This document shows positions 1-64,000 of a stretch of 64,000 bases of DNA, in pieces. The notes under the pieces were generated by a model. It was not told where the DNA came from. It saw only the letters and a program-made list of their open reading frames with translations, and searched no databases. The first letter of the stretch is position 1. The number at the start of each line of letters is the position of its first letter. Source of the DNA: Octopus vulgaris (lineage: Eukaryota); NCBI GenBank assembly GCA_951406725.2, contig OX597818.1, forward strand, positions 30,690,001-30,754,000, read 5' to 3'. Made by a program: the position numbers and the translations under genes.

Positions 1-428
1 GGTAGTTTCGGAAATTTTGTGACCTCGCTAAAATTGTTGACAAAGTTTCGTCTTGTCGTGAAAGTACATGCCAAATGCAGAAATGAGTAAATAAATCTTA
101 AAACAATGTTTCTCTGTGAGTGTAAAATCGATATATCAGATGATGGTTTCTGCTGCTCACAAATTGCTACATAGCATATATTTTGGCCTCTTGTTTGATT
201 CTACTCAGCATCAAGAGAAAATAGCAGGATAAGTTTGTCATACTGATATTGATTTTAATGAGAAAAAAATTTCATGACAAGAATCTTTTCTTAGCTTTAT
301 CTAATCAAAATGAAAGTACGCTGAAAACAAATAATAAATGAAATTCTATTATAAAACTGTCCATCTCAGTGTTGTCAATATCGCAGGCAATTAATATAAA
401 GTTGTTTTTGTAAATTGCGACAATCATT

Positions 429-782
429 TTCTTCTTGTGTTGAGACAGCATTCACTCGGGGTGGGTTGAGCTGGCTTCATTCATCCTCAATGTCGCATCT
501 CTCACAAGCGCCGACCAGACCTGGCGATTTGAGGTTAACGACCGCGTGATCTCCAAACACTCCCTATTCCAGCGGCGAACGCCGTAGATATGGGGGCCTA
601 GGTTGGGTTCCAGATCACCCTTGACTGTCATCAGCCAGATTTTTCGTTGTCCACCACATCGCTTTCGCCAACCCTGAAAGCGAAAGCGACGGGCCTAGGT
701 TGGGTTCCAGATCAGCCTTGACTGTCATCAGCCAGGGTTTTCGTTGTCCACCACATCGCTTTCGCCAACCCTGAAAGCGAAA
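429..782 (-). mobile_element. 5'-truncated RTE-clade LINE 3' end with candidate 12-bp TSD and 97-bp internal tandem duplication
   Basis: Minus strand encodes FQGWRKRCGGQRK.WLMTVKGDLEPNLGPHIYGVRRWNRECLEITRSLTSNRQVWSALVRDA..STHPE*, an RTE-type C-terminus. GCGACAATCATT occurs at 417-428 and 783-794. 594-690 is repeated at 691-787. Confidence 0.8.
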
Positions 783-1323
783 GCGACAATCATTCTCTCA
801 ATTTGGTTGGATGAATTTTTTTGAAAAAAATAACAGCCACTGGCAGATACAATATCTGAACTGCGTAGTGTCCGATAATTTTCGTTCGCTTATGAATAAA
901 CTTCTTTTTACATACCGTCAGTTTTCTTAACCAACGAGAAATTCAACAGTGTGCAGCAAAGCTTGATGAACAAATGCAAAATATTGGATGTGCATTAGGA
1001 ATTAAATGGCTTTCAAGCTCCTTCAGATCTGTCCCAGCAGTTTGGGGGTGGCCATGCACCGTTGTTACCGTTTTGAGAATGTCAGTAGTGTCAATGATTA
1101 AAGTCGATCAAAGGCTGACAAGTGCATCTTTAGAGAACTTCATGAATGCATTTATTTCATGAACATATTATGACGTTCCTTGACCTACCATATATGTACT
1201 ATGTATTGTTGAAGTATACCTCTTTCGTACAGAAATAAAAATATCACTATAGTCTGTGCGAACAAGTTAATTCGTCACACATACGATTTTTGGAAGTTAG
1301 AAAGTAATAACGCAAAAATAAAA

Positions 1324-1550
1324 AGAGTCATTTTCTTTTAGTGCCTTATTATTTATCACACTCACCGGTTCGATTTTCACTCACTTAGTTATTTATTTAA
1401 AAAAAAATTTTAGTTGCGTCTTGAGAGTCAACGACTATTGAAGAGGTTGCGAGACGCAACGAAAATTTTTAGAAAAAATAAATAACTAAATGAGTGGAAA
1501 TCTAACCGGTGCGTGTGTTAAATAATAAGGCAGTAAAAGAGAATGACTCT
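1324..1550. repeat. Imperfect ~227-bp palindrome (inverted pseudo-LTR-like) with central hammerhead-like motif
   Basis: The arm AGAGTCATTTTCTTTTAGTGCCTTATTATTT... is the near reverse complement of ...AAATAATAAGGCAGTAAAAGAGAATGACTCT. The centre (1435-1472) reads cta-TTGAAGA-g-gttgcg-aga-cgcaac-GAAA-att-tt-tag. Confidence 0.75.
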
Positions 1551-3240
1551 CCCCAGATACAATAAAATACGCTTCAACACACGAATTCACATAAAGAATC
1601 TTGCAAACCAAATACAAAAACTAAAAAGAATAAAAGTGTTTTAGAAGAAGAAAATGCCATTGAGTTAATTAGATTTGCATCAGTGACACTGATAGATAAG
1701 ATTGTTTCAATGAATCATGACCAGTATCGTAAACAATATGAAACCGCAGTTATACACACTAACTTCTCATGGATCAACAAAGCCACAAGACTCTTCTAAT
1801 TTTATTCAAAACATAATTCATAAACTGAGAACCAGAGAAGACGGTAAGTGGCCAGCTGAAATAATTTCAGGATTTGGAGAAAATGAAATAGAATTCCTCA
1901 ACAGGAGAGCCATTTACAAAATGAATCGCAATATATAGAGACTTTCGAAACGACAGTGGATAACTTTAATTGGAAAGCCTTTAATTGGAAATTTAAAAGT
2001 AATCCCGTGTAGTCCTTATAAGAGGAAACGAATAGTATTAACTTTATTGTGACGGAAAAGAGGTCAAAGCGGTTAACCAACCATGTGAGCAATTACGTAT
2101 TTATTAGTCTTAACGGCCCTCCAATTCCTTAAATGGTTAAGTGTGATCGCCTCGTAACTGACACACAAACAAGATTAGCGATAACTAATGACTTCATTGT
2201 GAGCCCAATAAGGAAACTGTTAAAAATTTCTCTAAATGCCGCAGTTCATGATAAAATTAAATAAATTATTCTTTAAATCGTATTTAATAAGCTGTTTTAG
2301 TTTAGAGTTTGTGGAATCATGATTCTGCATCCACTACAAAACACATACATTACCATTATGAAACAGGGTTTTGTATCAAAACAGATGAGGAGGGGCTAAA
2401 TGTCTCCCTCGTATATAGAATAATATTGGAATCTAAGAAATCCGTCTATAACAAAACTTCTGATATTATGGAATGAAATGCTACCAAAATTAAATATAAA
2501 TTGATTATATTTATGGTAAGGTCGGTCAGGCATTCAAATTGCCCGCACTCGTGTTCATGCCTTCTTCTGAAAAACCCTCTTCCATTTCCTCCTAAAATCA
2601 GTCTGGTTTCCAAAAAAATATTTGGGTAGTTTACAACAGTGTTTCTTAAACTATCAGATGTGGCGTACCGGCAGTTGTTTTTTTTTCCAATGTGCCAGGG
2701 ACCGATAATATTTCTTAGTAATATTAATTTACACTGGAAACAATATATATAATGAATATAATAAAAATTGACAATTTTTTTTACGGAGATGTACTTGCAT
2801 AGCAAGTGACCTAATCTGAGATCGTGTGCTGGAACGAAAACAATTGCAGAATGGAAGGTGTTTGTAAGCCATTTAAGAAACACACAAAAACCGTTAGATT
2901 CACTTCAACATTTAAATTTAATTTGTCAAAATATTTTCGTCGCTTTGAGACCGCGACCTGTTCCTTTTATTTATTTTGTAAACAAATAATATAATATTAC
3001 ATAAGCATTTTATAATGTTTCTTTCTTTGCTGGATGCTCGCTGCGTACCGGCAATTGATGGCTTTCGGACCAGCACCGGTCCGCGGACCACCACTTTGAG
3101 TAAGACTGGTTTACAACATCTTCGGAACCACATTTTCTGGGCTCGTTACGTTTGACAGTGCACATCACCATTTGAGTAACACCTTGAAAATGTCTTCCCT
3201 CAATTTTAGCTCTACATCATTGCTTATATGTGCATGCATT

Positions 3241-3242
3241 TT

Positions 3243-3277
<35 letters not shown>

Positions 3278-3291
3278 GTCTATTTATTTCA

Positions 3292-3342
<51 letters not shown>
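3241..3342. repeat. (TCTA)n + (CA)n microsatellites
   Basis: Directly visible. Confidence 0.95.
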
Positions 3343-3345
<3 letters not shown>

Positions 3346-6300
3346 GTTAGAGAAAGGAAATCAGCTTTTAAAAAGAAAAGCTTGGAGACTCACTATTCAA
3401 ATATTTTAAGTGACATCTAATTGTTGCTCGTTGCAGTTCGGTCTTTTTGTTGAGATCTCATTACAGTTGCGTGTGTGCGTGTATGTTGTGTGCATGTTGT
3501 GTGTGTGTGCGAGCACTTATGAGTGTCTGCGATGTGTATTTGTGTACATACATACGTATATACATTACACACATACATAAAATTACATTGCGTACACATG
3601 CATTCACACATCGTTACATCTCCACACCCCCGGGTAGCTGAAGTAACTTTTTTTTTTATTAAAGTAATTAAAGGGTCTTGCAAAAACTTATGAAATCGCA
3701 GTTTTTAAATCGAATTCATTAACGTAAGTCAAATGAGAGATAGTTTATCTACATGAATGTTTTTAAAAATCTCCAACACATTTATACTTTTTTTTATTAT
3801 TATTGGTTTTGTCTAGGGTGGGATAAATGTCCTCATTGCCACTTCAAGCTCTCCGAGAGCAATGAGATTGACTTCATAATGATAGACCTGAAAAACAGCA
3901 CTTCCGTACTTGTAGAGTTTATCCCCAATCGGTAATATAATCAGCAAAGGATTTAGAAAAATTGCCCACAGTCCTTAAGTCGCAAGTCTTCTAGAATGAG
4001 AATGTTTAGACGTTTCACTGACCGTATGTCACGACTAATAGAAATCTGTGAACACCTGAGAATATTCCAGACCCCAAGCACCCAAACCTGGTCAACGCTT
4101 GACCAATCTTGGTCAGATGTAGACTAACTGCAGCTCCAAAGATGCGATAAGTTACAACAGTAACTTTAACGATGGTAGTTTACAAGGCTTTATATTAACC
4201 ACAGTAAAAACCAAAAAAAACAACTACATTCTTGCCCGCTGTCGAGTTGATCCATAAAATATTGCACTCACATCATCGAATTCATATTTTATCTGAAACA
4301 TAAGAGATTTCATTCTTGTCACGACATCTAGTTTTATTTTGTCAAGGACTCTCTTATGATTATTAGTACAGCGAAATTTCCTTGAAATATAAACCATTAC
4401 ATAAACGTTACTTGCGGGTGTACCCATCTGTTCAGGGGAGTGTCATCTCGCCCACCTTTTTTTTTCAGTAAATGCTCGGTACAAATGACGGCAAATATTT
4501 TAAATATGGATTGCTTTTGTTGCTGTTGCTGCTTATTTCTAGGTCATCACTAATCGTATTGAGCGACGATGAAAAATATTCTTGCCATTATCATCTCCTT
4601 TGTTTTTCTTTTTCAGAGGCTTCACTCCAGAACAGGTCATCGAAAAACTAATGTAGGCCAATATACACAACTTTAGATTTAACTACTGGTGAATATAACA
4701 TTTATACTGTGCATACAAATATGGAACGATACAAGTTGTAATATTTTGACTCAGAGAGAACTTCTCGAGAAGAATATTGTGTTAAAAAAACAGAGCTTCG
4801 TGGATCAGTAGACTTGGTGTTTCGACTTGATTTGGTCTCTTAAGTGACGAATACCCTGGATTTTCTGAGCAAAGTTTGTGTCGTTTCACGTTTGTATTTA
4901 CATATTTGTAAGCTATTTCTAACAAGTCGACCACATAGAGGCTCCTTCATCAGCTTGTTGATATAAGATGAACAGTTGATAAAAGAAAATCTAACAAATT
5001 TCCATACATATTATACCTATTTATTTTTCATGACAAATTTATTAAGCGCTGTCTTCCATAAAACAGAGTCAATTGAGAAAAATATGATCAATGTGGATTG
5101 AAATATATCTTCCATAAATTAAATCTAGATTCTCATAGAGTTGAATGACAGTTGAATAATTGGTTACACATTCTGGGAGATAGGGTGTAGAAGATAAAGT
5201 CGACTCCCAATATCCGACTGCTTCGTTATGCAAGAATGTCCTTAATGGGATTCGATCTCAGAATGTACAGAGCTGTAACAAAAATGCCCATTAGGAATTT
5301 TGTCAGACGCTCTAACGATTCTCTCCGTCTCCAATCTAGTATTTCAGAATAACAAAAAACAAAAAGAAAAAATCAAGAAAAAACAAAGAAGAAACGCATT
5401 AATCAAAATTCTTCAGAGAAACGCTTTTCATTCATACACATTTTTATATGTTGTTGTTTAACCCCAGGTCAGTTCTCATCAAGCAGACCTAATTTAGTGC
5501 ATGTTTATATGAATGAGCGATTGCTTTCTTTTTATTTTTGAGTATCTACCATAGAAATGGTACGACAGCGAAGATAATTACCAGCAGGAAGTTGGTGCGT
5601 ATTGGATTACTCTGTTCATACTACACCACCACCACACCAGTACTCTCTCCCACAACACTCTAGTTCTCTGTCGGTACTTGAAAATTAAAAGAGGAAGAGA
5701 CGACCATCCGATCTTACCGACTGGCCAATACCCAATCTCACATTCCGTTATGATTAGATTTTTATTCTGAAGGACGTGACGACAGAGGAACGGGATGTAA
5801 GAAATAGGTGGAGGGGGAAAAAGACAGAAAGAGAAGAGAGAAAAAGATAATTGGTGGAAGAGAGAGAAAAAGAGTTAACGAGATGGAGAGAGAGAGAGAG
5901 AGAGGTGTGGAAGAATGATGAGAGAAATGAGGAGAAAAGAGGAGGAAGTGTGAGACCCATGAATTAAAAGGTAAGTAGGAAAAAGCGAATTGCTGAGGAT
6001 GAGAGGAAGGTGTAAGTTAATCTTTAAAGTTGAGCTAAACACTTAGTACTTTACGGCTTGATTGGACACAACGGATTTGTTAACAGTATGTTGTGTTAAT
6101 AATATAAACAAACGATGACTAAAAAGCAGAAAGTAGCTATTTTTAGGATGAATAAACTAATAAGGGAAATATTGCTTCTCAGAGTAATTTGTTATCTTAT
6201 TAACCTCCGATTAGTGACACGAACGTGAATATAATACATGAAAGAAAAATCTTTAATTTTTGTGAACAATCACACTGTTATTATATTTGTAACGACCTTC

Positions 6301-7369
6301 ATGCAATAGGTGAGGTTTTAGTCATTCACCGTTTTTCAGAGTTTTTATTAGTCGAAGACAGAACAGTATTTGGATATCCATTTCAACTTTATAGAATGTA
6401 ACTAAAAAAAAAGAGAAATTTCTTAAGCTCTTTTAACCTCTTCCCGACATGATGTTCAGAAACATTCAATTTACTTTTTTCTGACAGCAACACAATAGAG
6501 CAGCACTAAAAAACAGAATTGGTAGTTCGTCCATTTTCATTTCAGTTGTCTTAACTTATAAGATACGTTTAAGATGAAGGAAAAAATGAATTTCTGCCAA
6601 CTTCCCCTACAGCTATATTACTTTTATTTGTTCTCAGCACATGTAACACTTAAAAGAAATTTTAAATTCAGGAACACATGTATAATACTATTTTTCCAAC
6701 ATTGGATTACACATTTGACTTTACAAAAACAAACCTATGTATAAGCATTTTCTACAACTCATTTACTCAAATCTTGGTAATATTATCATTTTTAAATGTA
6801 TGAATTATTGTCTGCTTCAGGCTTGTATTATACAACGTTTAGAAGAATACTATTAGACCGGTAGAGGTTTATTTCCTGAGAGATGGAAAATAAAGAAAAC
6901 GTTACACACACACGCACACACACACACACACTTCAAAGCTTACAGAAGGGCTGGTGAATTGAAATCTCTATGTTGCTTTCAGGGGAACTTAAAACTTGAC
7001 AAACTGCTTCTCCTTCTGTTGTTGGACTACCGTGATGTTTGTTTAAAAAAGGGAGATTATGATTGTGATAAAATAATGAAAGCAATACTTGCTAAGCAAG
7101 GGAGCACTGTTATACAAAGAAATAATTAGACGTAAAATATAGAAATTATTAGAATTGAGAATCAAACGTGAAAATATTATCAAGGGGCTAGCAGAAAACC
7201 ATCCAGAGGGCGGTCTTTCTGCTAGTAATATATATATATATATATATATATGGTGGCCTTCGTTTTTTTTTATTTATTCAAAAGAGTTTTTCAAGTTAAT
7301 ATTTACATGGCATTATTGAAAGCTTTATATGGACATCGAGACCCAATTTAAAATAAATATATATATATA

Positions 7370-7464
7370 TTTCTTCCCTTCTTTCTTGAGCGTCCAATAA
7401 TACTTTATTTGTTCCACGTCCTCGCGTTGTTGTGTTTTTTCTTTGTGTTTTCTTGTTTGGATTA

Positions 7465-7470
<6 letters not shown>
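7370..7470 (+). repeat. 3' fragment of the pLTR-like repeat also at ~10345-10443, ending in (TA)n
   Basis: GAGCGTCCAATAATACTTTATTTGTTCCACGTCCTCGCGTTG...GGATTAACTTTA is shared by both loci. Confidence 0.8.
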
Positions 7471-7500
<30 letters not shown>

Positions 7501-7507
<7 letters not shown>

Positions 7508-8680
7508 GGGTACTTCTGCCCACTTACTGTGGCAAACGTGTAGCCAGAGTAAGGATCGGCAGAGTACCCCCTGATATTGAAGAAGAGTGGATGGTGGCAG
7601 CCATCCTTTACAACATGAAAGAAGGAGTTAAAGTATTAAAGGTGATGAAAACGAGAGAGGTGAACTAGTTGGGATATGGACTGGAGGTGTCGATCCAGGA
7701 CAGTTTACTGGGCCTTCGAAATATAGTAGGAGAGGTGAAACTGCCAGATGTGACTTTGAGAGTGATGGTGGAAGGAAGATTTCCAACCTGCTACCAGTGT
7801 GGAGTACGGGGACACATGAAGGCAAAGTGTCCCCAGAAACACAACGAAGATGGAATGGAACAGGAGGAACAGGGCAAGGAGAAGGAACATAACGTCGAAG
7901 AGCAAAACCCAGTATATGAAAAGAGTTCAGAAAATGTGGAGGAACAGTTTATGGTGGTGAAGAGAAAGAAGAGGGAAGGAAATGCGGACTCACCACCGAA
8001 GAGTCCGCTAAAGAAAAGAAAAGAAAGTACTGAAGAAAGACCAGCAACATCGAGGGGAACCAACGCGGAGGAGCAGGTGAAATTGCAAAAGAGAAAATAA
8101 ATAAGACAGGAGATGCTAGCAGCATCGAGGGAGGTCAGGATGGAGGAGCGGGTAGAACTGCAGAAACAACCAAGTGAGAGGGAGGCACGTCGAGAGATGC
8201 CACCAGCATCGAAGGAGGTCCAAATGGAAAAGCAAGTGGGATTGCAAAAACCAAGAGAAAAAAGAAGTACCAATACCAACAACATCGAAGGAAATCAATA
8301 TGGGAAAGCAAGAAGGACTACAGAAAAAAGAACCAAAACATATATGGAACATGATAAAATATACTAAAAGTGTGGAAATAGAATAGAAAATTACAAAAAT
8401 AAAAACAGCAATTAGGGTGAGACTAACATAGAATGAATACTCAGAAAACACCAAAGCAATCTTACTTGATAGCGTGAGAGGTGAAAAACTAAGAGAACTA
8501 TTTGGGAACAAGATAGAGATACCGGCATTAAGAGTTCAATTCGACGAATTGCCACCAGTGGTGGATTTCCAAGATTTGATGCAGTATTTAGTGTGATAAA
8601 AAGGAAGGAAAAATGTAAAATTTAAAAAATTGTTAATGCTGTTCAAAAAAAAAAAAAAGATGCAAAAAGAAAAGAAAAAA
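7501..8680 (+). pseudogene. Retroelement ORF1/gag-like relic with CCHC zinc knuckle and A-rich tail
   Basis: One frame runs from ~7501 with stops at 7666 and 8098 and contains VEGRFPTCYQCGVRGHMKAKCP (CX2CX4HX4C). A charged region and four imperfect peptide repeats follow, then an A-run at ~8646. No RT is visible. Confidence 0.7.
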
Positions 8681-8874
8681 AGAACTGATTTATAAACGTT
8701 AACCAAATACATTTAAATGACACTGCCTGCGAGTGAGGAGCAGGAAAGCCATCTCATTTTCATTTTTATAATTCATCTATCATTCATTCATTCTATGTTT
8801 TATATCCCCGCTGTGCTGTTTTGCCTGTCCGTGAATCGTCCCCTTTATGTCGAGTCTGAGTGCTCAAATAAAGA

Positions 8875-9290
8875 AATCAGCATGCCGGACGAAGTGCGTA
8901 GCGGTATTTCCCCCGTCGAAGGCGGCGAGCTGGCAGAAGCGTTTGCACGCCGGGCGAAATGCGTAGCCGTATTTCGTCTGCCGTTACGTTCTGAGTTCAA
9001 ATTCCGCTGAGGTCGACTTTGCCTTTCATCCTTTCGGGGGTCGATTAAATAAGTACCAGTTACGCACTGGGGTCGATATAATCGACTTAATCTGTTTGTC
9101 TGTCCTTGTTTGTCCCTTCTGTGTTTAGCCCTCTGTGGGTAGTAAAGAAATAGGTATTTCCCCCGTCGCTACGTCCTGAGTTCAAATTCCGCTGAGGTCG
9201 ATAGATTAAGTACTAATGAAGCACTGGGGTCGATGTAATCGACTAGTCCCCTCCCCAAAATGTCAGGCCTTGTGCCTATAGTAGAAAATA
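8875..9290 (+). mobile_element. SINE family A (tRNA-derived): young copy 8919-9152 nested in an older copy, with 16-bp TSD
   Basis: A-box-like GAGCTGGCAGAA, B-box GAGTTCAAATTCC and core GCCTTTCATCCTTTCGGGG..TCGAT. GGTATTTCCCCCGTCG is duplicated at 8903-8918 and 9153-9168. Confidence 0.9.
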
Positions 9291-10306
9291 TTATTATTAT
9301 TATTATTATTAGTAGTAGTAGTAGTAGTAGCAGCAGCAACAGCAGTAGCTGTAATAGTATTAGCAACAGGTGTAGCAGTAGTTGCAATTTAATTTCATTA
9401 AAGTAATTACGCCTGTTAAACACTGGGACAATATTGAGAATTATGTGTAGCTATATACACAGTACTCGCTTTGCACGGTTTCACTTTAGCGCGGTTTTGG
9501 TTTCAGTCGATTAAAAAAAAATGCGCATGCAGAAACTCCACTTCATAGTTTCCGTTTTTGAATTTTTATTTCCGTTCATTTTACTTTCATTTCACTTTTC
9601 TGATAATGAGGTAGAGCACACTTACGGTAGAATTGTTTTTTTTTTTAATGTTTTTTTTTTTTATTTAATATTTTCAAGATTGTATAATAGTTTCAAATAT
9701 CAAGTTGGCTGATTTATTTACAAATGAAAATTAATGTATTACAGTTTTAAGAAGAGAAAAGGTTAAAAGGACACTATGAAATAGATGAAAAAATAAAACA
9801 ATTAACAGAAATGAAGAAAAATCCGAGCCCAAATAATCACTGGATGTTCAGTAACTATGTTGTAACATTTTGGAAACAATAGAAAAAGCTCTATTATTTT
9901 AAAACACAATATATATACGATACATATACATACACGCACACACACATACCTCTTTGTTTTTGACCTGTGTTGGACACAAAAATCACCACTCCTTATTCTT
10001 ACAAACTGGCCAGCTACTAGCCAGTTGTTTGCCATACACACATACGCACACACACGCACCCCCCCACACTCACACACGTGTCATCATTGCACACATACAC
10101 ACACACGCGCACCCGCAGACCTTCGCGCACGCACACATCCACACACATTTCCTTGTCCTTACCATACTGTCTTTGAAACTCTCCTGTCTTTAAAAAACAT
10201 TATTCTTCCACTTTTCAACTTCCGGTCTTTCAATATGTGACCTCATGATCACCGTCAGCGATTTTTTTCCTCTGTCTTCCCTTCTCGAGATCTTTCCTTC
10301 TCCTAT

Positions 10307-10341
10307 GTTTCCGACGAAGAGCTCCGCTCGAAACGTTAAAC
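10307..10341 (+). ncRNA. Minimal type-I hammerhead-like motif (U4>C core variant) in a Penelope-pLTR-like repeat
   Basis: gttt-CCGACGA-a-gagc-tcc-gctc-GAAA-CG-TT-aaac: stem I gttt/aaac, stem II gagc/gctc, palindromic minimal stem III AACGTT. Confidence 0.55.
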
Positions 10342-10525
10342 CCTCCTTCTTCCCTTCTTTCCTGAGCGTCCAATAATACTTTATTTGTTCCACGTCCTCG
10401 CGTTGCTGTATTTTTTTGTGTTTTCTTGTTTGGATTAACTTTATATATATATATACCAGAGTAAGCACATAAATGTGAAACAAGGTGGTAAAAAAGTACT
10501 CAAGTACCAGAGGTAGAGTAATATG

Positions 10526-10722
10526 TTTATTTAAAAGCAGCAGAAATATAACAAAAGCTGTTACTCAGAGTTTCACGTTCCCATTCGTTGGACAGTTTTG
10601 TTAAAATAGAACAGAAATAACGATATGATCAAAACTAGTTAAAGGATACACCTTGTCCAACGAACGGGAACGTTAAACTCTGAGTAACAGCTTTTGTTAT
10701 ATTTGTGTTGCTTTTAAATAAA
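10526..10722. repeat. Inverted repeat (~70-bp arms), each arm with a degenerate hammerhead-like motif
   Basis: TTTATTTAAAAGCAGCAG...CGTTGGACA pairs with TGTCCAACG...CTTTTAAATAAA. The left arm on the minus strand reads ctgt-CCAACGA-atg-ggaa-cgt-GAAA-ctctgag-TA-acag. Confidence 0.7.
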
Positions 10723-11209
10723 GTATATATACACACACACACACAATAATTTTTTTTTCTTTCTTTTGGGAACGTAAGATCTTGAAGTAGATAAGCTGCA
10801 AATAAAAACGTGTAAATATTGGGTTAAAAATCTATTTGGACAGAAAAAGTGGTAGGTTACCCAGGTGACTCGAATCTACATCTGTAAACATGATAGACGT
10901 TATGCCACTGTATCAAAGCAATCCTTCGAACTTCTCTGTTCGTTTTAGAAACTTTATTCTTACCTACTAGAATTTATGCCGTTGACGTCATAAGGATTTC
11001 TAAACTTCGACAGTATGAAATAATTCTTCCTGTGAACGTTGGATCTTGAAGCAGATAAGCTATAAATAATAGCGTATAAATATTGGGTTAAAAAATAAAT
11101 AATTATTTCGTGTTTTCGCGAATTTTATAAATTCTTACGACGTCCCTCGCGTAGCCATCGATTTTTTTCTGTCCAAAGGATTTTAAAATTCTAATACTCT
11201 CAGGCTACA

Positions 11210-11432
11210 TGGTGGCCAGCTGGCAGAATCGTTAGCACGCGGACGAAATGCTGTTAAGTATTAAACGGCATTTCTTCCGTCTTCACGCTCTGAGTTCAAA
11301 TTTCGCCGAAGCCGACTTTGCCTTTCATCCTTTCGGGGTCGATAAAATAAGTACAAGCTGAACACCGGGGTCGATGTAATCAACTTATTTCCTTCCTCCA
11401 AATTGCTGATCTTGCGCCAAAATTTGAAATCA
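11210..11432 (+). mobile_element. SINE family A copy
   Basis: Same head, B-box and core as the 8919 copy. Confidence 0.85.
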
Positions 11433-11759
11433 ATAGTTATAGGCTATTATTTACAGCTTATCTGCTTCAAGATCCAACTCTGCCAAAAAGAATTTCATGT
11501 TCTTTTGAAGTTTATAAATTTTTATTACGACAAAGCGCGCAACTTCTCAATATTCACCATTATTGCTACCATCTATCACCCCTAATCTCCGCCTGTACCA
11601 TTGTTTAACATCTTGTTTCACCAGCTTCCCCATTTCGCTACAAACTTTCACTACAGCACCCTACACTCCGTCAGCTTCAGAATTTCCAGTCAATGGCTGA
11701 CCTTCAGACAATCCATTGTTTTCTGCATAGTATATGTTGATCATTTAACTATTTAGCGA

Positions 11760-12240
11760 GCGAAACAACGAAACACTGGTAATTCATGGCGAAATACTGT
11801 ATATACTGTGGTGCTAGAGCATAACAAACCGGACCGAATGGTGAAGGACAAGATGCGCCACATGTGTTATTTGATTGATGGGGTGTGCCCCTTTGACCTA
11901 CGAAGGAAGGCGAGAAAATAGATATATGCAATCTTCTCCAGTTTGAAATAGCCCGGCAATGGAGAATGAAAGTGAAGATAGTGCCAATAATTTTTGGGTC
12001 CTTGGGGAAAATATCAGAAGGCATCAAGAGGAATATAAAGGAAATCGGAATAGAGTACCCAGAAGAACTGTTACAAAAGGTTTGCCTTCTTGGTATGGCC
12101 AGAATAATCAGGAAAGTATTATTTAGTTGAAAAGAAAAGATAGCATAGTACCATAGGTTGCAGGCAGCAAGCCTGATACGCATGCAAGACTCCAGGAGTT
12201 TCAGAAAAGCCTGAATTAAAAAGAAGAAGAATAATACAAA
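11760..12240 (+). mobile_element. R4/Dong-type non-LTR retrotransposon 3' end (restriction-like endonuclease)
   Basis: EHNKPD...CYLIDGVCPFD...EKIDICNLLQFEIARQWRMKVKIVPIIFGSLG...LQKVCLLGMARIIRKVLFS*. Confidence 0.8.
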
Positions 12241-13166
12241 AAGGTGAGTCGAGCTGATCGTTGTAAAACACAATTTGTTGGTCTTTAGCACGGCTTGTAT
12301 ACAGAACTCGGATAACTCGATAATTAATTAATAAAATTATTAATCAATGCATCAAACAAAGTTCATCCCATGTCGATATTAGAGAGAAAATTCCGATGAC
12401 AGGCGCTATACAACTGTATTTCGATAGCAACAAGCGTTGCTTATAATGCGATTATCAAATCTGTAACTAAAAGGAAAGTAAGAGGTCGTTGGTTTATTAA
12501 ACACTACAATTGTTTCAAAAAGCACATCAGGTGTATAGTGCATAACATTTCGAATGACCAGTGTGTTTTCTTTTCAGGTACAAATGTATTTATGCATGTA
12601 TGTGTTTGTACGTATGTATGCATACATGTATGTATGTGAGTGTTTGTGTTCTAGTGTGTGTGTGTGTGTGTAGTATTGGCAGCGACTTCGAAATTTCGGC
12701 CAGTTAAGCGATTATCGGACTTTCCACTGATGGTTTAGCTCGCCAAAACTTTGAATTCACTTTCAACACTACTCTTGTTAAAGAATAATAAATTTGCATT
12801 GTACCAATTGTATTTTACTGTAACAATTCTATTTAGTTTAATGTAAAATTGTCATTTTTAATTATATAAACAAACGTGTATATGTGTATGTGTGTATGTG
12901 TGCTTGTTCAGTCGTTATATATATATATAAACATACACACACTCACATATACTCACAGAGATTTTGAAATTAGATAACAGGACAAAATTTAGAACAATTA
13001 CAAAAACAGCGGCAGCAACAGCAACGAGTCTAGCATAATAAGCAAAGGAAACGTTTGGAAATCAAGATGTTATAGGATGATTACACAAACGGCAATGAAA
13101 TAATGAGCAGATGATATAACGAAACGACTTCTCTTGTGATTTCAGAATTTAATGTTAATATGTGGT

Positions 13167-13199
<33 letters not shown>

Positions 13200-13207
<8 letters not shown>

Positions 13208-13426
13208 TGGGGGCTGAAAAATTCCTGGGTTTAAGGGTGTCGTCGCGAAAGGCTTCGTTGGAAGCCCATCCTTCAGTGTTCTTTTACAGGGCTTAGAAAG
13301 ACCGTTGAAAGACCGCTGCAATAAGTATGTGAATCTGAGGGGAATATGTTGAATAAAACATGATTAACTGATCCTCCTGAATTTTTTTTTTACCGAAAGC
13401 CAGGGACTTTTCAACACCCCATTGTA
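13200..13426 (+). mobile_element. Non-autonomous mariner relic
   Basis: Degenerate TIRs CGAGGGG..GCTGAAAATTCCTGG and CCAGGGACTTTTCAACACCCC..TA. Internal remnant of a transposase C-terminus (KDRCNKYVNL/RGEYVE*). Confidence 0.7.
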
Positions 13427-13428
13427 TG

Positions 13429-13467
<39 letters not shown>

Positions 13468-14572
13468 CCTTCATAAAGTTCACCTTTAAAATGCCACGAC
13501 GAGTCAGAGTAAGACTGGGTGCTTCTACTTCACAAGCTGCTCTAATGCAACAACGGCGATCTCAAGTAAGTCTCTGATTCATTATGTTTCATATTTACAA
13601 AATAAAACAATTATTCTTCATCTATTCTAATTCAATATCTAAACAGTTATATACATTTTGCTGTAATTAATTTATACATTGCATTAATAGACATTTTTTC
13701 AACATCTCCAAATAACTAAATGTTGCCAATGCATGCATGGTTTTCAATTCAATTTCATTACGCTATGAATGCCCATAACTCCGACGTCGAACATACAAGT
13801 CAATTGATACTGTGCTCCACACCAATGATGCTGTTCATTACCCTGTTGAATACCTCAATAGCCTGGTACTTTCAGGTCTACCACCGCATGAATTGCATCT
13901 AAAGGTTTGAGCCCCACTTATACTTTTAAGAAACCTCTGATCCTCCAAAATTATGCAATGGCACAAGACTTATTATCAAAAAATTGATGCAGACAGTGTT
14001 GGAGGCAACAATACTGACTGGGAAAGCAAGTGGTGAAGATGTTTTCATTCCAAAGATTCCTCTGATTCCTTCCGGCGCACAAATTGATTTCAAAAGGCTA
14101 CAATTCCCTCTGAGATTAAGCTTTGCAATAAGCATCAACAAAGCACAGGGTCAGACACTGGAAGTGGTAAGCCTTAATTTTGCAGGACCTGCTTTTTCTC
14201 ATGGACAGCTCTATGTCGGACGCTCTAGAGTTGCAAATCCGGAAAATTTATCCATTTATGCACCCAACGGCAAAACCAAAAACATTGTGTATCACGAAGC
14301 CCTGCAAGACTGGAATTTTGGAACAAAGATGCCTCTCTCACAGACAACCTCTCTTGCCAACCCCCGACAACCTCTTTCGCCAACCTCCGACAACCTCTCT
14401 CATCAAATTCCGACAATCTCTCCCCCTTCCAGCTGACAGTTTTTGTACGTTTTCGTGACGGAAAATATATCTTTAGTGGCAGTTATAACGAAATTACTTT
14501 TTTATATCAGCGTAATAAGGCGTTTCAATAGAACATCTTTATCCCCGGGAATTATCCGGGTACACCAGCTAG
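13468..14572 (+). mobile_element. Internally deleted Helitron with PIF1-type helicase C-terminal fragment
   Basis: Short Rep-N-terminus-like peptide MPRRVRVRLGASTSQAA (13491), helicase remnant, 3' hairpin CCCGG-gaattat-CCGGG and terminal CTAG at 14569-14572. Flanked by (TA)n. Confidence 0.9.
13787..14310 (+). pseudogene. Helitron RepHel helicase (PIF1-like) C-terminal fragment, disrupted
   Basis: TYKSIDTV..AVHYPVEYLNSL..SGLPPHELHLKV* (in-frame stop), then PPKLCNGTRL..FKRLQFPLRLSFAISINKAQGQTL..FSHGQLYVGRSRV..KTKNIVYHEAL. Confidence 0.9.
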
Positions 14573-14846
14573 CATATATATATATATATATTATATATGG
14601 CGCCTGTGTCGTCCATGTTTTTAACCGTTACTGTCTCCAAAAAAGATTTTTCGTTTCATGTTCGTCTCTGTTGCGTTGCATTCTTTCCTTCTGTGGCTGG
14701 CTGATTCAGAGCGGATCTCAGAATTAAACAGCCGAAATCTGCGATGAGGGATTAGTTTCTGACTGAAGAATGAAGGCTTTGAATGACCCGTTTGTCTTTT
14801 TGTTCGTCCCTTCGTGTATTTCACGTTATATATTTATGTAAAGGTT

Positions 14847-14892
<46 letters not shown>

Positions 14893-15639
14893 CCTACACA
14901 CGCGCGCGCGCATTAATAGTATGTGTTTCCAATGCTGAGGGAGTTCATGTAACAGAAAAGTAAAAGCCGTTCTCCATTTGGGCTTTAGCCGCCCTCTCGA
15001 GCATGTAGGGTGTCCTGTTGAAGGTCACCTCTTTTGTGTATAAATACGTACACTAATTTATTTGAAAAATATGTTGTCTATTGACTTCATTACGCGTGCT
15101 GGCCAACGGTAGAAAATTTCTCTCTCCCGACCCAAATGGTCCAAAAACACTCTCGTCACCGCGCCTGTTGCTGATTGGCGCATTTAGATCAGCCATTGAT
15201 ATTTTAACACTATGCCTTAGGCTATTGTTGAAGATGTTAGTCAGTGTTTAGTGCATCTTCTGTTAGTGTATATGCTTGTATGATGGTTACTTTTGCATGC
15301 CTTGTCTGAAATCGTGCTGTGACGTGAGGTAGTCAATGGATGGTTTCCATCCATTGACTACTTTTCTACTTCTGTAGCATTTTTGTCCAGAAACATGAAC
15401 ACTCCATAGCTATCTTAATTTTCATAACCAGAATAAATGATTTTTCCCCCTGCCTTTGCATAGTTTTCGTTGTCAGTCCACAACATCTCACAGATATCCA
15501 AGAGGTTGAGTTTGTAACTCTTGAATTCTCTAAGTTGTTCTATTTTCCGACTTTTATACAACGTTCATACGTCCTATGTACCTAGTATATTTCGTGCTCA
15601 GAATTTGGTATTCAGAAACCCTAATTTTCATTTGGCTTT

Positions 15640-16160
15640 TATTGGAATTAGCAAAGCCGCGGTCGCATTCCAGAGAATGTACGCTATCTGGTCATTCAAT
15701 ACCGTTGCCCTACACACAAAGATCCGACTCCATAATAACATAGTTCCAGCGACAGTTCTCTATGCTTGTAAGACATGGAAAAGGATCGTGAAGATCGATA
15801 GAAAGTTTCATGTGTTCCACCAAAGATGTTTGAGAAGGATTCAGAGAACACACTGGCAAGATGATGCGGTAAAAAAAAAAACACGTTCGAAAGTGAGTCA
15901 AACGCAAGACCACTTAGCAAAATCATACTCTGCCCACCAGAACAAAGCCATTCTAAAACAGTTTTCAAATGGGTATCATTGGTTGGGGGAGGAAAACAGA
16001 AAACCGCATGGCGTAGGAAATTCATAACCGATATAAGAGAGGCCAATATCACATATCCGGATGCAGAGAAAACTGCAGCCATCACAAACCGGTGGCGTCA
16101 GTTTGCTGGCCAATGTGCTCGAAAACACATGAGGAACTGACAGAGATAAGGATACTGATA
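15640..16160 (+). mobile_element. RTE-clade LINE 3' fragment
   Basis: ISKAAVAFQRMYAIWS..LHTKIRLHNNIVPATVLYACKTW..FHQRCLRRI..WQD, the post-RT region of RTE elements. Confidence 0.8.
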
Positions 16161-16552
16161 ACTAAATGAACATACTTACGAAAACAAGCGTATGTATGTA
16201 TGTATGTGTGTATGTATGTGTGTGTGTATGTATGTATGTGTGTGTGTATGTATGTATGTATATGTGTATGTATGTGTGTATGTATGCATGTAATTTACAC
16301 AAACACATCTATTTATCTCATATATATATGTGTGTGTATATGCGTGCGTGTATGTTTTTGTGTAAGCTTGGTGTGTGTGCATGAGAGTGAGTGAAATTTT
16401 AATCGGCGAAAAGTGACAGAAGTTAGTCAAGGAATGCATAACTTTGTGTGTGTGTGTCTTTGTATGTGTATGTATATATATACACATTACTCTATAGATA
16501 ATGTGTGTGTGTGTATATATATGCCTATACATACATTAAAGTATTCATTCAT

Positions 16553-16597
<45 letters not shown>

Positions 16598-16874
16598 TAC
16601 ATACATACATACATTAAAATCTATGGCTGACAATTGTAATCAAGTAAGAGGAGTTAGCATGTACCATGTATTCTCTAAGGGTTTACATGACTGGGTCGTT
16701 GAAACCTGGCACACACTATCTCTTGACCCCACGCCTGACCCAGTAGAGCAACCAGATAATTCTTGAGTCTCAAATGGATGAAAGTCTCAAATGCAGAAAG
16801 CTGGAATTGTATCGCAAGCCATTCTACTTAACGCCCTAAAGACTCTAAGAACTGATTGCCTAAAACACGCTCGC

Positions 16875-16920
<46 letters not shown>

Positions 16921-17182
16921 ATGCATGCATGCATACATACATACACATTTGTACGCACAGATGTACATACATTCATACATAAGCATACATACTTATATTA
17001 CACGCACCCACACAATCATGTATATATATATATATATATATATAGTATACATACATGTACGTATGTATATATATATATATATATATAGTATACATACATG
17101 TACGTATGTATATATATATATATATATAGTATACATACATGTACGTATGTATATATATATATATATATAGTATACATACATG

Positions 17183-17217
<35 letters not shown>

Positions 17218-17226
17218 ACATACATG

Positions 17227-17293
<67 letters not shown>

Positions 17294-17312
17294 GTATATG
17301 TATATATATATG

Positions 17313-17343
<31 letters not shown>

Positions 17344-17387
17344 TGTGTATATATATATATATATATATGTGTATATATATATATATA

Positions 17388-17428
<41 letters not shown>
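16875..17428. repeat. Compound (TA)n microsatellite with ~41-43-bp higher-order unit
   Basis: Repeated (TA)n-GTATACATACATGTACGTATG units at ~17018-17230. Confidence 0.9.
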
Positions 17429-17430
<2 letters not shown>

Positions 17431-18264
17431 AATCAAAATAGATGAACATCAATGGAATTTGTATCTTTGTGGTACCAGTGCCGGTGGCACACAAGAAAAC
17501 CATCCGAACGTGGCCGTAGCCAGTACCGCATCAACTGGCCTCCGTGCTGTGGGCACGCAACAAACACCATCCGATCGTGGCCGTTCGCCAGCCTCATCTG
17601 GCACCTGTGTCGGTGGCACATAAAAACACCATCCGAAGACCCGGCAAGACTAGTCAGGCCATAACCCGTGGCCCCTACCTGGGACGTAGTCAGTCCACCT
17701 GTGCATACCTTCCTTCTTGTGACACTTGTGAAGACCTGTTGAGGCAAGTGAAAATCAAATCAAATCAAACAAATCAAAATAGATGAACATCAATGGAATT
17801 TGTATCTTTGTGGTACCAGTGCCGGTGGCACACAAGAAAACCATCCGAACGTGGCCGTAGCCAGTACCGCATAGACTGGCCTCCGTGTTTTGGGGACGTA
17901 ACAAACACCATCCGATCGTGGCCGTCCGCCAGCCTCATCTGGCACCTGTGTCGGTGGCACATAAAAACACCATCCGAGCGTGGCCGTCTGCCAGCCTCGT
18001 CTGGCACCTGTGTCGGTGGCACATAAAAACACCATCCGAGCGTGGCCGTTCGCCAGCCTCGTCTGGCACCTGTGTCGGTGGCACATAAAATCACCCACTA
18101 CACTCTCGGAGTGGTTGGCGTTAGGAAGGGCATCCAGCTGTAGAAACACTGCCAGATCTGACTGGCCTGGTGCAGCCTTCGGGCTCCCCAGACCCCAGTT
18201 GAACCGTCCAACCCATGCTAGCATGGAAAACGGACGCTAAATGATGATGATGATGATGATGATG

Positions 18265-18266
<2 letters not shown>
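17429..18266 (+). mobile_element. RTE-related non-autonomous element with 341-bp-offset duplication, 62-bp internal repeats and (ATG)n tail
   Basis: CAAATCAAAATAGATG occurs at 17429 and 17770. 62-bp units start at 17908, 17970 and 18032. The 3' end reads AACCGTCCAACCCATGCTAGCATGGAAAACGGACGCTAA(ATG)n. Confidence 0.75.
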
Positions 18267-18302
<36 letters not shown>

Positions 18303-18376
18303 TACATACATGTATGTATGTATGTATATATATATATATATATAATATACATACATATATGTGTGTATATATATAT

Positions 18377-18544
18377 GTAGGAGTGGCTGTGTGGTAAGTA
18401 GCTTGCTTACGAATCACATGGTTCTGGGTTCAGTCCCACTGCATGGCAGCTTGTGCAAGTGTCTTCTATTATAGTCTCGGGCCGACCAAAGCCTTGTGAG
18501 TAGATTTGGTAGACTGAAACTGAAAGAAGCCCGTCGTATATACG

Positions 18545-18608
<64 letters not shown>

Positions 18609-18784
18609 AACATCACTTGACAACCGATGGTGGTGTATTTATGTCCCCGTAACTTAGCGGTTCGGCAAAAAAGACCGATAGAATAAGTACTAAGCTTACA
18701 AAGAATAAGTCCTGAGGTCGATTTGCTCGACTAAAGGCGGTGCTCCAGCATGGCTACAGTCAACTGACTGAAACAAGTAAAAGA

Positions 18785-18786
<2 letters not shown>
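18377..18786 (+). mobile_element. SINE family B (tRNA-derived, CORE-like) with internal (TA)n(TG)n
   Basis: GGAGTGGCTGTGTGGTAAG, GGGTTCAGTCCC, CORE-like (CC)TTGGGCAAGT block and tail GACTGAAACAAGTAAAAGAG. Many copies in the window. Confidence 0.9.
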
Positions 18787-18847
<61 letters not shown>

Positions 18848-19637
18848 TGTATGTATATGTATGTTTGTATATATATACATACATATTTAATTGTATATAT
18901 TCAATATATACAATCGCGTGCGTATACATAATTAGGTACTCACAATCAGTTATACTATAAAAAAAAACTTTAAAAAAAGACACACAAAAAAACTACTCCT
19001 GCTGCGAAGTAATTCTAGAACATTCGGCGTCTTTTTCTCGTTTTGCACTCGATTCGCTCTTCAAGTGTTGCCTTGAAATGAGAGGGTTCAAACGCCAGGA
19101 AATAGGAAAAAAGAACTTATTCTGAATTGGGCAGCATATAAAATACACAAATAAATAAATGAATGCACAAATAAATAAATAAATAAATAAATAACAAAAT
19201 GGAAAGCAACTTAAAGAAAATTAAAAGACAGAAAACGAGAAAAGGACAAAGTAAAAGAACAATAAAATTTGTTAAATACCCTACGAAATACTTAACAAGC
19301 CAGATGAGAATATCAAAACAAATACATAAAAACCAACTAAGTAGTAGGGTCTATTCAAGTGTTAGTTTTAATAATATTTTCTAATTTTGGTCCAAGGTCT
19401 GCAATTTTAGGTGGAAGCATGGGATAAGTCGATACCATCAATTCAAGTACTTGACTAGTGTTTTATTTTAGCGACCCCCCAAAAAAAGCGAAAAGCAAAG
19501 TTAACCTCGGTGGAATTAAACTCAGAACGTAAAGAATCGGAAGAATTACTGTTAAGCATTTTCTCCAGCGTAGTTACGATTCTACCAGCTCACCGTGTTA
19601 TTGAGATGTAGTGTAGAATTGAAGGACATCCATCCAC

Positions 19638-19710
<73 letters not shown>

Positions 19711-19729
19711 TGTGTGTGTGTGTGTGTGT

Positions 19730-20143
19730 GTATTTCTTTATTACCCACAAGGGGCTAAACAAAGAGGGGACAAACAAGGACAGGCAAAGGGATTAAGTCG
19801 ATTACATCGACCCCAGTGCGTAACTGGTAATTTATTTATCGATTCCGAAAAGATGAAAGGCAAAGTCGACTTCGGCGGAATTTGAACACAGAACGTAACG
19901 ACAAACGAAATACCTATGTCTTTACTACCCACAAGGGGCTAAACACAGAGGGGACAAACAAGGACAGACAAACGGATTAAGTCGATTACATCGACCCCAG
20001 TGCGTAACTGGTACTTTATCGACCCCGAAAGGATGAAAGGCAAAGTCGACCTCGGCGGAATTTGAACTCAGAACGTAACGGCAGACGAAATGCCGATAAG
20101 CATTTCGCCCGGCGTGCTAACGATTCTGTCAGCTCGCCGCCTT
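19730..20143 (-). mobile_element. SINE family A nested/tandem pair
   Basis: Reverse complement of family A, two units joined at tail/GGTATTTC. Confidence 0.9.
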
Positions 20144-20498
20144 AATATCGATAGAATATAAACAGGTTGGAATATTCACTGGCATTAATCTGATCTTTGA
20201 AATTCTTACAGGTAGTTTCCAAGCATGGTCACAGCAAAAGAATTAAAGAATGAATAGACAAGTGAAAGAAAAAAAAAATCAGTTATTTAATCCTTTGTCT
20301 ACCCAAATCATTTTTATCAGTTTGTCTTAAACGCCAATGTTTGTTTTCAGACTTTTAGTTAGCCCTTGTTTCATACGCTTTAAGCTTTTCATTCATAAGT
20401 CCCAAGTTACTCTGGTGGCTGAAAAAAATTGGGAATGTGAATCATATATGATGATGCATGGACGCCAGGGAAATACGTTCTATGTATCACTCGTGTTG

Positions 20499-20750
20499 TG
20501 AAGGCGCGTGGCTTAGGGGTTAGGATGTCAGCATCATGATTGTAAGATTGTGGTTTCGATTCCTGGACCGGGCGACGTGATGTGTTCTTGAGCAAAACAC
20601 TTCATTTCACGTTGCTCCAGTCCACCCAGCTGGCAAAAATGTGTAACGCTGCGATGGATGGGCATCCCGTCCAGCTGGGGAACACATACGTCATTGAAAC
20701 CAGGAAACCGGGCCCATGAGCCTGGCTAGGCTTTAAAAGGGCGCATTTAT
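20499..20750 (+). mobile_element. SINE family C (tRNA-derived)
   Basis: GGCGCGTGGCTTAG..GGTT..GGTTTCGATTCC head and GCGATGGATGGGCATCCCGTCCAGCTGGGGAAC core. Related to the 38546 and 46480 copies. Confidence 0.85.
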
Positions 20751-20979
20751 TATATTTATATCACTTGTGTTACACAGGACAAGGAAAAGGTTTGAACCTG
20801 TATGGAACACTTGACGACAACGAACCACGTGGGAAGACCCAATGGAGTCTTTAGACTTATTGGAAATCCAAATCTTCTTTATATCACTTTCCCTGGCGTC
20901 TTAGAAATAGAAAATGATGCATTGGATAATGTAGTCTTTGATACACAATGTCAGACCAAAAGAAAAAAGAAGCATTTAT

Positions 20980-21318
20980 CTTTTACTTGTTTCAGTCATT
21001 AGAATGAAGCCATTGCTACGACACCGCCTTGAAGAATTTTAGTCCAACGGTACTAAGCCTGGTACTTATTCTATCAGTCTTTTTTGGACGAACTACTAAG
21101 TTACGGGGACGTAAATACACCAGCACCGGTTGTCAAGCGGTAACACACATACACACACTCGCACACACGGAGGGTTTCTTTCAGTCTCTGTCCATCAAAT
21201 CCACTCAGAAAGTTTTAGTCGGCTTGAGGCTAAGCACAAAATACTTGCCCGATGTCCCACGCAGTAGGACTGAACCCGGAACCATGTTGCTCTGAAGCAA
21301 ACTTCTTATCACACAGTC
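20980..21318 (-). mobile_element. SINE family B, degraded
   Basis: Reverse-complement similarity to the 18377 copy. Confidence 0.8.
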
Positions 21319-21430
21319 TTTTATCACAGACCTGCTCATTCATGGATGACCTAAGGCCAAACAATAATAATAACACTAGACAAGAATAGTAATCTCGTTT
21401 AGTGATTTTAATTAAAATTTCTTATTTACC

Positions 21431-22205
21431 ACGCCAGGCGAAATGCTTAACGGTGAGCTGACAGAAACGTTAGCACGCCGGGCGAAATGCTTAGCGGTAT
21501 TTCGTCTGCCGTTACGTTCTGAGTTCAAATTCCGCCGAGGTCAACTTTGCCTTTCATCCTTTCGGGTTCGATTAAATAAGTACCAGTTACGCACTGGGTT
21601 CGATATAATCGACTTAATCCGTTTGTCTGTCCTTGTTTGTCCTCTCTGTGTTTAGCCCCTTGTGGGTAGTAAAGAAATAGGTATTTCGTCTGCCGTTACG
21701 TTCTGAGTTCAAATTCCGCCGAGGTCGACTTTGCCTTTCATCCATTCGGGGTCGATTAAAAAAGTACCAGTTACGCACTGGGTTCGATGTAATCGACTTA
21801 ATCCGTTTGTCTGTCCCTGTTTGTCCCCCCTATGTTTAGCCCCTTGTGGGTAATAAAGAAATAGGTATTTCGTCTGCCGCTACGTTCGGAGTTCAAATTC
21901 CGCCGAGGTCGACTTTGCCTTTCATCCTTTCGGGGTCGATTAAATTAGTACCAGTTACGCACTGGGGTCGAGGTAATCGACTTAATCCGTTTGTCTGTCC
22001 TCTCTGTGTTTAGTCCCTTGTGGGAAGTAAAGAAATAGGTATTTTGACCGTTTTTACGTTCTGAGTTCAAATTCCGCCGAGGCCGACTTTGCCTTTCATC
22101 ATTTCAGGCTCGATAAAATAAGTATCAGTTGAATATTGGGGTCAAAGTAATCGACTTAACGCATCCCCCGAAATTGCTGGCCTTGTGCCAAAGTTTGAAA
22201 CCAAT
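21431..22205 (+). mobile_element. SINE family A array of four units (periods 184, 184, 174 bp)
   Basis: GGTATTT unit starts at 21496, 21680, 21864 and 22038. The last three each follow the tail TAAAGAAATA. Confidence 0.92.
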
Positions 22206-23048
22206 ATTTTATTTATTTTTAGTAAGTACGGGGAAACAATTTCAGACGTGTTTGGGCCTTGCAAGAAGTCATTCATTTTATTTTCAAGAATTTATTTATT
22301 TTGTTTTTGTTGCCAGTTTCAATTTAGACATTTTGTCCAAAACCTTTTTGAGTTATGAAACACGTGATTTTAGAATTCTGGCTAGTTTCTACTTTGATGT
22401 AGTGTAAGCTGTTTAAGAGAACATCTGAACACTTGAGTGAAGAAATTTTCATTTGAAACCAGGATAATAATCAAACAGTCAATTTATGTTCTAAAATAAT
22501 TGGCTACATGTATACAAAACAGAGTCATGGTGAGAGAGTGATAAGGAAGAAAGATTGTAGAAGTACAGAGTGGGTGAATAGAAAGGAAAAGAAGGAATAA
22601 GAGATGTACTAAATATAGAAACAAAAGTCATAACTTAGTCCTAATTCTTACATAATTGAGAGGTAAAACATCTGCCTGATATGGTCACTTTATAGTACTG
22701 ACGTCACAAGATCCTGTTAAAGAACCTTCTTTAAAATAAAGCAATTTGTTTCAGCACATACAATATTTTGTTAATATACGCAATGTTTTAAGAGAGAATT
22801 TGTCTTGAAAACGATATTAAGCTGCATTTGATAGTGAGGTCCTAGTTCAGGAGTTCCTAGGTTTTGAAGAATGTGGAACTACCTCTTAGCCGCTACAGTT
22901 CCCAGGTTCGTTCTGACTCGGAGCAGTTGAACCTGTCAGGGTCCCAGCCACAAAGGAAGTAAGATGAGATTGTACGACTTCCGTGCACTGATAGAAAGTC
23001 ATTTGAAAATTAAACGGAGTAAAATGAGTATCAAAGCAACATGAATCC

Positions 23049-23106
<58 letters not shown>

Positions 23107-23768
23107 CATTTAGTATATAATCCGGAAGTAAAACATACTATGATAACCCAATAGCAAATAAGGGGGTCACTGTATCATCGATCAACCAGCTAGAAAAATC
23201 AGTCAAATATCACTTAAATCACTCACTGTCGTTATAAAAAAAAGTTAGTATTGGAAAATGTAGTCTGTGCTAAACTATCTGAAAAGACTGGAGGATTACA
23301 ATCCGAGTGTTCTTGTTGTTTGGTCTGCTCAATTGCAGCAAACCTTGGGCAAAATAAGGACAATGCCAACCCCTTAAATATCCTCAAGCTGTATAGTAAT
23401 TTCTTTCTTGTGGTTCTTAAGCAGCGCCGCCATCATTTAGGGCGTTGTGAGCTCATAAGTGGCCACTATAGGGCTGGGGAGTTGAGTGTTTAGAGAGGCC
23501 GTAATTTTTGTTATAGAGAAAGTATTTAAGCCAGGAACAATACTTATATTTTAAACACATTATCAAAACATCTTTATCATGATTAGAGTTTGAGTAGGAA
23601 ATTTTGTTATCCACTGGCAGAAACATGACTAATGTTGCGTATAATGTCATTACATAAGTCCTGACCTTTTGTAGTTATTTCTATCGACGGCCTTATTTCA
23701 ATCAAATATCTAAAAACAAAAACAAAACGAGTGTCACAAACGTGATGGGGTAATATAAAAAAGATATG

Positions 23769-24381
23769 AAGGCGGCGAGCTGTCAGAAACGTTAGCACGC
23801 CGGGCGAAATGCGTAGCCGTATTTCGTCTGCCGTTACGTTCTGAGTTCAAATTCCGCCGAGGTCGACTTTGCCTGTCATCCTTTCGGGGTCGATAAAATT
23901 AAGTACCAGTTACGCACTGGAGTCGATGTAATCGACTTAATCCGTTTGTCTTTGTTTGTCCTCTCTGTGTTTAGCCCCTTGTGGGTAGTAAAGAAATAGG
24001 TATTTCGTCTGCCGCTACGTTCTGAGTCCAAATTCCGCCGAGGTCGACTTTGCCTTTCATCCTTTCGGGGTTGATAAATTAAGTACCAGTTACGCACTGG
24101 GGTCGATGTAATCGACTTAATCCGTTTGTCTGTCCTTGTTTGTCCCCTCTATGTTTAGCCCCTTGTGAGTAATAAAGAAATAAGAAACGTTAGCACGCCG
24201 GGCGAAATGCTTAGAGGTATTTCGTCTGTCTTTACGTTCCGAGTTCAAATTCCGCCGAGGTCGACTTTGCTCTTCATCCTTTTGGGGTCGATAAATTAAG
24301 TACCAGTTGCGTACTGGAGTCGATCTAATCGACTGGCCCCTCCCACAAAATTTCGGGCCTTATGGATAGAGTAGAAAAGAA
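23769..24381 (+). mobile_element. SINE family A array of three units
   Basis: Junctions tail/GGTATTTC at ~23999 and tail/AGAAACGTTAGC at ~24183. Confidence 0.92.
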
Positions 24382-27283
24382 TATAAAATTATATGGATAA
24401 TAAACTTTTGCACAAAATTAGATTCTATTTTATTACAATAAATATTGGTGTTTTTGTGGAGCTTTTCATGGAAGGGACGTTGAGCTAAAAACATTGAGAA
24501 TTACTGCCTTACACCTTTTCATTCTTACATCTTTCTTCTTACATTTTCTCCCCCATCTCTTTCTTATTTATTACACTTTCTTACATTTGGTACGTTTTCT
24601 CTCGCTTCTCCTTACTCTTTCCCCTTTATCTTCTGTCTTAACGTCTAGTTTCACTTTCGTCACGTCCTTTAAACGAAATTGATTACAATGGAGTACGATA
24701 TTAGATTACAGGTTTTTAGTTTCGTGCAATATTTCCTCCTGCGATTAATGGTGTCTAATTTAGGCATAAAGTCCACATTTTCGAGGCGGGGAAAGGCTTA
24801 GACGATACCGTCGACCACAGAACTTCAATGGTATTTTATTTTATCAACCTCTGCAGAGAGGAGAGGCAAAGTTGGCCACGGCGGGGTTTGAGCCCAGAAC
24901 ATAAAGAGCCGGAACAAATACCGCAAAGCATTTTTTCACAGGCTCTAACTATTCTGCCGACTCACCACCATGACTTTGATTGTTCGCAACAAATGCCGTT
25001 AGGTTCTCAATGATGTTATATCCTGAGATTGTCAGGACCGTGTTAGGATACTGTGCTCTTGGAATTCTATGCAGTAAAATGGTCTGTTCTTAGTACGATG
25101 CATTGCCTATACATAATGAAGTGGCAATGAGCTATTGTACACCAGCTGCCCCACCACAACCATCACCACACATACACAAACAGCAGATTTTGTACATCAA
25201 ACAAAAGCCAATTGTGTGAAGTGGTTTATTATCCATTTATTCTTATATCATCCCATTAGATATTTGTATCACTTAATGTCTCTGACGTTAAATTTTTTGT
25301 GGAAATGAATAAAGTGAGTACATATATGATTAAAATATCCTGGACCTTGCCGTATCATTAGTCGTATTGACAAGATAACCTATTGTTATTGTGATCTCAA
25401 CAAAGATTTCTGATGATGTATCTAAGAGGGTGGGGTAAAATGAGTAATTTCTGCTTTGTTTTGTTATTTTTTTTTTCGGCTGAAAATACTATATTACGAG
25501 CATTCCGTCATCACTTTGCACTGTTGCCACGATTCTTGAGAACAAAAGTTGGTCAACATAGTTGTTGATGTTGAGTTTAAAACATAGGTGACAATTTTCT
25601 GTTTTTTTTTTCAAGAAATTCTCTTTTACCCGAGTGTAATTGTGATTGCTAATAAAATATCTGAATAATTTTGCTGTTTAACAATCAATTTTATTTTCTC
25701 CGTTGGATTCCAAGACCATTTATTTTTTTACACACGTCTAATTTGATAATCTTCAATTTTCAAAAAAATGTCTAATTTGGGTAAAATGAATAATTACTAA
25801 TTTCAATAATTTCTTTTCTTTATATCAGGAAGAGAGCCATTCTAACAGATCGTGAGGAAGCCATAGAGAATATTTTATGCTGAATTTTTAGATTTAGTCG
25901 AGTTCCGTCAATTTCATATCATGTGCCATTTTCCATAGTCCTCTTTCATTTGACCTAAATATTAAAAATTTTTTGCTGTATTTCTGATCTTTCTGATGTC
26001 TAAAGACATTCCGGAGAATTGAAGATGCAAATTTGCCTTATTTTGTCATATTCATTTTCCCCAGCTAAATTTGTCGTTCGCTTCATATAGAATGGTGTCA
26101 GAGTCGAATAATATGATGAAGTATATTATATTTGAAAAATCAAATGTTAGTCTTCATTTATATAGTTGTTTCTTTTTTTTTTATTTTTTTATTAATGTCG
26201 ACCTCCTCTTATTGCGCTGATATGTAACTGTCCTCCATCATATCCGTTCGCTTTCCTCCTTTAGCAAGGTGATAACGTCAGACTGTGTTTTAAGATCTCG
26301 TTCACTTGTTACCATCACTATTGGAGCTGAATTTCAGTCCAGTTGCAAGTAACCTGTCCTGAAAGAGTTTAACTTCTCTAATTTAGCTGCCTGCGTTTTG
26401 TCGCTGTTGTTTAACACTAAGTTAGGCCTTTGATCAAAGATGCTCCAGCCATGGCCAACACATCTTTGTATTTTAACTTTAGATCCACATCATCCAATGT
26501 GTTCATTTTTATAGTACAATAGGTTAAGGTTTGAGAAACGGTTGACCGCTATTTCCAGTAGGTCGATCAACGAGAAACCCTCCACATTAACTTGCCGTTT
26601 TTTGTCAATGATTTTTCTAGTGTTACCACTTACATGTTTTTTGTTTACTTCATTTGGTGTTATCATTGTTGTTGTTATTGTTTAGCCACGATAATAGTAG
26701 AATTATAATCAAACAGTAGAATTATAATAATTATAATAATTCTAACAACAGAATTATAATCAAAAGCGACCCAGTTGTGACCGTCTTGTAGTATTGTATA
26801 TCTAAAAATACATTGTCCAGTACGCTCCTCTTTCTTTTAAGATGGTAGTATGTGACTTGAGGGAGATTTTGTGACTATTTGTAGTAGTTAGTGTAACTAT
26901 GAAAAGGCTTCCTTGTTAGTTATTATCCACTCTTTGTTATTGTTGGTTGTGGTGTTTGTATTTGTGTTGCTTTGTTCATGCTATCCTTGTCCACTATTAT
27001 TACTGTTTACTCTTCACAGATGGAGAAAGATGTAGTTTTTATTATCGTACTAGTCTCTTGCTAGTCTTAAAACTCCTTCCTCCTATTATTCCTTCCGCCA
27101 CAGTTCGTAAAAATGTGTGTTTGCCTTGTCAGCAAAGGAAAAAAGACAAATGAAATCCAAGTATTTTCTCCTTGAAGAGATTCTCTAGTTACAAGCTAAA
27201 CAAAACAATATATAAGAAAAAGAAACTTAAATCCAATTAAAATAGCCTTTCAAAAATTCGCGGAGATTTGTTTGGCTTATCTA

Positions 27284-27316
<33 letters not shown>

Positions 27317-27317
<1 letters not shown>

Positions 27318-27495
27318 GAGTGAGAGAGCAGTGCATGCCATCAAAGTGACACTGGGGTAAAATATACGAAGCCTAGTATACACATCATGGCTACCAGTCT
27401 GATAAGGGTACACCAGGCACATGCAGCACAACCATATGTGTGTAACATGGTGATCTCATATCAAGATAAACAGCGCGTGACCTTGCAAGTGGGGC
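27317..27495 (-). mobile_element. (TAA)n-tailed non-coding repeat, inverted relative to the copy at 27743-28035
   Basis: Reverse-complement match between the two loci. Both end in (TAA)n. Confidence 0.8.
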
Positions 27496-27583
27496 CTTAA
27501 GGCAGAAATAACGCGAGACAGTTTATCCGACTAGCTAACGGCTCTATCAGCTCGCTCCTTAATAATAATAACAATAATAATAA

Positions 27584-27687
27584 AGAATTCTTCGCAGGGT
27601 TCTTGAAGCAAAAGTGTCACCTTAGTCTGCTGGCTGTAGACAGCTGACACTTTCCATCATACGCAGCTAAATAAGCTGTGAGTTTTC

Positions 27688-27690
<3 letters not shown>
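27584..27690 (+). mobile_element. Very short R4/Dong-type 3' end between TAA repeats
   Basis: Encodes RILRRVLEA, the same terminal motif as the 28102 element, with TAA repeats on both sides. Confidence 0.55.
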
Positions 27691-27741
<51 letters not shown>

Positions 27742-27742
27742 G

Positions 27743-28035
27743 GATTTGGATAATTCACCTATGGAAACATGAGTGTTTCGTTCAACATCCTTAAACAACC
27801 CTTATTCAGGGACCTTTTGAGCAGGATGGGCTACCCAACCTGAAGAAAAATCTAACTGGGCCCTCCTGCAAGGTCATGCGCTGGTTATCTTGATATGTGA
27901 TCACCATGTCGCGCACATATGGTTGTGGTGCATGTGCCTAGTGTACCCTTATCAGATGGGTAGTCATGATGAGTATACTGGGCTTCGTATATTTTACCCA
28001 AGTGTCACTCTGATGGCATGTACTGCTCTTTCATC
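27743..28035 (+). mobile_element. (TAA)n-flanked non-coding repeat
   Basis: Homologous to 27317-27495 with (TAA)n on both sides. Confidence 0.8.
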
Positions 28036-28091
<56 letters not shown>

Positions 28092-28101
28092 TAATAATAA
28101 G

Positions 28102-28477
28102 GTATGATAGATGTTGCAATACCAGGCGATTCGAATGTAAAATGAAAAGAAACAGAAAAGATGGAGAAATACCAGCCACTGCTGGACGAGATTGGAAAGT
28201 TATGGGACATGAGGAAAGTAACGGGGATACCGGTGGTAACTGGAGCATTAGGAGCAGTTTCCAAGGGCTTTGAAAACATATTAAGAATATTGGAACTGCT
28301 GTCAGGCTCGAAGTGATCCAGAAGACAGTATTGTTGGGTACAGTTCGCATTCTAAGGAGAGTATTGTCCCTTTGAGTCACAGGAGAAGGCACTACTTGAA
28401 ACCTTTGGTAATTTGTTATTGCCTGCTTTCAAGTAAAGAATAACCGGTAATTAAGAACTATCCGACGGTCTTTCAGA
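28102..28477 (+). mobile_element. R4/Dong-type retrotransposon 3' end inserted in (TAA)n
   Basis: IDVAIPGDSNVK*KETEKMEKYQPLLDEIGKLWDMRKV..PVVTGALG..IQKTVLLGTVRILRRVLSL*. (TAA)n flanks match the known Dong target. Confidence 0.88.
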
Positions 28478-28742
28478 ATAATAATAATAATAATAATAAA
28501 TAATAATAATAATAATAATAATAATAATTTGGGGAAGAGGGAACTAACCGATTACATCGACCCCAGTGCGCAGCTGGTACTTATTTCATCGACTCCGAAA
28601 GGATGAAAGGCGAAGTTGAATATGACGGAATTCGAGCGTAAACCTAGAAGAAAAACCGCCAAACATTTCGTCCGGCGTGCTAACGGTTCTGCCAGCTCAT
28701 ACATATGGGCAGCACGTTTGGTCGAAGGAGTGAAATAAAACA

Positions 28743-29352
28743 TCTATATATATAAAACTGTAGTTGTGTGAGTGTCTGTCCCCTTCGATTTAGATTCCTA
28801 ACTACTCCCACATTTTGCGGTGCAGTTTAACCAAATTCGGGTATCTTATAGTCGTGATTCATATCGAGCCCATCTGGGTATTAGCGCGCATCTACGATTT
28901 AAAAAATAATTTAACAATTTTTTATTCCATTTTAATGCATAATTTTTCGTGTGTCGATGGCGGCGGAGTTGGCGTCCACGCTCACACCTGCACCTGTGGG
29001 GAAGGGAGTGTAAGGAAATCAACGTCGTAATGCGTTGTCAAGGAGACCAGCGTTCTTTTAGAACAACGACTTCATGGCTTGAAGACACCAAAACAGAAAT
29101 GGCTACACGAGTCTACGATTTAAAAAAGAATTTACCATCATTTTTTTCCATTTTAATGCATTTTTTCGCTATTATATAAGGGAAGTAACTCTCTAAAAAT
29201 GTCTACGATGAATCAACGATTTAAAAAAATTTACCATAATTTTTTTTCCATTTTTAATGCAATTTTTTGCTATTTTTTGGCTATAACTCTCTAAAAATGC
29301 TTATATAGTTATTTCCCTTACAAACCCGAGCAACGCCGGGCGATATTGCTAG
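28743..29352 (+). mobile_element. Complete non-autonomous Helitron (610 bp)
   Basis: A|TCTATATATATAAAA 5' end, CCCG-agcaacgc-CGGG hairpin, CTAG|T 3' end, no TSD, internal CGATTTAAAAAA repeats. Confidence 0.88.
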
Positions 29353-29536
29353 TTATATATAAGGAAAGTAATGACGCGTCCTAGTATGGAAATAGCCACT
29401 TAAAGCCAACCAAGGAACTCTACAAATTTAGGATTATTCTGACTACCGAGGGCAAATGCCTCCTCTCAAATGCATTCTCCAATCTACAGGTACATGCTCT
29501 CAGTAATCTGCTACATATTTTATAGTTACTTGACAT

Positions 29537-29675
29537 AGGCGTAGGAGTGACTGTGTGGTAAGTAGCTTGCTTACGAACCACATAGTTCCGGGTTCAGTCC
29601 CACTACTATAGCCTCGGGCCGACCAAGGCCTTGTGAGTGGATTTGGTAGGCGAAAACTGAAAGAAGCCCGTCGTA

Positions 29676-29774
<99 letters not shown>

Positions 29775-29970
29775 TATGTCTGTGTTTGTCACCCCAACAT
29801 CGCTTGACAACCGATGCTGGTGTGTTTACGTCCCCGTAACTTAGCGGTTCGGCAAAAGAGACCGATAGAATAAGTACTAGGCTTACAAAGAATAAATCCT
29901 GGGGTAGATTAGACTAAAAGCGTTGCTCCAGCATGGCCACAGTCACATGACTGAAACAAGAGTAAAAGAG
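29537..29970 (+). mobile_element. SINE family B
   Basis: Matches the 18377 and 46064 copies, with an internal deletion. Confidence 0.9.
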
Positions 29971-30169
29971 TATTCTGTTTTATTACAAGATTTGGTTGGT
30001 TGTGGTAGAAATACTGGGGTCTATTTAATCGATTATCCCTTTTCATGAAAATGTTGATGTGTGCATCAGAGTAGTTACAATGGGCCCATGTTCATCACAC
30101 TTCCCCATCTGTCAGCGAATTTACCAGCGGGTAGCATCTCGATCTCGTCCCTCACTTCTACAAGTGGTA

Positions 30170-30367
30170 CTCTTTTACTTGTTTCAGTCATTTGACAGTG
30201 GGCATGCTGGAGCACCGCCATTTAGTTGAACAAATCGACCCTAGGACTTATTCTTTGTAAGCCTAGTACTTATCCTATCGGCCTCTTTTCCCAAACCGCT
30301 AAGTTACGGGGACGTAAACACACCACCATCTGTTGTCAAGCGATGTTGGGGGTGACAAACACAGACC

Positions 30368-30404
<37 letters not shown>

Positions 30405-30575
30405 GACGGGCTTCTTTCAGTTTCCGTCTACCAAATCCACTCACAAGGCTTTGGTCGGCCCGAGGCTATAGTAGAAGACACTTGCCCAAAACTCGGAATC
30501 ATGTGGCTGGTAAGCAAATTACTTACCACACAGCCACTCCCACACGTATAGCTACTTACCACAGCCACTCCAACT
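30170..30575 (-). mobile_element. SINE family B
   Basis: Reverse-complement copy. Confidence 0.9.
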
Positions 30576-30594
30576 TGATAAAATTATAATGTCT

Positions 30595-31495
30595 TCTAAC
30601 TTAGGCACGAGTCTATCTATTTTGAGGGAAAGAGTCTTAGTTTGGTACCATGGACTCCAGTATTTGATTAGAGTTTATTTTATCAACTCAGGAAGGATGA
30701 AAAAACAAAGCTGGCCTTGGTAAGAAAAAGCCAAAACAAATACGGCAAGGCATTTTCCCAATACTCTGCCTGTTCTGCCAATCCAAAGTCCTTTTGATAA
30801 TAATTTCTAATCTAGGTACAAGGCCAGCAATTTTGAAGGGAAGGTTAATCGATACTATCAACTTCTATAATTGACTGGAACTTTATTTTATAGACCGCGG
30901 AGGGATGAAAGGCAAAGCTAGCCTCGGGTAGGATTTGAACCCATAGCGTAAAGGCTACAAAAAAAAATACAGCAACTCATTTTGATCGATTCTTTAACAG
31001 TTCTGCCAATCCACCATAAGGCCTGAAATTCACGGGGAGCGCTCTAAAAAGACGAAAGACGTTAAGTATTTCGTCCGGTCTGCTAAAGATCCTTCCAACT
31101 GATTGCCTTAACTGCCCCTGTAATACTGATTTCAAATTTTGGCACAAGGCCAGCAATTTCGAGTGAGGGGCTAAGTTGTTTACATCACCTCCAGTGTTCA
31201 ACTGGTTCTTATTTCATTCGACCCTGAAAGAATGAAAGTCACAATCGACCTCAGCGGAACTTGAACTCAGGACGTGCAGACGGACGAAATCCTAAATATT
31301 TTGCCTGGCGTGCTGACAGTTTGCCAGCTCGTCGCCTTAACTGCCCTTGTAATAATAATAATAATTTCAAATTTTTCCACAAGAGCGGCAATTTTGGGGA
31401 AGCAGATGAGTCGATTACATCGACCCCAGAGTTCAACTAGTACTTATTTTATCGACCCCCAAAGGATTAAAGGTAAAGTCGGCTTCGCGGAATTA
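30595..31495 (-). mobile_element. Cluster of degraded SINE family A copies
   Basis: Repeated CACAAGGCCAGCAATTT...GATGAAAGGCAAAG...TTTGAAC-like blocks. Confidence 0.75.
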
Positions 31496-31829
31496 TGTAG
31501 TAGTAGTAGTAATAATAATAAAAAGAGAAAAAGGAAGCACTCCGTCGGTTACGACGACGAGGGTTCCGGTTGATCCGATCAACAGAACAGCCTGCTCGTG
31601 AAATTAACGTGTAAGTGGCTGAGCACTCCACAGACACGTGTACCCTTAACGTAGTTCTCGGGGATATTCAGCGTGACACAGAGAGTGACAAGGCCGGCCC
31701 TTTGAAATACGGTGCAGAATGCTTTTTAACTCAATAGACGTCACTGATTGGTTGAAATTGCAGAAATTGAAGAAAAAAACAACAAATATCTTACAAACTA
31801 TAGAATTTTCTCAATAAAGGCAAGAGAAA

Positions 31830-31883
<54 letters not shown>

Positions 31884-32274
31884 CACAACATTGGCCCTCT
31901 TCAAATGGATACATACAAAAAAAATATTGTATGAAACTGTCCGAGGTGAACTCACTTTTATGAATGCACTTTATTATCTGGCGATATATATCCTTTGTCT
32001 ACTATTTTGATTATACTTACTGTCCTTCTCAGAATTGCATATGTCCATGTTTAAACATGTATTGGCCTTGTTATAAAACAATACACACAACATGCCACTA
32101 ATTAGTTTTTCATAAATTAGTCATAGATCCGATTTTGGCTAATTTATTTGACCAAGCGATGTATGTCTTCCCTTATTAGCTAGTTTTGTATTTTATATCA
32201 CACGCGACTTTCACAGCTAAACGAAATGAAATAAATGAAAACAAGGTTTTTCTATTATCCCATTTGAATTCGGG

Positions 32275-32487
32275 ATATCTTTTAGCCTTTAAACCGGTCA
32301 TATTCAGCCCAAATATTCTGTCTATTTTATGTTCAAAGTGACCAGATCTGGCCTCTCACATTTACCCTGCAATATCGTTTTTAAAATAAACAATCAAATC
32401 TTCAAAATCTAGAAGCTATAAGATAATTCATGATTAACTCAAAACAGTGTGTATAAATAAGCATTACGTCTGAATTCTAAAGGGTTA
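32275..32487. mobile_element. Degraded piggyBac-like MITE
   Basis: Right end ...CTAAAGGGTTA; left end is degenerate (CTTTAGC). Confidence 0.4.
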
Positions 32488-32557
32488 GACACTGATAGAG
32501 CTCACACTGTCTTGGTTGAAGAAGAAACAGTTTCTTGTTCTCTGTAGAAGCAAAATG

Positions 32558-32985
32558 GGATCTTTTCGGTTTGAACGGCAGTTTTTTCTAGCGGTGTCAT
32601 ATGAAAATGTCACCCATAATTATGACCCTAGAATCGATCTGTTGCATTTCAATCTCTTTTAGGGTTAGGGTTAGTTAGGGTTAGGGGTGGGGGAAGGTTA
32701 TCTTTTTTTCTTCACAAATGTAAATAAACCCAATCTGTTTCTTAAACGAGGAACATATTCATACGGCGCAGAATGCTTTTTAACTCAATAGACGTCACTG
32801 ATTGGTTGAAATTGCAGAAATTGAAGAAAAAAAAAACAACAAATATCTTACAAACTATAAAACTTTCTCAATAAAGCCAAGAGAAAAAGATGTTTTATAA
32901 ACACATTCTACCAGTATACGAAGTTTAAAATTTTTTAATTACCTAGAAATTATGTTAAAAACTACCGTTCAAACCGAAAAGATCC
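32558..32985. mobile_element. MITE with ~29-bp TIR (GGATCTTTTCGGTTTGAACGG), 8-bp TSD and internal TTAGGG repeats
   Basis: TSD GCAAAATG at 32550-32557 and 32986-32993. TTAGGGTTAGGGTTAGTTAGGGTTAGGGG at ~32658. Confidence 0.92.
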
Positions 32986-35558
32986 GCAAAATGATCAGTA
33001 CTGAGTTTCGGATTATCAATTCGTAAATCTTGAATTCACATTCCCCAGCAATATTGTAGTTGGTTTTGGACAGGCTGCTCAATTCAAAATATCACAGTTC
33101 ATCTGACTGTTGGAAGTATACACCAGTTTCACAGGAATATCCCTTTCCATTCAACAGCATTCTTTTCCAGAATAAAATTTACATTTTATACCATAGAACC
33201 CGAAACTACGTACTGCCTTAAGTAGCCTCCATTTATAACTGAATTCTACTCCAATCCATGACACATAATTACAGTCAGGTGACAAGGAAATGAATCAATG
33301 AACTTGGCCAGAGAACAGCTCGATACGATATCATGTCGGTTAGCAATCAATCTCTGGATAACAGATAACGAAAACTGAATTATATTTTTATGCACAACGA
33401 AAAGAATAATTAAGAAAGATAAACTTACCTCTCCAATGGTCATGAAGAGAATGTGGAATCCGTGTTCTGGTCGAAGAACACGCAACAAAATACAAGAAAA
33501 CTATGAAACAAGTTCGATAGATTTCTTTTATATTGTAACATCGACTGCCTTCATGGCAACGGTTTGGTGATAAAACTGCGACAGAAGACATGTCTTGAAA
33601 AAATATCAAGCGAGTAAAATCCCACCAGATCTGATAAAAAACTTAGCAATTAAGGATAATGATAATCTTTATATCGGTCCATTGTGCAATTGTAATCAGC
33701 TTCTGACCCTCTAAGAAGCGATGTGTTTATATATTTGTTTTAACATTATTCTGTATATGAAGAATTAATTGCATGGTAGGTGAATGAATTTTATCTCCAG
33801 ATCATAAATGAGAGAAATTAACAGTGAAGATTCAGTGAAGTGAGAGTAGCAGAAAGTACATTGTGTTGTTGTACATTAAGTTGTAAAATATGTGAGATTT
33901 AAAGATAATAGGTATTGAGAAACGGTTTCAATTTTGTTATACATGTCGGTTAGGTGGGGAAAGAAAACAAGGAAAATTGGTACAGAAATAATTCGGGAGA
34001 AGTAAAAGGGCTGCTAGACATGGTGAGATAAAAAAAAATTATAGAGGAATAAGAAATAAGAGTTTGAGAGATAAACAGATATAAAAAGAAAGAAAAAAGA
34101 ACTGAAATAATTTGAGAAGAAGTGGGAAGAAGTGCGAAAGAAAGAGAATGGTAAAAGTAAATAAATGCGAATTAATCTAAATTATGATCTATGATTTTTT
34201 AAAAAAAATAACTTCCTTGACTTTGTGTGTGAAGTTGGTATCAACATTAGCATCTTATATGGAATTAGGTTAAATGCGATTATTATAATACTGGTTTCCT
34301 AATACAACATGCTTATTCTAAGTTGTGGCGTTCCTGCGTTTTTCAGCGGTAACCGTTCAATGATTTCTTCAAAAGACATGAATGAAACGTACACAATACT
34401 GAATTACAAAACTGGAGATTTGTAGAGAAGGGTTAATGGTAAGTTGTGGCATTCTTAACTTTTTGAAATTATATTAGCGGTATATGTGAAACAGCTCCAA
34501 GTTGGGAATCGAACCCGAGTCGCAGATTTAGATTCACCGAAAACTTGTTCTATGAGTGTCTGTCATAAAAAAAAAAAAATGTCTGAACAGCTATAAATGA
34601 TTCGATGCAGTTTGAATAGAAATGTCACTCTTGCTAGTTGTAGTTAGTATGTAATCCAGTTACTTTCTGTACATAATCCTCGCATTAATCGTTGAGCTTA
34701 TTTTCAACTTGGATTATGGTGATGTTTCAATTAAAATAAAATTATCAATAGTAATAATAACGTATATTCTACGTTGCTATTGTCTTTTATGACATTTTAG
34801 TATGAATGGTTAAAAAAAAATGGAAGACATATCAATGTTGTGTTCCAAAGTGAATGTTTACTCCAAATTTGATTTGTCTTCAAGCGGTTAACGATTTTTT
34901 CTGCAATTTGTTTCAATAAACGTGTATGTATTGTTCGTGTACATGGAGTATGTGTGTGTATGCAACAGCTTATGTATTTGTGTTTCTCATTGTAGATGTG
35001 AGGCAGGTTGTTAAGTGTTAATTAAATCGATGCCGACCAAATCTGCTAGAGAACGTCCGGCTACCTGTTTGATGAGGAAATCAAAGAAAAATTCTTGAGA
35101 AAGAATGAATGTAAGCGTGTGTTTGCCGATGTAGTGAAATAAAACTGTTCAGTACAATGTAAGAAGAAAGTGTTGTCACAACTATTGCTACATCCGTTTC
35201 GCCTTGCTGGCGGCGGTGGCTTCCTTGATTTCAGGAGGGAGAAGCCGTAGTAATGGGCAGAGGGGGATGAGAGTGGAAGTGGTGGTGATAGTAGTGATGA
35301 TGGTAGTAGTGGTGAATACACTTTATGTACAGTTTTCCCATAGTTTCTTTTTCTTTTTTAATAAGACACTTACCTTCGAGGCCCCCTTCCACTCTCCACA
35401 ACGTCTCATATTCAAGCACACACTTACAGGTCGCATACTATGAGTAATATGTTGTGTGTACAAACATCAGAAAACATTATTGAATGAAATAGTTTTTCAT
35501 TTCATCATTATTAACAAAAAAAAAAGAAAGAAGAAAAAAGAAACTTATTTAAAAAAAA

Positions 35559-35976
35559 GGATCTTTTCGGTTTGAACGGCAGTTTTTAACATAATTTCTA
35601 GGTAGCTAAAAAATTTTAAACTTCGGATACTGGTAGAATGTGTTTATAAAACATCTTTTTCTCTTGGCTTTATTGAGAAAGTTTTATGGTTTGTAAGATA
35701 TTTGTTGGTTTTTTTTCTTCAATTTCTGCAATTTCAACCAATCAGTGACGTCTATTGAGTTAAAATGTATTCTGTGCCGTATGAATATGTCCCTCGTTTA
35801 AGAAACAGATTGGGTTTATTTACATTTGTGAAGAAAAAAAAGATACCCTTCCCCCACCCCTAACCCTAACCCTAAAACGGATTGAAATGCAATAGATCGA
35901 TACTAGGGTCATAATTATGGGTGACAATTTCATATGACACCGCTAGAAAAAACTGCCGTTCAAACCGAAAAGATCC
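35559..35976. mobile_element. Same MITE family, opposite orientation
   Basis: Same TIRs and internal CCCTAA repeats. The TSD is imperfect in the A-rich flank. Confidence 0.9.
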
Positions 35977-36026
35977 CCAAAAAAGCAACTCTTACACATA
36001 CGAACCTTCATAGAAATATGTTGTTA

Positions 36027-36074
<48 letters not shown>

Positions 36075-36352
36075 GATACACTCCAAAATCATGCTCTCTC
36101 TCTCTCACACACACACACACATAAATGCACGAACATATATCTATGCAGAGTAGACATTCGATTACTAAATCACTTATGATGGGAAACTTAATAAGGACGA
36201 CGTTTGCCTTAGAAATTTCAACAATATATTAAATTTGGCGTTCAGTTAAAAACAATCATTTACATACGTGCATACACACATCCATCCATACATCCATACA
36301 TCCATACATACATCTATCCATACATACATACGTACGTACGTACGTACGTACG

Positions 36353-37245
36353 TGCATCAATTCGGTGCAACCACAAAAGACTTGATATTATTCTGTAGGA
36401 CTTGGAACAAAAGTCATGCACTGTTGTAGAGATCAGCTGTCCAGCGGATGTGAATGTACAATTAACAGTCCAGGAAAAAGGGAACATGTATGGCGAATTA
36501 ATGCGGAACTTACAGCTCTTTTGTATTTATCATCATAGGTGCATTAGATTTTGTACCAATGAATTTGCACAGAAACCTTGAAATCCTCGGTTTCACGGAG
36601 AGAAAGTAAAAGAAACTGACGCGGATTCTCGAAATCCATTCTATTAGTGGCACAATGAAGACTTGTTAGATATTTCAAAGATTTTCTATCTGAGATTCTT
36701 TAGGCGAATAGATGCATAGGCGCAGGGGTGGCTGTGTGGTAAGTAGCTTGCTTACCAACCACATGGTTGCGGGTTCAGTCCCACTGCGTGGCACCTTGGG
36801 CTCCGACCAAAGCCTTGTGAGTGGATTTGGTAGACGGAAACTGAAAGAAGCCCGTCGTATATATGTATATATATGTGTGTGCGTGTATGTCTGTGTGTCT
36901 GTGTTTGTCCCCTAGCATTGCTTGACAACCGATACTGGTGTGTTTATATCCCCGTCACTTAGCGGTTCGGCAAAAGAGACCGATAGAATAAGTACTGGGC
37001 TTACAAAGAATAAGTCCCGGGGTCGAGTTGCTCGACTAAAGGCGGTGCTCCAGCATGGCCGCAGTCAAATGACTGAAACAAGTAAAAGAGTGAAAAGAGT
37101 GAATACCCTTAGATGTATGCATCGACAGTTCAACCAACACACCAACTCAACCACATATTTATAAAGACCGAGAATTCTCTTCACGCAAAAGTCTTGTCGC
37201 GTTGTTAGCGACTGGGTTGAATTCTCTCTTGAACTCAAAGCACAG
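36353..37245 (+). mobile_element. R4/Dong-type retrotransposon 3' end next to (CATA)n, interrupted by a SINE B
   Basis: CNHKRLDIIL*DLEQKSCTVVEISCPADVNV..EKGNMYGELMRNLQL..IIIGAL (RLE). Homologous to 58160-59170. Confidence 0.8.
36718..37100 (+). mobile_element. SINE family B
   Basis: Near full-length copy. Confidence 0.92.
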
Positions 37246-37599
37246 TCATATATGTATATATGTTTACGAGCAAAATGCTCCCATCCTCGTCCAATGTTAA
37301 AATTGTCAAACATTTTAAACCAAATTTTCTCAAAACAACTTGTTCGACCGTCCCATAGGCCTCCCCTTTGAGAAACACTGATTTAACCTAAATTTGAGAC
37401 ACCAGCAAAAGAAGAAATAAAGCTAGACTTTTTTTCAATTCCAAAGAAAAACGATTTTATTTACACAAATATGCAACCGAAGAGTTTAAAGTACCAGTAA
37501 TGATAAGGCTGTTGACTGGGAGAACACAAACATGGTTTTAAACAGTAAGCTTGGCAGGAAGGTGCAGTTGACGGAAGAAAAGCAGGACAAAAACGGCTT

Positions 37600-37756
37600 T
37601 ATTGATCGCATTCTCACCTGGAATCGATTTTTGTAATTTTTTCACGCCATAATACCGTCAGTATCTACGTATCAAATTTGAGCGCAATCGGATGGAGGAT
37701 GCCTGAGATCCTAGAGGACACACACACCGACAGACAGAACGGATTTTATATGAGAT
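37600..37756 (-). mobile_element. Probable 5' part of a non-autonomous Helitron-like element
   Basis: Minus strand begins TATCTCATATAAAA..CTGTCTGTC, similar in architecture to the 28743 element's 5' end. Confidence 0.45.
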
Positions 37757-37765
37757 ATGCACACG

Positions 37766-37801
<36 letters not shown>

Positions 37802-37926
37802 CTCGGTTTGTAACGACGTGGTTTGGGTTTCAGTCCCACTTTAGGCAGTGTCTTTTACTGGAGCCAAAGGCAGACTAATACCCAGTGAGTGAATTTGGTG
37901 GACAGAAACAGTGTGAAATACAGCAG

Positions 37927-37958
<32 letters not shown>

Positions 37959-37982
37959 TGTGTGTGTGTACGCGTGCGTGTA

Positions 37983-38034
<52 letters not shown>

Positions 38035-38545
38035 CATGCAATGGTTAATTGTTAGCTAAACCGACTGAATTTCGACCTGCCAACTGAAAGATCCACCGTT
38101 CGAATCACCTCACCGGCAGTGTAACCAGTTTTAAATAAGGAGTATCCTACTGCAAGTTTTGTGCTGTCATGCGCGAGATTGGTAGTTCTAATCCAAATAG
38201 GTATACACATTTAAGATATATGAAATAAACTAAATATTATCCGAATATTTATATGGTGAAAAAAAAGTGAATGTTACCGGCCTTAACCAATGATTTTACC
38301 AAATACCAGAAAATAGATATTTTCATGTTGTTGATCGTTGGCCTCTGAATCAAATACCCATCTACTTACCAATAGAGACCATTTGTAGGAATTATGATTA
38401 TAAAATCTGAATAAATCATTGTTAATTTCTGATGATGGGCCTTTGTGCCTGAAATATATAAAGGTTACTTAACATTCTCTTTGTGCACTACTAGAAGCTC
38501 TCCGTCTGCATTAGTTGTTATTTTACTTCTGTATTATAATGCTTT

Positions 38546-38850
38546 GTGGAGGCGCAATAGCCCAGTGGTTAGGGCAGCGGACTCGCGGTCGGAGGATTCC
38601 CAGACCGGGCGCTGTGTGTGTTTATTGAGCGAAAACACCTAAAAGCTCCACGAGGCTCCGGCAAGGGGTGGTGGCGACCCCTGTTCTACTCTTTCGCCAC
38701 AACTTTCTCTCGCTCTCTCTTCCTGTTTCTTGAGTAATGCTGCGATGGACTGGCGTCCCGTCCAGCTGGTGGGAACACATACGCCACAGAAACCGGGAAA
38801 CCGGACCTATGAGCCTCGCTAGGCTTGAAAAGGGCGACGTTTATCGTTTT
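38546..38850 (+). mobile_element. SINE family C
   Basis: GGAGGCGCAATAGCCCAGTGGTTAGGGCAGCGGACTCGCGG tRNA-like head and GCGATGGACTGGCGTCCCGTCCAG core. Confidence 0.88.
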
Positions 38851-39399
38851 ATTATTATGCTTCTGTATTTTAATGCTGTATTATAATGCTACAACGTTCT
38901 TATTTCATAGTTTACTGAATTTTATGTCCATTCAAACGAAGAATAATAAAGCAGTGAAATCTGCCTAGCCGTAAACCACTGCAACACTGTATAATTAAAG
39001 TGTACTTAATTAGCTTTCTGTGCTATTTTAAGCGCTGACATTGGATTCAACAATGGCAGCGGTAAATTGTAATGCGTTCTACAAAAATATGCCATTTTTT
39101 TACGCATCATTTTGTGATGCTCCTGGACACCTGATCAGAGCGGTCATTGGGTGTTTCGAGTCTTTCAACAAATAAATATCTCCATCCTGATGACCGAACC
39201 AAAGTTGATCAAACCCCAACTAGTGCCCATTTAATACTACGCCGGATATTACTACTCTTTCCAGGTATCACAAATAATGTAGATGAACACGTGTAGCTTT
39301 CTTGATAAGAATGACCAATTGTTTTTCTACACAGCCTACACAGCCCACGCCCCTCCCCCACAAGACCGATGAAACTGATGCGGTTAATATTCCTCCTTT

Positions 39400-39720
39400 G
39401 GTGTTGTACGTTGTCAGATCAGGGAAACTATAGGCAGGGAGCTAATTCCAGAAGGATTGATGTTCTGGGGAGGAAGAATTGAGCGTCAAAATTAATGCGA
39501 GACCGGAGTTAGTGGTGACCAATATATATATATGAACGAGATAAGAGACAAGTGATTCAAGTGTGTTTGAGTGATTGTGGAATGAGACCAGCCAGATCAG
39601 AAAGAGAAGTCATATTTTTAGATTGGTAGAAACAGTAGAATGAAGAGACAGCACGTCTGTGTACCAGATGTTGAAGAGTGTTTGTGCCCGACTCCATCCA
39701 GTCAGTTTAGTAGCCTTTGG
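39400..39720 (-). mobile_element. Old CR1/Jockey-like LINE 3' fragment
   Basis: Minus strand TLQHLVHRRAVSSFYCFY..SDLAGLIP resembles the post-RT L..L.HRR motif. Confidence 0.55.
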
Positions 39721-40769
39721 GGCAAGATGAGTGATTTCCGGCCAATCAGTAATGTAATAGGATTTACAGATTTCAAACAATGAACCTTTTAAAGTCCTAC
39801 ATATCTCATTGTTAATAGTTATTACTTTATAGAAGCTTGTGGTTTTGCGCTGCGTTGTTTATTGAAAGCTGTGTATTGTTTTAATATGCTTGGATATAAT
39901 ATCCATTGTTTGTTGCCAGTTTTACTAGGATTTTGTTATTTTCGACTGGGGAAACATTAGATTTCCTTTGTTCACTCGTTTCATTTGTCCATTTTCACTT
40001 AAACAAACTCAATATGATGGGATGTTGCAAAACTATCCCAAAAGAATCATCACATTGATATAGAGCAACAAATGTTTTCTAGCATAATAGATCAGTTTTG
40101 TCTGTGCCATTAAGAAGTTCGTACAAAAGTTATGTAGTTCTGGTTCAACCCCACAGCGTGGCACCTTGAGCAAAGGTTTTCTATCATAACCTCAGTGAAA
40201 GCCTTGTAAGTAAAATTTGATAAACTGGAATTGTGTAGAAGCCCCGTAGGTTAAACTAAGGATTACGGTTAGCCCAATGGATAGGATAACAATCCGTGCG
40301 CTTAACTCTCGAAACAGCTCAGTCCACCTGACTGTAAATACATACCGAGTTTGATCATTCATGTTGGAAACAATAAAAGCAAACTGAATTCCAGAGGGAG
40401 ACAACAGTAAACAGTTTCTTGTAGTGTACCAAGAAAGCTATTTATTTGGTTCCACAAGGCAACAGAAATCACATTTGACTTGACTATTCTATCAAATATA
40501 CATATAAGGACTCCAATGTCTGGTGAGAGGACAGTCTTCCATAAACCGATACTTATTGTCCCCCCACGATATTTGGACTTAGAATGTTGAGGGACGAAAC
40601 TAAATTCTCTAACGCATTTTTCTCAACGTCCTTCCAATTCGGGGATCTACGCCCTTGTCATAAATTAATTAAGACTGATATTTATTTATAAATATTTCAA
40701 AGTCTACCAGTACTTTGTCGTTTCTTCTTTACTCTTTTAAGAGATATTTCTCAAATGTCTGATGCATTT

Positions 40770-41805
40770 GCGTTTCCTCCTTTCGGGGTCGATAGAATAA
40801 GTATCAGTTGAGTATTTGGGCCGATGTAATCGACTTACCCCTCCCCTGAAATTGCTGGTCTTGTGTCAAAATTTGAAAACATTATTTAACAGCTTTGTTG
40901 GGTGGTGGATTGGTAGAATCGGTCGAGCACCGATCAAAAATGTTTTGTAGTATTCATTCCATCTCACTAAGTTCTGAGTTCAAAACCCGCGAGGTAAACT
41001 TTGCCTTTCATCCTTTCAAGACCGATTAAATAAAGCACTAGATTCCATGGGTCGACGAAATGCCTACCTTCAACATTGCCAGTTTTGTGCTAAAAATCAT
41101 AAACCATTATTTAACTGTTTTGTGAAAGCGCGTGGCCTGGTGGTTAGTGGGTTCTGCTTACAACCATAAGGTGGTAGGTTCAATTCGTTGTCTTTGAGTA
41201 AGGCACTTCATTTCACGTTACTCCAGTTTACCTAGCTGTAAATAAGTACAGCCGGGCTCTGATGCAGTTCTCTCTCTCCCCTACTGTTACATCCTGGATG
41301 TGCCACTGGAGGAAAGGTGAGAGTATTAAGAGGGTGTCTTTGTCAGCTCTCAACTACATAGGTAGCTGAAGCAATCAGTGGAAGCTACCAAATCATACTT
41401 ACTAGCGAGGGATGGTTGGCTGTATTATTTAACAGGTTTAAATTTTTAAAATATTACTTGGAGTTAAATAATCAAGGAATACTATTCATAAATATGAATG
41501 AAATACATTATTTGTGCTAATGTATCCAAGAAGAAAACCAATAAAAATGTCATCTAAGTAAGTTCAGATATAACGCAAAGCAGATATTGGGTTCAAATTT
41601 TGGCACAAATTCAGCAATTTTAGGGTTTGGGGTAAATCTATTACATCAGCTTCAACGTTCAAATGATACTTATTTCAACGACCTAGAAAGGATGGAAGGT
41701 AAAGTCGATCCCGGTGACATTTGAACTCAGAACGAAAAAAATTAGAAAAAATACTGTAAAAGCATTTTTTCTGGCGCAGTAACAATTCTGCCAGCTCGCT
41801 CCCTT
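40770..41805. mobile_element. Cluster of degraded SINE A (both strands) and SINE C-like fragments
   Basis: Cores at ~40775 (+), ~41000 (+) and ~41690 (-), plus a tRNA-like head at ~41125. Confidence 0.7.
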
Positions 41806-41918
41806 GGACGAAAAGTATACATTACAGGAAGTTTGTAGTCAACTTTTGATAAAGGAAATATACTTAAAGCAAAGTTTTAAAAACCAATATATTGGTAAGC
41901 TAATATTAATTTCTAAAA

Positions 41919-42602
41919 GGATCTTTACCTTTTGACCTAGAGATTTAAAAAATAATTTTTTGTAACTAAACACTTTCAAACTTCAGACACTGGTAGAATG
42001 TGTCATATAAAACATCTTTTACTCTTAGCATTTTTGAGAAAGACTTATATTTACGAAGTAATTTCACGCCAAAGTAGTCCTATTTCGGTAATTTCAACCA
42101 ATCAATGACGTGTATTCAACTGAATAAAATTACTGTCGTTGTTTGTCAACAAGAACTTCCGGCGGTGTATTTTTCGTTTGTCACTGTTATTTATGACAAC
42201 CCTAACCATAAAACCCTAACCCTAACCCTAAAACCCTAACCCTAACCCTAAAACCCTAACCCTAACCCTAAAACCCTGACCCTAACCCTAAAACCTTAAA
42301 GCTAAAACCAGTACAAACGCACGAACGATGTCATAAACAACAGTGACAAACGAAATATGCACCGCCGATAGTTGTTGTAGACAAACAACGGCAGTAATTT
42401 TATTCAGCTGAATACACGTCATTGATTGGTTGAAATTACCGAAATAGGACTACTTTGACGTGAAATTACTTCGTAAATATAAGTTTTTCTCAAAAATGCT
42501 AAGAGATGTTTTATATGACACATTTTACCAGTGTCCGAAATTTGAAAGTGTTTAGTTACACAAAATTATTTTTTCAATCTGTAGGTCAAAAGGTAAAGAT
42601 TC
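41919..42602. mobile_element. Foldback DNA element: ~280-bp TIRs around a (TAACCC)n core, 8-bp TSD
   Basis: TSD TTCTAAAA at 41911-41918 and 42603-42610. Termini are GGATCTTTACC and GGTAAAGATTC. Telomere-type repeats lie at ~42198-42300. Confidence 0.92.
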
Positions 42603-42885
42603 TTCTAAAAGAGCACAGGATTTAATGTTATGGAAAAGGATGTTATAGATTTAAGCGACCCAGTACTACATGGTCTTCTCAGACATAGTCAATACATACA
42701 ACGGCTATATAGGCAGACACCACCGACAATTCTTTAGGAGCAGTTTCACAACTACTCCAACCATGCGTCAATCACTTAGAAATCAGGCTTCAAAACAGCA
42801 AGCTTAAAGTAGCAGCTACCAAATCCGTTCTCTCCCATCTTGCGTTTTCCTACAGCAATCACATATTAATATTAGCACATCCAAA

Positions 42886-43100
42886 AGGCGGCGAGCTGGC
42901 AGAAACGTTAAGACGTCGGGGAAAATGCTTAGCGGCATTTCGTCTGTCTTTACTTTCTGAGTTCAAATTCCGCCGAGATCGACTTTACCTTTCATCCTTT
43001 CAGGGTCGATAAAATAAGTACCAGTGGAGCACTGGGGTCGATGTAATCAACTTATCACCTCCCCCGAAACTACTGGCCGTGTTCCAAAATTTGAAATCAT
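42886..43100 (+). mobile_element. SINE family A
   Basis: Full head and core. Confidence 0.9.
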
Positions 43101-43829
43101 TATTTCACCAAGTTTCTAATTTAGGCACAAGACTAGTAATTTTGAGAGAAAGGGTTGTCGATACCATCGACATCAGAAATTTATCGGTATTTTAATTTAT
43201 CGACCATAGTAATATGAAAGGCAATTCGGTGGAATTTGAGGTTAACTTTACCTTTTATCCTTTTGGGGGTCGATAAAATAATATACTAATTAAATACTGT
43301 TGCCAATGGTCTCGAATATTCATTCTCTACATAAAATTACTGTTTTTTGTGTCTAAACCGGAAACCATTACTTCTGCAAGTTCCGGAAAGAACTTCCGAT
43401 ATGTTTCGATATTATTATGACCTCACCAGCGAAGACTAAACTTTTTTTCTGAAGTAATGATGGCAATATCACAAAGTGAATGTGCAAAAACTGTACATTA
43501 ATTGGCGTTGAAAAATAGAATTGTTTTGAGAATAAATAGATTATTTAGAGACGCCGTCTACGTGAAAAACAAATTAAGTGAATGTTAACACACTTAATGT
43601 CATAAACATAGTTACCTTAGAGCTGTCACTGATTACAGCGGTAGATTGTCTGCTCTTCAGAAACATTTTTACAGTTAATTGGAGTGGGCTATTTCAGAGT
43701 TAAGGATCTTATTCACAAACACGACGTGGTGGAAATGGCGATAAGGGGAATGTGACAGGATAAGAACCACCCATCTCCCTGTTTGTTTTCCTGTTCTCCT
43801 ATCGATTCGGTAATTGCACCCTATATAAG

Positions 43830-43850
43830 CATGTGTGTGAACGTACGTGC

Positions 43851-43882
<32 letters not shown>

Positions 43883-44730
43883 ATGTATGTGTGCATGTAT
43901 GTATGTATGTGTGCATGTATGTATGTATGTGTGTATGTGTGCATGTATGCATGTATGTATGTATGTATGTATGCATGTATGTTTGTATGTATGTATGTAT
44001 GTATGTATGTATGTATGTATGTATGTGTATGTGTGTATGTATGTATGTATGTATGTATGCATGTATGTGTGTGTGTATGTATGTGTGTGTATGTATGTAT
44101 GTATTTATGTATGTATGTATGTATGTGTGTGTGTATGTATGTATGTATGTATGTGTGCATGTATGTATGTGTGTGTATGTATGTGTGCATGTATGTGTAT
44201 GTATGTATGTATGTATGCATGTTTGTATGTATGTATGTATGTGTGCATGTATGTATGTATGTATGTGTGGATGTATGTATGTATGTATGTATGTATGTAT
44301 GTATGTATGTATGTATGTATGTGTGCATGTATGCATGTATGTATGTATGTATGTATGTATGTATGTATGTATGTATGTATGTATGTATGTGTGTATGCAT
44401 GTATGTAGATGACACTTCACACACGCACACACATACACACATATACACACACACTGTGTGTCTCTCTTTCTTTCCTCTTCTTTTTCTTTCTCTCTCTCAT
44501 ACATCATGAATTGTTTCAGTTGAACATATTTGTTTATGTTATTACTCGGTACATATTACAACTTGCATGTGTGTGTGTGTGTGTGTGTGGATAGTATGTG
44601 TATGCATACACACATACAAACACTCACATACATACATACATACATACATACATACATACATACATACATACATACATACATACATACATACATACATACA
44701 CACATACATACACTCACATACATGTACTTA
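43830..44730. repeat. Long compound (TGTA)n/(CA)n/(CATA)n microsatellite block
   Basis: Directly visible. Confidence 0.95.
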
Positions 44731-45042
44731 ATGCATATATATGTTGGAATTTATGTGTGTATGTATGTGTGTGAGTATTTGTATTTATATCTACATTAGA
44801 AAGTTAAAAGTTATGGCCAGCCATAACTTTTAACTTCCTAAAAATTATATTACTGCTCTAATACTCTAGAGCAGTATCTACCAAACTTTTTTTTACCTTA
44901 CGACACACTGGACGGGGAGACTTTATTTTGCGGCACACCAAATAAAAATCCCAGCAAAATTGAGTATAGTTTATTAATACGAATAAAAATAGACTTTTAT
45001 TTAGTAACAATAAGATAACATTGTTTCATGAACATATATATA

Positions 45043-45442
45043 TTTCTTTACTACCCACAAGGGGCTAAACACAGAGGGGACAAACAAGGACAGACAAAGG
45101 GATTAAGTCGATTACATCGACCCCAGTGCGTAACTGGTACTTAATTTATCGACCCCGAAAGGATGAAAGGCAAAGTCGACCTCGGCGGAATTTGAACTCA
45201 AAGCATAAAGACAGACGAAATACCTATTTCTATTTCTTTACTACCCACAAGGGGCTAAACACAGAGGGGACAAACAAGGACAGACAAAGGGATTAAGTCG
45301 ATTACATCGACCCCAGTGCGTAACTGGTACTTAATTTATCAACCCCGAAAGGATGAAAGGCAAAGTCGACCTCGGCGGAATTTGAACTCGGAACGTAACG
45401 ACAGACGAAATACGGCTACGCAGGTCGCCCGGCGTGCTAACG
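45043..45442 (-). mobile_element. SINE family A nested/tandem pair
   Basis: Minus-strand junction AAAGAAATAGAAATA/GGTATTTCGTC at ~45215-45240. Confidence 0.92.
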
Positions 45443-45601
45443 TTTCTGCCAGCTCGCAGCCTTATGAACATATATATGTTGACTACACACTTCCTGTAAT
45501 GTCTACTTTTCGTCCAAGGTGGCGAGCTGGCGGAATTGTTACTGCACCTGAAAAAATGCTTTACAGCATTTCATCTGATTTCTCGTTCTGAGTTCAAATA
45601 T

Positions 45602-46060
45602 CAATTGACTTGATGCAAAAGATGGGCTACTAGGAGAGGCTAAAGGAGCTGAGTCTCTATTCCTTGGAGAGAAGATGAGAGAGATATGCAGTGATATATA
45701 TTTGGAAGATTTTGGAGGGTTTAGCTCCCAACTTTGGAATTGACAGCTATACCAATCCTCGTACTGGACGGCACTGCATCATACCAAAGACCCCGTCTTC
45801 CTCACCTAAAATAAGGACACAGTACTGCTATAGTCTGGGTTTCAAGGGCCCGCAATTGTTCAACATCCTGCCAGGCAACCTTAGAGGTCTACATGGTGTT
45901 GATGTGAAAGTTTTCAAGGAACGTCTGAGATACCAGATGAATCCACATCGTGGCAGGAGATGCAAAGAAGAGCTGGTCCGTCCAACTTGCTACTTCACCA
46001 AAAACAATATCGGAAACAACACCAGTATGACCTCAGCCCTGGGTTGAAACTAATAAAAGA
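45602..46060 (+). mobile_element. CR1-group LINE 3' fragment
   Basis: Y*ERLKELSLYSLERR*ERYAVIYIWKILEGLAPN..RTGRHC..SLGFKGPQLFNILPGNLR. Confidence 0.85.
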
Positions 46061-46063
46061 TAA

Positions 46064-46465
46064 AGGCGCAGGAGTGGCTGTGTGGTAAGTAGCTTGCTTA
46101 CCAACCACATGGTTCCGGGTTCAGTCCCACTGCGTGGCACCTTGGGCAAGTGTCTTCTGCTATAGCCCCGGGCCGACCAATACCTTGTGAGTGGATTTGG
46201 TAGACGGAAACTGAAAGAAGCCCGTCGTATATATGTATATATATGTGTGGGTGCGTGTTTTTTTGTGTGTCTGTGTTCGTCCCCCTAGCATTGCTTGACA
46301 ACCGATGCTGGTGTGTTTACGTCCCCGTCACTTAGCGGTTCGGCAAAAGAGACCGATAGAATAAGTACTGGGCTTACAAAAGAATAAGTCCCGGGGTCGA
46401 GTTGCTCGATTAAAGGCGGTGCTCCAGCATGGCCGCGGTCAAATGACTGAAACAAGAAAAAAGAG
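46064..46465 (+). mobile_element. SINE family B (full length)
   Basis: Most complete copy in the window, including GGCACCTTGGGCAAGT. Confidence 0.92.
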
Positions 46466-46479
46466 TATATATATAAACG

Positions 46480-46766
46480 ATAAACGTCGCCCTTTTCAAG
46501 CCTAGCCAGGCTCATGGGCCCGGTTTCCCGGTTTCCGTGGCGCATGTGTTCCCCCCAGCTGGACGGGACGCCAGTCCATCGCAGCGTTACTCAAGAAACA
46601 GGAAGAGAGAGTGAAAGAATGTTGTGGCGAAAGAGTAGAACAGGGGTCGCCACCACACCCTGCCGGAGCCTCGTGGAGCTTTTAGGTGTTTTCGCTCAAA
46701 AAACAGTCACAACACCCGGTCTGGGAATTGACGTTGCCCTAACCACAAGGCCATTGCGCTTCCACA
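46480..46766 (-). mobile_element. SINE family C
   Basis: Reverse complement of the 38546 copy. Confidence 0.88.
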
Positions 46767-46772
46767 ATACAC

Positions 46773-46816
<44 letters not shown>

Positions 46817-46863
46817 ACACACACACACACACACGTATATATATATACGCATATATATACGCA

Positions 46864-46916
<53 letters not shown>

Positions 46917-47151
46917 TAGCATATTTATTCCACACCAAGTGGCCTAGTGCTTCGAGAAACCTGGATTATTATAATATTTTATAACATATTATAATATTTT
47001 TACAAAATAAATATAAGAGAGTGGTCACTATATTGCTCACTCTAGCACCAGTTAATCCAAAAGGTTTCAACCACGAAAATACATGTTTACCATGAAAGTC
47101 AGTACGATTGTTAGCTCACACGGACAGGGCAAATAAAAAATAACAAAAATA

Positions 47152-47248
47152 CAGATTATTTTGGGACAATTGTTTCGCTATTAATGAATTAAATGTAATT
47201 TTACTTACAAAAAAAATCCATTTGTAGCTCGTCAGCCAAGACTATCTG
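47152..47248 (-). ncRNA. Type-I hammerhead ribozyme, copy 1
   Basis: cagatagtcttgg-CTGACGA-gcta...tagc-GAAA-caattg-TC-ccaaaataatctg, with a complete core. Confidence 0.85.
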
Positions 47249-47686
47249 GATGAAATCCACTCAATCACACGCCAGATATTACCATAACGATAAATACGCG
47301 TGTGGTTCAATTGATTACATCCGACGTTATAATTCAAATGCCCCAACCAACAGCGCGCCAAACTTTCACGGAAAACAAATACAGCATTTAGAAATAAATG
47401 CAGCATAATTATAATTAATTAATAAGGGTGAGAGAATTAGATACTAATTTAATAGCATATTTATTCCACACCAAGTGGCCTAGTGCTTCGAGAAACCTGG
47501 ATTATTATAATATTTTATAACATATTATAATATTTTTACAAAATAAATATAAGAGAGTGGTCACTATATTGCTCACTCTAGCACCAGTTAATCCAAAAGG
47601 TTTCAACCACGAAAATACATGTTTACCATGAAAGTCAGTACGATTGTTAGCTCACACGGACAGGCAAATAAAAAATAACAAAAATA

Positions 47687-47783
47687 CAGATTATTTTGGG
47701 ACAATTGTTTCGCTATTAATGAATTAAATGTAATTTTACTTACAAAAAAAATCCATTTGTAGCTCGTCAGCCAAGACTATCTG
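47687..47783 (-). ncRNA. Type-I hammerhead ribozyme, copy 2
   Basis: Identical motif to copy 1. Confidence 0.85.
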
Positions 47784-48190
47784 GATGAAATCCACTCAAT
47801 CACACGCCAGATATTACCATAACGATAAATACGCGTGTGGTTCAATTGATTACATCCGACGTTATAATTCAAATGCCCCAACCAACAGCGCGCCAAACTT
47901 TCACGGAAAACAAATACAGCATTTAGAAATAAATGCAGCATAATTATAATTAATTAATAAGGGTGAGAGAATTAGATACTAATTTAATAGCATATTTATT
48001 CCACACCAAATGGCCTAGTGCTTCGAGAAACCTGGATTATTATAATATTTTATAACATATTATAATATTTTTACAAAATAAATATAAGAGAGTTGGGGCA
48101 TTTGAATTATAACGTCGGATGTAATCAATTGAACCACACGCGTATTTATCGTTATGGTAATATCTGGCGTGTGATTGAGTGGATTTCATC

Positions 48191-48287
48191 CAGATAGTCT
48201 TGGCTGACGAGCTACAAATGGATTTTTTTTGTAAGTAAAATTACATTTAATTCATTAATAGCGAAACAATTGTCCCAAAATAATCTG
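48191..48287 (+). ncRNA. Type-I hammerhead ribozyme, copy 3
   Basis: CTGACGA at 48204-48210 and GAAA at 48263-48266. The GUC cleavage triplet ends at 48274. Stem I has 13 positions with 2 mismatches. Confidence 0.85.
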
Positions 48288-48726
48288 TATTTTTGTTATT
48301 TTTTATTTGCCCTGTCCGTGTGAGCTAACAATCGTACTGAATTTCATGGTAAACATGTATTTTCGTGGTTGAAACCTTTTGGATTAACTGGTGCTAGAGT
48401 GAGCAATATAGTGACCACTCTCTTATATTTATTTTGTAAAAATATTATAATATGTTATAAAATATTATAATAATCCAGGTTTCTCGAAGCACTAGGCCAC
48501 TTGGTGTGGAATAAATATGCTATTAAATTAGTATCTAATTCTCTCACCCTTATTAATTAATTATAATTATGCTGCATTTATTTCTAAATGCTGTATTTGT
48601 TTTCCGTGAAAGTTTGGCGCGCTGTTGGTTGGGGCATTTGAATTATAACGTCGGATGTAATCAATTGAACCACACGCGTATTTATCGTTATGGTAATATC
48701 TGGCGTGTGATTGAGTGGATTTCATC

Positions 48727-48823
48727 CAGATAGTCTTGGCTGACGAGCTACAAATGGATTTTTTTTGTAAGTAAAATTACATTTAATTCATTAATAGCGA
48801 AACAGTTGTCCCAAAATAATCTG
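48727..48823 (+). ncRNA. Type-I hammerhead ribozyme, copy 4
   Basis: Same motif, but the stem III loop is CAGTTG rather than CAATTG. GUC ends at 48810. Confidence 0.82.
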
Positions 48824-48965
48824 TATTTTTGTTATTTTTTATTTGCCCTGTCCGTGTGAGCTAACAATCGTACTGACTTTCATGGTAAACATGTATTTTC
48901 GTGGTTGAAACCTTTTGGATTAACTGGTGCTAGAGTGAGCAATATAGTGACCACTCTCTTATATT

Positions 48966-49008
<43 letters not shown>

Positions 49009-49182
49009 AGTATATGAAAGAATGGAGTTGAACGACTAGTTAACAAATATCCTTTATTCTCGACATATGTTTCGAAGGCTGCATATTCCTAATTCCGTGT
49101 TCTTTCTGATGTGAATTTGCTACCCAGGTATCAGTTATCTTTCGAATTATTCTTAATAAGATAATTCATTCAACTACTCAAA

Positions 49183-49291
<109 letters not shown>

Positions 49292-49582
49292 CCACTTTTA
49301 GGTCACTTGACCATTTAACATCCTATTACTATCATACCACCCAGCATTCTTTTATTATTCTTTCTCTTCTTCTCCTTCTTCTTCTTTGCCTTCTTCCTCT
49401 CCGCCACCTCCTTCCTTACTTTACTACTACTGCTGTTTAGAATAACACCTACGCAAATATTATAAATGATGCATTCAAAAGAGATATCTCAAGAATTCAA
49501 TCACTGCTACCATCCTGAACAATTCAATCACTATTACCATCCCATTTAACATCCTACTGCTATCATACCACTCCCGCATTCT

Positions 49583-49662
49583 TTTCTTCTTCTTCTTCTT
49601 CTTCTTCTTCTTCTTCTTCTTCTTCTTCTTCTTCTTCTTCTTCTTCTTCTTCTTCTTCTTCT
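49583..49662. repeat. (CTT)n microsatellite
   Basis: Directly visible. Confidence 0.95.
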
Positions 49663-49905
49663 CTGACAAAAATTCACAACGACCTCGAACCCACATGAGT
49701 AAACAAGAGAGACAGAGACAGGCAGAAACAAGGAAAATGCCCCTTGTATTTGAATACTATGCAAATATTCTTTTAAAAACTTCTCATTTAATTTTTTAAA
49801 ATTTAATTGTTTTCCATACTTAGAGTTGAAAAGTCTGAATAACCGAAACCGGTACTAAAATGTTATTTATAAAATTATTTTAGCATTTTCTACTTTGACT
49901 TTTTT

Positions 49906-49994
<89 letters not shown>

Positions 49995-50059
49995 TGTATG
50001 TGTGTGTGTGTGTGTATCTGTGTGTGTATTGTTTTATACAATCACCTCACATGCATAAA

Positions 50060-50115
50060 CCACGCTACTAATAGTTTCACATACATGGAAACCCAAGTAC
50101 GTTCTTCAGTCGTGG
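50060..50115 (-). ncRNA. Type-I hammerhead ribozyme in the 3' region (pLTR) of the Penelope-like element
   Basis: Minus strand: ccacga-CTGAAGA-acgtac-ttgggtttccat-gtatgt-GAAA-ctattag-TA-gcgtgg. The core is intact and the first stem-I pair is mismatched (A/G). Confidence 0.75.
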
Positions 50116-50643
50116 ACTATTGTACCGAACTAGCCAGCTTAAATAATGTAACGGACTGAATATAAAACGGCGCGAAAAACCCGAACAACCAAACGGATCG
50201 TGTGGAAGATACCACTGAAGCGAACTATGAAAATAAAGTTACGGTAAATAAAAAGCAGAAACCTTAAAAGTAGAACCAAGTGAATGATATAAGTAATGTG
50301 GATGGATGTTATATAAGAATATAGTCGTGCAATATAATATAAATTATAATGAAAAATAATAAAAATAAATTTAGAAATATAATATAAGAAATGATAGGAA
50401 AAATTTTAAAGGGGTATGTACAAATATGAGATATGCAAAAAGATATAAAATATATAGAAAAATATGAGAAAGAATATATACAAAAAATATGGAAAAAATA
50501 TGTGAAAAATATGGTAGATAAATGAATATAAAAAATATAAAAACGTATGAATATGAAATATGAATAAATAATAGATATAAAGTGATACGATAAAGGGAGA
50601 AAAAAAATTTAAACGACAAAAGATAAGATAAACTGATGTTCAG

Positions 50644-51310
50644 TCAATCAGGAATGGGTAGAATCTTCAATTTTTTAAAGAGACATTTATACATATGCTT
50701 ACATCCACTGAAAATTTCTGATCTTGAGTTCAATATCACTCTGGGGATCTTAGATCTACACAAAATGTGTGTCATTTCGGCCAAACAAAGCTTACATATA
50801 TTTGAACCGTTTACCTACCTGTAGACTTTTCAGTCACCTTCCATTAAAATACGTTTGGTATTTTTTCTCCTTCAGGTCCCAAACGTAGCTAGCCAACTTC
50901 GAGGCTTTACTTTTCTCACTATGACGGAAGGTTGATAAATGGTTTGCATAGCGCTTTCTGAAAACCCCTTCACATAACCCGATGTAAGTCTTCTCATCGG
51001 TTAGATTATTGTCGTTAGGAGTTGTAATATCTTCGGCCCCGTATACAATAGCTTCAGTCATGCATCGTTGTCTAGCGAGCAGGTTTCCGGGTCGCGACAG
51101 TTACATCAGGATCCACTCTTCTGTCGTTGGCTGCGTGCCATGATACTTTTCATATTCGGACAGCAGCTATATGATAGTTTCACTGAACTCCTGTTAAACA
51201 TTTCCTGTATTTGTGGTTTTCCGGGAAGTGCTTATCCAGGAGCGCAAGGAATCTCTTACCGATGTTTGTTTTTATATTAAGGGAAAAGGGAAGGCTAACC
51301 AAATAATCAC
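50644..51310 (-). pseudogene. Penelope-like element: linker and GIY-YIG endonuclease C-terminus, frameshifted
   Basis: LPFSLNIKTNIGKRFLALLDKHFP, KLSYSCCPNMKSI, CNCRDPETCSL, AIVY..KTYIGLCEGVFRKRYANHLSTF..LASYVWDLK, CKLCLAE..LNSRSEIFSGCKH..*. Confidence 0.9.
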
Positions 51311-51566
51311 TCTTGGATGTTTTACATGTGTTTATGGATTCATCCATAAACACATATAAAACATTCAAGGGTATATTTTTTCCTCTCTGAAGATATTATG
51401 CTCAGGTCATACAAATATAAATTTAATATTTACTTAATATTTACTGAGTATTAATTGAAGCAGCTGTAATTAAAGAGGATTAATTTGCTGTTAATAATAA
51501 ACAAGTTATAAGAAAAGCCGTTGAAGTATGTGCTATTTCAAAACGGTAGAAGTGTATACTACAAGC

Positions 51567-51883
51567 AATGTAGGTGGCTTATTAGCAATTAAAATACTAA
51601 AGGCAAATTTATAAACGTCACTAAAGCGACAAGGGTACCGATTTGAATTAGCACATGCTTTCAATGGTTTTTCTTATAAATTGACGACGCGAGTTGAGCT
51701 TAACCCTGCTTCTTCATTACAGTTGGGACCTCTGTTTCCTTTGTCAACTTATTAAGTTAGTAATTTTTGTGGCTAATGACTCGTTTTGACTCTTCTTTCT
51801 AACAATTCCAATACCACTTTGTACCCTTGTCACCTTAGTTAAATTTGCCTTTAGGTTTTAATTGCTAATAAGCCACCTACATT
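51567..51883. repeat. Inverted repeat with ~65-70-bp arms
   Basis: AATGTAGGTGGCTTATTAGCAATTAAAA...GACAAGGGTAC pairs with GTACCCTTGTC...TTTTAATTGCTAATAAGCCACCTACATT. Confidence 0.85.
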
Positions 51884-52093
51884 ACGTGTGTGTGTGTGTG
51901 TGTGTCTTTGTGTCTATGTTTGTCCACCACTGCTTGATGACCGGTGTTGGTGTGTTTACGCCCCCATAACCTAGCGGTTGGGCATAAGAGACCAATAGAC
52001 TAAATGACCGGCTTTAAAGAAATAAGGAGTGGGGTCGATTCATTGTATAAAAATTCTTCAAGCTCGCAGTCTAATGACCGAAACAAGTAAAAC

Positions 52094-52180
<87 letters not shown>

Positions 52181-52330
52181 GTGAAATAGAAAGATGAATA
52201 ATCTTGTAGTAGATTAATCAAAAGTTTAACCGATACCTTAGTAGCAAAAATCACAGCAGTAAAACAGCACGGTTGGAGGTACAACCATATGGTGTTGCAA
52301 CCGTGCGTTGGTGCGGATAATTGAAATTAG

Positions 52331-52631
<301 letters not shown>

Positions 52632-54484
52632 ATATGTGTGTGTATGTATGTATAGTGTAATATGGTATGGTGTCTATGTATGTATGTATGTATGTATGTA
52701 TGTATGTATGTATGTATGTATGTATGTATGTATGTATCGGGTATTTCTGGTAAATCTCAGATATTGATTCTAAATTTGAAATTAAAAGACTGAATTAACT
52801 TTTCGTGTATGCTAATACTAGTAGGTTATGATCAATGTTGCAATTTGTTGACGACCCAACTGGAAATCATTCTACGGGCACATTTTCAAACAGAACTGTA
52901 TAACCAGTTGTGAGATACGCTTGAGCCCGAATTAGTTTTAAATGCAGTTCCCAGATTTTAAGATATCAAAAGTCCGTATTGCAATTATTCGAAACTTCGT
53001 TTCTTTTATTTATTTTGTATTTATTTTTTAAATGTAATTCCAGATAAAATTCCAGATTCCGTTCAGCTTGAGTGACAATCAGATACATTTACACCAGATG
53101 TTTTGATATCTAAAGTCAATGGTTTACCTATTTTGGAATGCATTTGTATAATTTTCTTAGGAATATTTCTTCAACCGACAATCCAAACCAACTTATTTTT
53201 TCTTTTATTTTTGAGGAAAATGGCATAATCTGTTTGTAACCATGTGTCGACATGTTTTTTTCCATGCTTACATACTTTTAAAATATTTGTAAGACGATTT
53301 TCATGTAGATTTGATTATTTTTGAAATTTTGTTATGCTTTATTTTCTTATCTGTGAATGTATTCCTTACTATTTTTTCATTAAAAAAATGTTCTAAGATT
53401 TTTTTTTTAATTTGACGAACCATTTTGAATTTTTCTTAATTAAGGGAAACAACTCCGGGAGTTTTGAAAAACAAACGGATGTTTGATGCTAAGTTGTTTC
53501 CCTTTAGATAAAATTGAAATGAATTTTGGTTGCACTGTTGGCTCATTAGCCTGTTAAATGTAGACGCATTTAACAGGGTAATAAGCTTCCTCATTGCTTG
53601 TCGCTGGTGTGTATGCCAGCACAACAGTGTTTGTCCTCCAAAGTGGTTATCGAAGCTGATGCAGTGTGTGAGTGCGCCAGAGAGAGACTGTGGCCGTTAG
53701 GCGAAGGTACTTGGGATGAATGAGAAAATTCATTTTGTGACATACGTAAATATAAATATCAGTCAGCCACAGTACCACTTGGTAGAGACACTAGTTTATG
53801 GTTTTTATTGTATGGCCTTTTACGCTCTAAGTTCAAATCCCACCGTCCTCAACTCCACCTTTCAGGCTTTCGGGGGTCGATAAAATTATCTAATGTTATA
53901 CTTACAAATTCATAAACGTCGTTAACATGAAGTGCACTACCGTGTTCCGATTACAGATTGCAAGTGTTATATATTATTTATTTCCAGGAAGTGTATTATA
54001 AAATTTTTAAACGTCATAATTCTCCTTTGCTTAAGATAACAAAATATGAAGTTTCTTTCTATTTAAGTATTTATCTATTTGGTATTTATATAAACAAAAT
54101 GCAACGTTATTTCTCTACTTTTCAAAAAAAAATTATGAAATAGGTCGCATAATAGTAAATTAAAAATGCAACCATTGCCTAGTGAAGTTACCTTCTGTTT
54201 TGCGAGTATTATTTTAGAAAGAAATCAAGTCTGTGGGTGGTAGAAGAACGTCAGCCAAAATGCCTTGCGGTCTTTAGACACGTTATTTTCCGTTCCGAGT
54301 TTTGATTATACCTGCATCGATTTGGTCTTTTATCCATCTTGGGGGTCTGTAAAATATGCCATACAGATCATGCACATGGTTGCCCAAATCGATCCTAAAA
54401 TTTGTAGCCTTGCACCAATGTAAGAAATGGTTATTTAGTCGTTCAAGAGTTCTATTTTTATCAAAAAAAATTAAGGAAAATCGT

Positions 54485-54842
54485 CAAAGCCTTGTGAGTG
54501 GATTCGGTAGACAGAAACTGAAAGAAGCCCGTCGTATATATATATGTGTGTGTGTGTGTGTGAGTGAGTGTGTATGTGTGCATATTTGTGTTTGAGTGTG
54601 TGCATGTTTGTGCGTGCGCATGCATGTGTGTGTCTTTGTCTGTGTTTGCCCTTCCACCATCGCTTAACACACGATATTGGTGTGTTTACGTCCGCGTAAC
54701 TTAGCAGTTCGGCAAAAAATAAACCAATAGAATAAGTACTAGGCTTACAAAGAAATAAGTCCTAGGATCGATTTCTTAGGCTAAAACCCTTCAAGGTGGT
54801 GCTCCAACATGGCCGCAGTAATAATGACTGAAACAAGTAAAA

Positions 54843-54888
<46 letters not shown>

Positions 54889-55042
54889 GCAAGAGTGTCT
54901 GTGTGGCAAGTAGCTTGCTTACCAACCACATGGTTCCGGGTTCAGTCCTACTGCGTGACACCTTGGGCAAACGTCTTCTACTATTAGCCTCGGGCCGACC
55001 AAATGAGTGGTTTGGTTGACGGAAGCTGAAAGAAGCCTGTTG

Positions 55043-55101
<59 letters not shown>

Positions 55102-55290
55102 CTGTGTTTGTTCCCCCAACATCACTTGACAACCGACGTTGGTGCCTTTACGTCCCCGTTACCTAGCGGTTCGGCAAAAGACACCGATAGAATAAGTACT
55201 AGATTTACAAAGAATAAGTCCTGGGGGTCACCAAAGGCGGTGCTCCAGCATGGCCGCAGTCAAATGACTGAAACAAGTGAAAGAATAAAA
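54485..55290 (+). mobile_element. Two adjacent SINE family B copies separated by (TA)n
   Basis: 54485-54845 (5'-truncated) and 54888-55290. Confidence 0.88.
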
Positions 55291-55338
55291 TGGATATAGA
55301 TATAAGCAACAGAGATAGTATTAATAACGAGAGATAGC

Positions 55339-55726
55339 ATTTATTCCCATTTAGATGTGGATGTTCTCTTAGAACAAATTTTACTGCGGTAGATGGCACG
55401 AGAGGAACTTCATATACGCTTTTATATCGCTGACGTGTTTATATCGCTGACGTCGTTTATATCGCTGACGTGTTTATAACGCTGACGGAGAGATAATTCC
55501 CCACCAACTCTATCTTTAGCAGTTGAGCGTCCACCACCGATGAGACCAAGTAAGGTCAAAATCGCGTGATCTGGTGTTCTCGGTGCCGGAGTTGGCGGAG
55601 AGATATCTCGCCGCTACTGATATATACAAGTGTGCATTTGGCACCAAGTGCCTATATGAGAGTTTCTCTTGTGGTATCTTCCGCAGTTTATTCTAACAGA
55701 ACATCCACATTTAAGTGGAAATAAAT
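55339..55726. repeat. Element with ~80-bp imperfect inverted arms enclosing a variant hammerhead (55532-55576, +)
   Basis: ATTTATTCCCATTTAGATGTGGATGTTCT.. pairs with ..AGAACATCCACATTTAAGTGGAAATAAAT. Inside is cacca-CCGATGA-gacc-aagtaa-ggtc-AAAA-tcgcgtga-TC-tggtg. Confidence 0.7.
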
Positions 55727-55812
55727 ATTAATTCATAATATAATATTAATTAAATAAAAGTTCATTAACAGTTTCTATTTTCATGCTTTCGAGAGTTTCA
55801 TAGATATAATAT

Positions 55813-56027
55813 TGGTTTCAAATTTTGGCACAAGGCCAGCAATTTCGGGGGTAGGGGCTAAATCGTTTAGATCGATCCCAGTGTTCAACTGGTACTTATT
55901 TTATCGATCCCGAAAGGATGAAAGGCAAAATTAATCTCAGTGGAATTTGAACTCAGAACGTAAAGACGGACGAAATGCCGCTAAGCATTTTGCTCGGCGC
56001 CAAAACGATTTTTCCAGCTCGCCCCCT
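55813..56027 (-). mobile_element. SINE family A
   Basis: Reverse-complement full copy. Confidence 0.9.
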
Positions 56028-56504
56028 TATTTCACATATGTAATATTGAAAATATGAAAATATCATATCCCTTTGTAATGCAATCTTTCCATATCTCTAA
56101 TGTAAATTGGTGAATATATCACGCGTTTTGTGAATGACAATTAGACTAATATTTGACGCATTTCCCGACCGTTTTTCGACAACCAGTCAAATCTCGATAA
56201 CTAATCATATTAAGATGTGCTTATGAATATCTTTGCGTACCAATGTAGCATTACTTGATATCACCCTTTGTGGCTACAGCATATTCGCAACATTAAACGT
56301 CGTATACTAGGTTGGACTCTAGTATATATATTTATGTATGTATGTAGGTCGTCTAATACGATACGAGTGAGAGAAAAAAAAAAGCAGACACTACTATGTT
56401 TGTCACTAGAGTTGGTTTCTTAATATTTATACAACCAGTGTTATAGATCAATTTCAAACCGATTTTATAATCTGTTTTCATACACGAAAGTTTGGAAAAA
56501 CCAA

Positions 56505-56912
56505 GGATTTTTTCGGTTTGAACGGCAGTTTTTAAAAATAAGTTACACATAACTAAAAACTTTTAAACTTCGTATACTGGTTGAATGTGTTTATAAAACA
56601 TATTTTTCTCTTGGCTTTATTGAGAAAATTCTATAGTTTGTAAGATATTTGTTGTATTTTTTCTTCAATTTCTGTAATTTCAACCAATCAATGACGTCTA
56701 TTGAGGTAAAAAAAACATTCTGTGCCGTATGAATATGTCCCTCGTTTAAGAAACAGATTGGGTTTATTTACATTTGTGAAGAAAAAAAGATACCTTTCCC
56801 CCTAACCCTAAAACATATTGAAATGCAATAGATCGATACTAGGGTCACAATTATGGGTGACAATATCATATGACACCGCTAGAAAAAACTGCCGTTCAAA
56901 CCGAAAAGATCC
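56505..56912. mobile_element. GGATC-type MITE, third copy
   Basis: TSD AAAACCAA at 56497-56504 and 56913-56920. Same TIRs and CCCTAA core. Confidence 0.92.
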
Positions 56913-57832
56913 AAAACCAATCTCGGCACACATTCGAATGGCTGAGAGGAAAATATAGCGACGAATCTTTACCACTAGAGGTCACAAAGAGACACACTCG
57001 GGATAAGAATGTCGTAAAGAACAGAAGGAAAAATTAGTGAGAGGAACTTTAAAAAAACGCTGGGACTGCCGGTGGTTTTGAGGCTAAGACTCGAAACCGC
57101 TGATGCAGATGCTTTAGAAAGCATGCGAGCAGCATTAAAATGCAGAGAGAGAGAGAGGGGGGGAGAGAGGGGAGGCAGGGAGGCAGGAGGCAGAGAGAGA
57201 AATAGACAGGCACACAGACGGACAGAGACATTGACAGAGAGCAAACTATACAGTCAATATAAACTTTATGATTGTATAAACTTTAATTTCCTGTCCATAT
57301 TCTTTTCGTTTATTTTCCAACTCTCGCTGTATCTGTTTGTTGTTTGTTAGGTTGTTAGTTGTTGTTGTTGTTGCTGTTGTTGTTGTTGTTATTTGATTGA
57401 TATGTTACTGTCCTTTGTTTATGGCAAATTGTTTTCCGGAATTTTCGCTTTGATGTCGATGCGCAATATACTGGTAGGTGTTGGGGAGACCCTCGAGGAC
57501 GCATGCGCTGAGGGCTCGTCTGTGAATGTTCATGTGACTTACATTATGCCTGCAAATAACGGCAAACGTAGAACAGTTCATTAATTGCTCAAGAATAATT
57601 AATAATCACAGTTTCTTTCTCGTCTTTCTTAATTATAAGTAAATTAAATATCACTTCCTGAAAAGAAATATTTGATGGCTCAAATCATTTTATATATAGA
57701 TATAGGTACACGTTTATGCATACATATATGTTGTCTATGCATACACACACAACACATACATACATACATACATACATACATACATACATACATACATACA
57801 TACATACATACATACATACATACATACATACA

Positions 57833-58088
57833 TTATGGCTGCCCCCACGTTATCGAATATGGCCATTGCACGAAGCTTAACTGTTACTGGTGCTGTGATC
57901 GAATGTGACTTTTTAACCCAGCTAAAGATCTACAATGTTTTGTACAGAATTGGCAGCTAAAACCTTTACCGTCAATGGCCGGCTGTAGTTGTAACTGGGC
58001 TTCATGTACCTTTGTATGTCGTTTAAGTCCTCCTGCCAAATTACACTCTCTTCCACATGCCTGACTGATATGATTAGAATGGTGTGTA
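57833..58088 (-). mobile_element. RTE-type LINE 3' end with terminal C2H2-like fingers, inside (CATA)n
   Basis: CGRECNLAGGLKRHTKVH..CQFCTKHCRSLAGLKSHIRSQH*, then a short 3' UTR running into the microsatellite on both flanks. Confidence 0.65.
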
Positions 58089-58129
58089 ACACATACATAC
58101 ATACATACATACATACATACATACATACA

Positions 58130-58159
<30 letters not shown>

Positions 58160-58160
<1 letters not shown>

Positions 58161-59170
58161 CATGCACTGTTGTAAATGTACAGTCCAGGTAAAAAAGAAA
58201 TTTTATGGTAAATCAACGCAGAACTTACAGCTTTTGTACTGAGACTATAAATTCTCACTTGTATCTATCATCATAGGTGCAGTAGGTTATGTATCTACAA
58301 AGCTGCACATAAACCTTGAAACATTTGGTTTTACGGACAAAAAAAGACTGACGCAGATTCTCCAAATCCAGTCTATTAGCGGCGCAGTAAAGTTTTGTAA
58401 GACATTCCAGAAATTCTCCATAAGATTCTTATGTTAATGGATGCACACACTTGGGTATATACATCGACAGCTCAACTAACAAAGCCACATACGCTGGCGA
58501 AAATAAATTTAAGACCGATGATAAAAGTTCTATTGCTTACAAAATATTTTGTTACTAACACCATACAAATTATTCCTATCTTTTACATCTTATCCAGAAT
58601 TTATTTCTCTTTCGAATGATGCAGACAATAATTATTTTAATACAACTTGAAGAATTCTAATGTTAAATTAATATAAACGTTTCAAATTTACCGGCAAAAT
58701 TAGTTTAAGACCTTGTAATAGGTATGCAAATTTTTTTGCCAAAATGGGTGGTCACACAACTAGCCTAACTGCACTATATAGTGCTATAATTTAATATTAT
58801 TATACAATTGATTAATAATGGGAAACTAATTTTGTCGGTAGATTTGAAACGTTTATATTAATTTAGCATTAGAATTCTTCAAGTTGTATAAAAATAGTTA
58901 TGGTCTGCATCAGTCGAAAGAGAAATAGATTCTGCATAAGGTGTAAAAGATAGAAATAATTTGTATGGTGTTAGTAACAAAATATTTTGTAAGAAATAGA
59001 ACTTTTATCATCGGTCTTAAATTTATTTTCGCTAGTGTATTTACAAACACTGAGAATTCTCTTCATTCAAAATGTCATGTTGCTTGGTTAGCAACCGGCT
59101 TGAACTCTCTCAGAAAGAACTTAAATTTAACTCAAAGAAAAACACCAAGAAACCAACCAACTAGCTAACA
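58160..59170 (+). mobile_element. R4/Dong-type 3' end next to (CATA)n, split by a MITE
   Basis: Collinear with 36415-37245 on both sides of the 58492-59037 insertion. Confidence 0.78.
58492..59037. mobile_element. Foldback MITE with ~215-bp TIRs and TA TSD (Tc1/mariner-type target)
   Basis: TA|CGCTGGCGAAAATAAATTTAAGACCGATGA ... TCATCGGTCTTAAATTTATTTTCGCTAGTG|TA. Confidence 0.88.
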
Positions 59171-59405
59171 CATTACGAATACGATCTGTAAGTGGAACAG
59201 TTATACGGAACTTTTCCCAAATTTAAAATGTGACATTGCTTTTGTTATCTACATTCCAATAATAGAGCTTTGTATCTTAGTTACTCAGAGGGAGAATTTA
59301 AATAAAATCAGAAGAGAATATACATACATACGTAAATACATACATACATACATACATACATACATACATACATACATACATACATACATACATACATACA
59401 TACAT

Positions 59406-60107
59406 AGTTTTAGCAATTGGGAGATTAGATTTGATACTTGACGAGATCTGCAGCCTGGACATCAAAACTTGAAAGGTACTGACACTTGTGGCAACTTCCA
59501 CATTAACGACACCGATAGGATTTATGTGAGACAAAGTGATGGCAGTAGAGGCATTAGATCAGTCCAAACAGCCTTTGAATGTCGCATTATACCACTCAGA
59601 CATTACCTGTTGAGCAGTAAAGAAAAAAATGAGTACATTCTATGCTTACGCAAAAATAAGAGCAGCAATATCTTTAGAGAAGAACAACTGAGCAGGTATT
59701 CTGAGAATACAACTACATCGTGCGGCCCAAAAGAGGCTGGACTGGTCTACCTAAACAGAAGCGTGGAAGAGAGCAGGCATCATACCAGCAAAAAGTAATG
59801 CATGGATACATGTCCCGTGAGCTAGAGGATAACAACACCATTGACAAGAAGTGTGGCCTCTCCTGAACCTGTGTTAAATACATTACATTCTACCTAGAAG
59901 GATATACCTTTGCTATCCAAGAACAGGAGAGATCTACTAAATACCTGATAAATAAGAGAGACAAAGATACTACTAAACCTCCATGTTATGCTAGAAGATG
60001 TCAGCTCTGCTATACCAGTGAGGTAGATATCATCCACATCATCACCAGCCGCTTAAAATGTCTACAAGATACTACCTACCCCTGAGGCATGATATAGTTA
60101 CAAAGAC
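59406..60107 (+). mobile_element. R4/Dong-type internal fragment (post-RT region and CCHC knuckle) after (CATA)n
   Basis: GNFHINDTDRIYVRQSDGSRG, MHGY, EGYTFAIQEQE..TKYL, CQLC..DIIHII, RYYLPLRHD. Confidence 0.82.
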
Positions 60108-60109
60108 TA

Positions 60110-60596
60110 CCGTAAATCCTCGAGTATAATCCGCATTTTCCCCCAAAATTTAATGGTCAAAATCCCTAGTGCGTACTATATACGAGGTTAAAAATGAAAA
60201 ATATTTTCTAAGCAATGTCCGAGTCTCTATTTGCTGTCCGGCAATGTTTATTCAGACACATTTTGTGATGTCGGGCGCGAAAATACCTTAAGCTAAGCCT
60301 GAAAGCAATGAAGTCATAAAAGAATCATCCATAACTTGCAGTAAGCAACATTTATTAAAATAAAAGTATTCAGAAAACAGAATAATATGTAACAAAAACA
60401 AATTGCAAACATATTTACATTCCCATACAACAATTAAGAACATCACTATTATTGTATTACGCATGCGCGGAAGCGTTTGTTCGACTAGGTGCTGCTAGCT
60501 TAATTACGCACGACTCAAGTTAAAGTAGGAAATAGGATCCATTGAGTAATGATAACCAATGACTCAAGCTGACCTGTTGAACAACAACAACAACAT

Positions 60597-60600
<4 letters not shown>
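60110..60600. mobile_element. Probable pogo/Tc2-like DNA element end truncating the LINE fragment
   Basis: Abrupt TA|CCGTAAATCCTCGAGTATAA start. The matching second terminus was not found. Confidence 0.45.
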
Positions 60601-60649
<49 letters not shown>

Positions 60650-61574
60650 TTGAGCGGAGTTGAATATCTTTAATGCTGTACTGTACTATAGATTATATCT
60701 ACAAATTTATGCTAATACTGCATGTAATAATAAACAGATTACTGGAGTGTGTAACGCTCCAATAATTTAAGATACTTTTAATCCCAATTCTGTTATAATT
60801 CATATAATATTCAATAATAATAATAATAATGTTTTCGAACATAGACACAAGACCAGATATTTAGGGAGTAAAGAACAACCGAATTGATCGAATCTAGTAT
60901 TTAAATTGTTATTTCATTTTATCGAACTTGAAAGGACAAAGGTCAAAGTCGGCATCGTCAAGATTTGAACGCACAAGCTACGCAACTAAATATCAAAAGC
61001 AATTTTTCTGCTCATCTGTACTCAATGATTTTACTAAATCAACAAATTGGCTGTTGTCAGTTCCTTCACCAAGGAATACAAAAACCACACTCCTAAGAGC
61101 AATAGTGGTTGTTTAAAAGGAAACAGACAATTGCGACTTCTGGTGTGTCGGAAATGGACGCTTCTGATGAGTTAAAATTGCATAATTTTAAAGGTTTATA
61201 ACTTCTTCATTATTAATTGTCTGAGGAAATGAATGTAATTTTTATCTTCAGAATGCAAAACTGCATCAGTAGAAAATTTGAAAATATTCCAGTGGTCGAA
61301 TAAAAACTTAAAAAGATTCGCTCACTTTCAAAATTATTAAAATGGACTAATGATAAATAAAAACATAAAAACATAAAAAATGTGTCCAATGTCTCGGAGA
61401 TCTTGAAGCAGAGCAAAAACCAAAGTGTTCCTACTGTGTACGAAATTCTTTTAATGCTGCATAAAAGATGGTTACAGGTGGATGGGATTCACAAGTAACC
61501 TTTGTAACGTTTGAGCCTAGATGTATATAAAATGAAGAAGAGGCAATAACATAAAATATGATATAATTACTTAC

Positions 61575-61666
61575 CATTTTTCAGTAACAATGTCGTAAAA
61601 TTCTACGTTGTATATACTGTTCTCGTCGGCCACGCCTCCAATAACAAATACCTTGTCGTCTAAAAT
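61575..61666 (-). CDS. Internal coding exon of a Kelch-repeat protein (KLHL10-like)
   Basis: ctctag|ATT...AAA TG|gtaagt gives 92 bp encoding ILDDKVFVIGGVADENSIYNVEFYDIVTEK(W). This is a full Kelch blade with hydrophobic-GG, VE.YD and W, bounded by canonical splice sites. Confidence 0.82.
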
Positions 61667-62034
61667 CTAGAGGTAATTATTACATTATAATTAATTCAAT
61701 AGCTTTTATCGAGACACATATACACAAAAATTAAACTTATTTTATCCATTGCTGTTGTTTTGTTTTAGTCAAGTATGATCAAACAGATCATAGCCATCTC
61801 CTTTCTTTAGGGATATCTTAGCCATCTTTTTTTTATCCAGTATCACATTTTATTTATAAAACGGTAGTGTATGATTTGAAGATGATTTGGCTGCTATTTC
61901 TGTGAAGTCGAACTTCCTCAGTGTTAGTTCGTCTCGACTGAATCATTGAATTTTAAGGAGTTACAAAGTGGTAAAAATTTCTTTTGTGAAGAGAAGGTAG
62001 GATTTTGATTGTTGATGTTGGGAATAATTTTTTT

Positions 62035-62790
62035 CGACTCTAGGCGTAAGGCCCGAAATTTTGGGGGAGGGTGTCAGTCGATTAGATCGACCCCAGTACG
62101 CAACTGGTATTTAATTTATCGACCCCGAAAGAATAAAAGGCAAAGTCGACCTCGGTGGAATTTGAACTTAGAACATAAAGACAGACGAAATACCGCTAAG
62201 CATTTCGCCCGGCGTGCTAACGTTTCCTATTTCTTTATTGCCCACAAGGGGCTAAACGTAGAGGGGACAAACAAGGATAGACAAAGAGATTAAGTCGATT
62301 ACATCAACCCAAGTACGCAACTGGTACTTAATTTATCGGCCCCGAAAGGATGTAAGGCAAAGTCGACCTTGGCGGAATTTGAACTCAGAACGTAACAGCA
62401 GACGAAATACCGCTAGGCATTTCGCCCGGCGTGCTAACATTTCTGCCGTTGGGAATAATTGTTGGAGAAATGTATTTAACTAAAAAAATGTAAAACGTAC
62501 TGAAAGCGATGAAAATATAAAGAAAATAAACGTATAATGTTAAAAAAATTCTACTTTCTGCCACACCAGGTTAAAATCTTAAGAAGTGTAAATTGGTTTT
62601 AAATCTTGGTACAAGGCCAGCAATTTCTAGAGAGGGAGTAGGTCTATTACATCGATCCCGGTGCCCCACTGCCGACCCTGGAGGAAAGGCAAAGTCTACC
62701 TCGGTTGAATTTTAACTCAGAACGTAAAGACAAACGAAATGGCGCTAAGTATTTTACCCGACGTGCTAACGATTCTGCTAACTCACCACC
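62035..62790 (-). mobile_element. SINE family A nested pair (62035-62450) plus single copy (62595-62790)
   Basis: Minus-strand junction AAAGAAATAG/GAAACGTTAGC at ~62226. Confidence 0.88.
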
Positions 62791-63189
62791 TTTTTAACAT
62801 GTGTAAATTTCCAGGCATACAAGCAGTGATGGAAATAGGGGACAGTACACAGGGAATGGCATTTCCTAATTTTGAAGCTTACAGAGGTAAGTGCCGTATT
62901 GAATTTTGTCCCACCGTCCCAATCTCGGCCTCTCGGACCTTAACGTTCGCCTCGGTCCTAATATCCATTTTCATCATTGCATACAAGAGAGTATCAGAAG
63001 CAACTAACACTTGTATGCGGTAATATCAAACTTCGAGTAGAGTAAGGTGTTTGCTTTTAAACTGCTACTGATGTACACGATGTACAAGTTCTTGAAGGTC
63101 AAAATATTGACAAGATCTCACTCAAATCGCATGTCTTAAAAAGGAAGGTCACAATGAATAAGCTATTGCTAGACACATTGTCTAAAAAA

Positions 63190-63264
<75 letters not shown>

Positions 63265-63545
63265 CTAGCTGGCGTACCCGGTATTTCCTGAGGATAAAGA
63301 TGTTCTGTTGAAACGCCTTATTACTCTGATATAAGAAAGCAATTTCGTTATAACTGCCACAAAAAGTGTATTTTCTGTCACGAAAAAATACAAAAAACTA
63401 TCAGCTGGAGGAGGTGAGATTGTTGGAGGTTGGCGAGAGAGGTTTTCGGAGGTTGGCGAGAAAGACTGTCAGAGATTGGTGAGAGAAGTTGTCGGAGGTT
63501 GGCGAGAGGCAAAGACATTATTCTGCTTAGCAAAGACATCTGGGA
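63265..63545 (-). mobile_element. Helitron 3' end, same family as 13468-14572
   Basis: Reverse-complement match to ~14320-14572, including GCCAACCTCCGA-type repeats, hairpin and CTAG at 63265-63268. May extend further right. Confidence 0.85.
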
Positions 63546-64000
63546 AAATGTATAACTGCAGTTATTCACAGAAAAAAAACTATTGCTTTACCGTGAGAAA
63601 AGCGCTGTTGAAGTGTTATGTGAAATTTGGCAATCGAGGATCGAATCCACACTATGCATGCATGAAGCCACTACAAATACGTTGTGGAATAAAAAATTTA
63701 TCTACTGTCATGGAAAAAGTGTAACTGTAAAAATGCAGAATTATCGGAGTAATGGGCATTCAAAAAAGTATGTATGTATAGAAATGTATGAATGAAGTCT
63801 TTAATGATTAAGATTCAAATTAAGGAAGTGCAATAATAATGTTTAGCAGTTGAAAACTGTGAGTAGTGAAATGTAGAATTAGGTCGGCTGATCGTGAGAA
63901 TCAAATATTGATCGCTTCGCTAAAATCTGCAGGTAGTATGGGCTATTTCTCTTGGGTTGTTTAAATAAAATATTAGTAATATGTAGTAGATAGAAAGATC

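Follow-up and report, generated by a model that had tools for sequence, protein, structure and literature searches.

One young head-to-head insertion of a dispersed, non-coding hammerhead repeat in Octopus vulgaris, a likely Penelope-mobilised retrozyme

The window, a stretch of 64,000 nucleotides of Octopus vulgaris DNA (GCA_951406725.2, contig OX597818.1, positions 30,690,001 to 30,754,000 of the forward strand), contains at 46913-48971 an array of a 536-bp non-coding unit that changes its orientation at about 48093. A blastn search of the window, with the unit 48275-48810 as query, confirmed the layout that an earlier note had read from the letters. A left arm of 2.2 units on the minus strand (46913-48093, 1181 nt) is followed by a right arm of 1.6 units on the plus strand (48092-48971, 880 nt, 1.64 units); the units are 99.4-100% alike, and the arms differ from each other by private point changes. 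They meet head to head at 48092-48093, where a 2-nt microhomology joins unit positions 143 and 354. Each arm holds one complete monomer between two predicted cut sites, 536 nt long in the right arm (48275-48810, plus) and 535 nt, with one base missing, in the left arm (47165-47699, minus). Both flanks are (TA)n, the insertion target (46836-46912 on the left, 48972-49008 on the right). The right arm enters it at unit position 161, which we term site B, while the left arm ends at the atypical unit position 252, probably an end at unit position 291 (site A) minus ~34 nt lost between two ATTAA words. Internal copies of both sites lie on the plus strand of the right arm: B at 48435, a predicted start of reverse transcription, and A at 48565, enclosing a 130-nt stretch (48436-48565) that is the putative counterpart of the Penelope "tail". 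The unit has a GC content of 32%, and its longest ATG-initiated ORFs, of 52-54 aa, are disrupted in other subfamilies; they were rejected as genes for this lack of conservation, in line with the earlier statement that no ORF is present. A circular fold of the monomer 48275-48810 has -141 kcal/mol, well below the energies of 60 shuffles (z -5.9). As a whole, the array represents a single young insertion of an abundant, dispersed non-coding repeat with a predicted self-cutting RNA.

Each complete copy of the motif is predicted to adopt a type I hammerhead fold, in which a stem I of 11 pairs with a 2x2 internal loop, the CUGACGA core, a 52-nt stem II, and GAAA are combined with a palindromic stem III of only 2 bp. 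On the plus strand, the motifs occupy 48191-48287 (core 48204-48210, GAAA 48263-48266, predicted cleavage after 48274) and 48727-48823 (core from 48740, predicted cleavage after 48810). On the minus strand, they occupy 47687-47783 (core from 47770, predicted cleavage between 47700 and 47699) and 47152-47248 (core from 47235, predicted cleavage between 47165 and 47164). The catalytic core CTGACGA is intact in 4/4 copies, as had been claimed; the motif quoted for all of them is exact in only three. Stem III of the 48740 copy reads CAGTTG, with G at 48805, and that of the others CAATTG.

Covariation was analysed in 14 related copies, drawn from subfamilies with identities as low as about 70%. The core is invariant in this set, partly by construction as the pattern used to pick the copies holds the core; the stems are absent from that pattern. 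Both-sided changes occur at 7/11 stem I pairs and 2/4 basal stem II pairs of the 14 copies. Moreover, stem pairing is kept in 91% of 308 cells, a level reached by 0/500 shuffles, and slid controls give 33-43%. Core position 7, which is free in hammerheads, shows all four bases among the matches to a looser pattern. From this stem covariation, the hammerhead appears to be under selection.

The Rfam hammerhead models, which the earlier note had suggested as a check, returned no match at gathering score in the whole window, nor at E up to 10 within 46800-49100. The long stem II together with the 2-bp stem III presumably defeats these models. Matches to Rfam miRNA families in the window were rejected; they arise from the palindrome and from simple repeats. 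The lowest-energy fold of a single motif mispairs the core, at -23.8 kcal/mol compared with -18.2 kcal/mol for the active fold, a cost of 5.6 kcal/mol for the monomer. According to this folding model, activity would need a dimer or a protein. The palindromic stem III can form a self-duplex of -6.4 kcal/mol, and metazoan hammerhead motifs that act as dimers are likewise described as self-pairing through a palindrome in the accessible part of PMC4209133. In vitro, only 1/9 Xenopus retrozyme dimers cut (bioRxiv 10.64898/2026.07.22.740005), and Penelope insertion is unaffected by hammerhead mutants (PMC11167929).

Further repeats surround the array. A minus-strand remnant of another hammerhead-type repeat at 49005-49185, with GAAA at 49073 and a palindromic stem III, sits between two (TA)n tracts adjoining the array; similar text occurs in stretch L140. 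At 49290-49910 lies the 3' piece of an old and abundant Penelope family, also represented by L145:1750-2450. Its hammerhead is decayed (GAAA at 49845), and the piece ends in (TA)n ~330 bp to the right of the array. Fragments similar by tblastn to the Naiad-like RT of L056 are found on the minus strand at 50867-51287. Finally, 42198-42309 is a short telomere-like array of AACCCT/AACCCTAA repeats.

The unit is widespread. Exact matches to a 23-mer of the core number 587 in the genome searched (2.8 Gb, 227 contigs), compared with 0 for its reversed control, and a loose hammerhead pattern has 2,665 matches compared with 13 in a control; the motif is not a chance occurrence. Exact junctions of a unit end with TA were counted 834 times at site A and, by a narrower pattern, 473 times at site B. 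The copies are dispersed in (TA)n as tandem arrays with as many as 17 pure units (L045). Even at about 70% identity, subfamilies retain the unit, both end sites, and compensated stems. Older subfamilies, of about 70-80% identity, were seen in L126, L130, L133, L135, L138, L140-L142, and L060:8091-8191, where the hammerhead stems and both end sites are kept; thus, the lineage is long-lived. Additionally, the unit is present in further public runs under three organism labels, none of those listed being marked as RNA. Contigs from four runs guessed to be RNA cover it, as contigs that show neither strand, ends, level, nor circle.

Such arrays could in principle be debris from the pLTRs of a coding Penelope element, or else a DNA-level satellite, in either case with the hammerhead as a passenger. 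Frog retrozymes are related to pLTRs (bioRxiv 10.64898/2026.07.22.740005), and all insertion marks seen here are Penelope marks, in a screen that spans 140 stretches. However, an ORF with RT and GIY-YIG domains in pLTR position upstream of any unit was found in 0/140 of these stretches, so that an occurrence solely as the pLTR of a coding Penelope family, a possibility raised in the earlier note, was not encountered there. Arrays of up to 17 pure units also speak against debris, as do the unit, end sites, and compensated stems kept at ~70% identity, and a satellite is opposed by the haplotype and junction that each array has of its own. We give hardly any weight to either version.

The most informative part of the array is its flip together with two fixed ends, which is a family-wide rule and goes beyond the earlier note. 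Our first sample comprised 59 stretches (39 best-identity matches and 20 first-listed core matches) and the window. It holds 61 insertions: 20 with a single arm, 40 with two arms, and one complex. All 40 two-arm insertions run minus then plus, with their 3' ends outward and each with its own junction. The 3' ends lie at unit ~291 (A) or ~161 (B), where they enter (TA)n, while the 5' ends are spread over the unit. One A is paired with one B in 36/40 two-arm insertions. The other four have one atypical end, among them the window array (B on the right, 252 on the left), and A/A or B/B pairs amount to 0 of the 40. Neither arm is consistently the longer; A exceeds B in 16 of the 36 A/B insertions.

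Palindromes are hard to assemble, and an inversion may be suspected to be an assembly artefact. Against this, polarity is identical in 40/40 two-arm loci, which follow the end rule with differing junctions, and the arms in the window carry private point differences. The probability of an artefact, against which the earlier note had cautioned, is practically negligible.

The rule was repeated in a second sample of 58 of the 79 listed A ends outside the first, picked only by their A end. Tallied by eye, these 58 loci comprise 39 with a B end opposite, 15 with a single arm, three with another end, and one complex. A B end is thus opposite in 39/43 loci that are not single-armed; among the 39, three B ends are very short and one lies beside a very short A arm. 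No A/A pair was seen in the 58 loci, a count in which all-A/T second arms are unclassable and very short A/A pairs would be missed. Further, among the matches listed, the first 100 per end, like ends (A/A or B/B) never face outward as a pair at distances of up to 15 kb. An 18-kb B/B candidate was rejected as two separate insertions. In four other studies, contigs break into TA at site A (loose ends at 48565), and two break near B. Target-site duplications are mostly hidden by (TA)n; four candidates were noted in 40 two-arm loci, one of them fairly clear (L080). Two side observations concern individual loci. L127, L204, and L206 have a common junction and flank, and are apparently a two-arm insertion recopied inside another element. 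At L178:5652 and L195:6366, the 5' ends of single arms abut an outward tRNA-derived, SINE-like repeat, either as chance neighbours or as mixed insertions.

The two arms of one insertion carry one haplotype. By substitutions alone, sequences diverge by 0.18% within an arm and by 0.20% from one arm to the other of the same insertion; different insertions are 1.24% apart. In 348/349 comparisons at 13 polymorphic sites, the two arms match, while different insertions disagree in 33%. Eight private variants are fixed in both arms of seven insertions, and 14/60 insertions carry variants (21 in total) that are fixed in all covering units and unique within the sample. More A>G changes than expected, both in the contigs that cover the unit and among shared variants, raised the possibility of A-to-I editing of the template. 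This was rejected, as most of these sites are genomic polymorphisms; of the 21 private fixed variants, three are A>G and four T>C, so that they are not enriched in A>G.

Arm lengths range from less than one unit to 12 units, and the arms run through the predicted cut site. Of A arms near this site, 11/58 stop in the 100 nt before and 9/47 after; the corresponding figures for B arms are 12/33 and 7/21. With no drop at the cut site, the template must have been a circle or an uncut multimer, and a linear cut monomer is rejected on the same grounds. At up to 15 nt from the cut site, 5' ends are slightly enriched (11/100, p 0.02), too weakly for this to be used.

The stops of the two arms are partly in register. 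In the second sample, the A arm minus the B arm equals 130 +/- 40 nt in 14/35 short insertions, where 3.7 are expected, and 0/20,000 permutations are as high. In the first sample of long arrays, this was seen in 0/36 (1.1 expected). The register analysis omitted L204, L206, and L214 (other ends), L193 and L207 (complex), and L158, L164, L165, and L187, which have an arm too short to measure; L176 was added. A block of the A arm at site B was considered and rejected, as the excess in the first sample failed to repeat in the second: arms of up to 135 nt number 9/36 for A versus 3/36 for B in the first sample, and 7 and 12 of 35 in the second.

Whether a circle or an uncut multimer was copied bears on the role of the hammerhead. 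If the same Penelope enzyme copied linear read-through RNA, multimeric and uncut, that a homogeneous donor array had supplied, the hammerhead would be kept for another step and circles would not be the template. Such an RNA accounts for the crossing of the cut site, for haplotypes common to both arms, and for variants present in only some units; unprocessed RNA, moreover, was the main substrate of a Penelope protein in vitro (PMC11167929). In L045, L040, and L063, a few variants are found in part of the units only, and this in both arms; a single monomer circle does not explain them, and they may reflect multimeric templates or later conversion. In the long arrays L045, L039, L062, L067, and L072, variants return at intervals of a few units, and L045 has them in both arms. 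However, the private fixed variants of 14/60 insertions would each need an unsampled donor array, in a sample of about 140 of at least 834 insertions. A multimer also offers many A and B sites, and the total absence of A/A and B/B pairs would need an extra rule. We regard an uncut multimer as unlikely; multi-unit arms with private fixed variants appear to be explained best by a circular template.

A different route to two identical arms is fold-back, in which one strand would be primed on RNA, the second arm would be self-primed from the cDNA, and the endonuclease would cut the second end. Identical arms follow from it by construction, and several junctions (L084, L172, L176, L212) lie on palindromes at the same unit position. 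Inverted Penelope junctions have been interpreted as self-priming (PMC3846280, in its available part). In 16/71 insertions, however, neither arm is long enough to have templated the other, close to the 16.8 predicted for independent arms, and with A the longer arm in only some of the A/B insertions neither site is always first. A later deletion at the palindrome centre could hide fold-back. On balance, we consider this route quite improbable.

Outward arms, one A and one B end, one haplotype, and in-register stops are accounted for most simply by two enzyme subunits acting on one RNA. The reading we prefer, and hold to be probable, is therefore insertion into (TA)n by a Neptune-type Penelope enzyme that primes both target strands on a single RNA, probably a circle. 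The hammerhead fold is conserved, no ORF is, and the tandem arrays are dispersed in (TA)n. In the sequence of events that we envisage, paired hammerheads would cut read-through RNA, and the products would close into 536-nt circles. A Penelope RT-endonuclease, probably as a dimer, would cut both strands of (TA)n; one 3' end would start copying at site A (unit 291) and the other at site B (unit 161). From each start, copying would proceed across the cut site over the lengths seen in the arms, from a fraction of a unit to 12 units. The two cDNA ends would then be joined by microhomology, which would yield arms that lie head to head, carry one haplotype, and end in one A and one B. The earlier note had read the array as a candidate retrozyme that a Penelope RT could copy in a rolling manner, and the insertion anatomy of the family lends support to the retrozyme, Penelope, and rolling-type parts of this proposal alike.

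The biochemistry of Penelope offers a close parallel to these two starts. In vitro, a Penelope protein cuts AT-rich DNA and extends its two strands, starting at two sites inside the RNA (PMC11167929). These start sites define the Penelope tail, and the protein is predicted to be a dimer (PMC11167929). By analogy, sites A and B would fit the two starts of this reaction, with a tail of 130 nt. More tentatively, with slightly less than even confidence, we suggest that the arrays read out Penelope integration itself: a dimer on one RNA circle, with two fixed starts, rolling from a (TA)n break. If so, one mechanism would underlie the tandem arrays of retrozymes, the one-ended Penelope "tail", and head-to-head inversions; it would replace the self-priming model, and a 536-nt template would be available for an in vitro test.

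A GIY-YIG search revealed a possible source of the enzyme. A young family has many copies of an intact 781-aa ORF (e.g., L105:930-6172, G000:C16; L106-L118, L120) with RT and GIY-YIG domains, the RT just below the Pfam cut-off. The protein carries a CX4CxxC linker, described in the accessible part of PMC8557442 as a mark of Neptune/Nematis. This Neptune-type family has a 456-nt pLTR and sits in (TA)n. Its ends are of two kinds, short (525 exact junctions) or 40 nt longer (103). Inverted copies, 3 among 16 loci (L110, L112, L118), each have one short and one long end. By eye, 6 of the 17 long ends lying in the range common to both lists have an exact short end as their outward partner, and no like-with-like pairs occur in that range. 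Between the unit and 20 GIY-YIG loci of several families, no significant sequence match was detected. We propose the 781-aa Neptune-type family as a candidate helper of the retrozyme unit. Its pLTR at L105:6045-6115 lacks a CUGANGA core and folds into a possible variant hammerhead with U3-A8 replacing C3-G8, a palindromic stem III, and a long AU stem I; U3-A8 variants of the hammerhead are known. In L086 and L181, a young arm is joined in outward orientation to an old Penelope 3' piece (L086:9218-9582, L181:490-950). The arms are 99-100% like young copies, and the Penelope piece of L086 is at most 83% like its full-length relatives. With such different ages, co-insertion was rejected, the pieces probably being later neighbours.

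Among known systems, the array is likely a non-LTR retrozyme, with predicted self-cleavage and circles and a likely mobilisation by Penelope. It has a hammerhead in every unit, short and dispersed tandem units, no coding capacity, and low GC, as do the non-LTR retrozymes described in bioRxiv 10.64898/2026.07.22.740005 and in the available parts of PMC7229834 and PMC7761336, which likewise consist of tandem non-coding type I hammerhead units. As far as these texts go, the two also agree in that no LTR, PBS, or PPT is seen, in a stable predicted circle, and in Penelope as the proposed helper. The 536-nt unit exceeds the 170-400 nt RNAs in the accessible part of Cervera and de la Pena 2020 (PMC7229834) and is within the 51-972 bp of Li, Clavereau and Pollet 2026 (bioRxiv 10.64898/2026.07.22.740005). 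Its long stem II sets it apart from the retrozymes of these papers, for which expression and circles have been demonstrated, whereas the array is known here from genomic sequence. When present, the target-site duplication of retrozymes is longer than 4 bp according to the portions available. Head-to-head arrays with two fixed, mutually exclusive ends and (TA)n targeting do not appear in the available main texts on retrozymes. Literature searches returned neither a cephalopod retrozyme nor a pairing rule for retrozymes, although the supplements of PMC7229834 and of the 2026 preprint may list such repeats.

The Penelope marks of the array are inverted, 5'-truncated head-to-head copies, a tail at one end only, and the (TA)n bias known from Neptune and Naiad, in a repeat with no sequence in common with an autonomous partner among the 20 GIY-YIG loci. 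Neptune-clade Penelope-like elements (PMC11167929; PMC8557442 and PMC3846280 in part) have the same head-to-head insertions and one-ended tail and, in the text available, the same (TA)n target, 5' truncation, microhomology junctions, and a hammerhead near the end. For coding elements, a one-sided tail on inverted pLTRs is already known from the accessible parts of PMC8557442 and PMC3846280. The array differs from what these sources describe in having no ORF, a tail of 130 nt instead of 30-40, and up to 12 units per arm; no ORF with RT and GIY-YIG domains is joined to the repeat in the 140 stretches, as an autonomous Penelope or its pLTR remnant would have. The MRC1-type non-autonomous elements of Chlamys are, in the available part of PMC8557442, similarly non-coding, multicopy, head-to-tail, and moved by Penelope-type enzymes. 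According to the same part, their 3' ends are similar to that of the autonomous partner, and canonical hammerheads are mostly lacking (PMC8557442), whereas the array has the canonical motif and no partner similarity was found in the loci compared.

In L1 twin priming, both target strands prime on one RNA, which results in a 5' inversion. In contrast, the array has two fixed internal starts, no poly(A), and multi-unit arms, and the first arm usually runs past the second start site (it stops there in 2/36). The class of retrozymes is already known, and the array is a good example of it rather than a new kind of system. In the papers cited, a link between the spread of animal retrozymes and Penelope elements is proposed from co-occurrence and common ribozymes. 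Hundreds of young non-coding insertions with the Penelope signature turn this proposed link into counts, and a family of the same genome whose ORFs are intact is put forward as candidate helper.
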